Of a DNA stretch of 64,000 nt, positions 1 through 64,000 are shown one piece after another. The stretch's first letter is position 1, and each line of letters starts with the position of its first letter. Source of the DNA: Chiloscyllium plagiosum (lineage: Eukaryota). The notes under the pieces were generated by a model, which did no database searches, had not been told where the DNA came from, and worked only from the letters and a program-made list of their open reading frames with translations. The stretch lies in contig NC_057718.1 in NCBI RefSeq assembly GCF_004010195.1, positions 62,092,981 to 62,156,980 on the forward strand. Reading direction: 5' to 3'. The position numbers and the translations under genes were made by a program.

Positions 1-593
1 TTTACACAATCACACATTACGTCTGTTTAAAGTTGTGTTCAATTCATTACTTTGTTTATTTTCATGTTTGGCATTTAACATGGCAAGAATTCATAAAGTT
101 AATTAAAATGCAGCAAATTTTCTCTTCAACTTTCTGGAAATATCTTTCTGCTAACTGAACCAATCAAAACTGTAACAAAGAAAGATGTAATTCAAGTCAT
201 TGTTGTCGCACCAGCTAAGAAAGGAAAAGAACTGGCTGACTGTTCTAATCTGAGCTTCTAGCACTTAGTCCATAGCCTTATAGATTACAGCATTTCAGGT
301 GCAGAGTCAGGTACCTTTTAAACAAGTTGAATATTTCTAATTCAATCACTAAACTGGGTAGCAAATTTCAAACACACTGTGTTAAGATTTTACTTCATGA
401 CATTTCCTAACCCCTTGACCATTTTAAATCTGTGTTCCTTGGTAAATGACCTCTCCACGCAGTGAAACAGATCTCTCCTGTCTCCTCTAACTAGGTCCCT
501 CACAATTTTGTACCCCTCAATTTCCTGTTCCAAGGCATTCCAATCTTTCCTTGTAGCTGCAATTTTCACACTAGCTCCCCAGCAATTAAAGGT

Positions 594-775
594 AAAGTCA
601 CCAGAGGACAATAAGACAATGATGAGTTTAACATGAGGATCACCACATCCCAGCAAGGGTTAAGGTTGAGAAGGCTGGACCTTCATGGTAACCTCAGCCA
701 GTACAAGAACTGAACATGTGCTTTTGGTGACATCTGGATCATAAACCAGCTCTTCAACCATTGTGCTCTACCTCT
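594..775 (-). mobile_element. tRNA-derived SINE, family unassigned (related copy at 27796-27980)
   Basis: Dispersed similarity to 27796-27980 (aaagtc.cca...gtttaac.tgagg.tcaccac...); degenerate tRNA-like head on the minus strand. Confidence 0.55.
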
Positions 776-874
776 AACACAGTGCAGAACTGTACACAGA
801 ACTACAGCTGTGATCTAACCAGTGATTATATAATTCCATCATTTCATCCTATTTTTGTATTCTGTACTTTGTCA

Positions 875-1071
875 AGTTGACAACCGGAAGCAGCAGATTC
901 AAACCACTATAAATGCCGGAGAAAAGATCACAGAAGCGCTTCACAGGAGGCTCCCAAGCACTGAGGATGTCACCTAGACAAGGGACGAAACGTCTGCAAC
1001 ACAAATTCCCAGCTCGGCGAACAGAACCACGACAACGAGCACCCGAGCTACAAATCTTCGCACAAACTTTG
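875..1071 (+). mobile_element. Penelope-like element 3' end / pLTR (family A) with hammerhead motif
   Basis: Close similarity to 42975-43128 and 58714-58846, where it follows a GIY-YIG C-terminal coding region. Confidence 0.85.
958..997 (+). ncRNA. Minimal type I hammerhead ribozyme motif (intact core)
   Basis: GCA-CTGAGGA-t-GTC..GAC-GAAA-CGTC-TGC: stem I GCA/TGC, stem II GTC/GAC, palindromic ACGT in place of stem III, GUC cleavage triplet. Confidence 0.75.
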
Positions 1072-2729
1072 ATCATCCCATTTATTGTGTATTCATTGCT
1101 TTGTTTACCCTCTCCACGCACATTTCCTCACACTTCTCCAAATTTCACTATTAATCACTTTTTCACCCATTCAACCAAACCACTGAGTGACATCATTCTG
1201 AAGTTGATAGTTATCCTCTTCAGTATCAACTTCATGACCAGTTTTTGTCAATTTTCCAATCATGCTTCTTGCATTTAACTACAAATGATTAATATATCCA
1301 ACAATCAGCACGGGTCCCAACACTGAGCTCTGTGGAAAATCAGTGGAATAACAAAAGTAGGAACTGGAGCAATTCTGCAGGTTGGCAGCATCTGTGGAGA
1401 GAAAAACAGAGTTAACAATTCGAGTTGAATAACTTCTTCAGAACAGCACTGCAAACTGCCTTCCAGTTGCAGAAACATCTATTGACTCTTCCCTGTATTT
1501 TCTGTCTCTGAGTAAATTTTCAATTCACATTCGCCTTTATCTAATGGACTTTTAATTTTCTGACCAGTCTGCTTTTTGAACCTAGTCAAATGCCTTATTA
1601 AAATCCATGTGGACAATATCCACTACATTAACCAAATCAATCATTCTTGTATTTCCTCAGAAAATTCAATTAGGTTAGTAAGAACAACACTGACTATCCC
1701 TGATACACCATGCTAAGAGTTTATCTCATATCTCAGAATTTTCTCACCACCAAAATCAAACTTGACTGGCTTATAATTATTTGGCTTATCCTCTGCATCC
1801 TTTTTAAATAGTGGTACATGTTCATAGGCCTCCAATCCTCTGGTATTTTAACAGCGCCTAGTGCCGACTGGAAATGATATTCAGAGTATCTGGTATTTCC
1901 ATTGTGGCTTCCTTTAACAGTCTGGGATACAAACCAACTGGCCCGAGTGATTCATTCACCTCAAAGGATATGAGGTCCTCTAATACGTTTCCTCACATTG
2001 TGTTTATTATTTGTGATACTAAACACTCCTCCTCATCTTTAGCTTTACATCAGCCCTCTCTCTTGTGAAGACAGAAACAAAGTAGTCATTAAGAACCTTG
2101 CCTACATCATCTGCATCATGTATTTGTTGCCTTGTACATTTCTGGTGGACCTTACTCTTTCCTTGATTATCTCCTTATTCTTAATGTGGTTTTCCTTAAC
2201 TTTACAGCCCATTTTTTTTTTCATATTCTCTCTTTGCTTTCCTAATTTCCGATATTACTTCACTGCTGCACTTTCTATGCTTCTCTATGATTTCCACAGT
2301 AACTTTTTTCTTTGTGACTGTCATAAACTTTCTTGATCTGTTTTCTTATTTATTCTTTTGTTCCTGCTTCTAGATAATCGGGGGCTTTAAATATGTATGA
2401 CATGTTACATGTTTGACATGTACAAGGTGACGGCAGAATCTTGTTTTGAAAGACTCCCACTGATTTATCCCTTATCTTCCTTCAAATAGCTGTATCTAGC
2501 CCATTTTGCCAGATCATTTCTCAGCTTTGTAAAACTTATATCCCCCAATTTAGGATTCTTGCTCCTGTTCTATCTTTGTTCTTTTCCATAATGATGCTGT
2601 ATTGGGGTCACTGTCTCACACACTGCTACTTCATCCACTTGCCCAGCTTCCATTCCTAAACTAAATCTGGAAATGCATGCCCTTTCATTGGGCCTGTTAC
2701 ATGCTGACTAAATAAATTATCTTGAAGGT

Positions 2730-3690
2730 AGAGTCGAAGAGATGTGTAGCAAGGAATCAGACCCTTTCGTCCAACTTGCCCATGCTGACCAAGTATCCTA
2801 AGTAAATATAGTTCTATTTGCCAGCATTTGGCCATATCCCTCTAAACCCTTCCTGTTCATATACCCATCCAGATGCCTTTTAAATGTTGTAATTGTACCA
2901 GCTTCCACCACTTCCTACGGCAGCTCATTCCATACACACACCATCCTTTGCATGAAAATGCTGCCTCTTACATGCCCTTTAAATCTTTCCCTTCACACCT
3001 TAAACCCTGAGGAAAAGACTGTGTCTATTTACCCAATTCATGCCCCTCATGATTTTATAAAACTCTTTAAGATCACCCCTCAGCCTCCAACACTCCATGG
3101 TGGATAGCCCAACCTACTCAGTCTCTCCCTATAACTCAAACCCTCTAATGCTGGCAATATCCTGGTAAAGATTTTCTGAATCCTTTCAAGTTTTGCAACA
3201 TCCTTCCTATAGCAGGGAGACCAGAATTACACACAGTACTCCAAAGTAGCCTAACCAATGTCCTGTATAGCTACAACATGACATCCCAACTCCTATACTC
3301 AATGCATGGTTCCATAAAGGCAAGTATACCAAATGCCTTCTTCACTATCCTGTCTACCTGTGAGGAGAAAGTGAGGTCTGCAGATGTTGGAGATCCTGTC
3401 TACCTGTGACTCTACTTTCAAGGCACTATGAATCTGCACTCCAAGGTCTCTTTGTCCAGCAACACTCCCCAGGACCTTACAATTAAGTGTATAAGTCCTG
3501 CTCTGATTTGCCTTTCCAAAATTCAGCACCTCATATTTATCTAAATTAAAGTCTATCAACCACTCCTCAGCCCACTGGCCATTGTACTCTGAGGGAACCT
3601 TCTTCGCTGTCCATGACAACTCCAATTTTGGTGGCATCTGCAAACTTACCGACATACCTCCTATGTTCACATCCAATTATATAAATGATG
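2730..3690 (-). mobile_element. CR1 (HER1-like) LINE, 5'-truncated, younger
   Basis: ORF 3299-3676 (QWAEEWLIDFNLDKYEVLNFGK...RDLGVQIHSALKVESQVDR); 3' tail shared with the other CR1 copies. Confidence 0.9.
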
Positions 3691-5094
3691 AAAAGTAGTT
3701 CAAGACTTGTATTTCTTCTGTGACTTTCATAACCTTTCTAAGTTGGTATTAGCAGAGTTGAATTATTATTATACTTACTTTTCCACTCAAAAATTTGTCT
3801 TTGTATTTGCTCTTCCATCTCTCTCCCACAATTTTGGGGTCCGTAGTACATGTTTAACAGAGAGGCTGCCCTTTTTTTTAAATTTCAGAGCGCAACTCAT
3901 TTGGCCCAGTTTGATTATAATTTAATACATCAGTTCTTCTTGCTGTTGTAATTGACTCATTAACCAATAATGCTACATTCCCATTTTATTTGATCCTTCC
4001 TCTCTATCCTGCTTGAAAATGTATATCCAGGGTGTTAAGCAACCATTTTTTTGTTTTTTTTAAGGCACTTTTCCATTATAGCAATATCAGGATGCCTTGT
4101 GTGTCCTCAGATGATCAGATTTGTTATACTCCCTGATTTACATGTATACCTTTTAATACTGCCATATTCCTGTACTATACAATTTTTAATCTTTGCCTAT
4201 TCTGTCTTTCAGAGTCACTTGTTAATTTTCTACGTCCAGTTCCCTGCTCTGTATTTGTTCTATCTGAATCTGAATAGCAACTCGCCCTGCAAGGTCCTGG
4301 GCTTTAGCTGTTGTGGCATCATGAACTTTGCTCTAACTGCATTCCTCCAAGGAACTAACACTCACGGTTGTATCCAAAACAGAGAACCAATCGGCAAGTG
4401 TGACCTCAGGGAATTCCTGGACGATCTGGCTGTCACCCACTTCCTTTCTGTCTCATGTTCTTAAACTGCGATGCAATCACTTCTCTGTACATACTCAGCT
4501 GAAACCCAAAATTCAAGTTTCTGTAGTTGCAATCACTGCCTACAAAGATGGTCATCTAGGTCACTGATGACATTTATGTCTTTGAACATATTACAGCATA
4601 TGATTTCCACATTTTTAATTTTTATATTTTATCCAAATTTAAATGCTTCAATACATACATGGCACCATTCCTTATCTAAGATAACAGATAATTTTTGCTC
4701 AAAGGCTTTAATCAATATTGTTCAATGATGAGCCACTAAAATACAAACATGTCTGTTCAGGTATGACTAAACTGACCAATCATCACAACAGTAACCTTTC
4801 CATGAAATAATTTATTATCTGGTCCTTCCAAAGTTGGTACGTTTCTTGGAACTCCCATACTTGAAGGGTTTCTTGATTATTAATAAAAGCAGAGTTATTC
4901 CTTCCAACGAAAGGCACAGATTATTTTTAATATTACTTTTTGGGGATGAGTGTTACTGATAAGACCAGTGCTTACTGCCATGAGACACAGTGACATACCC
5001 TCTTGGACCGCTGCAGTACGCAGAACTCCCACAGTAGTCCTTGGAAAGGCCCAAAATAAACCAGAAAAACCATGAAACAAAAACTGAACATCTT

Positions 5095-5215
5095 TAGAAC
5101 TGGAAGTGTCACCGGACCCGAAACGTTAACTCTGATTTCTCTCCACAGATGCTGCCAGACTTTGAGATTTTCCACCAATTTCTGTTTTTGTATCAGATTT
5201 CCAGCATCCACAGTT
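5095..5215 (+). mobile_element. Penelope-like tail (family C) with degenerate hammerhead
   Basis: GTGTC-ACCG-GACCC-GAAA-CGTT-AACT followed by ...tctccacagatgctgccagac; related copies at 1355-1445, 17360-17530, 19980-20360, 25385-25490, 28660-28860 and 59170-59330. Confidence 0.65.
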
Positions 5216-5269
5216 CTTATGGATCTTTTTTGCCCAGTAAAACCATATCTTGCTGGGGCTGAGCAGCAT

Positions 5270-5935
5270 CTTTTGGGTATTTTTCTCTTCTTGAACAATG
5301 ATCCCACCACTGAACATCAAGACTTTGCTTCTAGGCCTGTCACTGACGTTAGCTCTTGGGGTTGTCCTATTCAGGATTGATTCCACGACTCTTTTTCCAG
5401 TTATAATTAAAAGTTGCTTCCTGCTCATGTCCAGAACTGGAAAAATTAATCAATGCCTTTTGAACTTTAATCTACTCTCAACTTCACCTAGTCCATCTGA
5501 CTTTTCCCTTCCTTTCCTTGATTTCTCTTCCACAGATAGCTAGCTCCTAACATCCATTATAAATTCATTGATTGCTAAAATTATCTGGACCACACTTCCT
5601 CATTCTCTGTTCCTATAAAGGATTCTGTTCAATTCTCCCAATATCTCTGGTCCTAATGCATCTGTTTTGATTATTATGATACCTTCTGCAATAGTGCTTT
5701 CAAAATGTCTTCCTTTATGTTCACTCAAGGATTTCCTAACTTTGCAGTGGGCAAAGTGTTGAACTATGCCCAACCCATTTTCTGCACTTCAGGCTTTAAC
5801 ACTTCTGCTAACTCCTAGAATCACAACTCAGTTCCCCTTGTCCTCACTTTCCACCTCACCAGCCTCCATATTCAAAGGATCATCTCCATTATTTCCACCA
5901 CCTCTAACCTGATGCTGCCACCAAACAAATCTTCA
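5270..5935 (+). mobile_element. Degenerate Penelope-like RT/linker fragment
   Basis: Broken translation resembling DIHYK..D...YLD..SS....KDS..FSQ, typical of the Penelope-like post-RT region. Confidence 0.55.
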
Positions 5936-6689
5936 ATATGGATTTTCAGCATTGACTTTATTGAGTATTAGCTGGCATCGCAACATAATTTAGCTCACTA
6001 CATACATCAGACAATGTCTTATTAAATTTGAAGTCTTGAAATTACAATAAACAACATTGGTGGGAAAGAGAAAGATGTTCTTAAAGCTGTTTTGTCTTGC
6101 ACTCATCAGACAGACACAAGAATGTCAAAATTCAAAAGAAACAACAACTTATGGAATGAGAATGTTGTACTGATTGATTGGCAGTCAGGCCTGAGATGTT
6201 GCTATGTGTAATACATCAGAGAAGTATTGTCCTTCAAGCTTTAGTTAATTTGAGATTGAGCTTCCTGCGTATGAACATGTGCAGTTTGCTCGTGTATCTG
6301 ATGGGAATTTAAATTAATTTGGCTGGAGGACGAGATACAGAGTAGAGGTAGGGGATGAGGTATAATAGAAGATCCAAGTATATTTAGAAGGCTACATAGT
6401 CACCTTCTGATGTGGTCTAGAAATAAATGTTCTGAGTTAGGGAAACATTGATTTTCATAAGATAAGACTGACTAAAGTGGACTGGGAGCAGCTACTTGCA
6501 GGAAAATCCCCATCAGATCAGAGGGAGTCATTTAAAACTGAGACTGCATGGTCTACATGCTCTTATCAAAGTGAAGGGTAGGATAAACAAGTCCAGAGAA
6601 CGCTGGATGTCAAGCGACATACAGGATTGGTTAAAAAAACAAAAACAAGTCAGTCTACCATCAAGAAGGCAAAGGTCAGGAGTGTGTTA

Positions 6690-8655
6690 AAAAAATCCCC
6701 ACTTGCCTGGATGCGTGCAGCTCCAATAACACTCAAGAAGCTTGACACCATCCAGGATAGACATCTCATCCACTCTTTCTACCACCAATATTCAGTAGCA
6801 GCAGCATATACCATCTTCAAGATATGCTGCGAAAATTCCCAAGGCTCCTTAAGCAGCACCTTCCAAACTCTCAAACACTTCCACCTAAAAGGGCAAGGAC
6901 AGCAGATACATGGAAACACCAATATCTGCAAATTCTCCTCCAAGCCGTTCAGGGTCCTGATCTGGAAATATATTGCTATTCCCAGTCAGATCTGGAGTCA
7001 GGCAGGGCTGCCCTCTCTCTCCTGCCTTGTTTGTGTGCTGCATAGAGACATTTGCCATGTCCATCAGGAAGGATGCGAGCCTGAGAGGGGTGACAATTCC
7101 TGGCAGCGGGGGCGTGCAAGTTAAGGCCTCCCTGTACATGGATGACGTCGCCGTTTTCTGCTTGGATCCACTGTCCGTGCGCAGACTCATGTGCATATCT
7201 GACCAGTTCGAACGGGCCTCGGGGGCCAAGGTAAACCGCGGCAAGAGCGAGGCCATGCTCTTCGCCGACCAATCCTCTAACTCCTTCACTGTCAGGACCG
7301 ACCACCTGAAGGTGCTGGGTATTTGGTTTGGGGGGGCTGGGGCTTGCGCCAAGTCTTGGGAGGAGCGTATCAGCAAAGTGAGGCATAAACTGGGCAGATG
7401 GAAGCTACGGTCGCTCTCCATCGCGGGAAAAAACCTGGTCATCCGTTGTGAGGCACTGTCATTGCTATTATATGTGGCACAGGTCTGGCCTATTCCCAGA
7501 ACCTGTGCTGCTGCAGTCACCCGGGCCATGTTCCAGTTTATATGGAGGTCAAAGATGGACCGGGTCCGAAGGGATTCGCTGTACAAAGATCTGGGCAACG
7601 GGGGAAAAAATACACCCAATGCCACCCTCACCCTGATGGCCACCTTTGTGTGTGGCTGCATTAAGCTGTGCGTGGATCCCCGGTACGCAAACACCAAGTG
7701 TCACACGTACTGAGGAGCAGACTGTCAAAGCCATTTGGCAGAATGCCTCATCGCCAGAACTTTCCAACAAGCATCAAGACATGGCTTGGCTGGTGGTGAA
7801 AAGGGCTCTGCCTGGGAGATCCTTTATGCATGCCCGGACTCTCAGCCGCCTCGCATGCTGCCCTCGAAGCGGCTGCGGGGGGGGGGACACGAGACTGTCA
7901 CACACCTCCTTCTGGAATGTGCCTACGCAGAAGTCTGGAGAGGAATGCAGTGGTGTTTGTCGAAGTTCGTCCCGAGTACCGCAGTGACGCAGTACTCCAT
8001 GCTCGATGGTCTGTTCCCCGGGACGTACACCGAGACAAACATCAACTGTGCCTGGAGGATCATCAACTCAGTGAAGGACGCTCTCTGGGCAGTCCGAAAC
8101 CTGTTGATCTTCCAGCTGAAGGAGTTGACCCCGACTGAGTGTTGCAGACGAGCACATTCCAAGGTTCAGGACTACGTGTTGAGGGATGCGCTGAAGCTTG
8201 GGGCAGCTGCCGCCAAGGCGCAGTGGGGAAAGACCACCTTGTAATGACTGCCTGCCTGCCTAAAGAAGAACAGGGGGTCCACGAAGTCATTTGGGCTCTG
8301 CTGACGCCTCAGCTAAAAATGTAATCGTACAGACCTGTAAATAGGAACGGTTACTCTGTTTCGGTATGCAAACAAATGGAATGTTTACATATGTATGGCA
8401 TGTCCAACTGTACAGACCATCAAATTATTTTATGAATAAAGCATATTTTTGAAATTAAAAAAAATTGCTGTTCCCTCAGTATCACTTGGTCAAATTTCTT
8501 TAAATCCTTTTGTAATTCCATTGTGGATCTACCTACAACAAATAGACAGCAGAATTTTAAGGCAGCAGCTTACCACGATCTTCTCAAAGGCAGCTAGGAA
8601 TGGGCGATAAATGCTGGCCCAGCTAGTAACAATCACATCCTATCAATGAATAAAA
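6690..8655 (+). mobile_element. 3' end of a non-LTR retrotransposon (CR1/L2 group), split by the Tx1 insertion
   Basis: SPLAWMRAAPITLKKLDTIQD C-terminal RT-like peptide; resumes at 8464 and ends with aatgaataaaa near 8655. Confidence 0.6.
6984..8463 (+). mobile_element. Tx1/L1-clade LINE, 5'-truncated (RT C-half plus zinc finger, 3' UTR, A tail), with TSD
   Basis: GVRQGCPLSP..YMDD RT motifs and ETVTHLLLEC zinc knuckle; AATAAA 8435-8440; A tail 8457-8463; TSD ATTGCT(A/G)TTCCC at 6972-6983 and 8464-8475. Confidence 0.92.
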
Positions 8656-8659
8656 CCAA

Positions 8660-11462
8660 AAGACACAAGGGAGCATGGGAAGGTTAGACAGCATTTATTT
8701 TAATGCAAGGAGTCTTGCAAAAATGACAGATGAATTGAGGATGCTCCTTAACACAATGAGACATGAAGAAATTGCTATCATGGAAATATGGTTGGGGGAA
8801 GGGACAGGACTGGCAACTCAATACTCTGGGAGATAGAACCTTCAGGAGAGATGGAGTCACAATAGAACAGAGAGGGATGGCAACTTAAAAGGTCCCTCAA
8901 ATGTGGTCTTGTGGGTATTAATTTTAGAAAAAGGGCATTTTGCACTATAGTCTCCCAAACATTCAGGGAAAGATAGAAAAATATGTGAGCAAATCTCAGA
9001 TGTATAAAAGTAATAATGGAATAATGTTAGAGTATTCAACCTACCAATGTCAACTAATACAAAATGTGAAAGGCTTGGGGGGTGGGGGGACAGATTTCTT
9101 GAAATGTGTCCAGGAGAACACTTTAAGTTAGCATATAGAAAGCTCTACAAGAAAGGGGTTGGTGCTTGACCCAATTTTAGGGAATAAAACCGGGCAAGTT
9201 GAAGCATTTTGGTGATAGTGACCATAATTCAGTCGGATTTAGGTACTTATGGGGCAAGATACAGATAGTCCAGAAATAAATGTTCTGAGTTCGGGAAAAT
9301 TGACTTTCACAAGATAAGACTGACTAAAGTGGACTGGGAGCAGCTACTTACAGGAAAATCCCCATCAGACCAGTGGGAGTCATTTAAAACTGAGACTGCA
9401 TGGTCTACATGCTCCTATAAAGGTGAAGGGTAGGATAAGCAAGTCCAGAGAACCCTGGATGTCAAGCGACATACAGGATTGAATAAGAAAACAAAAAGAA
9501 AGCTAATGGTAAATACCATGGGCTCAAAACAACAGGTGTCAAAAGAGGTGTATAGAAAGTAGCACTTGTTAAAAATTTGGAAATCAGAGGGGACATGACA
9601 AAACACTGGCAGGCAATATTAAGGAAAATCAAAAATGTTTTATGCCCACATGAGGGACAAGAGGGATAACCAGGGGAAGAATAGGGGCTATTAGGGACCT
9701 AACTGGCAATCTGTACAAGGTGCCAAAGGTCATACCTTAGGTTTCAAATGAACATTTGCATCTGTATTCACGGAAGAGAAAGACGGTGTCAGTATAGAAA
9801 TCAGGGTGAGGGAATATGATATTCTTGAACAAATTAGCACTCAGGAGGAGTAGGTACTAGCAATTTTAGCAGGTCTGAAAGTGGATGAACGTCCAGGTAT
9901 TTTTGTGATTGGAAACCTGCAATCAGTGGTATACCACAGGAATCAGTGCTGGGGCCTTGGCTATTTGCAGTGTACATTAACGATCTAGATATGAATATAG
10001 AAGGTATAATCAGTAAGTTCACAAATGACATGAAAAATTGGTGGTGCAGTAAAAAGTGACGAGGAAAAGTCTTCAACTACAGAACAATATAATTACAATA
10101 TAAAAACAGGGATGTACCTCTGAGGCTTTATAAGGCTCTGGTCAGACCACATTTAGAGTATTGAGAGCAATTTTAGGCACCATACCTCAGTCAAGATGTA
10201 TTGGCCCTGGAGTGGGTCCAGAGGAGGTTCACAAGAATGATCCCAGGAATAAAAGACTTAACATATGAAGAATGTTTGAGGAATTTGGGACTATACGCGA
10301 TGGAGTTTGGAAGGATGAGAGGGGATCTGATTTGAAACTAACAGAATACTGAATGGCCTGGATGTGGGAAGATAGTTCTATCAGCAGGAGAGACAAAGAC
10401 CCAGCGGCACATTCTTACAGTAAAGGGAAGACCTTTAGAACAGAGATAAGAAGAAACTTCTTTATTCAGAGTGTGGTGAATCAGTGGAATTCATTGCCAC
10501 AAAGCCGTGGAGGCCAGGTCATTAAGTACATTTTAAACACAGATATAGATAAGTTCTTGATTGCCAAGGAGATCAAAGATTACAGGGAGAAAATATAATG
10601 GGGTTGAAAAACCTATCAGCCATGATTGAATGGCAGAGCAGAATCGATGGGCCATATGGCCTAATTTCTGCTCCCATGTCTGATGGCCTTAATACAGAGA
10701 GAGTAGTCATATGAGATGAACAGTAGCAAAAGGAATTTAATCCTAAAAGGTGAGAGGTGATTCATTTCAGGAGTAATAACAAGACGAGGGAATACACATT
10801 GAATGGTAGGAATCCTAGGAAATTCAGAAGATTAGAGGAACCTCACTGTGCATTACCATTGATCTTGAAGGCAGCAGGACAGGTAGATAAGGTGGTCAAG
10901 AGGTTTTTGGAATATTTACCTTTATTAGTCAAGGCACTGAATGCGAGAGCAAGTAAATCATGATAGAGTTGCAAACAACTTTAGTTAGGCCACAGCTAAA
11001 GTACTGTGTCCAATCTGATCTCCACACAATAGGAAAAATGCATTGGAAGAGGTGCAGTGGAGATTCACCAGGATGTTGCCTGGGCTGAAACAAGTCAGAT
11101 TGGCTGAGGTTATTTTCCTTAGAGCAGAGAATGCTTAAGGGGGAACTAATTGAGGTTTACAAAGTAATGAAGAGCATAGATAAGGTAGATAAGGAGAAAC
11201 CTTTTCCCCATGGTTGGAACGTCAATAAAGAAAGCAAAATTTTAAGGTAAGGAGCAGAAATTGACAAGGGATTTGAGCAAACTTATTTTCACCCACAGGG
11301 TGGTGGGTCTGCGGAACTCATTGCCTAAAGGGTGGTAGAGGCAGGAATCATCAAGACATTTAAGAGGTTTTGAGATGGATTGGAATAGATAAACGCTTGA
11401 TCACAGATCAGACATTATGGGCTGAAGAGTCTTTCACCATGCTGTAAAAATTCTATGACTCT
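8660..11462 (+). mobile_element. Degenerate CR1 LINE ORF2 (EN-RT) with a nested CR1 3' fragment (about 10100-10690)
   Basis: YFNARSL endonuclease start near 8695; SGIPQESVLGP RT motif near 9925; CR1-type 3' tails. Confidence 0.75.
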
Positions 11463-11569
11463 AAGTGTGAGTGAGCCACATTGCAAGCCCTACTGATTTG
11501 TAACTATTGTGAAATTCTTCGGCTGCATCTCCTGGTAACACCAAAATCCATACGTTGAAGGTTTTGTGC

Positions 11570-13192
11570 ATGCACGCTTTGTGAAACACCAACAGTTTAA
11601 AATAAAGCCAGCACCCAAATAAAATACTAAACAAATATTTTGCATCAATGTCTATTGTGTGGAAGGATATGGAAGATACAGAACGTAGTGAAATAAATAG
11701 CGACATCTTGAAAAATGTCTAGATTACAGGGATAGTGGTACTGGATGACTTAAAATAAATAAAGTTGGATAAATCCCCGAGACCTGATCAGGTGCATCCA
11801 AGAATTCTATGGGAAGCTAGGGAAGAGATTGCTAGACCCCTCACTGAGATGTTTGTATCACTGAGAGCCACAAACGAGGTGCTGGAAGACTGGAAGGATG
11901 GCTAATGTGGTGCCACTATTTAAGAAAAGTGGTAAGGAAAAGCCACAGAACTATAGACCGGAGAGCCTGACATCAGTGGTGGGTAAATTGTTGGAGGGAA
12001 TCCTGAGGATTAGGATTTACATTTTTATTTGGAAAGGCAAAGACTGATCAGAGTTATTCAACTTTGTGCATGGGAAATCATGTCTCATAAATTTGATTGA
12101 GGTTTTTGAAGAAATAACAAAGAGGATTGATGAGGGCAGAGAAATAAGGTGTTTGACAAGTTCCTCATGAGAAATTGGTTAGCAAGGTTAGATTACATGG
12201 AATACAGGGAGATCTAGCTATTTGGATACAGAACCGGCTCAAAGGTAGATGACAGAGGCAGTGCTTTGTCTACTGCTTTTTGTCATTTATATAAATGATT
12301 TGGATGTACGCATAGGAGGTAGTAAGTTTGCAGATGACACCAAAATTGGAGGTGTAGTGTACAGCGAAGAAGGTTTCCTCAGAATAAAATGGGATCTTGA
12401 TCAGATGGGCCAATGGGCTAAGGAGTGGCAGATGGAGTTTAATTTAGATAAATGTGAGGTGCTGCATTTTGGAAGGGTAAATAGCAGGAATTTTAGACTT
12501 AATGGTAAGATCCTGGGGAGTGTTGCTGAACAAAAATACCATGGAATGCAGGTTCAAAGTTCCCAGAAAGTGGAGTCATGGGTAGATAGTATAGTGAAAA
12601 TGGCATTTGGTATGCTTGCCTTTAATGGTCAGTGCGTTGAGTGTAGGAGTTGAGAGGTCATGTTCTGGCTGCACAGGACATTGGTTCAGCCATGTTTGGA
12701 ATACTGCCCGCAAGTATGTTTTAAAACTTGAAAGAGTTCAGAAAAGCTTTATAAGGAAAGTGCCAGAGTTGGAGGATTTGAGCTATAGTGAGAGGCTAGA
12801 CTGGGACTCAAGTGTCAGAGACTGAGGGATAAAATCATGAAGTGCAATGGATAAGGTAAAGAGACAAGGTATTTTACCGGTAGTGGGGGGATCCAAAACC
12901 AGAGGGCATAGGTTTAAGGTGAGAGAGTGGAAAGATGTAATAGAGACCCAAGGGCCAACTTTTTTATGCAGAAGGTGGTGCATGTATGGAATGAGCAGCC
13001 AGAGGAAGTGGTGGAGGCTGGTACAATTACATCATTTAAAAGCCATCTGGATGGGTATATGAATAGGAAAATGTTAGAGGTATATGGGCTAAATGCTGGC
13101 AAATGGGACTATTTTATTTAGGATATCTGGTCAGCACAGACATGTTGGACCGAAGGGTCTGTTTCCATGATGTGTATATTTCAATGACTCCA
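11570..13192 (+). mobile_element. CR1 (HER1-like) LINE, RT to 3' end, internally deleted
   Basis: LFVIYINDLD..SKFADDTKIGG..WQMEFNLDKCEVLHFG; tail ggaccgaagggtctgtttcc. Confidence 0.92.
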
Positions 13193-13374
13193 AGTACAAC
13201 AATATATGGGCACATGGAAACAGAGCGATATCTAGAACAGTACGGCAGAGGTACTACATGAGCACAATTTGTACTTGCTTCAGAAGTGTGTTTTAAGGAT
13301 GTCAGCAAACATTCTTCAGTTGTTACCATACTAAGGATTGTTGAATAAGTGCTGTGCAATCATAAGTTAACACT

Positions 13375-14385
13375 TTTTTGGATTGGAGGTCTGAGGCCAA
13401 TGATGTGCCGCAAGGGTCAGTGGTGGGTTCACTTCTTTTTGTCATTGTTATAAATAATTTATATTTGAAAATAGGAAGAATGGTTAGAAAGTTGGCAGAT
13501 GACACTAAAATTGGCAGTGTATTAGATGGTACAGAAGGTTATCTCAGAGTATAAAGGGACCTTGATCAGATGGGCCAATGGGCTGAGGAGTGGCAGATTG
13601 AAGTTAACATACATAAATACGAGGTGTTGCATTTTGATATTGCAAATCAAGACAGGATGGATACAATTAATGAGGGGGTCTTGGGGAGTATTGCTGAATA
13701 AAGCGACCTTGAGGCACAGGTTCACAGTTCCTTCATGGTAGAGTCACAGATAGACAAAGTAGCAAAGGTGGTGTTTGGTAACTTCCCTTTATAGGTCAGT
13801 GCATTGAGTTTTAGAGTTGGGATGTCAGTTGCAGCTGTACAGGACATTGATTAGGTCATTTTTTGGAATACTTTGTTCAATTCTGGTCTCCTGGCTTTAG
13901 GAAGGATGTTGTGAAACTTGAAAGGATTCAGAAAGATTTACAAAGATGTGCTGGAATTGAAGGGAGAGGCTAAATAGGCTGGGGATATCTTCCCTGGAGT
14001 GTCAGAGGTCGAGGGGTGACTTTAAAGAGTTTCATGAATCATGAAGAGTATGGACAGGGTAAATTGTCAAGGTCTTTTTCCCAGCATAGGGGAGTCCAAA
14101 ACTAGAGGCCATAGGTTTACGGTGAGAGGGTAAAGATTTAGAAGGGATGTATGGGGCAACCCTTTCACATAAAGATTGGTAGTGCATGTATGAAATGATT
14201 TGCCAGAGAAAGTAGTGCCAGTTGGTACAATTACAGCATTTAGAAGACATCTGAATGGGTGATGGGATAGGAAGGGTCTAGAGGGATATGGGCCAAATGC
14301 TAGCAAATAGGACTAGATTAATTTAAGATATCTGGTCGGCATGGACGAATTGGACCTGTTTCTGTGCTGCACAGTTCTAACTATT
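13375..14385 (+). mobile_element. CR1 LINE 3' fragment
   Basis: VPQGSVVG..ADDTKIG remnants and CR1 3' tail. Confidence 0.88.
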
Positions 14386-14729
14386 TAATGTTAGACATTA
14401 TATTCCGAATTTTCCAAGTCAGTATTCTGTCTATTGTGAACAGCCTAATGCATTTACTCCATTTGACAACAGTAAAATGAGCAATTATTTTGGACAACTC
14501 ACCCATTTCCGAGAGCAGAGAAGTTTTATGCAACAAGGACAGCACTCCATTGCAAAACACTGATGTGTCAGCCTATTTTCACTCAACTCAGGAACAGAGC
14601 TTAAAAGCATAACTTTCTGACTCAAAAACGACAGTATTACAATTGAATCATCACTATTATCTAGAATGCTGATTTGTCTTGACACTAAAATGCTGATGCT
14701 ATGAAGTCCAATTTCCTACTTTTACACTC

Positions 14730-15320
14730 GTTAGGCCGATAAACACCTATTAATTGAGCCTCCTCCGTTCCCTGAGACGTTAGAGGCTCGAGCATGCGTA
14801 CTGTATGAAATGACTCGCGACGTTGAAATGTTTGCGCCGGTGCAGAATGACGTGAGCGCTGAGCACTGCATGTCGGGACAGCTCGGCCGCCATGTTGGCG
14901 GCGGGTCGGTATTTATGAGATTTCTGGGGAGCTACTAAAATAGTTTCGCATCCTGACTGGATATATTCTGGAAAGAAAAGAGACTAAACCAATAAATTGG
15001 GAGGGTTAGCTGTTTGCCGTGAGGAGATGAAAGAAATGTCAGCGTAAGTGATGGATGCGTGAGTATGAGTCGGGCTGGATTTCCGGCTGTTGCTGTTGGG
15101 TTGATCTGTGGCCACAGCTCTTCATGTGGAGGGAGGCTCTGGCCTGTCCTCCTCTTCATAGCTTGGGCCTGACTCTTTGATGGGAAGATGACAAACCTTT
15201 GCGATGTCTGGATGGATTCTGGACATTTTTGTATTCTTCCTTTCACGGGAATGGAATAGCTGATTAGGCGTCAGCCTCTTCCCGTACCCTCGTTTCCGAT
15301 ACGCCCAGGATAAACTAAGC
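14730..15320 (+). promoter_or_regulatory. CpG-rich promoter / 5' UTR region of PAPOLG
   Basis: Locally high CpG density in a CpG-depleted window. CRE-like TGACGT 14848-14853, YY1 motif GCCGCCATGTT 14886-14896, NRF1-like GCATGCG 14792-14798, inverted CCAAT pair CCAATAAATTGG 14989-15000. The TSS cannot be determined from sequence. Confidence 0.8.
15027..15043 (+). CDS. PAPOLG: PAPOLG exon 1 coding part (MKEMS-A)
   Basis: ATG AAA GAA ATG TCA GC|gtaagt consensus donor, in the CpG-rich region. Confidence 0.93.
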
Positions 15321-17359
15321 ACTGTTGGCTGTAATATCCAGTTGTCAGTATTTCAACCTATTTAACTTGTTCTGTGGTACTTTTTACATTATGATCACTC
15401 ACGTAATAAGCACGAGAAAACTTGTGAAGTGTTTTAAACTAATTTTAGCGCAACTTTGGAAATGTAATTTTAATGCTGTAGGCTATATGTTGATTATTTT
15501 TGGATGAGTACATTTAACTTCTGATCGCATTTGAAAAAGTATTGTGATATACGCCCTGTGTCTTTTTGTAAACAACATGTTTTCCGGAAAAGCGCATCTA
15601 GCTGGTGATTTAAAAAAAAAAGTTTGAATACCGCCTCTTACGCGCTTATTCCGTTTACGTGGGAAATCTAATCTCATCATTTTTTTTTTATCCAAGTACT
15701 TTATAACTGCAGACCTTTTAATGCCCAGTGAACAATTATTTTAGAGGAGAGAGATTTTTGATGGACTCTGAAACTCTTCTAAAATATTTGATAAGCCTGT
15801 CCAGAAATTCTTGTCTGAGGTTATTGCTTGCATACCGCATTGGAAAAGAAAACGTCTGAAGTCAATTGTATAATGCATCTAACTTTGGATGCCTGAATCT
15901 AAAGTCACTGGCACTGGCGCATTAACTTTTTTGATGTTCATGGGGAAGGGGATAAAAGTTGCGCTGGGCATTTTTTTGCTTGAATTTTATTCAGATCAAA
16001 TCAGACCAGCTAGAGTAAGGATTGTGCATTATGTAAAAATGCATTCTCCTCACCTGCAACAATTTGTCCAGTTATTTAGTTTTAGCATATTAGAGTGTGA
16101 AACTCTGCAATATGTGTGTGCTAGTAATGCATAAAAATCACTTTTATCTTGGTAGTAAAGAGGAAATAGACAGTTTTTAACAAAAGCAATAATGTGTGGG
16201 GAGATGATGGAGACTTCTATATTTCGATTTGTCCAAATTCCCACGCAGTGGGATCCAGCTTACTTGTTCCGAGATAGATACAAAGATGTTCTGAAAATCA
16301 AAGTTTGAAACTTCCTATGGTGCGGGTTCCTGCGCTCAGCTGATTGGAGAATGTCGTCTTTGGTATGTGGGAATCCTCCAGGCAAACCACGTGGCTAGTC
16401 CAGCAAAGCTGAGCCTGACAAGCATGCTCTCAGTACCAGGTATGCAGCACCTTTGGAAGAAGTCTGTAAGAAAATTTAAAGTCAGCTTATTTTTAAAATG
16501 CATAGGTTGAGAGCTGGTCAGATTAAGTCAATTTCTTTTCACATTTTGTGGAATCTTAACTGGGTCTATCACCCAAACCGGAAGTACATAGGACTTCAGT
16601 TTATAATTTACTTAGTTTTTGAGCTTCAATAACCTTTGCTGAAGGTTGTCGCTGTTGCAATTTTTTAAAAAATGTGAAATGTATTTGAGATGTAGCCAAA
16701 GTATTCCTTGCTGGAAAAGGATGAAAGTATCCTCCTGTGAGTATGTTGCTTTTGGTAGATGTTTCTGTCATGTTGCTATCTACTCTTTCTAGAAAGAATG
16801 TACTACTGTCAAGAGGTCTACTACAATATGTGATTGATGTGCAGAACTAACTGAAGGTGCAATTCATAGTTTGAATTTCAGATTAAATAATAACTTGCAG
16901 AAAAAATGTTCAGTAGCTAATTCTGTCTGTATCATTAGAATTTTCACAGTCCTGTTAAATGCATTTCTCCTCTGGCTTTGTACTGTTGGTTAGGATTTTG
17001 CAGCATTAATAAAATTGCCAGCACTCATTGTCCTTGCTGCCCTGAAACTGATATGAATATCTGGCTTCATATATGTGTGGTTGAACCCAGAATAACTACT
17101 CTCAGCTTCTTCATTGAACTCAGTGGAGTCTGCATGGGCTCCGCTTGGTTAGATATTGCTGAACTGATGAGGACATCCAATTTTATACTGGTCTTGTATA
17201 AAAACTATTATAGTTACACGTTCGAATGAGCTAGAACTGTGTTTTTAGTGTGTTAAGTTAATTTAATGCGCAACTTTTCTGGCACTGGAAAAATTACTTG
17301 TTGAAAATTAAATTTCTCCATACTTTTTTTTGAAAGAAAAATAATTAAAGATTTAAGCA

Positions 17360-17530
17360 AAGACAGAAATTGCTGGTAGCAACTGTAAGGAGAAAGAGAG
17401 TTAATATTTCAAGTGTGGTGACTCTTCTGTCAGTTCTGATGAAGAGTCATGAATTGAAACATTAACTCTGTTTTCTCACCACACATGCTGGCAAAATATA
17501 TTTTTTAAACTGTAGCATCCATAGTTCTTT
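17360..17530. mobile_element. Inverted (palindromic) pair of family-C Penelope-like tails
   Basis: agagttaatatttca...tgactcttc..gaagagtca...tgaaacattaactct mirror symmetry. Confidence 0.6.
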
Positions 17531-17600
17531 TAATAAAACGAAGATTTAAGATTTAGTCTTAAGTAATTTTTGAGTAGTTTATGAAGGAGATAGACAGGAA

Positions 17601-17728
17601 AGGAGAAAGTGAGAACTGCAGATGCTGGAGATCAGAGTCAAGAGTGTGGTGCTGAAAGGCATAGCAGGTCAGGCAGCATCCGAGGAGCAGGCGAATCGAC
17701 ATTTCAGACCTAAGCCCTTCAGACAGGA
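17601..17728 (-). mobile_element. Penelope-like 3' tail (family B)
   Basis: Reverse complement of the tail at 22421-22510 (gaagggctta...gtcga..cctgctcctcggatgctgcctgacctgct). Confidence 0.75.
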
Positions 17729-19219
17729 AAATATTTCTCCTATGATAGATAGAGATGGCTTACTGGTTCCAAAAGACAAATGAGCAGAAGAAGCCAATTT
17801 TCACAGCTGGGTGTGATGGTCTGTTCTATCTGTAGCCACCTTCTCATCTGTTCTTTTTTTTTCCCAACCTGACTGCAGCACTTAGGAAGCTCTCTGTCCC
17901 AGTCTTCCTCTATCTGATGTGGACTGGTCAGCATAGATCACTTCAAACAAGAAAAGATTTTGTTTTTTATTTTATCCCTCACTCCCACCGCATCTCTTGA
18001 ATTTTTTTCTCAAAATAACGTTTTCCGACATTTGATTTTCAAATGGGTCATGAGTTCCAACCTTGTGTAGAATATGTGTTGTAGACACCTAATTAACACA
18101 GATACCAATTCCACTATATTTTTCATTGTTGCTTGCTATCTTTCTCAATCAAGACTTTCTTCACTGCAAACATAATTGTTTGCATAGCTTGAACATGTCC
18201 ATGTAACTGACCTAACTACTGGAAAATCTGACAATTATCTGTAGCAGTTCAGTCCTTTTAAGGCACTTGAACAATCTTCCCACATAGAAGACTTACAGTC
18301 CATGAGCATCGATGAAGAATGAGTATTCTGCTCTTTATAGTATGGCACTGTAGCAACCAGGATCTGTGGGTTGTTACCACAGTAGTTCTGCACAGGGTAC
18401 AATGCATGTGAGGATTATCCAAATTTAGTGTTACAGAAAATGCATAAAACAAATTTATAATGATGTAACACTGAGAAACCTCACACTGAAGATTTGAGGT
18501 CCTGAGAAGAAATCTTTTACCAATGCATATTGTTAATTGTAATGATCTCCATTAAAAGATGTCAATCTGATTTTGGAGAGAAAACTTCAGCGAGATCAGT
18601 TAAAAATGTTTTGGCAGTAGCAGGAGCAAATTCTGCTTGTATATTAAGTACTGCCAGATTATAAAATATAAATAGTATGTGACTGCAGAAGCCACACAAT
18701 AGAGAGTGAAGCATGTTACGTTTAACTTAATTGAGTTTAGCCATATACAGAGTAACCTCTGCCCTGCTATGGTGGCCACCAATGCATGGACATTTTCTAG
18801 ATACCTTTCTGGTTGGTGGCTGGAGTTCATAATATGGGGATTCAGTGAGTTTGTTTTATGCTCCATCAGTTACGTTAGTTGGACATCCAAAGGTTGGATC
18901 CATGTAATCGTACCTTGAAAACGAACTGTTTCAATTCATGTTTTGTCTTTGTGGACAGTTTTGCTATATGACTGTTTAGCTCAGTTGATAACAAATGGGA
19001 CTGTCAATCCAAAGAACATGTAGTTAAATCCCACATTGGGTATGAATCTTTCTTAATAAATATTTTCAAATTATTTTTCTTTCAATAACCTATTTTTCTA
19101 AATCATCCTGTTCAGAAATGTTATTACACACCTCTAGAGCAGTCCAGGAGTATTCCTACAATTGCATCACAGAAGGGCCACTAAAAAGGAAGATAAAGCA
19201 GACAGAATTGGAATAATAG

Positions 19220-19700
19220 CGTCATAGAGGTGTACGGCATGGAAACAGACTCTTCGGTCCAACCTGTCCATGCCGACCAGATATCCCAACCCAATCTAGT
19301 CCCACCTGCCAGCACCCGGCCCATATCCCTCCAAACCTTTCCTAATCATAAACCCATCCAAATGCCTCTTGAATGTTGCAATTAGATTAGTTACAGTGTG
19401 AAAACAGGCCCTTTGGCCCAACAAGTCCACACCGACCCGCCGAAGCGCAAACCACCCAGACCCATTCCCCTACATTTACCCTTTCACCTAACATCACGGG
19501 CAATTTAGCATGGCCAATTCACCTAACCTGCACATTTTTGGACTGTGGGAGGAAACCCACGCAGACACTGGGAGAATGTGCAAACTCCACACAGTCAGTC
19601 GCCTGAGGTGGGAATTGAACCCGGGTCTCTGGCGCTGTGAGGCAGCAGTGCTAACCACCATGCCGCCGCCTCCACGTTCTCTGGCAGCTCATTCCATACA
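19220..19700 (-). mobile_element. CR1 3' end interrupted by an HE1-type SINE
   Basis: CR1 tail 19220-19382 resumes at about 19668-19700 (ctctggcagctcattccataca). Confidence 0.85.
19381..19668 (-). mobile_element. HE1-type tRNA-derived V-SINE
   Basis: B box GGTTCAATTCC and V domain tgtgtggagtttgcacattctccc on the minus strand; aatct tail repeats. Confidence 0.92.
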
Positions 19701-20041
19701 TGTATTTATTGATATTTTCCCAATGAATGTCCTTTTAACTATTACAATCAATTCTCTTCCAAGTTATTTGAAGGCTGGAATTTCTCATTTGTTAATTTAT
19801 TTGTTTTCTGTGTATGTATCAGCATTTTTTGAGGAAACAGTTAATAAACAATATGTAGGATAAATTCAAGAACTTGATATTGGTTAAGGACTGAACAGAC
19901 CTATGACTGGGTGACTTGAATTTTAATGTTTGCCTTTGTCAAGCCAGTTTGTTTGTTTTAATGCAAGCAGCTAATACTCTGAAACAAAAATAGAAATTGC
20001 TGGAGAAACTCTGTTGGGAGAAAGCAGAGTTAAATTTTTTT

Positions 20042-20251
20042 TAGATTAGATTACTTAGTGTGGAAACAGGCCCTTCAGCCCAACAAGTCCACACCGCCCC
20101 GCCGAAGCGCAATCCACCCATACCCCTACGTTTACCCCTTGCCTAACACTACGTGCAAACTCCACACAGTCAGTCGCCTGAGGCGGGAATTGAACCCGGG
20201 TCTCTGGTGCTGTGAGGCAGCAGTGCTAACTACTGTGTCACCGTGCCGCCC
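20042..20251 (-). mobile_element. HE1-type SINE with internal deletion, inserted in a family-C element
   Basis: A and B boxes and tail as in the 19381 copy; central V domain largely missing. Confidence 0.9.
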
Positions 20252-20730
20252 ATAATGTTTTGGGGTCAGTGAAGGCTCACTCTGCTTTTTCTCCACAGAT
20301 GCTGAGATTGTCCAATAACTTCTGGTTCTGTTTCAGATTTTCCGCATCCGCAGTTTTTTTTTGACCTAGCGAAAGACTGTGATACTGGTCGAGGTTGCAA
20401 CTACACAGTAGGTCCTCTTCTTCATATGTGGCCCCAATAAGCAGCCATATGCATCTACACTTGAATTATCTTTCCAGTAGTCACAGTTCTATTTTTATGA
20501 ATAAATAAATCGCTGTTTTGTGATCCTTGGAAATAGACTGTATTTTAAAGTGTATGTCAACGCTTGCCAATGGCAGTGGAGCAGTAATGATTGAAATAAG
20601 TGAACTCTTGGGTATGATTCTATCTGTGCAAGTAAGATGTTACTGCTTTTACTCATTAACCTTCAACTTAAGTCCATGGTTTTCAGCATGATTTTGATTT
20701 GAGCTGCTGGGATCACTGTACAGTATATAA

Positions 20731-20925
<195 letters not shown>

Positions 20926-21016
20926 TGATAATATCGAAATGGTAGTTTTTTGCATATGCTAATTTATAGTTTGGATTCTGGTTGAACAATTTTAATGGTT
21001 TCTTTTAATATTACAG

Positions 21017-21083
21017 ATTAGTTGTTTTGGGTAAATTGAACAATTTAGTTAAAGAATGGATAGCAGAAATCAGCGAAATTAAG
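21017..21083 (+). CDS. PAPOLG: PAPOLG exon 3
   Basis: ttacag| LVVLGKLNNLVKEWIAEISEIK |gtaaaa. Confidence 0.96.
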
Positions 21084-21589
21084 GTAAAAATACTTTTATT
21101 GCTTCAACTGAAATATTTTGTGACATTTAAGTTTTTAGTGGATATCTGGGTGGATTGGATACTTGGTATTGTAATAGTACTTCTCAAGGAAGTTATCAAA
21201 GAAGTGCTGCAGTAATGTTGTTGTATCTTATTATCCTAGCTGATGATACTATTGGGCAAGTAAGTTTCCAGAAGAAAATTCAAATTCCTGATAATTTTTT
21301 TTTGGTTTGTATTTTAGTTGGTGGTCAGTCACCAAAATACAGTCAAACAATGCTGCATGATACATTTTCCTTTTAAACACAGTGGACGTTTTTAAAACAA
21401 AAGACAAAAAGAAAACATGTATCAAGGTGTAGAATAGTTAGGAAAAAACATTTAAAACATCCAGCAAAACAAAGTTTCACTGCATCTTTGTGATGAAATC
21501 CAGGTAAATTACCTAACTATATCAAATCTAGCTGCTGATTCTCCCCAGTTCCTTCATAGAACAGTACAGCACAGTAACAAGCCTTAGGA

Positions 21590-22512
21590 GAAAGTCTGGG
21601 CAGGTAGGACAATCAGAGGGCGGTGCAGAGTTGTTGTATCTGGGCTGAGGTTGGGGGTTGCGGGGGTGTGTGGTGGGGGAGAGAGAGAGAGCGAGAGCGA
21701 GAAAAAAGAAGCTGATGAGGTCAATGCTGGTGCCATGTGGTTGGAGGTTCCCAAGGCGGAAGATGAGGCGTTCTACCTCCAGCCAACAAGTGGCTTGGAT
21801 TTGGCTGTGGAGGAGGCCCAGGACTTGCATGCGCTTGGTGGAGTGGGAGGGGGCGTTGAAGTTGTCGGCCACAGGACAGTGGGGTTGTTTGGTGTGTGTG
21901 CGTCCCAGAGATGTTCACGGAAACGTTCTGTGATTTGGCGTCCTGTGTCCATAATGTAGAGGAAACCACATTGAGAGCAACAGAACACAACTCGCGGAAC
22001 GTTTCACGGAACATCTCTGGGGATGTTTGATGCATGTGCCCCAATGAACTGTGGCCGACCACATCAACTCCCCCCTCCCATTCTGCCAAGGACGTGCAAG
22101 TCTGGGCTGCCTCCACTGCCAAATCCAAACCACTTGACGACTGGAGGAAGAACGTCTCGTCGTCTGTCTTGGGACCCTTCAACCACATGGCATCAACATC
22201 GATTTCACCAGTTTCCTTATTTCCTGCCCCTGCGTCACCACATCCCAGATCCAACCCAAATCGGCAGTGCCCTCTTGAACTGTCGAACCTGTCCATCTTC
22301 CTTCCCACCTATCACAATGCCCCCCCCCCATCTGTATCTACCTTTTGCCTTCCCAGCTACCTCCACACCACCACCTTCCTATTTATCTCATGCCCCCTTT
22401 TCTCCTTCCACTCCACATTTCTGATGAAGGGCTTATGCCCAAAACGTCGACTGTCCTGCTCCTCAGATGCTGCCTGACCTGCTGTGTTTTTCTAATCCTA
22501 TACTTTTCGACA
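21590..22512. mobile_element. Penelope-like element (family B): inverted GIY-YIG arms, minus arm 21590-21980 and plus arm 21983-22512
   Basis: CSQCGFLYIMDTGRQITERFREHL on the minus strand and QLAERFTEHLW on the plus strand; the plus arm ends in a CTGATGA-GGGC/GCCC hammerhead-like tail. Confidence 0.85.
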
Positions 22513-22850
22513 CAGTAACCGGCCCATTGACCCAGCATGTCTATGCTGAACGTGATGCCATTCTAAACTAGTCCCATCTGCTTGCACATTGTCCATATCC
22601 CTCTATTTCCTGCCTGATCATGTGTCTACCTAAGTGCCTCTTAAATTTTATTGTCTGCTTCTGCGTACTTCTGCTTTCTACCCGGCAGCATGTTCCAGGC
22701 ATCTACCACCCTCTAAGAAAAACATTCCTCTCTCATCGCCTTTTTAAACTTCATCCCTCTCTCCTTAAACCCATTCCCCTGACTATTTTGGCATTTCCAC
22801 CCTGGGATAAAGACTCTAACTATCCACCCTATGCATGCCTCTGATTTTAT
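22512..22850 (-). mobile_element. CR1 3' end fragment
   Basis: ctagtcccatctgc..ccatatccctcta CR1 tail on the minus strand. Confidence 0.75.
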
Positions 22851-23429
22851 TTTTTTGTGTGAAGCCTTATATGGATATTCTTATTAGCGAGCTTCAACTT
22901 TCTCAACTTTTCAATCACCTGCTAACCTCCAATCGGACACTCCTGGTCTGGAACATGCTCAAATTAAACTCCTCTACTGAAGTAACTGTGCTTTCCTTGA
23001 ACTGTTCTCTCATCCTTTTTTGTTTTTTTTTCAGGAGAGAAACGGTTTTCTTCTGATTCCAGCCTGGTCTTATCTAAAGCTCCCAAAAACGTAGCATAGT
23101 ATCAACTACTTCTATTATCTCTCCAGGGATACCTGCTCTCTGACATATACTGGATTAGGCCAGGAAGTACTATCTGACCTAGATTTTTTTTTTTACAACA
23201 CTTCAAAAAAGTAGCCAATTCTGTGTGCCAATATTTTCGAAATCAATCAGACACCTTTCATAATTTTCATTTCAAATTTCCTCCGTTGAAATAGTTTTCT
23301 TCTGTCAAATGCTCTACGACTTTGTAAAATTTGATGTTTGGTGAAGGTTGTATTCCCCTCAATAGAGGGGGCGTTTTTCACGCATCAAATTAGGTTCAAA
23401 AAATGACATAAGGCGGAAAGGCAAGAGGT

Positions 23430-24075
23430 GAGGATGATGGCGTCTGCCGAAGACTATAGACTGCTTAAGTGAGAGGGCAAAATTTAACAGATGGTGTTTA
23501 ATGTGGGAAATGGTACAGTTATTCTCTTTAACAGGAAGAATAGAAGAGCTGACTATTATTTAAATGGAGAAAACTATGAACCAGGGATCTGGGAGTCCAT
23601 GAATCTCAAAACGTTAGCATTCAAATTTTGTGGGTAGTAGGGAAGGCAAAGGGAATGGAGTATAAAGGTAGGGAGGTATTGCTAAAGTTGTACAAGGCAT
23701 TAGTTAGACCACAGCTAGAATACTGTGAAAAGTTTTATTGACTTTACTGAAATGAACAAGATTCTTAGAGGACCTGACAGGGTATTGAAAATGTTATTTT
23801 CTCCTTTTATGGGAGAATCCAGGTCCAGAAGTCCTAATCAGAATAAGGGTCAAGAGCAAGAGTAGGTGGAATTTGTTTTTACTGCAGAGGGCTATTGAGG
23901 CTGGGTCTTCAAGGCTGAAATAGACAAAATTCTAATCGATAAGGGAATCAAGAGTTATGGGGAAAAGGCAGAAAAATGGAATTGAGGATTATTATTTTTA
24001 ACCATGATCATCTTGAATGGCAGAGCAGACTCCATGGGCTGAACAGCCTATTTTGGCTCTTCTGTCTTATGGTTC
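23430..24075 (+). mobile_element. Old CR1 3' fragment
   Basis: LYKALVRPQLEYC motif near 23690-23727 and CR1-type tail. Confidence 0.7.
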
Positions 24076-24524
24076 TCATGGTGAAAGCATTGTTTAGCTT
24101 TGATAGCTTACTTGTAAATAGTTTAAGCAGCTGCTGTCACAAAAGTAAGTTTGTTTTCTGCAATTGAGTGCAAGCTTAATTTCAGATATTCAATAAAATT
24201 AGTGTTTTCCCTAATGTTATTTACAATAAAGAGCAATGAGGCTGCAGCTGGTAACCTGAAAGGGCTCTTTTCAAAGGGAGCATTTGATTGTTAAATGTTT
24301 TTGTATTAAAAGGCTTCTAGTATGATTTATATTTTAGTTAATTTTATTTAAATTACAAAATTAAATTTCTAAAGTAGACTTCTTAAAGAATTGGAGAAGC
24401 CAGTAAAGTTGTAAATTGGTTAAAAGAAATCTATTATTTTGCTGAAATAAACAGTACAGATATATTTGAACTCATCAAAAAGAATATTTAGTTATTGGGT
24501 GTGCATAATTCCTGTACCAAGTAG

Positions 24525-24716
<192 letters not shown>

Positions 24717-24789
24717 TAAACTCTTTAATGCAATTGTCAAACTTACTGACCTGAAAAAAATGTTTGCACTTTTTTGGGTGCCCACATAA

Positions 24790-25011
<222 letters not shown>

Positions 25012-25999
25012 TGATAGGAACTCCTTAATTCATATGCTTAAATACTCAGCCTTACCATTCTAAATCTTTAGCATATTTGATGTGATTCGTTTGCATAAAG
25101 TTTTGCATGCTCCATATTTGAATTAGAAGTTGATCATTGCTTTGTCTCTCTGGCAAATTTAGATTCTTTTTATTTAATTGCTGTTTCCATGGACACCATC
25201 TCACTCCCTTAAAATCTGTTTTTACACCCCTACCTTCACACAAGTTTACTTTCTACCTCCAGCTATTTCGGTTACTTCATATATGAATCCCAGAATGGCA
25301 TCCATACTATGTGTTGTTCCTCCATGCTGTTTGTCACACAACTTTACCACCTTTTTTCCTATTCCAATTTTGAAGACAAGCCGTTGAACATGAAACATAA
25401 AACTGTTTTTCTCTCCACAGATGTTTCCAAGTACTGTAACATTTTCTGTTTCATCTCAAATTTCCAATGGCCACAGTAATTTTGCTTTTATCTTTCCCTA
25501 TTATCTTGCCTCCATCCTTCATAGGAATTCTATCATGGAAGAGAAATCCTAACCATCTAAAACTAAACAGCTAGAGTAATAACTCCATTTCTTGCCCTGT
25601 GTAGTCATTTCCAGACCCTCTTTCTTTGCATATTACACTCTTCTCTCTCTTGCTGTAGCATTCAATTCCATACCACTGAGCACTGCACAGCCACTATCTC
25701 TGAACACTGTAGTGATCTTTCTGTAGATTTAAACACTTATCAGATAAAACTGTAACAAAGCTTTGTCTTTGCTTTGCTTTTTGTCTTTTTCTGAATCTGT
25801 CATTGTATTTCACTATAAACTTCGGAATTCCTGTTTCCAGCTGGGGCTTGTTGGGGTGGGCAATGCAGAACCTCTGAACTCTGAGCTGGAGCTGAACTTC
25901 AAGAATACCTGTTAAATGATTGAAAAGTTGTTTGCTTCCATCCTCTGCTCAATTGTCGCTGTCTTTTAATTACACTTTTTTTTAAAAAACCTTGATTAT

Positions 26000-26890
26000 T
26001 TGTAACTTCACATTTACCCTGGATAAGCCTTTTTCTAAAAGTTATCTGCCCATACATACCATGTCCCTATGTTTATTGGCACTCATCATTTAAAGAGTAA
26101 ATTGGTGTTCCTCAGTGTCTCAATCAGGGTTCGGCAATATCTTTGGTTGAGTAGATATGTGTTACATGGAAGCAGTCACTCTCTTGGTCCTGATAGATGC
26201 CCAGTCTGCCTAGGGATACCTGGGAGAGTAAGGTGTCTCAAAAAGTTGAATAACACCTAAAGCTGACTGTTTGTTTCATGCTGCTCCTGTGCAGTAGTAT
26301 TATTGGTGATGTTTGTCACTAACTGGTGGCTGCCAAAAAGACCTCTGCCTATTGCTCAAATTATTAATGCACTGTATAATTTCTTTGCCAGTGTAATGCT
26401 TTGTATATAGGCTAATTATCCCAAAGACTAGTGAATCTTAGTGATAACTTTTGGCTGATTGCACTTAGCCAAGGTATTTAATGTACCTAACTAGCACACC
26501 CTTGCAAAATCTGTAAAATAGGGTATAATATTATTATGCTTCTGCAATTAGACAATATTTACTGGATAACCCCGCATGTGCGAAGAATTTCACTGACACG
26601 CAATTTAGGATTGAGTCGAATTGTCAGCTTGGTGTACTTGTATGTATGAGAAGCCTAATTTTGTAATACACCTACTAAGCCTGGCAGTTATGAATGAATC
26701 GGTATTAAGCGCATATTTTCCATGGGAATGCCTCTGCCAGTGTCCACTTGCCAGTTAATCCGCATCCTTCACTCGTGCAGTATAAATGTTTGTTTGTTTT
26801 CCCCTTGAATTGGTACTTTTCACAAATGTCCTGTGGGAGATGAAAAGTTTTTGACAAAATGTCTTTTTTTTCAGCAGTATTCAAGTTCTA
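26000..26890 (+). mobile_element. Degenerate Penelope-like element (family D), GIY-YIG region and tail
   Basis: GPDRCPVCLGIP, CQCNALYIG and SAIRQYLLDNPACAKNF remnants; tail related to 6070-6160 (minus). Confidence 0.65.
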
Positions 26891-27299
26891 TACTATGAAA
26901 TTTTTTTTAAACATATTGACTATAGATATTGGAACCTGATACAACTTTATTTTCCTTTTGTTTCACAATGATGTTTCATAAATAGATTGAGAACAAATTT
27001 CTACTTTAAAATGACCATTTGCCAAAGCAAGACTTTCCCATTTTATTTTTTTTTACATGCCACTGAACTGAAATCAGTAACTTAAAAATTGATTTCCCCA
27101 TCCTCTCCACCCTTGTTTATTTTTAAGACTTTCTTTTTTGTGTATGAGTAAAGGAGCAGCCTTACCTAGAATTTCATGTTTTTGACCTCAACCCTTGTCT
27201 GTCCGTAATAGAAAAAATGTGAAGGCTGCCCAGTTATATTGAGATGTTAATAATTGTAATTCATGGTCCACATCAATCTTCTGTCTTTTGATTTTGCAG

Positions 27300-27353
27300 G
27301 CTGTTGAAGATGCATTTGTTCCAGTTATAAAATTCGAACTTGATAATATTGAG
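27300..27353 (+). CDS. PAPOLG: PAPOLG exon 6
   Basis: ttgcag| AVEDAFVPVIKFELDNIE |gtaaaa. Confidence 0.97.
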
Positions 27354-27476
27354 GTAAAATTTCCCTTGCTAATATGATTGCACATATTTGTAAAGAGTAC
27401 AGTGTACCTTTCTGTTTATTTACAAAAATTATAGTCTCAATTGCATCTATGTAATTTAAATGTAGGCTATCGTTGA

Positions 27477-27695
<219 letters not shown>

Positions 27696-27795
27696 TAATG
27701 GGTGTATCTGTTCTGTTCCAGATGTTTCCTAATAAACCGACTAACAAATGTTTCATGACTTCTTTTACTTAACTTCACCAACTTATTTTAGTAGT

Positions 27796-27980
27796 AAAGT
27801 CGCCATAGTCCTAGCAGAACATAAGGCTGTTCTCTTTTTGAGAGATAACTGCTGGTGGTTTAGCCTGAAGGTCACCACTCCTCAGGCAAAGGGAGAGTGG
27901 CAACCTCCACTGGTGCAGGAATTGAATCCACACTCAGCATCACAAACCAATCAGCCATCCATCCAACTGATCTAAATAAA
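27796..27980 (-). mobile_element. tRNA-derived SINE, family unassigned
   Basis: ggaattgaatcc (B box on the minus strand); similar to 594-775. Confidence 0.6.
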
Positions 27981-28190
27981 CCAATACTAAGTCATTCAAC
28001 ATTTAAATAAGGAAGGCTTAAACAAGAGTTCACATCGGTTTTGTAGCATTATGGAGTAGCCAGTTACAAAATCTGACTTTTCATACTTATTACATGAACG
28101 CAACATTAACTTGGCGTAAATTTTGGATAGTTCAATACCTGATTATGAATATTTGCATTTTGTTTAAGAGTTGCATTTAATACAACTTAA

Positions 28191-28304
<114 letters not shown>

Positions 28305-28374
28305 TAGTACAGATACTTTTATTTACAAATTAATATGCATACAGATGTTAAAAGAATGCTGAATGCTACTGTAA

Positions 28375-28527
<153 letters not shown>

Positions 28528-29274
28528 TAAGTAAAACTGTTGGGAACTTGCAACAGATGTTATCGCAGAAAGTTATTGTATGTTTTTTTTTCTAGTTTTA
28601 TTTTAGAGGATGAATTATATAAAATTTTTCAAGTATGTATTTTGATGTAAAAGAAAAATGCTGTAGATGTTAGGAATTTGAAATGAAAAAGTGGCAGTAT
28701 TCAGCTGGTCTGTCAGCATCTGTGGAGAGAGGCACAGAGTTAACGTTTGTGTTGTATATATTAACTCTTCTTTAGAGAACCATGTAGTCAACTCGGTGTT
28801 AACTCATTGTTCCTCTCTGCGTAGATACTACCCAGCCTGTTGAGCGCTTCCCTGTTCAGTTTCCATGTGTGGAATAGATTACGTGCAGAACACACTAAAG
28901 GCAGGACTCCAGGAAAACTCTGAACAAGTGAAAAATTGTCATGTAATAGCAAAAATAGCATTTTTGGCTAATGGTAGTGACATTGAACGTATGCATTTAA
29001 TTTTGATGTCCACAAGTAACATCTACGGTAAAAGTTTATATAAAAAGACAACTTGTTTGTTCTGAGCTAATGTGCTAATATTCTAAAGATGTTTTTATTC
29101 AATTTGAGCATCCAGGTAACAGAAGAAGTAAACAAAAAAAGTCCTCAGTATCCTGTGCTGTATTGTTCTATGTTCTGTAACAACACTGAAAGCAGTATTC
29201 CAGTGCAGACATTTGTATTGTCGTTTTATCACCATTTTAACTATACTATTTTTCATTTACTCTGAAAATCAGTA

Positions 29275-29425
29275 CAGGGAAACCTCGATTATCTAAACGG
29301 CTTGGATGGGGAGCAGGGAGTATTTTGTTCGGCTAATTGAATGTTCAGATAACAGTTTAGCCAAGCATTGGGTCCTTCAGATCTTATTCGGGTACTTCGA
29401 AATTCAGATAATAGAGGTTGCTCTG
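29275..29425. mobile_element. MITE, Tc1/mariner-pogo (Tigger-like)
   Basis: TIRs CAGGGAAACCTCGATTATCT / AGATAATAGAGGTTGCTCTG (3 mismatches in 20), flanked by TA on both sides. Confidence 0.85.
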
Positions 29426-29857
29426 TATTGCAATGTCATGACTTTGGAATAGAAGTTAATGCAAAACTAAACCAAATTCCAGTTAATTCTTGTTTAATTT
29501 GAATATCTGATGTGCATTTATAACATTTTAGTGGATTCTGATCTGAGTTGAGAGGTGCGCTGGACAAATCCAGGCATGCAGTACAGGACTGCTATCACCG
29601 ACTAGAAATCCAAGATAGTGTTAAACCTAACCTTAGCCAGTATTTTAAGGATTCTTTGAACCTCCTTAAAACTTTTGTAAACCTACATTAAATTGCTCCC
29701 ACCTATTTTATAACTGTCAATCTTTAAAATTATATATGGAAGAGTGTGCCCTGGTGCCTGTTGGCATAAAGTGCTCCCTTTAGCAAGAGGGCCAGACAAT
29801 ATAAAGGGATATTGCCTGGCTGCAACAGAGAGCAGTTACCGTTGTGTATGAATTTAA

Positions 29858-30037
<180 letters not shown>

Positions 30038-30067
30038 TGATTAGTATTCAAATTATACCCAATCTGA

Positions 30068-30322
<255 letters not shown>

Positions 30323-30708
30323 TGAAGGAATCTTTAAGTCAACACATTTAATCCTTCTAAAAAGGATTTGAGAATTTGTAACTGTCAACAGCAATATTAT
30401 TTTGTGCAGTAATGTCACTCATTATTTTAGAAAGTTGACCTAACATTTTACTTTTCAAAAAAAAATCTATTGGTATTGCACTTAACCTTAATGAATAATG
30501 ACAGTAGTGTTCACATGTACGTCTTTCTTGGTTCCTTACAGTCAACATTAGGCATGTATGAATTCCCACAGGTTGTTGAGCTTTTTTTCAGTTTAGTAGC
30601 ACTGAATACATGAAATGAAATTCTGCAAGTTACGTCATAGTTGTCTTTTTAAGATGCTTTCTATTATTTGTACTATTAAGTTGTGGTTTTATTCCATTTC
30701 CATACTAA

Positions 30709-30813
<105 letters not shown>

Positions 30814-32993
30814 TAAGTATATGCATGCTTCACAATGTCACCTACATTCTTCTTTCAATTTGTTTCTGTAGAAGTCTATCCCAATTTGGCAAACTATCTA
30901 TCTGAGAAACTTTGGATTTTAAACCAATACTGATTAAGTTTTTTTTTCCCCAATACTAATGTGATGCAACATTGGTCAGGAGCATTTAGTATTCCAGTGT
31001 ACTGCCAATACTGGATCCTCTTTGTCATTGTCAAAGGTAGACTGTTGAAACTGTGTATTTCTATATCCAGCACCAGCTATCCCATGATCAGTATTATTGG
31101 GTGTACATTGTATGTGTATCTGCTGCTAATATGGGTAGCAATCCTTGTGCATGATTCTATTGGTTCCTAACAAAAGTCATAGTGACCAAACCCTCCTGCC
31201 ACTTCAATTCTGTAGGGATCATTGGATGTTATTTCACAGGTGCCAAAAATATGAAAATGTTTTCTGTTTTGAGCCACCAATACATTTTTAGTTCATATTC
31301 TCAAAAGTTGAAGATCTCCGAGTTCTGCTCTGTACCTACGATATAGTTGTTGTTTCATTCCACATTTTTTTTTCTTCCTGTATCTGTTACATTCTTTTGA
31401 ACTGTGAAACTACTTTAGATATTTTCTCAATTATTGGCCATTCCCATAAGTGTGCATGTAATCTGGAATGCACTTTTTCCTACAGAACATGTAATTACAT
31501 CTGCTGATTTATAATGCAGCACGCCTACTTCATATAGCAACACCCCAATTATGTAATGCATGTTGCCTCATGAATTCTACATGTAATGAAAAGGGTGCTG
31601 AATAAACCCTATATTGAGACAATGAACAAAGCAAAAGCTGTGAAGTGACTTATTTACAACAATAAAAAGCATATTGTGAAATGTCTTTTTCTTAATCCAG
31701 AATGAAAGTACTCTATTGGGGTGAGGGGAGATTGCAGTTGGATTTTCTAGCTGTGAGGTAATTTTGAGAAGTGAGCTATGACTTGGTATTCTCTGGAGAT
31801 TAGAGCTGGGTAACCAAAAATAATACCTAATGGGTGAGGCCTCAAAATTCAGCTTCCTGCAGTAGAACAAGTTCACTGAATTGTTGGTGTGAGAAAATAG
31901 CAGTACCTTCTATAAGAAGGTGAATTTTCTGTTCAACAATTTTTAAGAAAAAGGGCTCATACTGAAGCAATGTGAATGGTTAATGTTGAAGAGCTGAATG
32001 TTTGTGCTTCAGGTGAACAGATTGTGAAATGAGGTGTTGGTAGGTTGGTCAGTTGAAAAACCTCTGGGAAGCTACCACATTAGCATTGTTCTGAACCACT
32101 GGTGTCTTATTGATGTTTACACAATACATCCTGGATGAAATTTGAATGAAATAAAGCTGCTGATGACAGCAGCTCAAAGGCTAAATCTAGTGAGCAAGAA
32201 TTTGAGAGGTGGCAGTTGAAAGACCATTGATACTACAGTGGTGCCACATATGTTCTGGGAATGTTGCTGGAACAGTTGAAATTTAGCTTGGTATGACTGA
32301 GTGTTTAAGGTGAATGTCCTCTGTTTGAATGCCATTTTGTTTTTTGTTTTTTTACTACATGATTTATTTTTTTCTTCAGTTCAGCAGTAAAATATTTTAA
32401 AGTGAAACGTTGGCTGTTGATTCCTGTCATTTGAAGATTTAATATCATTGGTTGTTAGTGGGATTGAAACGGAATATTATCTCCAAAAATCAGAATTTAA
32501 ATAAAGAATATGACAATTGGAGGCCGTTGGGTTTATTAAGTCCATGCTGTCTCTGTAGAGCAATTCTTTGAATGTGGTCTAATAATCTTAAATAGTTTTT
32601 TTTTTCTCTTGCGCACTCTTTCTTGTCCATAGTTATAAAAAATAAAGATTCAACTTATAACTTTTATTTCTTTTTGGGAAACCATCTTTTTGTTTATGAC
32701 TAGCCTGCTGAATATGTGCTCCGTATCAGTAACTGCCTCATGTTTACTGCTCATTTTGTGTGATAAGAGTGAAGCTCATTTAATGAGTTGGTACCTAATT
32801 TTGAAAATTGTAATTAAGACAGTGTTTATGATTTGGAGTTATTTCAGTGCACTAGAGCTTTTAAGCACTTTGCTTTTTTTGGGAAAAGCAATGAATGCTT
32901 CATAGTGAGGTTGTTTTAACTTTTATTTTGAAATATTGTTTTCTAATGTTCTTGACTAAACAACATTTGAAATCAATCTTTCTTTGTTTATAG

Positions 32994-33047
32994 GCACTAC
33001 ATTGTATTAACAGCAAGTGCATCCACTGAAGAACATCACTTAGAATG
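32994..33047 (+). CDS. PAPOLG: PAPOLG exon 13
   Basis: ttatag| HYIVLTASASTEEHHLE-W |gtaaat. Confidence 0.97.
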
Positions 33048-33092
33048 GTAAATAATCCAGTAAAAAATGACTTACAAGGATACTGTCAATAT

Positions 33093-33429
33093 TGGCACGG
33101 TGGGGTGGCACGGTGGCATGGGGTAGCACGGTGACACAGTGGTTGGCACTGCTGCCTCACAGCGCCAGAGACCCGGGTTCAATTCCCTCCTCTGGCAACT
33201 GTCTGTGTGGAGTTTGCACATTCTCCCCGTGTCTGCGTGGGTTTCCTCCGGGTGCTCCGGTTTCTCCCACAGTCCAAAGATGTGCAGGTTAGGTGAATTG
33301 GCCATGTTAAATTGCCCGTAGTGTTAGGTGGATTAGTCAGCAGTAAACATAGCGGGGTGGGTTGCTCTTCGGAGAGTCGGTGTGGACTTGTTGGGCCGAA
33401 GGCCCTGTTTCCACACTGTGGGGAATCTT
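33093..33429 (+). mobile_element. HE1-type SINE with a reiterated 5' GCACGGTG motif
   Basis: A and B boxes, V domain, tail gggccgaagg.cctgtttccacactg. Confidence 0.93.
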
Positions 33430-33770
33430 AAAAAAATTGCAAGATCATTATCAATTCAAGCGAAATATCACACAGCTGAGTCTTTCTCTTGAATGTGGTG
33501 TAATAAGCTTAAATTTTGGTGATTTTCATAAAGACTGTGGGAGAAGAAAAATCCGGAGATCAAAAGATGATGGTCACTACAAAATGAGATAAGGAGTTCA
33601 GAAGAAACTTCTTCTCCTGCAGAGTAATGCTATTGTGGAACAATGTCCCACAGGTTGAGGCAGATGTGATAGATGCAATTAAGGAGATGTATGATAGGAT
33701 GTGGTGAAGAGAATGTAAGGTTGCCAGATGGGAAAAGGCTTGGATGAATGCTGGACATTGATGCAGCTAG

Positions 33771-33980
<210 letters not shown>

Positions 33981-35969
33981 TAAGTTAGGTTTTTCATTGA
34001 CTTAAATCCTTTATATTTTAAACATGGTAGAGCTGATGTTTAACTGGTTTGAAATTAGCTGGTTAAAATCACCTATAACTTTGTGTACAATTTAACAAAT
34101 ATTGGAATCGATGCATGATGATAGTTGTAAACCTGAAGGTGTACTACATATGAATTTTTTTTGTAGAAATTTGAAGGAATGTTTTAATCACTAACCCAGT
34201 TGCAGCACTCCAATACTGAGACTAATTTGAAGATGCTAAAGTAACTGGTATATTTTTGTTTTAGGTATGTCTATATCAGAGCACAAATCATAGCAGACAT
34301 AGATGTAATTTGCATCATTCGAATACAAACACTCTCTTTCAATTTCAAATTTAATTTTAATCTTTACAGTCAACATAGACTCTTCCTTATGATGGCTAAG
34401 AAAAATTGATACTTCACTAGTATGTCTGTGCTTTGTACTAATTTGAAATTACTCAGTATCCTAACCACATAGGCATCTGGAGGTATTAGTTGAGAATGAT
34501 TTCTGTTAAATGTTGTATTGAACGTTAAAGTGAAAGAAGCCATTGTATTTTCAGTAAATACATGATTTGGTTTATATGCTTTAGTTATTGCAGATCATAT
34601 CTGCTAGAAGTTGTTCTTTAATTAAACTTCCAAAAATCTCCACAGTTAATTATTTAAGCTGCATTTAACCTCAAAAACATGTTAAAAATTGCATTTATTA
34701 GCATCTCTATAGAAGAAAAGTACACAACACCAGATGTGTAGCTAAAACAAAATCACCCAATTACAAGTTTTGATTTTGACTTTTTTTTCTATGTTTCACA
34801 TTTGTTCCATTTGGCCTAATCATCCCTTGTACACTAATTTTTAAAAATTCATAGTTTTTGCTGACAATTTTCAGCAGGTATACTGGAGCAATGATGACTA
34901 AAAGCCTTGATCTTCAGTCTTATGCTTAAGATAAGACTACAGAAGAGCTTACCAATTGGAATTCTTCAAAAATCTTTAGCTACTCTAAAGTATGATGGTA
35001 ATCTGCAGATCTTACAAACTGAATCAGCAAGTTGTAGGTATCTTGCAAATCCTATTTGGAGGGTAGGAGAGACTTTGGCAATGGCTTGCAATACAACCAT
35101 GCTTTTAAAATGTAGAACTTTGAGTTTGTAGATAATTTTTAAAATCATTACTTTCATTAATGTACTAATACGGATTTTGCATCTTTTCATGATTCATATT
35201 GATGTGGTTCTGAACCTTTTATTGTGTCACAACATTATTCAAATTTAGCTCCTGTACCACCACTACTTCTTAGTTCTAAAATTGCTAATACATGTAAGTC
35301 ACGCTGAGGGAGTGATTAGTTCTTCCTGTCATTAGAACACTTCCTGAAGATGGTAAAAACAGAATCCTTTGAATAAGGTAGAGGTGGATTTGTTTTTTTA
35401 CTAAGCAAGGGGGTGAAAATTAATTGTGAATAGGTAAGACTGTGGAGTAATCTGATCAGCATTAATCTTGATGAATGGTGGAGTTGCTTTGAGAGCACAA
35501 GTGAGCACCATTTGCTTCTAATTTGTATCTGTGGTCAAAATTGTGAATAATCTCAACTAGTGTAGACCAAAGTATGGATATTACCCTATAGAAGTTTCCA
35601 AATTAATATTTTTGGAACAGGGTGTCAGTATTGTGGATACTCAGTAATTCAGATGAAAAGTGTAGACTATTGAGTAAGCTGCATAATTCCATTTACTGCC
35701 ATGCTCAGCAAGTGGATACATCTGAAAATTAGTTCTATTGCATTTCTGTTAACTAACGGCAAATTGACCAGCTTCTTTTTCAAAATTCCTGTGACTTTTG
35801 ATGTCAATTCATCATTCTTCTCAAATATGTGCTTCAGTGATGTACTGGGGCTTTGTGTAAAGTTCAGCAGAAATTAGGCACCTGAAGAAAAGTTGTTGTC
35901 TGGAGGCTGAACAGAATGTGCGTTATTACAGCCTGATGCTTTCTGAAATACTATAATTGTTTGCCTCTG

Positions 35970-36200
35970 CACCTAAAGGGGCAACTTTTTCATGCAGAGG
36001 ATGGTGCGTGTATGGACTGAGCTGCCAGAGGAACTGGTGGAGGCTGGTACAATTACAACATTTTAAGAGAATGAGTACATGAATAGCAAGGGATATGGGG
36101 CCAAGTACTGGCAAATGGGACTAGATTACTATAGGATATCTGGTGGGCATGGACGAGTTGGACTGAAGGGTCTGTTTCCGTGCTACATATCTCTATGACT
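35970..36200 (+). mobile_element. CR1 3' end
   Basis: ggggcaactttttcatgcagagg...ctgtttccgtgctacatatctctatgact. Confidence 0.9.
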
Positions 36201-36649
36201 TGATTTTCAAAAGTTTAATTTAGAATTTATATTTTGTGGGATTGAATTTTACATCGGGATAGGGAAGTATACTGCAAGTTTGAGAAAGACTTACTTGCTT
36301 CAGTGACATGCTCCAGGTTACCTTTTGGTGGTGAGAGTTAGACTTCAATGGAGGAAGTCCCACCCTGGAGAGCTGAAGCCCCAGAAAGCTAGTGGGCAAT
36401 GCTGGAACTGCAAGTGGATCCATACATGCCAGACCCAGTAAAAATGACCAGGGCATTTTCAGTGTGGAAGCACTGAGGAGCCAATGCATGTAGGACTAAA
36501 TCCCACCCCCAGTTGGAGCCAGGTTGCAGGGTGGGTGGCAAGATTCTGGGCCAGTTATCCAACTTATTACATGCCATTCTCCACTGAGCGAGCACCCTGC
36601 AATGTGGCATAAAATCAAGCTGTTGCACAAAATGAGAATAGTTCCAGTC

Positions 36650-37300
36650 TAAGATGGCAGCGGAATGGAGCTTCTGTGCTGGAGTATGTCCGCTCTGACA
36701 ATTTTTCTTCTCCCTCTCTTTTTTTTCTTTTTGATTTAATTACTTGTCCTGATCTTGGACAGCTCTGGTGGCAGCAAGAGCTCAGCACGTAGACCTTAAG
36801 CCAGACCTAGGGTGCTGGTCTCGAGCCAGGCTGGGGGCACAGGAGAGTGCCCCCTCATTTACTTTTCCAGAGACAGCACAGGACCTGGAATCGGTAGCTG
36901 CTACATTGGCAGAGGCAACATCAGCAAGGTAAGCCCAGTGGCAAAAGATGGTGCCCAAGGATCAGCAACTTTGGTTGGGTCTGGCACTGCTGGTGGCAGA
37001 TCGTTAGTGGAAGGGCATCACAGCAACATCTGTGAGGTGGACCCAGCGGCGAGAGACATGACTCTGACGTTAGTTGATCTGGCACAGGATGGTGGTGGAT
37101 GGCGCCTGAGGATCAGAGACTTGGATATTTGTTGGGTCCAGTGTGGACATTGGTGAAGTGGTTACAGAGGGATGATGAGCTGACTTAGAACTAATGGACT
37201 CTCTTCAAGTTATATTTTTTATCCCCCCTTATTTTTAAATTATTCAAATTTGTGCTTTTCACTATTTTATTATATTGCTGTAAAATACATAACAATAATG
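36650..37300 (+). repeat. Probable non-autonomous retroelement (AAGATGGC start, LINE-like cttttcact...acaataat tail), family unassigned
   Basis: GC-rich island with a sharp start and a tail-like end; no second copy in the window. Confidence 0.35.
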
Positions 37301-37609
37301 GGAAAGTCATATAGTTTTCTATAAAAGGTTATAATTATAGAACTCTTGGTGATCAATAAGGCTTCAAAATGGTGAGAAGAAATTGCCAAATTGATTATTG
37401 GACCTGTCTTGCCATTGTCAAATACAGATTTTTGACAATTTTGTCCGAAGCTTTTTCTACCATAATTAGGATTATGAATTCTGATGTATGCTGTCCTGTG
37501 GGCTGAAAGGCTTGTGCACTCTGCAAAGGTATTTCAGAGGATCATGAGAATCATCCCTTGAGCTTGTTTTGCTATCAATCAATTTAACCTGTACCTCCAT
37601 TTCTGCAGG

Positions 37610-38493
37610 CATCCGTGTTCAGGGGCCCCTTTTGTTCAAATGTATATCACCGACTTGCATGAACAATTTAGTTGTAAATCCAAATTTGCAAAAGGTACCA
37701 GGTTAGGATGCACAATAACTTTTTTAGGTAAGAGCAGAACAGTGCATAGACTTATCTTATGAGGATGACTGACAGATGAAATTCAATTTGGAGACATGTA
37801 ACATCATCCACTTTAGATCCAAGCAACATAAATCAGGAAGTCTTCTAATCAATGTGAGACGAGGAGCAAAAAGACCTGACTTATCCATAAATTGCTCAAG
37901 GTTAATGCACCAGTACAAAAGGCAATTGCAAATGAAAGGAGTGTTGGTCTTAACTTCCAGGGAGTGCAGACAGAATTTGGTCAGATCCCAACTAGCACGT
38001 TGCTTTAAATTTTCAACACTTATACTTTGGGAAGAATATATTGATTTTGTGAATGGAGATTCAGCAGAATTATGCTATTATTTGCCTCCTCAAGCTCTGA
38101 TGACAAGTTACGTAAACTTGTTTAATGTTCCTTGAGTAAAATTGAAGAGAGTTTTAATTGACATGTTTTAAAAGATTAAGTATTCAATAGGGTAGATGCA
38201 GGAAAACCTGCCTTTTGGTGGGTGAAGCCAAAGCAAGGCTATTTATGGGAGAAATTAGGAAGCTTTTTTCTTAAACTTTGAATTCAGCATTCTGAAAGGC
38301 CATGGCGAATGGATTTGTTGGAAATCTCAAAATAGTTTTTTTGTTAGGCAAGGGATATGAAGCAATGGCTAATAAATGGAATTGAAGTACAGGGCATTCA
38401 TTACCTAACTGGCCAAACAGGTTCAGTGGACTGTTTGTAAAGCATCATGTGTCGGTACAGTCTTGGTGGGTCAAAGGGCCTGTTCCTGTGCTA
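37610..38493 (+). mobile_element. Old CR1 RT/3' fragment
   Basis: QMKFNLETCNIIHF motif (ORF 37776) and degenerate tail. Confidence 0.65.
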
Positions 38494-38494
38494 G

Positions 38495-39969
38495 TCAGGT
38501 GAGGTGACGGAAGACTGGAGGTTGGCAAATGTGGTGCCACAGTTTTAAGAAGGGCGGTAAAGACAAGCCAGGGAACTATAGACCGGTGAGTCTGACCTCG
38601 GTGGTGGGCAAGTTGTTGGAGGGAATCCTGAGGGACAGGATGTACATGTATTTGGAAAGGCAAGGACTGATTAGGAATAGTCAACATGGCTTTGTGCGTG
38701 GGAAATCATGTCTCACAAACTTGATTGAATTTTTTGAAGAAGTAACAAAGAATATTGATGAGGGCAGAGCAGAAGATGTGATCTATATGGACTTCAGTCA
38801 GGCATTCGACAAGGTTCCCCATGGGAGACTGATTAGCAAGGTTAGATCTCATGGAATAAATGGACAACTAGCCATTTGGACACAGAACTGGCTCAAAGGT
38901 AGAAGACAGAGGGTAGTGGTGGAGGGTTGTTTTTCAGACTGGAGGCCTGTGACCAATGGAGTGCCACAAGGATTGGTGCTGGGTCCTCTACTTTTTGTCA
39001 TTTACATAAATGATTTTGATGCGAGCATAAGAGGTACAGTTAGTAAGTTTGCAGGTGACATCAAAATTGGAGGTGTAGTAGACAGCGAAGAGGGTTATCT
39101 CCGATTACAACAGGATCTGGACTAGATGGGCCAATGGGCTGAGAAGTGGCAGATGGAGTTGAATTCAAATAAATGCGAGGTGCTACATTTTGGGAAAACA
39201 AATCTTAGCGGGACTTATACACTTAATGGTACGTCCTCGGGAGTGTTGCTGAACAAAGAGATCTTGGAATGCAGGTTCATAGCTCCTTGAAAGTGGAATC
39301 GCAAGTAGATAGGATAGTGAAGGCGGTGTTTGGTATGCTTTCCTTTATTGGTCAGAGTATTGAGTACAGGAGTTGGGAGGTTATTTTGCGGCTGTACTGG
39401 ACATTGGTTAGGCCACTGTTGGAATATTGCGTGCAGTTCTGGTCTCCTTCCTATCGGAAAGATGTTGTGAAACTTGAAAGCGTTCAGAAAAGATTACCAA
39501 GGATGTTATCACGGTTGGAAGATTTGAGCTATAGGGAGAGGCTGAACAGGCTGGGTCCGTTTTCCCTGGAGTGTCGGAGGCTGAGGGGTGACCTTTATAG
39601 AGGTTTACAAAATTATGAGAGGCATGGATGGGATAAATAGAGAAAGTCTTTTCCCTGGGGTGGGGGAGTCCAGAACTAGAGGGCATAGGTTTAGGGTGAG
39701 AGAGGAAAGATATATAAAAGAGACCTAAGGGGCAACATTTTCACGCAGAGCATGGTACATGTATGGAATGAGCTGCCAGAGGATGTGGTGGAGGCTGGTA
39801 CAATTGCAACATTTAAGAGGCTTTTGGATGGGTATATGAATAGGAAGGGTTTGGAGGGATATGGGCTGCCATGCTGGCAGGTGGGACTAGATTGGGTTGG
39901 GATATCTGGTTAGCGTGGGCAGGTTGGACCAAAGGGTCTGTTTCCATGCTGTACATCTGTGACTACTAT
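38495..39969 (+). mobile_element. CR1 (HER1-like) LINE, 5'-truncated, well preserved RT
   Basis: PGNYRPVSLTSVVGK..SQHGF..DVIYMDFSQAFDKVPH..GVPQG.VLGP..FAGD, then 3' tail. Confidence 0.96.
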
Positions 39970-40788
39970 GTTCTTACTGTTCTCTTCAGTTGACATGAAG
40001 TCTCTTTTTTTCATCTGCCAAAATCCTTGGGAATAACTTACACCTTGTTAATTGAACGAGAATTAAATTCAGAAGAACAGACTCTCTGGTTCTGAAATAG
40101 TTTGTAATTGTGGAACTTCACACTTCTTTGTGATAAAATTTTAAAATATTAACATCCGCTTCAACTGTGTGTGTTTGTTTGTGTATTCCAATCTAATTTA
40201 CTTTCTTGTGAAGAGAAAGGTAATTTTAATGTATTTTACTTCCTGGCTTGTTGCCTGTCTCTTAAAAAGAGGGGAAAGGATCATCTAAGTGACAGACCAG
40301 TCATCTTATGATAGACAGTAAATTTTGAAGGGAAAGCAAATTAAAGGGCAATATAAATCTGAGCCATTCTGAATGATTGATTATTTATCAAGGACCATTA
40401 GCATTGATTTGTTAAAGAATGGTTGGTTGTGTTTGACTAATTCAAGGCAGACCACCTGAGGGTAGCATAGAGCATGTGTGGTTTTAAAAGGTCCTGCATG
40501 AACGGTTCCTCCAAAATTGATGCAGTAGCAAGAAACTGAAGGTTATGGTCACTTTTGTGACTGCCTGTTTCCAGTGGGATTCTGAAAAGCTCAATATTAG
40601 CTCCCTTACTTTTCGTGGTTTTTTTTCAATTTTGGGGACACGAAAGGAAGTTAGCCATGTGGGTGATGAAAGAGAAAGCTGTATATTGCAGAAAGATATC
40701 AATGGACTGATCAGGTGAGAGTAAAATGGCAGATTAAAATCCGTAAGCAGTGGGGGAGATAATGCATTTTGGATCAACGAACTTTCCT

Positions 40789-41142
40789 GGGGTGGCATGG
40801 TTACGCAGTGGTTCGTGCTACTGCTTCTCAGTACCAAGGACCTGGGTTCAATTCCAACCTCTAATGACTGTGTGTATGCAGAGTTTGCATGTTCTCCCAG
40901 TGTGTCTGTATGGGTTTCATCCAGGTACTCCAGTTTCCTCACACAGTCCAAAGTTGTGTGAGTTAGATGGATTGACCATGCTAAATTGCCCATAGTGTTC
41001 AGAGATATGAAGAATAGGTGGATTAGCCATGGGAATACAGGGTTACAGGGATAGGGTAGCGGGGGTGGGTCTGGAATGCTTTTCAGAGGGTTGGTGTAGA
41101 CCTGAAGGGCCAAATGGCCTGTTTCTATAGTGTGGGGATCCA
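40789..41142 (+). mobile_element. HE1-type SINE (older subfamily) next to a CR1 remnant at about 40260-40775
   Basis: B box GGTTCAATTCC, V domain, tail. Confidence 0.88.
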
Positions 41143-42009
41143 AGAGATCTCAGAATAGTGAGAAATGTGCTTCTTAATGTCCTGTGTAAGTCATGTGGAG
41201 GGTAGTCAGGTAACAGTTGAGTCTGCATCCTGTTGTGTTGGTCTAGGATAATTTCAGGTGATTACAAAGCTGTCTAATAAATATCAGATAACCTTTCAGC
41301 CAGTCACTCCGTCATCTGCAGGGTCATGGCTTTACCAGACTGTGTAAAGCAAATTCTAATTTTAATTGGAATTTTTACAGGTGTTTCAGGGCCATATTCT
41401 ACAATACGATCCACTTTTCTTTCTGGGGGTAAAAGAATAAGGTTCTTAAGTATGAATAACAAGTATCATTAGTAAATGTCATAGCAGTGGTGAATTTGAA
41501 TGAGAAATAGGCAAAAAGAACTAGAAATTGGATTAAATTGAATAGCTCTTTCATTCTGCACAAACATGATGGGCCAGATAGCTGCCTCTTGCACTGTTAA
41601 TTTCTTGTTTCTTTGTAAGAACTCTGACCTGATTGCTGGTTAGCTTGATAGCATGACCACTGCGGGCTACTTTAAGCTGAAGCCAGAATTGACTTCAATA
41701 TCTTGACATGTGAAGTTCAGCCCACAAGAGATCACTTGTGATGAAAAGACACGAGAATTGCATTGATAAATATATTGGCCATAATTGCGTGGTGGAACAA
41801 AGTCGATAGACCTTATTCTGATCCTATATCCTCTGCTCTAAATCTTTGCAGGAAGTTTCTCCAATTTAAATTATTGCTATCACTTTGCTGAATGCAAAAT
41901 CTGCCTCAAATGTAGCTTACCTTTGTAAATCCTGTTGAAGTAAAATCATTACCAATGTTCTAACAAGTAAATACCTACTGAGAGATCTATTTTTCTCTTT
42001 TTTTTATAG

Positions 42010-42119
42010 GGGTGATTATGTTACCATCTGGTTTATTGGAATAATTTTTAAGAAGGTGGAAAATGCAGAAAGTGTAAACATTGATCTGACACAAGATATT
42101 CAATTATTCACTGATACAG
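42010..42119 (+). CDS. PAPOLG: PAPOLG exon 15
   Basis: ttatag| GDYVTIWFIGIIFKKVENAESVNIDLTQDIQLFTDT-V |gtaaaa. Confidence 0.96.
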
Positions 42120-42175
42120 GTAAAAAAAAATGTACAATTTGATTTAAGCTCAGTGGCTTTGACAGTTTTTGAGAT

Positions 42176-43128
42176 CAAAGTTTGTGCGAAGATTTGTAGC
42201 TCGGGTGCTCGTTGTTGTGGTTCTGTTCGCCGAGCTGGAAGTTTTTGTTGCAAACATTTCGTCCCATGGCTAGGCGACATCATCAGTGCTTGGGAGCCTC
42301 CTGCGAAGTGCTTCTTTGATGTTTCCTCCGGTGTTTATAGTGGTCTGTTCCTGCCGCTTCCGGTTGTCAGTTTCAGCTGTCCGCTGTAGTGGTTGGTATA
42401 TTCCATCAACAACTCCATCAACTCCATCAACAAACACATCGACCTCGACCCAATATACCAACCACTACAGCGGACAGCTGAAACTCACAACCGGAAGNNN
42501 NNNNNNNNNNNNNNNNNNNNNNNNNNNNNNNNNNNNNNNNNNNNNNNNNNNNNNNNNNNNNNNNNNNNNNNNNNNNNNNNNNNNNNNNNNNNNNNNNNNN
42601 NNNNNNNNNNNNNNNNNNNNNNNNNNNNNNNNNNNNNNNNNNNNNNNNNNNNNNNNNNNTGTTTGGCTTGCCCTATGATAGTAGTGTTGTCCCAGTCGAA
42701 TTCATGTTGCTTGTTGTCTGCGTGTGTGGCTACTAAGGATAGCTGGTCGTGTCGTTTCGTGGCTATCGAAACGACACGACCAGCTATCCTTGGTAGCCAC
42801 ACACGCAGACACCAAGCAACATGAATTTGACTGGGACAACACTACTATCATAGTGCAAGCCAGACAGAGAACAGCCAGGGAATTCCTAGAGGCATGGCAT
42901 TCATCCACAAACTCCATCAACAAACACATCGACCTGGACCCAATATACCAACCACTACAGCGGACAGCTGAAACTGACAACCGGAAGCGGCAGGGACAGA
43001 CCACTATAAACACCGGAGGAAACATCAAAGAAGCGCTTCGCAGGAGGCTCCCAAGCACTGATGATGTCGCCTAGCCAGGGGACGAAATGTTTGCAACAAA
43101 AACTTCCAGCTCGGCGAACAGAACCACA
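42176..43128. mobile_element. Penelope-like insertion (family A) with inverted arms and a 14-bp TSD, spanning the assembly gap
   Basis: TSD ACAGTTTTTGAGAT at 42162-42175 and 43129-43142; HEFDWDNTTII..QRTAREFLEAWHS GIY-YIG C-terminus; hammerhead motifs at 42250-42289 (-) and 43055-43094 (+). Confidence 0.9.
42498..42659. other. Assembly gap (162 N)
   Basis: Run of N. Confidence 1.
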
Positions 43129-43989
43129 ACAGTTTTTGAGATATTTGCTATTTAGACTTGTTTTAGACTTCATAGGACAAGAAAAGATCTTAGTCCAGAT
43201 CTTGATCTCCAGGTAACCTGAAACAGAACATGTGAAAGAGGTGTGCTTTGAAATTCCTTGCGTATCCCAATTTGACTGCGCAGGAGGTTTAAGCTCCTGA
43301 TAGGAAATTACACTCTGTCCATAAGCCTCCAAAAATGTCTGAAGTTCTGCAGAGTCGGAGACTTTTTTCAAGAGCTTTGACTCAACCTGAGTAGCTACCC
43401 AGGAAAAGGTTCGGGTGAGATTAGATTTTGCCTGGCTAACAATATAAAACTGACCTCCACCCTGACTCCTCATTTCATGGTCTCTCCAACACTGATCACC
43501 CTCCCCAATATCCCTGTTTTCACACCTTTTTAACCCTTCCCTGACTTTTCACCTTACCCTCTCACCCACTTGCCTTTTTGGTAGCTTACAAAGAGGCTTC
43601 AGGACATTTTTTTTTAAAGACTTTGTGCATTGCTGGAATACGTCAGTAAAGTAGTCAATAAAAAAGCGCTTGGCTTTTAAGAGTATTCACTCCAGTGTAG
43701 TCTGCATGGTTTACTGGGCTGAGATTCTTACGGTGGACTCTTCAGAAGTCAGGCCTGAAAAATCTTGGGAAGGTACGTGACTTTTTATCTGATCTGGATT
43801 AGCAATATTAACTCTGACCCAATTAGGAAAGTTTGAGTCCTAGCAATCTTTTCATTTTATAAACAGTTTTGTGCAATATAACAGGTTTACAGAACCCATG
43901 CAAAAAATAGATTGCATGAACTAATTTTAGCACCTATTCAAAAACTGCAGCTTGACTTTGGATGTGTTGCATTTTATGACTAAAGGTTT

Positions 43990-46900
43990 TGGTGATGTTA
44001 TGGCTTTATCATTGAAATGTGCTTAATGCTATCAGTTCAGATTCCTCAGTAACTATCCAGTTTAGGTCAGAGAATGACTTTCTTCCACTTTTGGAGTTAT
44101 GGGTCCTGAGATGATAAATTGTCCAATACTGGATCTGCATACATTGCCATAGATGGTGTTTGTGAAGTAGGTTGATGCTCAGATTTTCGTACGCCGCTTC
44201 TGTTGATTTCACTTGAACTGCTCCTGCATCTGTCAACACTCCATGGATGGTATCTTCCCATAGACTGTTTGTTTGTTTCTCCAGTTTGAGTGATCCCATA
44301 CAAGGGAGTGCTCTGAGTCATTAGTAATGTTGCGTTTATCAGGGAGCTTCATAGAACTGGGGTGGAGTGTTGTGATGAGGAAGATAGAAGAGCATTTGGT
44401 GTGATGGCACAACCTTGCTTTACCCCAGTTTGAACTCTTACTGAGTCTGTATTTGATCTGTCAGTGAGGATCATGTCTTGTCTTGTGTTCTGCAGACAGA
44501 GGTTGGTGATGAATTTCTATGGGCAACCAAGGCGGAGGTGGACGCTACATAAAGTTAGAGATGTACAGCATGGAAACAGACCAGATGTCCCAGATTAATG
44601 TAATCTAGTCCCATTTGCCAGCACTTGGACCATATCCTAACTAACCCTTCCTATTCATATACCCATCCAGATGTCTTTTAAATGTTATAATTGTCCCAGC
44701 CTCCACAATTTCTACTGGCAGCTCATTCCATACACACACACACCATCCTTTTGCGTGAAAATGTTGCCCTCTAGGTCCCTTTTTAAAATCTTTCCCCTCT
44801 CTCCCCAAGCCTATGCCCTCTAGTTCTGGACTGTTTGCTCCTCTCCCCACCCCCCAGGGAGAAAGACCTTGTCTATTTACCATATCCATAAATCTCTCTA
44901 AGGTCACCCCTCAGCCTCCAACACTTCAGGGAAAACAACCCCAGCCTGTTCAGCCTCTCCCTATAGCTCAAATCCTCCAACCCTGGCAACAGCCTTGTAA
45001 ATCTTTTCTGAACCCCTTCAAGTTTCACAACATCCGTCTGATAGAAGGGAGACCAGAATTGCAGACGATGTTCTAAAAGTGGCCTAACCAATATCCTGTA
45101 CAGCCACGTGATGTCTCAACGCGTATACTCGATGCTTTGACCAAGAAAGGAAAGAATACCTTCACTATCCCAGCTACCTGCGAGTTCGCTTTCAAGGAGC
45201 TATGAACCTTCACTCCAAGGTCTCTTTGTTCAGCAACACTTTCTAGGACCTTACCATTAAGTGCATAAGTGCTGCCCTGATTTGTCTTTCCAAAATGCAG
45301 GACCGCATATTTATCTAAATTTAAACTCCATCTGCAACTCCACGGCCCATTGACCCACCTGATCAAGATCCTGTTGTAATCTGAGGTAACTTTCGCTGTC
45401 CACTGCACTTCCAATTTTGACGTAATCTGCAAAATTACGAACTATACCTCCTCTGTTCACATCCAAATAATTTATATAAATGACAAAAAGCAGTGAACCG
45501 AGCACCGATCTTTATGACACACCCCACTGGTCACAGGCTTCCAGTCTGAAAGGCAGCCCTCCACCACCACCCTTCTACCTTCAAGCCAGTTATGTATCCA
45601 AATGGCTAGTTTTCCCTGTATTCCACGTGATCTTAACCTTGCTAACTAGTCTACCATGAACCTTGTCGAACATCTTACTGAAGTCCATATAGATCACGTC
45701 CACCACTGTGCCCTCATCTTGTCCCCCTTGGTTACATCTTCAAAAAACTCATCAAGTTTGTGAGACATAATTTCCCACGCACAAAGCCATGTTGACTATC
45801 CCTAATCAGTCCTTACCTGTCCAAATGCAAGCAAGTCCTGTCCCTCCGGATCCCTTCCAACAACTTGCCTACCACCAACGTCAGGCTCACTGGTCTGTAG
45901 TCCCATGCTTTTCCTTACCACCTTTCCTAAATGTCAACCATAATTTGTCCCTGTTGATAGTTGAAGGCCTTCGTAGTTGGAAGTCAAAGACGGCCATGCA
46001 TAGACATTGCTTCTGCTTTCTGTATATTTTATGGACTAATGATCTTTGCAATAAGACCTCAGCGGAGCTTCTTAATGGATGCAAAGTCCATATTATGACT
46101 CTGGACAAAGCTCAGTTGTCATGCCTTTTTTTCCCTGACAGACAGCAGGAAGACCCCTATGTAGTTATTGTAATTAGTCTTGTCTCCTGTCTGAGTGATC
46201 CCCTGGCATACATGCTGTCTTTCCAGATGAGGGATCTGACTTCCTGTGTTCATTGCCACAAGTGTTTCTTCCCCTATTTCAGTGTTGTTTTTAGGAGGAT
46301 TCTAGCTGTAAGGCAGCCTTGTTGATTCTCAGCTGTCAGACAGTTTATTCAATCTCCACATCCGGCTGGTTGTGCTGAGATTGAAGGCACTCGTCAAGGA
46401 CTGAGTCACAGTTGAGATCCTCAAAGTCCTCATTCCACTGAGTGCTGACAGCTTGTCTGACCTCATGCTTCCATTCCATTCTTGGCTTTCAGTGGAATAG
46501 CTATTTGGATGCTTGGCAGTGGATGCTCTTCTGTGCACTGAAGAATCTTATCCAGGTCATGGCTGCACTGTTTCTAATAGTCATTTGTTCTTTTAAGTCA
46601 CCTTTTTCTGTGTTGAACCTGTGGACATCTTGTGGTCCCTACTCGTTGAAACTAAAGAAGATAACTAAAGTGCTAACTGAGCAGGACTCTCATTGCAGGT
46701 CTTTGAGTTTATTGCCACAGGATATTCGTTGTCAGAGCTTCTGCCACTGCTATTTTGGGTCTAGGTTGACTGGTTTAGGTGAGGTTCGATCCAGCAGTTG
46801 TCAGCTCTTGTCATGGCATGTGTGGTGCAGACATCCTTGTGATCACTCATTCAGGCAATGACTTAGTCAAGCAGGTGCTAAAGTTTGGGATGTGAGTGAT

Positions 46901-47650
46901 GCCATAAGATGTATGTCTCTGTTGAAATAGAATGTGTAATGACCAGATCATATTCAAGGCATTTTGTCAGAAGATGGGCTTAATTGTTCTGTGTTTTCAC
47001 TATGCCTTTTTTGCTAATTGTGATTTTTCCAGAAGTTTGTGTGCATCAAGGACAATTGTAAATATCTCTCTGGGCCAGGAGAAAACCATTGATCACAATT
47101 GGAATGGAATTTGTTTTTGGCCTCATCTGTTGCTTGTAGGATTAAGGTGTATATACTGCTTCTGGGTTGTGGTGAGCCAAAAGGTCATGAGATATTCGTT
47201 TATTCCACAAACGGACCCACCTGAGATGGTCGACGAGTTTGTAATTTTTGATGAAGCCAACTTTGTTGAGTCAGCATTCTCCACTAACTATATTGCATTA
47301 TCAAACAGACTATTCGCTACAACAGTAATTAATTTTATATATTATTTTCTTTACTATAATGCTCTCAAGTGTTTTCTCTCTCCATATTTTTTACGCAACT
47401 TCTTAAATTGCCTGTCATCTAAGGACAGTACCTAATCTCCTTTGCTTGTGGGCTGTAGCTCCATATTAACCAACTTTTTATTTTTCTCTGGCCCTTTGAT
47501 GAAATGTTCCGGAAAAGAAGGTTAACTGATGTCTTCTGTCAAATACCATTTTTCAGCATTTAAGACAACTTTGCCAGTATCCCACATGCTTTATAGACGT
47601 TCTGAAATTCAGGAATTTCTTTGTCCAAACTTATCATCATCACTAACTCT
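43990..47650 (-). mobile_element. Degenerate RTE-clade LINE interrupted by a CR1
   Basis: Minus-strand TGVKQGC (about 44410-44430), LRLGCP (about 44520-44540), TINRDKLW (about 45940-45965) and endonuclease-like remnants at about 47100-47300. Confidence 0.7.
44549..45930 (-). mobile_element. CR1 (HER1-like) LINE, RT to 3' end
   Basis: ORFs 44873-45091 and 45311-45505 (LLFVIYIN..NFADYVKIG..LRLQQDLD); CR1 tail. Confidence 0.94.
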
Positions 47651-49904
47651 TTCATATCCCATTTGTTGTTTTCATCTTTTTTTATGACTATGCTTCTAAT
47701 CTCTCAGTTTCTGATTTTATAGCTACAGCTATGCCCTCTGTACAGAATAGGAACAAGCATGCAATTAAATTCAAATATTTGCCCTTCACAAGATGAACCA
47801 TGTTTGACCTCTGACGTCAGGCCACCATGGTACAATCATGGATAATGTCTTCCAGAACAGCTCCATTTCAAATGCTGTTGAGTTATGCAATGAACTATCT
47901 AATTGGAGATGGACTATCTGGAGTAATTACACCCTGACCAATCTAAAGTTACAAGCTTAATTATAAAACAGGTGATTCACTGAACAATGTGCTTGGCTCG
48001 CATCGAGAGTGGGGTTTTAATTTCTTTTAAAATTTACTTTGCTTTATCTTGTACCTTGAATCAAATAGCATTTCCTTTTTGTACTCAGACTTTTTATTTC
48101 CCGTCTGGGTGGTGCTTGAGAGTCTCTGTTATCAATGCTGGTAAAGTGTGAAGCCAAACACCTAAGTTAAATGTAAAGTGAAGATTCTTTCTAAAACTAT
48201 TGGATATCTAATAGAAGTGGGTTTTTTTTTTAATGGTTTTCAGGTGTAGTAATTTCTCTTGTAGAACTAAATTTGAACCCAGGAACTTTCTCTGAAACTG
48301 AATGACAATACTTTTTCAGATGTAGGGCTATAATTCATACTTGAGGCTTTGCAGTGATTAGTTCTGTACTGTACAGTCCCATACAAGATGTAGATAGTTG
48401 GACAATATGCTTACGAAATACTGGTAACTGCAGGAAGATGTAGTATGTTACAGTTGGCTGGTGATATTTTGTATTAATGTTTTTGATTTGGTCCTGATTA
48501 TGCTGCTACTAATGCTGTGTCCGAGATCATAACTATGAAGATTTGGCTTAACCAGTAGCAGTCATCACACTACTCCTTTATAGATGATTTATGTTTGTGT
48601 TACTTAACACATTATCGTTGAATGAAATAACATTAGAAGTTGGTTTTCTTTCCAACTTGATGCTATGGCATTTCATTGCTAAATTGATATAGTCTAGGGA
48701 AAGGACAAATTATCAATAGTGACTAATGCCAACTGCAGGAAGCACAAACAGCAAATCCCTACAGCAAAGCATACCTGCATTAATCTGATTAATGTGGTAC
48801 CTGACATTACAACCTGAAAAATAGTTTGATTAATTTCAGGCAATTCTGAGCAAATTTACATTTATAGCCATAAAAAGGGATGTTGAAATTAACTTTTTTT
48901 TCCTTGTTCTGTAAACACATTTCCACCACCCATAAAATGCAAAGTTCAAACACAAAGCAAAATGTTTATCAGAGCCACTCCTCATGCTGAATGTGGGAAT
49001 CTTTTTTATAAAAGAGTGGCACACTATGTGCCCATATTTTAAAAGTTATGTCCTCCTGAATTCCACATTGCACTATGCTATCAAAGCAAGAGATTATCAA
49101 TCAGGGCATCTAAACTTGGCAGACCACAAATAAAGTCAACTTTCCACTAACTGTTGAATTACAGCAGTGATCCTATTAAAAATTGATGAAAAGAACTGAT
49201 GATTGGATCGGACTGGCAATGAATTTAGTAAGAGGGCAGCTTCATATATGTGAAAGAAAATTCACAAATACTAAAACTTGGCATTACAGTCACTACTGAT
49301 AATTTGCCCTCTCTAGCCTATATCTGTTTAGTAACGGAATGCCATAGCACCAAGATGCAAAGAAAACCATTAAAATATAATGTTATTCCATTCAATGATA
49401 ATGTGTCAACTAATCTACTTCAAGGTACTCCTTTTCTAACATTGAACTCATCTATAAAGAATAGTGTGATTGCTACTGGTTAAGCCAAATCTTCATGGTT
49501 ATAATCTCAGACCGAGCATTAGTAGCAGCAAAAACAGGACCTAATTGAAAACATGAACATAAAATGTCACCAGCTAATTGTTACATATTATATCTTCCTG
49601 CAGTTACCAGTATTTCATAAGTATATTGTCTAACTATCTACATCTTGTGTGGGACTGTACAATGCAGAACAAATCATTGCAAAGCCTCAAGTATGAGTTA
49701 TAGATTTTTGGAAACTTGTTGCAAAGTTAGGGAGTTGTTTAATCAATCCCATTATGTGCTTCCTTTGGTTACTGATCTTTGAATATCCAAATTCTGTAAT
49801 TTTGATCTCCAGCTGTGTCCTGTTCTTATTGTGATTTTATTTCTGATTTAAAATTTGTAAGTGCTGGGGCTGCAAAGATCAGGCATCGTCTATGGGGAAT
49901 CATA

Positions 49905-51032
49905 AATCTCATAGAATATAGGGAGAACTAGTCCATTTGGATGCAAAACTGGCTCGAAGGTAGAAGACAAAGGGTGGTAGTGGAGGGTTGCTTTTCAAAC
50001 TGGAGACCTGTGACCAGTGGATTGCCACAAGGAACGGTGCTGGGTCCACTACTTTTCCTCATTTATGTAAATGATTTGGATGTGAACATAGGAGGTTTAG
50101 TTATTAAAGTTGTAAATGACACCAAAATTTGAGGTGTAGTAGACAGCGAAGAAGGTTACCTCTGATTGCAGTGGGATCTTGATCAGATGGGTCAATGGGC
50201 TGAAGAGTGGCAGATGGAGTTTAATTTAGATAAATGTGAGATGTTGCATTTTGGGAAAACAAATCTTAGCAGGACTTATACACTTAATGGTTGCTGAACA
50301 AAAAGACCTTGGAGTGCAGGTTGATAGTTCCTTGAAAGTAGAGTCGCAGCTAGATAGGGCAGTGAAGAAGGCATTTGGTATGCTTTCCTTTATTGGTCAG
50401 AGTATTGAGTACAGGAGTTGGGAGGTCATGTTGCGGCTGTACAGGACGTGGGTTAGGCCACTTTTGGAATATTGTGTGCAGTTCTGGTCTCTCCTATAAG
50501 AAGGATCTTGTGAAACTTGAAAGGGTTCAGAAAAGATTTACAAGGATGTTGCCACGGTTGGAGAATTTGAGCTATAGGGAGAGGCTGAATAGGTTGGGGC
50601 TGTTTTCCCTAGCATCGGAGGCTGAGCGGTGACCTTTATAGAGGTTTATAAAATCATGAGGAGCATGGAGTGACCTTTATAGAGGTTTATAAAATCATGA
50701 GGAGCATGGACAACATAAATCGACTAAGTCCTTTCTTTGGGGGGGCGGCGACTTGAGGGCATAGATAGGTTTAGGGTGAGAGGAGAAAGATATAAAAGAG
50801 ACTTAAGGGGCAACATTTTCATTGAGAGTGGTGCATGTATGGAATGAGCTGCCAGAGGAAGTGATGGAGGCTAGTACAATTACAACATTTAAAAGGCATC
50901 TGGATGGGTATATGAATAGGAAGGGTTAGGACGATACGAGCCGTGTGCTGGCTAGGTTAGGTTGGGATATCTGGTCGGCATGGACAAGTTGGATTAAAGG
51001 GGCTGTTTCTGTGCTGTACATCTCTGACTCTA
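49905..51032 (+). mobile_element. CR1 (HER1-like) LINE 3' part with a 41-bp tandem duplication (50629-50710)
   Basis: [37 protein letters not shown]; tail. Confidence 0.94.
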
Positions 51033-51570
51033 AGTGTTTGAGGTCACTGACCCTCGTCAGATCCAGGAATAAACACTTATAATTGGCTTTGATCAAGGGC
51101 AGGTGAAGCAGGATAATAAAAGGGTCTCTAACAGGGTAGAAGACAGGAGAGATTGAACAAAAGAAGAAATTTTTAGTTTTGTTGGGCTAGTGAGAATATT
51201 GATGTGGGAAGGAAAGAAACTAAAACATGCACTGCTGACTGAAAACAAAAAGAAAATTGAAATGTGCAAACATTTTGGGGGGGGGGGGTTAACAGCTTTG
51301 TCAGAAAATGAGGAATTTTGATTTGTCAAGGTTATAAAATGGGTCTAATTGAGAAGATGAGTTGTCCATGGTCAAGTTTGCTTTGAACTTCACTAGAATA
51401 GTTTTGTCCTCAGCCTCGTGCACTATCAGCATGAGAACAAAGGAAGAGTTAAGATTAGAGGCTACTGGCATATCAAGGTCGTGATCATTGACTTTAACAA
51501 TGCATTCTGCAAAGTGGTCCCTCAAACAATGGTAGGTCTCACCAATGTACGTCAACATTTCCATCATCCA
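51033..51570 (-). mobile_element. Old Penelope-like GIY-YIG fragment with degenerate hammerhead tail
   Basis: ORF 51301-51567 LTYIGETYHCLRDHFAEC; minus-strand CTGACGA-GGGTC-AGT-GACCT-CAAAC at 51035-51060. Confidence 0.65.
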
Positions 51571-51689
51571 TAGTATAAGAATTCTATGATTATTAACAGC
51601 TTAGATATTACATTATTTAAACTGTAAAAATAATTTCTTTTCACTTCATGACTTGCTCTTATCAGAGAACAACTCTGGTTTAATTCCAG

Positions 51690-51811
51690 TGTATAGACAA
51701 GCAAATAACATTAACATGCTGAAGGAGAAAATGAGAATCGAAGCTACACATGTCAAGAAAAAACAGCTCCATCAGTATTTGCCAGCCGAAATCCTACAGA
51801 AAAAAAAGAAG
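51690..51811 (+). CDS. PAPOLG: PAPOLG exon 16 (basic NLS region)
   Basis: ttccag| YRQANNINMLKEKMRIEATHVKKKQLHQYLPAEILQKKKK |gtaaat. Confidence 0.96.
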
Positions 51812-51897
51812 GTAAATATGGACTGCTAAATTGACCTGATCCAGCACTTTACCTTGGATTTCATTTTTTTAATGTCTCATTCTGTTTTGCCTTCCAG

Positions 51898-52079
51898 CAA
51901 AGCATACCTGACATTAATCGGAACTCTTCTGGAAATGTTGGAAATCTAAATCGCACATCTTTAGAAGGAAGTCCTTTGGACAGTTCTAGGGATACTGATG
52001 TTGGCACCCCTTTTGGTTCTCCTGCATTGTTACAAAAATCTTCCAAACCAAATACTCAGGGAACAGAGGACTTGCAGAA
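51898..52079 (+). CDS. PAPOLG: PAPOLG exon 17 (Ser/Thr-rich C-terminal domain)
   Basis: ttccag| QSIPDINRNSSGNVGNLNRTSLEGSPLDSSRDTDVGTPFGSPALLQKSSKPNTQGTEDLQ-K |gtatgt; LDSSRDTDxGTPFxSP matches PAPOLG. Confidence 0.92.
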
Positions 52080-52171
52080 GTATGTGAAACTTATTTGGAA
52101 CATGTTGACCACATTGACATTCATGTTGTAACATTATGGCACTGAAGACTTCTCTTTTTTTTTATATATAG

Positions 52172-52290
52172 ACACAGTATTTCACCTGGAAAAATACAAG
52201 CTTTAGATGTAACAAAACAAATTCTTAATGACGGCAATTCTCCAGAAACTCAGCTTGGCCAAGGGAACTCTCGGCCTGTTATTGCTGCAA
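52172..52290 (+). CDS. PAPOLG: PAPOLG exon 18
   Basis: atatag| HSISPGKIQALDVTKQILNDGNSPETQLGQGNSRPVIAA-K |gtatgt; phases match both neighbours, sequence weakly conserved. Confidence 0.82.
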
Positions 52291-52374
52291 GTATGTCAAC
52301 TTATTGTAACAGCTATTCAACAAGGCTTCATGTTTTGATTTCAAATACATTAAATAATAAATGTTTCGTTGCAG

Positions 52375-52598
52375 AGAATGATTCTATTTCCACTACTACA
52401 AGTTCCACTCCTTCTCAAGCACTCTGTTCTATTCCCACTGTTGTTGGGCGCAGTGTAATTCCTCGTTTGACATCTCCATGTAACCAGCCACAGCCAAATG
52501 GGACCAAGTTAACAACTAGCCCAAACAGCTCTTCATCAAAACGACCTCATTCACCTACGTTGGAAGAATCTCCAAAACGGCTTAAAGACCTCCCCATG
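52375..52598 (+). CDS. PAPOLG: PAPOLG exon 19
   Basis: ttgcag| NDSIST...LCSIPTVVGRSVIPRLTSP...KRPHSPTLEESPKRLKDLPM |gtaagg. Confidence 0.93.
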
Positions 52599-54096
52599 GT
52601 AAGGTTTAATTTACACGGTGTAGGTATATAAATGCTTCAAACAATACTGGAACAGTATTTAAGGACCGCAATACGTATTAATCGGTAGCAGTTGAGGGAG
52701 AAAGTGATTTTTTTTTTTAATATACCATACAGGAAAGGTGGTTATCAAAACCTACCTGGTTATCCTTTTCCTTAGTCTGACCTTGACATAATTTTCTTTT
52801 TCCATTTCAGTTTATTGTATTTCTGATCTGCTGTGGTGTTGTAGAGAGTCAGTTGCAGACTCATTCGAATTAGAAGCTAATTGTGTATGTTTAAACTATA
52901 GTGTGTACTCTCTCATTTGCTTTTTGATTAAAAGAATATGGTTACATCGCACTTAAATTACTGCCCAATTTTTAATGTCTAAATGGAGGAAAGCTCCTTA
53001 TTTTACAAATCAAATAGAAAAGAGAACTGTTCATGCCCTTCCTTTTTTTGGGGAATAGCAGACCACAGTGATTTTTTTTTTGAAAATATTTCTCTTGACC
53101 ACTCGCTGTAAAACTATTAAGAATGCTTGTGTTATGTTCTTTCAGTTAAGCAGTTTACGTTGAAAGAACAAGTTTATTGTTTCCAGGTGGCCTAAGTTAG
53201 AAATGGCCATTGGTTTTTCAGACAATTCAAAAAAGCTGCTTTTTTACTTGGAGGGCAATTATGATGTGCAACTGATTCATGCATTTGGGAAATTGTTGCA
53301 TCATAATTGTAAACATGAAGTACAACACAAGTAGTTGGCAAGTGTCATTTAGGTATATTTTTATTATTTGTTCTCAACATTTTTCCAGTTTGGACGTAGT
53401 ATTTGTAGTCCCTTGCCATTTCCTTGGCTCACTGATTGTAGGTTTTATTTTGAAGTATTGAATCCCTTGTGACACAGATGTTCTTAAGGTTCCTGATTGA
53501 AGGAACAGTAGTATATTGACCAAGTGACTTTGAATAAATAGGTGACATGCTTATGTTGAAGTCTTCCACTTTGAGAAGATGGTGTAACTGTGATTTTATT
53601 GCTTTCCCTCTCAGTCACAGATGAGGGTAATTGTGTTGTAAAGTGAACCTGCTAAGTTGCTGCAGTGTATTTCTAAATTGTCCTTAGTGCAGCTATAGTG
53701 GTGGGGAGAGAGTGGATGTTAAGCTTAGGATAGTGGTCTGTCTTGAATGATGAATGTTGTTTTTTGCATCCAAATGGTAAGAATGCTATCACATTCCTAA
53801 CTTGATCTTCACAGATAGTGGAAAAGCTTTGCTCGTCTGCACAACACCTGACTCGGTTTGTTTGTAATGCAAATGTCACAAGAACGTATTCTTTTGCAGT
53901 GATGTTAGGATATGAAATATGTTCATTTCAGAAAAAAATTGGGCACATATTTTTCTAGGAGCCAGTAGGCATTAACTTTAGCGGACTTTCATATGCAGCA
54001 TCTTTTAATCTAACTCCTATTAAATTAAAATGTTTTATGGCATTAATAATATTTTGGAATATTGTTTTAAATATTTTATCTATCCTGTCCTTCCAG

Positions 54097-54186
54097 ATGT
54101 GTACTATTGAGCCAGATGATTGTGCTTTCAAACAATCTTACTCATCAAATGAAGAGGATGCACAAAAATCTCAGAAAGATGGACAG
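54097..54186 (+). CDS. PAPOLG: PAPOLG exon 20
   Basis: ttccag| MCTIEPDDCAFKQSYSSNEEDAQKSQKDGQ |gtagtg; phase 0-0, strong pyrimidine tract, weakly conserved; an in-frame alternative donor lies 6 nt downstream. Confidence 0.78.
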
Positions 54187-55076
54187 GTAGTGGTAACTAC
54201 GGCTGAAGGTTGACTACAAGGGTCTCATGTCTCACTGGTTAAAATGTAGCATACACTTGCATCTAAGATTAGACTGCACAGCTTTACCCTTAAACTGATG
54301 ATCCTGTCAGTAAATATTCATTTTTCTATAATCCTCAACACTACTGTAAGTCAGTTCTCTCAGCTTGATCAATATTCAATGATAACACATTTTAGTATTA
54401 ATGAAATATTTTAGATGTAATTAACATCTTGCCTGTGTAGAATATTCCTGAAGTTGAAGCATTCTTGTGTCTGCACAATGTATAGTTGCTACTCAAATGC
54501 TGTCTCTTATACAAGAAAGGCAGTTTGTGCAAGATGTGCTTTTGCTTTAAATGCTGCATTTTACAGTCTGTGCCATGGTGATTTGGGCTTCTTTTATACC
54601 TTGTACAAGGACTTATAACAAGCCTGTTTGCAGATGTCTATTTTATTTGACCATTTGACTTTTACAGTAATGCAGACCATCAACACAAATTAAGTGCCAT
54701 TTACATGCAGTTTTTCCTGTGGCTTCTTCCCCTGAAGGGAAGTGCTAGTTGTGGTTCAGCACTTCATACTTGTTGTCACAGCTGATACTAATCAAAGTGA
54801 GGACTAATTTTTGATACAACAAACATGGGAATAGCCCAGTTACCGCAGTGGATATTCCACTCCCTTTCAATGTCTGCCTGGTTCAGTTGTTTCCATTTCA
54901 AGCAATAGTTATCCAACTCTTGAAAAATATTTTAAAATAATCCGTCTATGTAAATATAATCACATTTCAAGTTTTTTTTTGTAGTGGGAAAGGGGGTTAG
55001 TGACACTTAACTTCACCTATCTGATTGTAAAACTTGTTTTGCTTCAATTGATTAAATTGTTGTCTGTATGTAACAG

Positions 55077-55133
55077 GACAGCCAAGGAGAAGTGAAATCC
55101 ATGCCCATTCCAACAATTGATACAAGATCACAG
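55077..55133 (+). CDS. PAPOLG: PAPOLG exon 21
   Basis: taacag| DSQGEVKSMPIPTIDTRSQ |gtacta; SMPIPTIDT is conserved in PAPOLG. Confidence 0.92.
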
Positions 55134-55336
55134 GTACTACCTATTAAATATCTTTCTTCACAGGAAACGATGATTCTACGAGTAATGTCTGCACTCAAAA
55201 CTTTCTGAAGATTCTGAAGAGTGAATTTTCACTCTTAAATTAAAACACCTCTTGTACTTCTAGAATTCACCTTTTTAATCAGTGCAATTTAACATGCTTC
55301 TTTCTGTCCTTCTTTTGGTGCTGATTTTCTTTACAG

Positions 55337-55435
55337 AGACTACCCAGCAAGGAGCTACCAGATGCATCATCTCCAATTCCCACGAGTAGCATACGTGTCA
55401 TAAAAAATTCCATCAGACTAACCCTTAATCGGTAG
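55337..55435 (+). CDS. PAPOLG: PAPOLG exon 22 coding part (terminal)
   Basis: ttacag| RLPSKELPDASSPIPTSSIRVIKNSIRLTLNR TAG. Confidence 0.96.
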   Translation, partial: RLPSKELPDASSPIPTSSIRVIKNSIRLTLNR

Positions 55436-56168
55436 CAACACTGACTTGTCAGGTAAAAGTCATTTGTAATTCTTAAACTATTCAAGCATGTCAGCTGTAT
55501 TTTGTTAAAATTTGCCCAGACGTTGAAAGTGGAGTTCTGCTATATTATTGTTATCCTGACATGGTGTTGAAGCCAGAAGGTGGGTTAGTCGAAACTACTC
55601 CACTATGTTTTGCAGACAAGATGCAAGAGGTACCAGAAGTACGTTTTGGTTTACATTTCAAAACATGTACTGATGACTGACTCTGGTTAACCAATATCCA
55701 TAAATCTGAGGCCTTGTTATAGAAAATGAGGAAGGAGGGGGGAGAAAATCAAAGCCTTAAATGGATGGAATAGCTTCTGGCCTCTTAAGATCAACCAGTG
55801 TCTCTGGACATATTTGTCTCTTCGCCCTGAATTATGCATTGTATGTGTGTAAATACTTGTGAACAGCCTTTTATTGAAAAACAATCAGTATTGCATTGAC
55901 AGTTCTTTTCAGAAGGCTGATGTGTAATTTTAATAATTGTAAAATAACAAAAAAAACTTGTCCTGTGTATTTTTATGTTACCCCTCCCCATTAATGTTTT
56001 GTGTATATAACAAAAAACAAAAAAAAGTAGTCATTTTAGTTATTGGTATCGGGTTTTGAGGTTTAAAATCTTTACAGTTGGAGAATTTCATCACTTCAGG
56101 AAAGCATTTATAGGTAATTTGTTTTTGATTACTTCTAATGGCCAATGACAAGTCTGCTGATTTTTCTA

Positions 56169-56188
56169 GTGTGTGTGTGTGTGTGTGT
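56169..56188 (+). repeat. (GT)n microsatellite in the 3' UTR
   Basis: gtgtgtgtgtgtgtgtgtgt. Confidence 0.95.
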
Positions 56189-56322
56189 AAATATATATAG
56201 CACTGCATATAAATGTCTACAAAGCAGAATGAAAAGTTTAGTAATTGCCTAAAATGTCTTTTTCTGCTGTAACTTCATTGTCACTGTGATTTACATTTTC
56301 CAGTGCATTCAGTTGATTGTTT

Positions 56323-56422
56323 TGTAGGCCTAAAATCCATATGTATTTGAAAGAATATTTTTGTATTTACTGTATAAAAAAATTAGAGTAAAAAACTTTA
56401 AAAACTTGTGTGTTTTGTGTTG
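56323..56422 (+). terminator. Candidate non-canonical polyadenylation site (UGUA x4, A-rich tract, GU-rich downstream element)
   Basis: TGTA at 56323, 56342, 56362 and 56371; A-rich TATAAAAAAATTAGAGTAAAAAAC; then TTGTGTGTTTTGTGTTG 56406-56422. Confidence 0.6.
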
Positions 56423-56999
56423 CAAAACATTTAGTCACAACTGAACATACTTTGGAAAGTTGACCCTCCCAGTAAGATCATTGAAATTTATAGCCCCGTC
56501 TCCATTAATCCTCTGCCTTTAAGTTATCATAAAAAAAAGGATTCTGGAAGGCTGCTGTTCATTAACCAATGAAACGTTGAGTTTGAATTTATACTGTGAT
56601 TAAAGAAAGCAGAATTAATAATATTTGCTGGGAGCTGGCTCATGAATGTTGATCTTTGACTTCGAAATGTGAACGAACAGTGTATATTGCAACATCACAA
56701 TGTCCTTGGAAGACCTGCTTTTCAAAATTGGGACCGAAGCTATTTTTGATCTGTAATTGGTTGGTAGTTGTAACTGGCAAAGATTTGAAAGCTGGCTGTT
56801 AATTTTGCACTTCTGCTTGTTATTTGCAACAATATTGGAAAGTGCAAGAATTATTGAGTAGTTATGGGACTTTTTACCATCTCAGTCTTTACTAAGATCA
56901 TGGTATAAGAGGTAGAGAGGGACCACAGAATTCAGGAGAACTTTCTATGTCTGTTTCCTATACAACAAGGAAGGAAGCATTGTAGGTAGGTAAACCATT

Positions 57000-58030
57000 C
57001 GTAGTAGAATATTTATAGGGGACAAGTTTAGATTAGCAGTGGAAAAGGGCAAGGAGCTATTAAAAGTTTTGGAAAAATTGGGGAAGTGGGAAGCCAACTT
57101 TAATGGAGTGACAATGGAACTGATGCAGGGAAATTTGAATCATATTGACAGGTAAAAGCAAGTAAAGAACCAATGGTATGAATGATTGAAGTTAAATAGA
57201 TAATGCACCTGAGAATCAGGCTGCTGAGGATAAAAGAAAATGGTGAACAGTCCTTTTCTACATGGAAAGAAGGAATCTCTGTTTTTCTTGATTTAACTCA
57301 TCTGGACTTGGTGTGCAAGATTTGGCAATGATACAAAATGTTTAAATATAAGGAACTGAGAAGGATGAGGATAAGCATCAAAGAGGACATCGAAATGCTG
57401 GTGAAATGGGCAAACAAGTGGCAGCTGAAGTTTACTGCAAGTAAATGTGAAGTGATCCAGTTTGGTAATTTCTTCTGTTAAGTCAAGGCTGTAACACTAA
57501 AAGCAAATGTGTAGAGCAGAGGGACTTGGGAATGTATGTGTTCAGATTATTGTAGGTGACCGGGCAAGTTGAAAAAGAAATACATTAGGGTGGCATGGTG
57601 GCTCAGTGGTTAGCACTGCTGCCTCACCACCCAGGGACCTGGGTTCAATTCCAGCCTTGGTTGACTGTGTGGAGTTTGCACATTCTCCTCGTGTCTGTGT
57701 GGGTTTTCTCTGGGTGCTCCGGTTTCCTCCCACAGTCCAAGTCAGGTGAATTGGCCATGTTAAATTGCCCATAGTGTTAGGTGTATTAGTCAGAGGAAGG
57801 TGGGTCTGGGCGGTTGCTCTTTGGAGAGTTGGTGTGGACTGGTAGGGCCGAAGGACCTGTTCCCACACTGTAGGGAATCTATAAGTATTCAGGCTTTATA
57901 AATGAGGCATAACATTCAAAAGCAAGAATGTTATGTTTACCCTGTAAAAAGCACTGATTGGTATAAGTAAAGTCATTAGTGAGGGCAAAAATTATTAACA
58001 ATGGTTCCAGGAATGAGGATCTTCAGTAAC
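57000..58030 (+). mobile_element. Old CR1 fragment interrupted by a SINE
   Basis: LVKWANKWQLKFTASKCEVIQFG at about 57395-57465. Confidence 0.7.
57588..57881 (+). mobile_element. HE1-type SINE
   Basis: A box TGGCTCAGTGG, B box GGTTCAATTCC, V domain, tail. Confidence 0.93.
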
Positions 58031-58591
58031 TTTATGACTAAGTCCTAAGGGGTGAATAATTTCTCTTTGATTTTGAAGTTGCTTTTTTTTTTAGTTCCGT
58101 ATATATTGATCATTTATAAAGTTAAAAAGAAACAAACCGGCCAGATTTCACATTAATTAAAATTGAGCAAGTCTTATAAACTCATTCCATTAAGAGTAAA
58201 GATGATTAAAAGGTAGAACCTGTCCAGAATCTTGTGACTTAAAAGGATTGGAGGGGTGTGAGGGGGCGGGAGAGAGAGAGAGAGAGACACTGAGTGGCAT
58301 GGTGGTGCACTGGTAAGCACAGCTGCCTCACCGGTATCAGCGACTTGGGTTGGAGACCACCCTCGGCGACTGCCTGTGTGGAACTTGCACATTCTCCCCA
58401 GTCTGCATGGGTTTCCTCTGGGTGCTCTAGTTCCCTCCCACAGTCCAAAGATGTGAAAGTTAGGTGGACTGGCTATGCTACGTTGCTCGTAGTATTTAGG
58501 AATATAGATGCTATGTGGATTAGCCATGAAACATGCAGGGTTAGGGGGATAGGGTGTTGTGGTTCTGTTCGCCGAGCTGGAAGTTTTTGTT

Positions 58592-58631
58592 GCAAACGTT
58601 TCGTCCCCTGGCTAGGCGACATCATCAGTGC
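58592..58631 (-). ncRNA. Minimal type I hammerhead ribozyme motif (intact core, GUU triplet)
   Basis: Minus strand GCA-CTGATGA-t-GTCGCC-TAGCCA-GGGGAC-GAAA-CGTT-TGC. Confidence 0.75.
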
Positions 58632-58789
58632 TTGGGAGCCTCCTGTGGCGCTTAGGCGGTTAGCGCAGGATTCCCATTTCCTGGCTTGTCTCAGTGTCTC
58701 TCGCCCGTAAGTGTTCAAAGTTTGTGCGAAGATTTGTAGCTCGGGTGCTCGTTGTTGTGGTTCTGTTCGCCGAGCTGGAAGTTTTTGTT

Positions 58790-58829
58790 GCAAATGTTTC
58801 GTCCCCTGGCTAGGCGACATCATCAGTGC
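58790..58829 (-). ncRNA. Minimal hammerhead motif, ACGT palindrome mutated to ACAT
   Basis: Minus strand GCA-CTGATGA-t-GTCGCC-TAGCCA-GGGGAC-GAAA-CATT-TGC. Confidence 0.6.
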
Positions 58830-59394
58830 TTGGGAGCCTCCTGCGAAGGGTGTGTCTGGCTGGGATGCTCTTTGGAGGGTCAGTGTGGATTCAATAGGTC
58901 TAGTGGCCTGCTACCACACCGTAGGAATCCTATGAAAAGCAAATATATCTGATAATCTTTTAAATTTTGTCAGTGTGTTACATCCTGTCTGTAACAGACC
59001 CACAGCCTTCGGTTAATTATTCTGAGCTGGGGTAATCATAACAACTGGCTACTGGCACACTGGAAATAATTTTAATTTTGATGAAGGGGTTTCAATCTCC
59101 CACTGTCAAGTCCGTTGAGGTACCACTGAAGCAGAAGTAGAATCCTCAACATCCTTTTTCTGTGGTACATTGAAAGCAAAATCGCAAATGATGGAGATCT
59201 GAAATAAAAGCAACACGCTGGGGATACTCTGCTCGGGTGTCATCTGTGGAGAGAGACAAAGTTAAGATTTTGAGTGTAATGACTTCTATTTGAAATTGGA
59301 AAAACGTGGAAGTAATTGGTTTTGTAATCTTTAAAAGGCAGAGACAGCTGGAACAAAAGGTCAGGGAAAGAAGATTGGAGATCAAAAATCAGTC

Positions 59395-60480
59395 CTATAG
59401 ATCTATAGAACCGAAAAATGCCCTTTTGGCTCATCATGTCTGCACCAGTCACAAACAACCACCTAACTATTCTAATCCCATTTTTACAATACCTGGCTTA
59501 ATATGCCTTGACATCACAAGTGCACATCTAAGTACCAGTAAAATGTTCTAGTCTCTATTATCCTTTTTTATCAGCAGTGAGTTCCAGATTCCCACACCCT
59601 CTGGGTGGAAAACATTTTCCTCCAATCTCCTCTAACCTTCTGTCCCTCACCTTGAATCTATACACCTTGGTCATTTGATCCCTCCATTGAGTGGAAAGTT
59701 TTCTTCCTGTCTTCCCCATCTATGCCCTTCTGTTTTTTTTTATTACATCTTCATTATGTTCCCCCTCCATCTCCTCTGCTGTAAGGAAACAATCCCGGTC
59801 TGTTTGATATCTCTTCATAGCTAAAATTTGCCAGCATAAGCAGCATCCTGTCCAGTGCATCATAATGTAGGTTCTAGAACTGCACACAGTAGTCCAGCTG
59901 TGGGCTAACCAACATCTTCTACAGTTCCAGCACAACCTCTCTGCTGTTCAACTCTGTACCTTGGCTAATTGAAGCAAGTATGCCGTCCTAACTACATTAT
60001 CTACCTATCCCACCACGTAAAGGAACTAGTGTACATGCACACTTGGGTCCCACTGTCCCTTGGTGCTCCCCAGGTCCATCATGTACTCCCTTGCTTTGTT
60101 TGTCCTGGCCAAGTGCATTACCTCATGTTTATTTTGATTGAAAACCATTTGCCACTGATCAATCCGTCTGACCAGCCTGCCTATATTCTCCTATAATCTA
60201 AGGCTACCCTCCTCACTATTTACCACCTCACTAAGTTTTATATCATCTGTGAACTTATTGATCAGCCCTCCTACATTCTCATCTAAAGCATTTATTTCTA
60301 TCGCAAACAGCAAGGGCCTCAACACCGATCCCAGTGGACCCCACTGGCCACCAACTTCCAACTGGAAAAACATTCCTCCAACAGCACCCTCTGCTTTCTG
60401 CCACTCAGCCAATTGTGGATCCAATTTGTCAAATTTCCTTGGATCCCATGGGTTATCACTTTGCTAACAGTCTCCTGTGT
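59395..60480 (-). mobile_element. CR1 LINE RT/3' fragment
   Basis: ORF 60191-60424 GSVLRPLLFAIEINALDENVGGLINKFTDDIKL. Confidence 0.85.
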
Positions 60481-60889
60481 GTTACATCATAACTACTTCA
60501 GAAATGTCATAGAGTAAAAGACAGAAGGAGTGGTAATATATGGTGGAGAAGGTGTGGCATAGATTCAGAGAACATGTTCATCTCAGAATAAGGATGACCT
60601 TTAACTGAAAGCAAAACTATGAAAAACAAGATGCAAACACTAGGTGGGGAGGGGAATCTGAACAGAGTTAAGGGTCTGAAATTGTTGGAACTCATTATTC
60701 TTTGGCCTTTCCAGATATTTTAAACCAGAGAAAGTATGAAATTCTGCATGGGCTGCACAAGCATATCTGTTAATCCAAGCTGGGAATTTAGGAAGTTTAG
60801 CCTCTTAAAAGGCCAGGTGACGTCTGCCATTTTTAAACTACCTGGGCTTATTTGAATGTATTATCTTTCAAACTGAAATCAGAGGTTTA

Positions 60890-61270
60890 AGTTAATCAAT
60901 GGGATTAATAGTCTGTACACTATAACTTCATGATAGATGGGAGAAAGTGGGGACACTGTCCTTTTGACCAAGAGATATGATTGTGCACAAAGTTGAGGGG
61001 ACTGCGCAGAGTAGATGGGGAGAAATGTTTCCCTTTGGGAGAAGATTCGCGAATCGGAAGGCAAAAAGCAGAAAAAAAAGTAATATGGAAAAAAATCTTT
61101 ACACAACATATAGTTAGGAACTGGAATGTAATACCTACATGAGTTTTGAAGGTAGTTTCAATCAAAGTCTTCAAAAAAGAACTGGACAATGATCTGAAGA
61201 CAGAGTTACCATGGTAAGTGATAGTTGGTAAATTGCTCTTGGAGAGAAGTGGCGTGGCTACGCTGTAACC
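60890..61270 (+). mobile_element. Old CR1 3' remnant
   Basis: agagtagatggggagaaatgtttccc...gttaggaactggaat CR1-like 3' ORF end. Confidence 0.5.
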
Positions 61271-64000
61271 ATATTATATGAATTATTTCGCATGAATTTT
61301 CAGTCCACAAATGAGCTTTCTCTTTACCACTTTTGAGAGTCATTAAATTAATACTGGATGTTTCTGACATGCAGACTTTAGCTCAAAACACTTTTTCTTG
61401 AATTTGCTGAACAATTCTGACCGATCTTGGGTTTACTTCCTTGACTTTGCAGAGTCAGAGCTTCATACTTGCAGCAGCATAATACTGTATCTGCTTTTTG
61501 CAACAATCATGCCTTAAAAATGCATATTATTGAAGTAAGTAAAAAGAAGGGAACTGCTAGTGAAAGTAAAGCAAAAGTGTTGCTTGATGTTCTTGGAATA
61601 AGTGTCAAACAATATACAGACTGACAATTTCATGTACATTGGGCACACTTTTTTCTTTTGGAATATAGCAGTTGAAATGGAAACTTCTGCCCTTGTAACG
61701 TAGTTATAGGTGAGCCTGTCAACATGTGGTGTGCGTGTGTGGGCTGTTTGTCTCCCAGATCAAGGGATCTGGTATCAGCAAGTGGGATGCCAACTTGGAA
61801 TCATTCCCTGTCTCTGCTGCCAGTGCCCCATCAACACTATCCCCACCCCAAAATTCTGCTACACCCACCCCGAGCAATCCCTCAAAACATTTCTTACCTA
61901 CGATTTGAATTATTTCACAATCCTGGGATTCCAGTGCCTAACGGTTCAGCAGCTAATGGTTTGTGGTAGCCAATAATTCTTCGCAGCTTGGGCCTCTGGC
62001 ACCAGAGTCCATTCCTCATGACAAAATCAGCAGCTGGTCTCAACTGCCTAAATGGCTTTTGATTCTTTTTCCAGGGTGTAGGTAATGCTTACACAGTAAA
62101 CTTTTGTAGCTTATACCTAATTTCCCTTGAGTGGTGGTGGTAAACTAGGCAATGTGATTCTCACTAGCTCTCCAGCTGCCGGATGAGATTTGCCCTGCTG
62201 ATTTGACAAGATTGTGCATTAGGTTGCAAACTCTTAAGAATTGCCAACAACAAAGCTCAAAAAACCAAACCAAATTGGCAGTCTGCCGCATTAAGGATTT
62301 TTAAGATCAATCTGAAATTTCTTTGAAAATTGCTCACTCAAGAAACAAGGTTTGTAATAAGGAACAATTTGCACAATTTGGATGGAAAGATGTGATCTCT
62401 ACAATTGTATTTTATGTTGGAAATTAGCTTGATGTTTTGTCAAAATCGTGTGGTACCCAGACCAGTCAATGTTAGTTGACTGAAGACTAACCGGAAGAGC
62501 AGAAAGCAGAAACTAACTTGTAAATATGCTTCTAACTTCTAAATTATTTTATGGTTAACCTGAAGAATGACTATTCACACAGCGTGCAAGAATTTGTTAA
62601 TAAATAGTAGGAAATCAGCTTAAAAATATAAACTTTTACAAGATTTAGTAGCCTATACCTATGCTTTCAGGGTTGTTTGGTTTCTTTTGCACTTGTGATA
62701 AATTACACAACTGTTGTGTTAGAATTCAATAACCTTGCAGCTGGCGGAACGTCAACCCTTCAACATTCACTTTGTATGTTCTTGGTTTTCTGCTTCCTAC
62801 GTAATAACCCCATTTTAAAGTTTTTCCTCTTTTCAAAATCTTTGCTTTGTCGAATCAAACCTTTTGTAAATTTTTAATAAAGTAAATCTTTTTTTTCAAG
62901 AAATGATGCTTAACCATCTGAATTTTTGTTTTTATCCTGAACTCTGGAATTCTGAAATATCTTGTTTTTACCAAAATACTGACTGTACTATTTTAGTGCA
63001 CTAGTGTTATTCATTGATATTGAGTAAGTTGAATTGTCGTTACTGGAACTAATTTCTCTCCATTATTTCAAGAAACCTTGTGCCTAGTTTAAATTTTAAA
63101 ACATTTAAAACTTTATGACCCACTGAGGTAGCATGCTGGAAATCCAAGCCCTGTTATTTACAGTATCACTGTAAATGTGAAAGAACTTGATTACCACAAG
63201 ATTGCCCAATTTACCTAACTGTCGAATTCAGATTGAAAATCTATATGCCACTTGGTTTATGATCCAAAACAGAAATTTTAAAGAAAACTGCAATTTGAAC
63301 AAATTGTCCTTTCTACTGAGTAAATCCTAGGGAATAAATTCATCTCCTTTAATGATGGAAATAGGATTTATGATTACATTTGTTTGATTTGAAACCATAA
63401 ACCAGCTGAAGAAACAAAAAGCCACCATTAAAAATTGCTGGATTCTCATTTTTGGGGGAAAGCAATTCATTCGCAGGAAGTGAATAATGTCTCCAGTATA
63501 GGCAGCATTTATTGCCCTTTCCCCTTTTTGAGATGGTGGTGGGAAGCTACTTTCCTGATTATAACTGGATTTCACAAAGCAGTTAAGAATCGATCATTTT
63601 CCTGGACATTAGTTCACTAGTGGACTTTTATGAGAATTCAGTCATTTCAGTGGGCAGTATTTTTCAGGGGCCAGCAGATAGGCAACAATGGACCACGCAC
63701 TTGTATGAGCCTCCAAATCTGCAAGCAGGAGATCATAAGATTGCAGGAATGATCGCCATTACTGATTTTTTTAAAAAAGAAACAGAAATTAGTTCCGCAG
63801 CATCCATGGTGGGATTTGGACTAGTTCAATAGCATACTATATCCATATAACTTTAGAATTATTCAGTGACTGAGGTGAGGGAAGTATATCTGCTGCTGGT
63901 AAATTCTGTTTTTGGCAGAAATTTGATTGGGGTTAAGAAATATGTGTTAAATGAATTAAAAATGAAGAAAACTTACTGAACAAAAATAAACAAACTTTAC

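Follow-up and report, generated by a model that had tools for sequence, protein, structure and literature searches.

Several described systems come close to the locus examined here. As described in PMC8557442 and PMC3846280, EN+ Penelope-like elements (PLEs) have pLTRs with a minimal hammerhead, an optional 30-40-nt tail and a target-site duplication (TSD) of variable length, form partial tandems and inverted copies, and derive from a parent with RT and, at its C-terminus, a GIY-YIG domain, all of which recur in our locus and its family. The minimal metazoan PLE hammerheads of PMC4209133 likewise share with ours an extra base between A9 and G10.1, a G10.1-C11.1 pair, a long helix II, a short helix I and a palindromic 15.2-16.2 region, but the close pairs (100-700 bp) described there lie on opposite strands whereas our pair lies on the same strand. 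For the anole Poseidon (PAc, Anolis carolinensis), PMC11167929 reports that the ORF starts at hammerhead stem II, that two internal RT start sites bracket the tail and that uncleaved RNA is the main substrate, the minimal RNA requiring the first 172 nt of the ORF. Metazoan non-LTR retrozymes resemble our locus in their tandem type I hammerheads ~200 nt apart, lack of coding capacity and relatedness to pLTRs (PMC7229834; 10.64898/2026.07.22.740005), and a PLE origin of animal retrozymes has already been proposed in the latter source.

The locus lies in a 64,000-nt stretch of the Chiloscyllium plagiosum genome (NC_057718.1, positions 62,092,981 to 62,156,980), hereafter the window, and positions count from its first letter. 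Element coordinates follow a family numbering in which +1 is hammerhead A9, the A of the ORF ATG. The features are:

55337..55436, plus strand: probable final coding exon of a poly(A) polymerase gamma-like gene; from here the insert lies ~3.1 kb downstream and antisense to the gene
58294..58935, plus strand: SINE-like host repeat; the hammerheads lie on the other strand
58551..58557, no strand: left TSD copy, AGGGTGT, at the element 3' end on the minus strand; SINE copies without the interruption are colinear
58555..58645, minus strand: repeat 2, the putative first-synthesised pass, family -22..+68, ending at +68, a site shared by the ends of many family copies
58592..58631, minus strand: second of the minimal hammerheads, with C3 at 58628 and a cut predicted after position 58595; the ACGU palindrome is intact and the triplet is GUU
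58595..58792, minus strand: hypothetical 198-nt cut-to-cut monomer RNA, an open frame of 66 codons
58644..58645, minus strand: junction of ORF +177 with pLTR -22, 2-nt overlap (CA), unique in the assembly
58646..58752, minus strand: spacer, parent ORF +69..+175, made up of the tail (+69..+107) and then N-terminal coding sequence
58753..58846, minus strand: repeat 1, the putative second-pass end, -25(-27)..+68, with parental TCG-CAGG at its start and without the family TATAAA (-58..-53)
58790..58829, minus strand: first of the minimal hammerheads, with C3 at 58826 and a cut predicted after position 58793; the palindrome of stem III is disrupted (ACAU)
58847..58853, no strand: right TSD copy, the two inner bases of which also match parent pLTR -26 and -27

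Much of what an earlier note had described at this locus was confirmed. Copies of AGGGTGT at 58551-58557 and 58847-58853 enclose 289 nt within a repeat that we take to be a SINE, a class name given without a library match. In 28 matches with both flanks adjacent, SINE copies are colinear across the site and have a single GGGTGT-like stretch (e.g. L078), which together with the TSD supports the claim that the insert arrived as one unit. Between the 7-bp TSD copies, parent -25(-27)..+177 is joined to parent -22..+68. Direct repeats of 91 nt each (58555-58645 and 58753-58843; 99% identical, offset by 198 nt) carry the two minus-strand CTGATGA...GAAA cores, which are 198 nt apart as had been reported (C3 at 58826 and 58628); the first reads GAAACAT and the second GAAACGT. 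The spacer had been put at about 67 nt, which holds (~68 nt) if the 39-nt tail is counted as pLTR, but 107 nt separate the repeats themselves. Its proposed identity proved correct: the frame LQIFAQTLNTYGRETLRQARKWESCANRLSAT read in the insert is the N-terminus of the parent ORF, and translated repeat-plus-spacer is identical to the N-terminus of a full unit (L024) at 55/58 aa. In one genomic run, which may come from the assembly's own sample, a contig crosses one flank-insert join (58439-58580) without differences. Judged from its sequence, the insert is likely to be a Penelope/Poseidon-type retroelement insertion present as one copy.

The parent family bears out the assignment to Penelope-like elements with minimal type I hammerheads. 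L024 is a full unit with 2,502 nt between two hammerheads, in which N-terminal, RT and GIY-YIG parts are all present with broken frames. More generally, RT is followed by GIY-YIG with a CxxC between GIY and YIG, in frameshifted copies: RVT_1 was matched at E 2e-11 in L026 and GIY-YIG at E 0.0095 in L030 (weaker than the Pfam cut-off), and VVYKIPCxxC..YIGQT..RIHEH was read in both L024 and L030. The CX2-5CxxC zinc finger, whose absence from the RT-EN linker is given as a Penelope/Poseidon character in the consulted text of PMC8557442, was not seen in translations of the linker. Family copies have pLTRs with a hammerhead, an optional tail, and tandem and inverted insertions, inverted copies being common, and a 15-base pLTR anchor occurs 21,560 times in the genome. 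At site 2 of the insert we found the conserved core, the extra base 9b, the G10.1-C11.1 pair and the palindromic stem III region of minimal type I hammerheads, whereas at site 1 the palindrome is broken and the C15.2-G16.2 pair lost; the insert holds ~1.5 units in all. Rfam gave no hammerhead match in the window at the gathering threshold, in L001 at E<=1, or in L165 and L166, so the two motifs are called hammerheads on the strength of their core letters and of the minimal PLE motif as published (PMC4209133).

The window holds further material of this family, namely a copy of another subfamily of the Penelope-like element at 878-1075 and, just after a poly(A) polymerase exon, an inverted pair of the same family at 42175-43131 with ends at +106 and +68 and a gap in the middle. 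Exons of the poly(A) polymerase gamma-like gene lie on the plus strand (24597-55436) at 24597, 27546, 29962, 32994, 42010, ~51690, ~52400 and 55337, the last of which (55337..55436) we presume to be C-terminal. Because this gene and the host SINE are both on the plus strand, read-through would give the antisense of the hammerheads.

We consider it probable that the insert is a one-off double-copy insertion, in which the RT went twice over the 5' part of a single uncleaved element RNA. Target-primed synthesis would have begun at the internal +68 site and stopped just short of the RNA 5' end, the predicted position of which is near -28; the cDNA would then have re-primed at +177 with a 2-nt overlap, in a zone (+170..+228) just past the predicted protein-binding region, and a second run to the 5' end would have been followed by joining to the target. 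By this route the ORF would never have been present at the locus. At this locus alone, identical letters would result from a hidden source copy or from deletion at a later time; the double-copy route is favoured because the junction is unique, family 3' ends pile up at +68 and ~+107, junctions of this kind form a hot spot, and 5' ends are matched within inserts.

The family's own ends are informative about the first steps of this double-copy route. In both loci and reads, 3' ends pile up at +68-70 and ~+100-117, and the ends at +68 and ~+107 resemble the two internal RT start sites of PAc (PMC11167929). The family TATAAA lies at -58..-53, from which an RNA start near -28, 30 nt after TATAAA, is predicted. 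PAc is further similar in its ORF start, its two start sites, its uncleaved substrate and the end of its minimal RNA at +172, close to the +177 of the insert. Re-priming after run-off at the 5' end is, however, not reported in the available text of PMC11167929, and the insert differs from the partial tandems of EN+ elements in that its upstream unit stops at ORF +177, without the full ORF.

We searched the genome for pLTR sequence downstream of anchors in the ORF. A pLTR follows within 250 nt of the +139 anchor in 33/307 copies (14 + 19), compared with 1/264 for a control anchor at +299; an anchor at +620 gave 3 matches, with no denominator. Collapsing duplicates and a shared-junction family left 25 independent junctions (25/307 versus 1/264; Fisher p=2e-6). 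On the ORF side all 25 fall at +170..+228, although the search reached ~+390; the lower bound of this zone is fixed by the anchor, and L014, located another way, ends at ~+158. Points near +175, +182, +200 and +211 are used repeatedly; on the pLTR side, the junction points of these inserts and of others like them extend from -15 to -144. End coordinates come from our own extension and BLAST mapping, with pairs tabulated by hand. A single ORF-side point can have several pLTR partners: +200 is joined to -36, -73, -99 and -54, and junctions at +174..+177 are joined to -15, -22, -32, -44 and -50. Therefore, the AAGCGC..CAGGAG resemblance to which the earlier note had drawn attention does not set the junction site, and the actual overlap at the window junction is 2 nt (CA).

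The two passes within an insert also tend to stop at the same place. Both same-orientation passes stop <=5 nt apart in 14 of 19 inserts, where 4.2 would be expected by permutation (p=1e-5); left out were inserts whose second pass misses the pLTR, L183, and L125 together with L180 (re-priming near +93..+104). The matched points themselves span -22 to -92, and in all five discordant inserts the second pass is the shorter. Inverted copies often share a stop point as well (-144/-146 in L079, -92/-93 in L072), with -61/-16 in L078 as an exception. A fixed 5' end for each RNA molecule explains these matched stops, whereas later deletion of DNA does not. The window passes end at -22 and -25/-27 and are thus 3-5 nt apart, the second being the longer, which counts against the double-copy reading. 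This clustering of junctions and the agreement of 5' ends inside single inserts form a general signature and are not peculiar to the window locus. Neither a re-priming hot spot with matched 5' ends in the open-access literature text, nor the clustering of stops at +170..+228 with matched 5' ends in the consulted text of PMC8557442 and PMC3846280, was found.

A cap-derived extra G is known from L1. All three jump junctions seen at -28 (L014, L080 and L174) carry an extra G, as copying of a cap would give. In a 30-locus check, which had no neighbouring-position control, 19 copies end at -28 with 15 G and 4 A, many of the Gs being templated, and G also exceeds A (8 versus 3) among copies continuing upstream. 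At L003 (1275-2315) a single insertion contains four hammerheads; a +219/-77 junction is crossed in three passes, in both orientations, and one of the passes has one base different. This 1-nt difference between passes at the junction favours jumping. In L002, L075 and L077, each insert has its own junction in both orientations, as would equally be expected from a pre-joined or circular template, and in L057 the junction was perhaps crossed twice; both observations speak against a strictly linear template.

The best-surviving alternative, which we regard as unlikely, is a hidden non-autonomous source: a mini with an upstream TATA-bearing pLTR, transcribed from ~-28 and retrotransposed in trans, of which the window insert would be one member of a very small family. 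Such a source accounts equally well for the parental 5' start and the +68 end, and many PLE loci contain assembly gaps (N counts). It also has precedents. A +170/-55 junction, defining a 225-nt unit of a sister subfamily, is found at five loci (L042, L048, L049, L050 and L057) on five chromosomes (C2, C14, C18, C24 and C30) with a shared variant and different ends, and is a mini that has spread (L061, considered as a further member, was rejected as a chance match). We also found 123 same-strand pLTR pairs 115-345 nt apart, with a 302-nt spacing in at least 27 (among the 100 matches listed) on 19 chromosomes. These make up a candidate young non-autonomous family:

L120, L122, L128, L129, L137 and L146-L167: 302-nt family, each copy a pLTR (..+68), a 70-nt non-element spacer and then a pLTR (-163..)

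The spacer is common to the 27 copies fetched, identical in 26 and different at its end in L120. An A9C change in the upstream hammerhead core is present in 20 of the 27, and 13 of those 20 start at -54; we infer that dispersal of copies whose upstream core is damaged is consistent with uncleaved RNA being mobilised. Against a hidden source of the window insert, the 20-base junction has a single match (<=1 mismatch) in the 3.56-Gb assembly, which has gaps, and no second +177/-22 occurs among the 14 + 19 anchored junction matches. A further pair with 198-nt spacing, L145, is built differently. Moreover, the junction of a hidden source would still need an origin, and it falls in the hot spot.

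Still less probable, in our view, is the earlier note's proposal that a full-length element inserted with its TSD and later lost ~2.3 kb, and with it nearly the whole ORF, by microhomology. Microhomology deletions are described in Penelope copies of a rotifer (PMC3846280), and the junction has a 2-nt overlap and the loose AAGCGC resemblance. Nevertheless, a deletion would need an ORF-side break inside a ~60-nt zone of a 2,502-nt unit and also a pLTR-side break <=5 nt from the element's own 5' end, and both coincidences recur genome-wide, with +174..+177 junctions paired to five different pLTR points. Loss of the ORF by simple microhomology deletion is thus disfavoured, both by the genome-wide clustering of junctions and by the agreement of 5' ends.

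We used RNA folding to explore whether a transcript of the insert could cleave itself. Stems I and II of the dimer are able to form. ACGT is kept in 85/107 sampled motif copies; with ACAU at site 1 the stem III pair is lost in the dimer, the short duplex weakening from -7.7 to -2.1 kcal/mol. The dimer fold lies 20.0 kcal/mol above the MFE, compared with 13.5 and 17.8 kcal/mol for natural tandems whose two sites are intact and with 22-29 in four others, and the insert's MFE does not stand out (z -0.56). Release of a monomer requires cuts at both sites, and with the C15.2-G16.2 pair lost from site 1 a 198-nt mobile unit is disfavoured. The bases upstream of repeat 1 are the parental TCG and not the CCA found at the junction, indicating, on three informative bases, that neither a 198-nt circle nor a tandem of units served as template. 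RNA reads (~2% of one single-cell poly(A) run) mapped mostly from other family copies, and this sample, from a library ill suited to circles, contained no junction reads and no pile-up of RNA starts. We predict that the insert is silent and releases no circle, although an internal pLTR promoter may exist despite the absent TATA. The junction is in frame, so that the 198-nt unit reads through 66 codons with no stop and a circle would be an endless ORF; this in-frame spacing is probably chance, as two of seven folded minis are in frame.

A nascent retrozyme in the strict sense, with the insert copied from, or now making, a self-cleaved 198-nt circular RNA, is therefore highly improbable: two tandem type I cores whose spacing falls in the 170-400 nt range reported in PMC7229834, the ability of dimer stems I and II to form and the possible double crossing in L057 are outweighed by the parental TCG, the broken site 1, the high-lying dimer fold, the missing TATA with host gene and SINE on the opposite strand, and reports that minimal PLE hammerheads are poor cleavers (PMC4209133), that the anole hammerhead is protein-dependent (PMC11167929) and that 8/9 Xenopus dimers stayed uncleaved (10.64898/2026.07.22.740005). 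The mobile 198-nt unit postulated in the earlier note likewise fails on the mutated site 1 and on a junction unique in the genome, the outcome which that note itself had named as speaking against it.

Compared with metazoan non-LTR retrozymes as described in the sources above, the insert fits the two-unit bioinformatic description except for its mutated site, and differs in being a single copy outside any array, in having minimal and not canonical hammerheads and in being known from DNA alone. Neither a repeated family or arrays (one junction match in 3.56 Gb) nor a circular or multimeric unit RNA as template (TCG and not CCA, three bases) was indicated. For the birth of tandems, local amplification is proposed in 10.64898/2026.07.22.740005, whereas our data indicate birth during insertion. 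More broadly, the notion of non-autonomous two-hammerhead units arising from PLE ends holds at other loci, in the five-locus and the at least 27-copy families, but not at the locus examined here. As retrozyme-like candidates, the 302-nt and 225-nt families are stronger than the window locus, and the former may already be among the retrozyme families of one cartilaginous fish in the supplements of 10.64898/2026.07.22.740005.

Other rearrangements were seen among family copies. An inverted junction, in which antisense +10 is joined to sense -28 and a short piece ending near -2 comes next, is present with different flanks at 6 of 30 sampled loci (L085, L086, L090, L095, L108 and L113), and may reflect a propagated rearranged source or a repeated microhomology jump. 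L120 contains ~5 tandem 45-nt repeats of element -137..-182 (862-1101), in the inverted part of the insertion. In L123, L144, L168, L179 and L180, same-strand pLTR pairs are split by 40-240 nt unlike the element reference; these stretches may be host DNA that was captured, or the pairs may be insertions lying side by side.

Taken more widely, it is possible, and we suggest this only tentatively, that the Penelope/Poseidon RT re-primes from the capped 5' end to ORF +170..+228 of the same RNA, where the part held by the protein would end, so that two-hammerhead tandems of 190-300 nt would be written in a single insertion with the cis signals for mobilisation kept, some of them spreading (one junction at five loci); this would be a birth route of animal non-LTR retrozymes, and the window insert a newborn that has not yet spread. 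The window locus is itself one of more than 21,000 pLTR copies and probably inert, and its value is as the footprint of a mechanism. What follows first-strand priming in Penelope transposition is an open field according to PMC11167929, on which the hot spot bears, and the junction data bear on the origin of tandem retrozymes from pLTRs, left unexplained in the text of 10.64898/2026.07.22.740005. Together, the hot spot and the matched 5' ends make sharp predictions for the existing in vitro Poseidon assay. A double-copy slip of this kind may be how small ribozyme-bearing repeats are born, and its products recur at dozens of sites.
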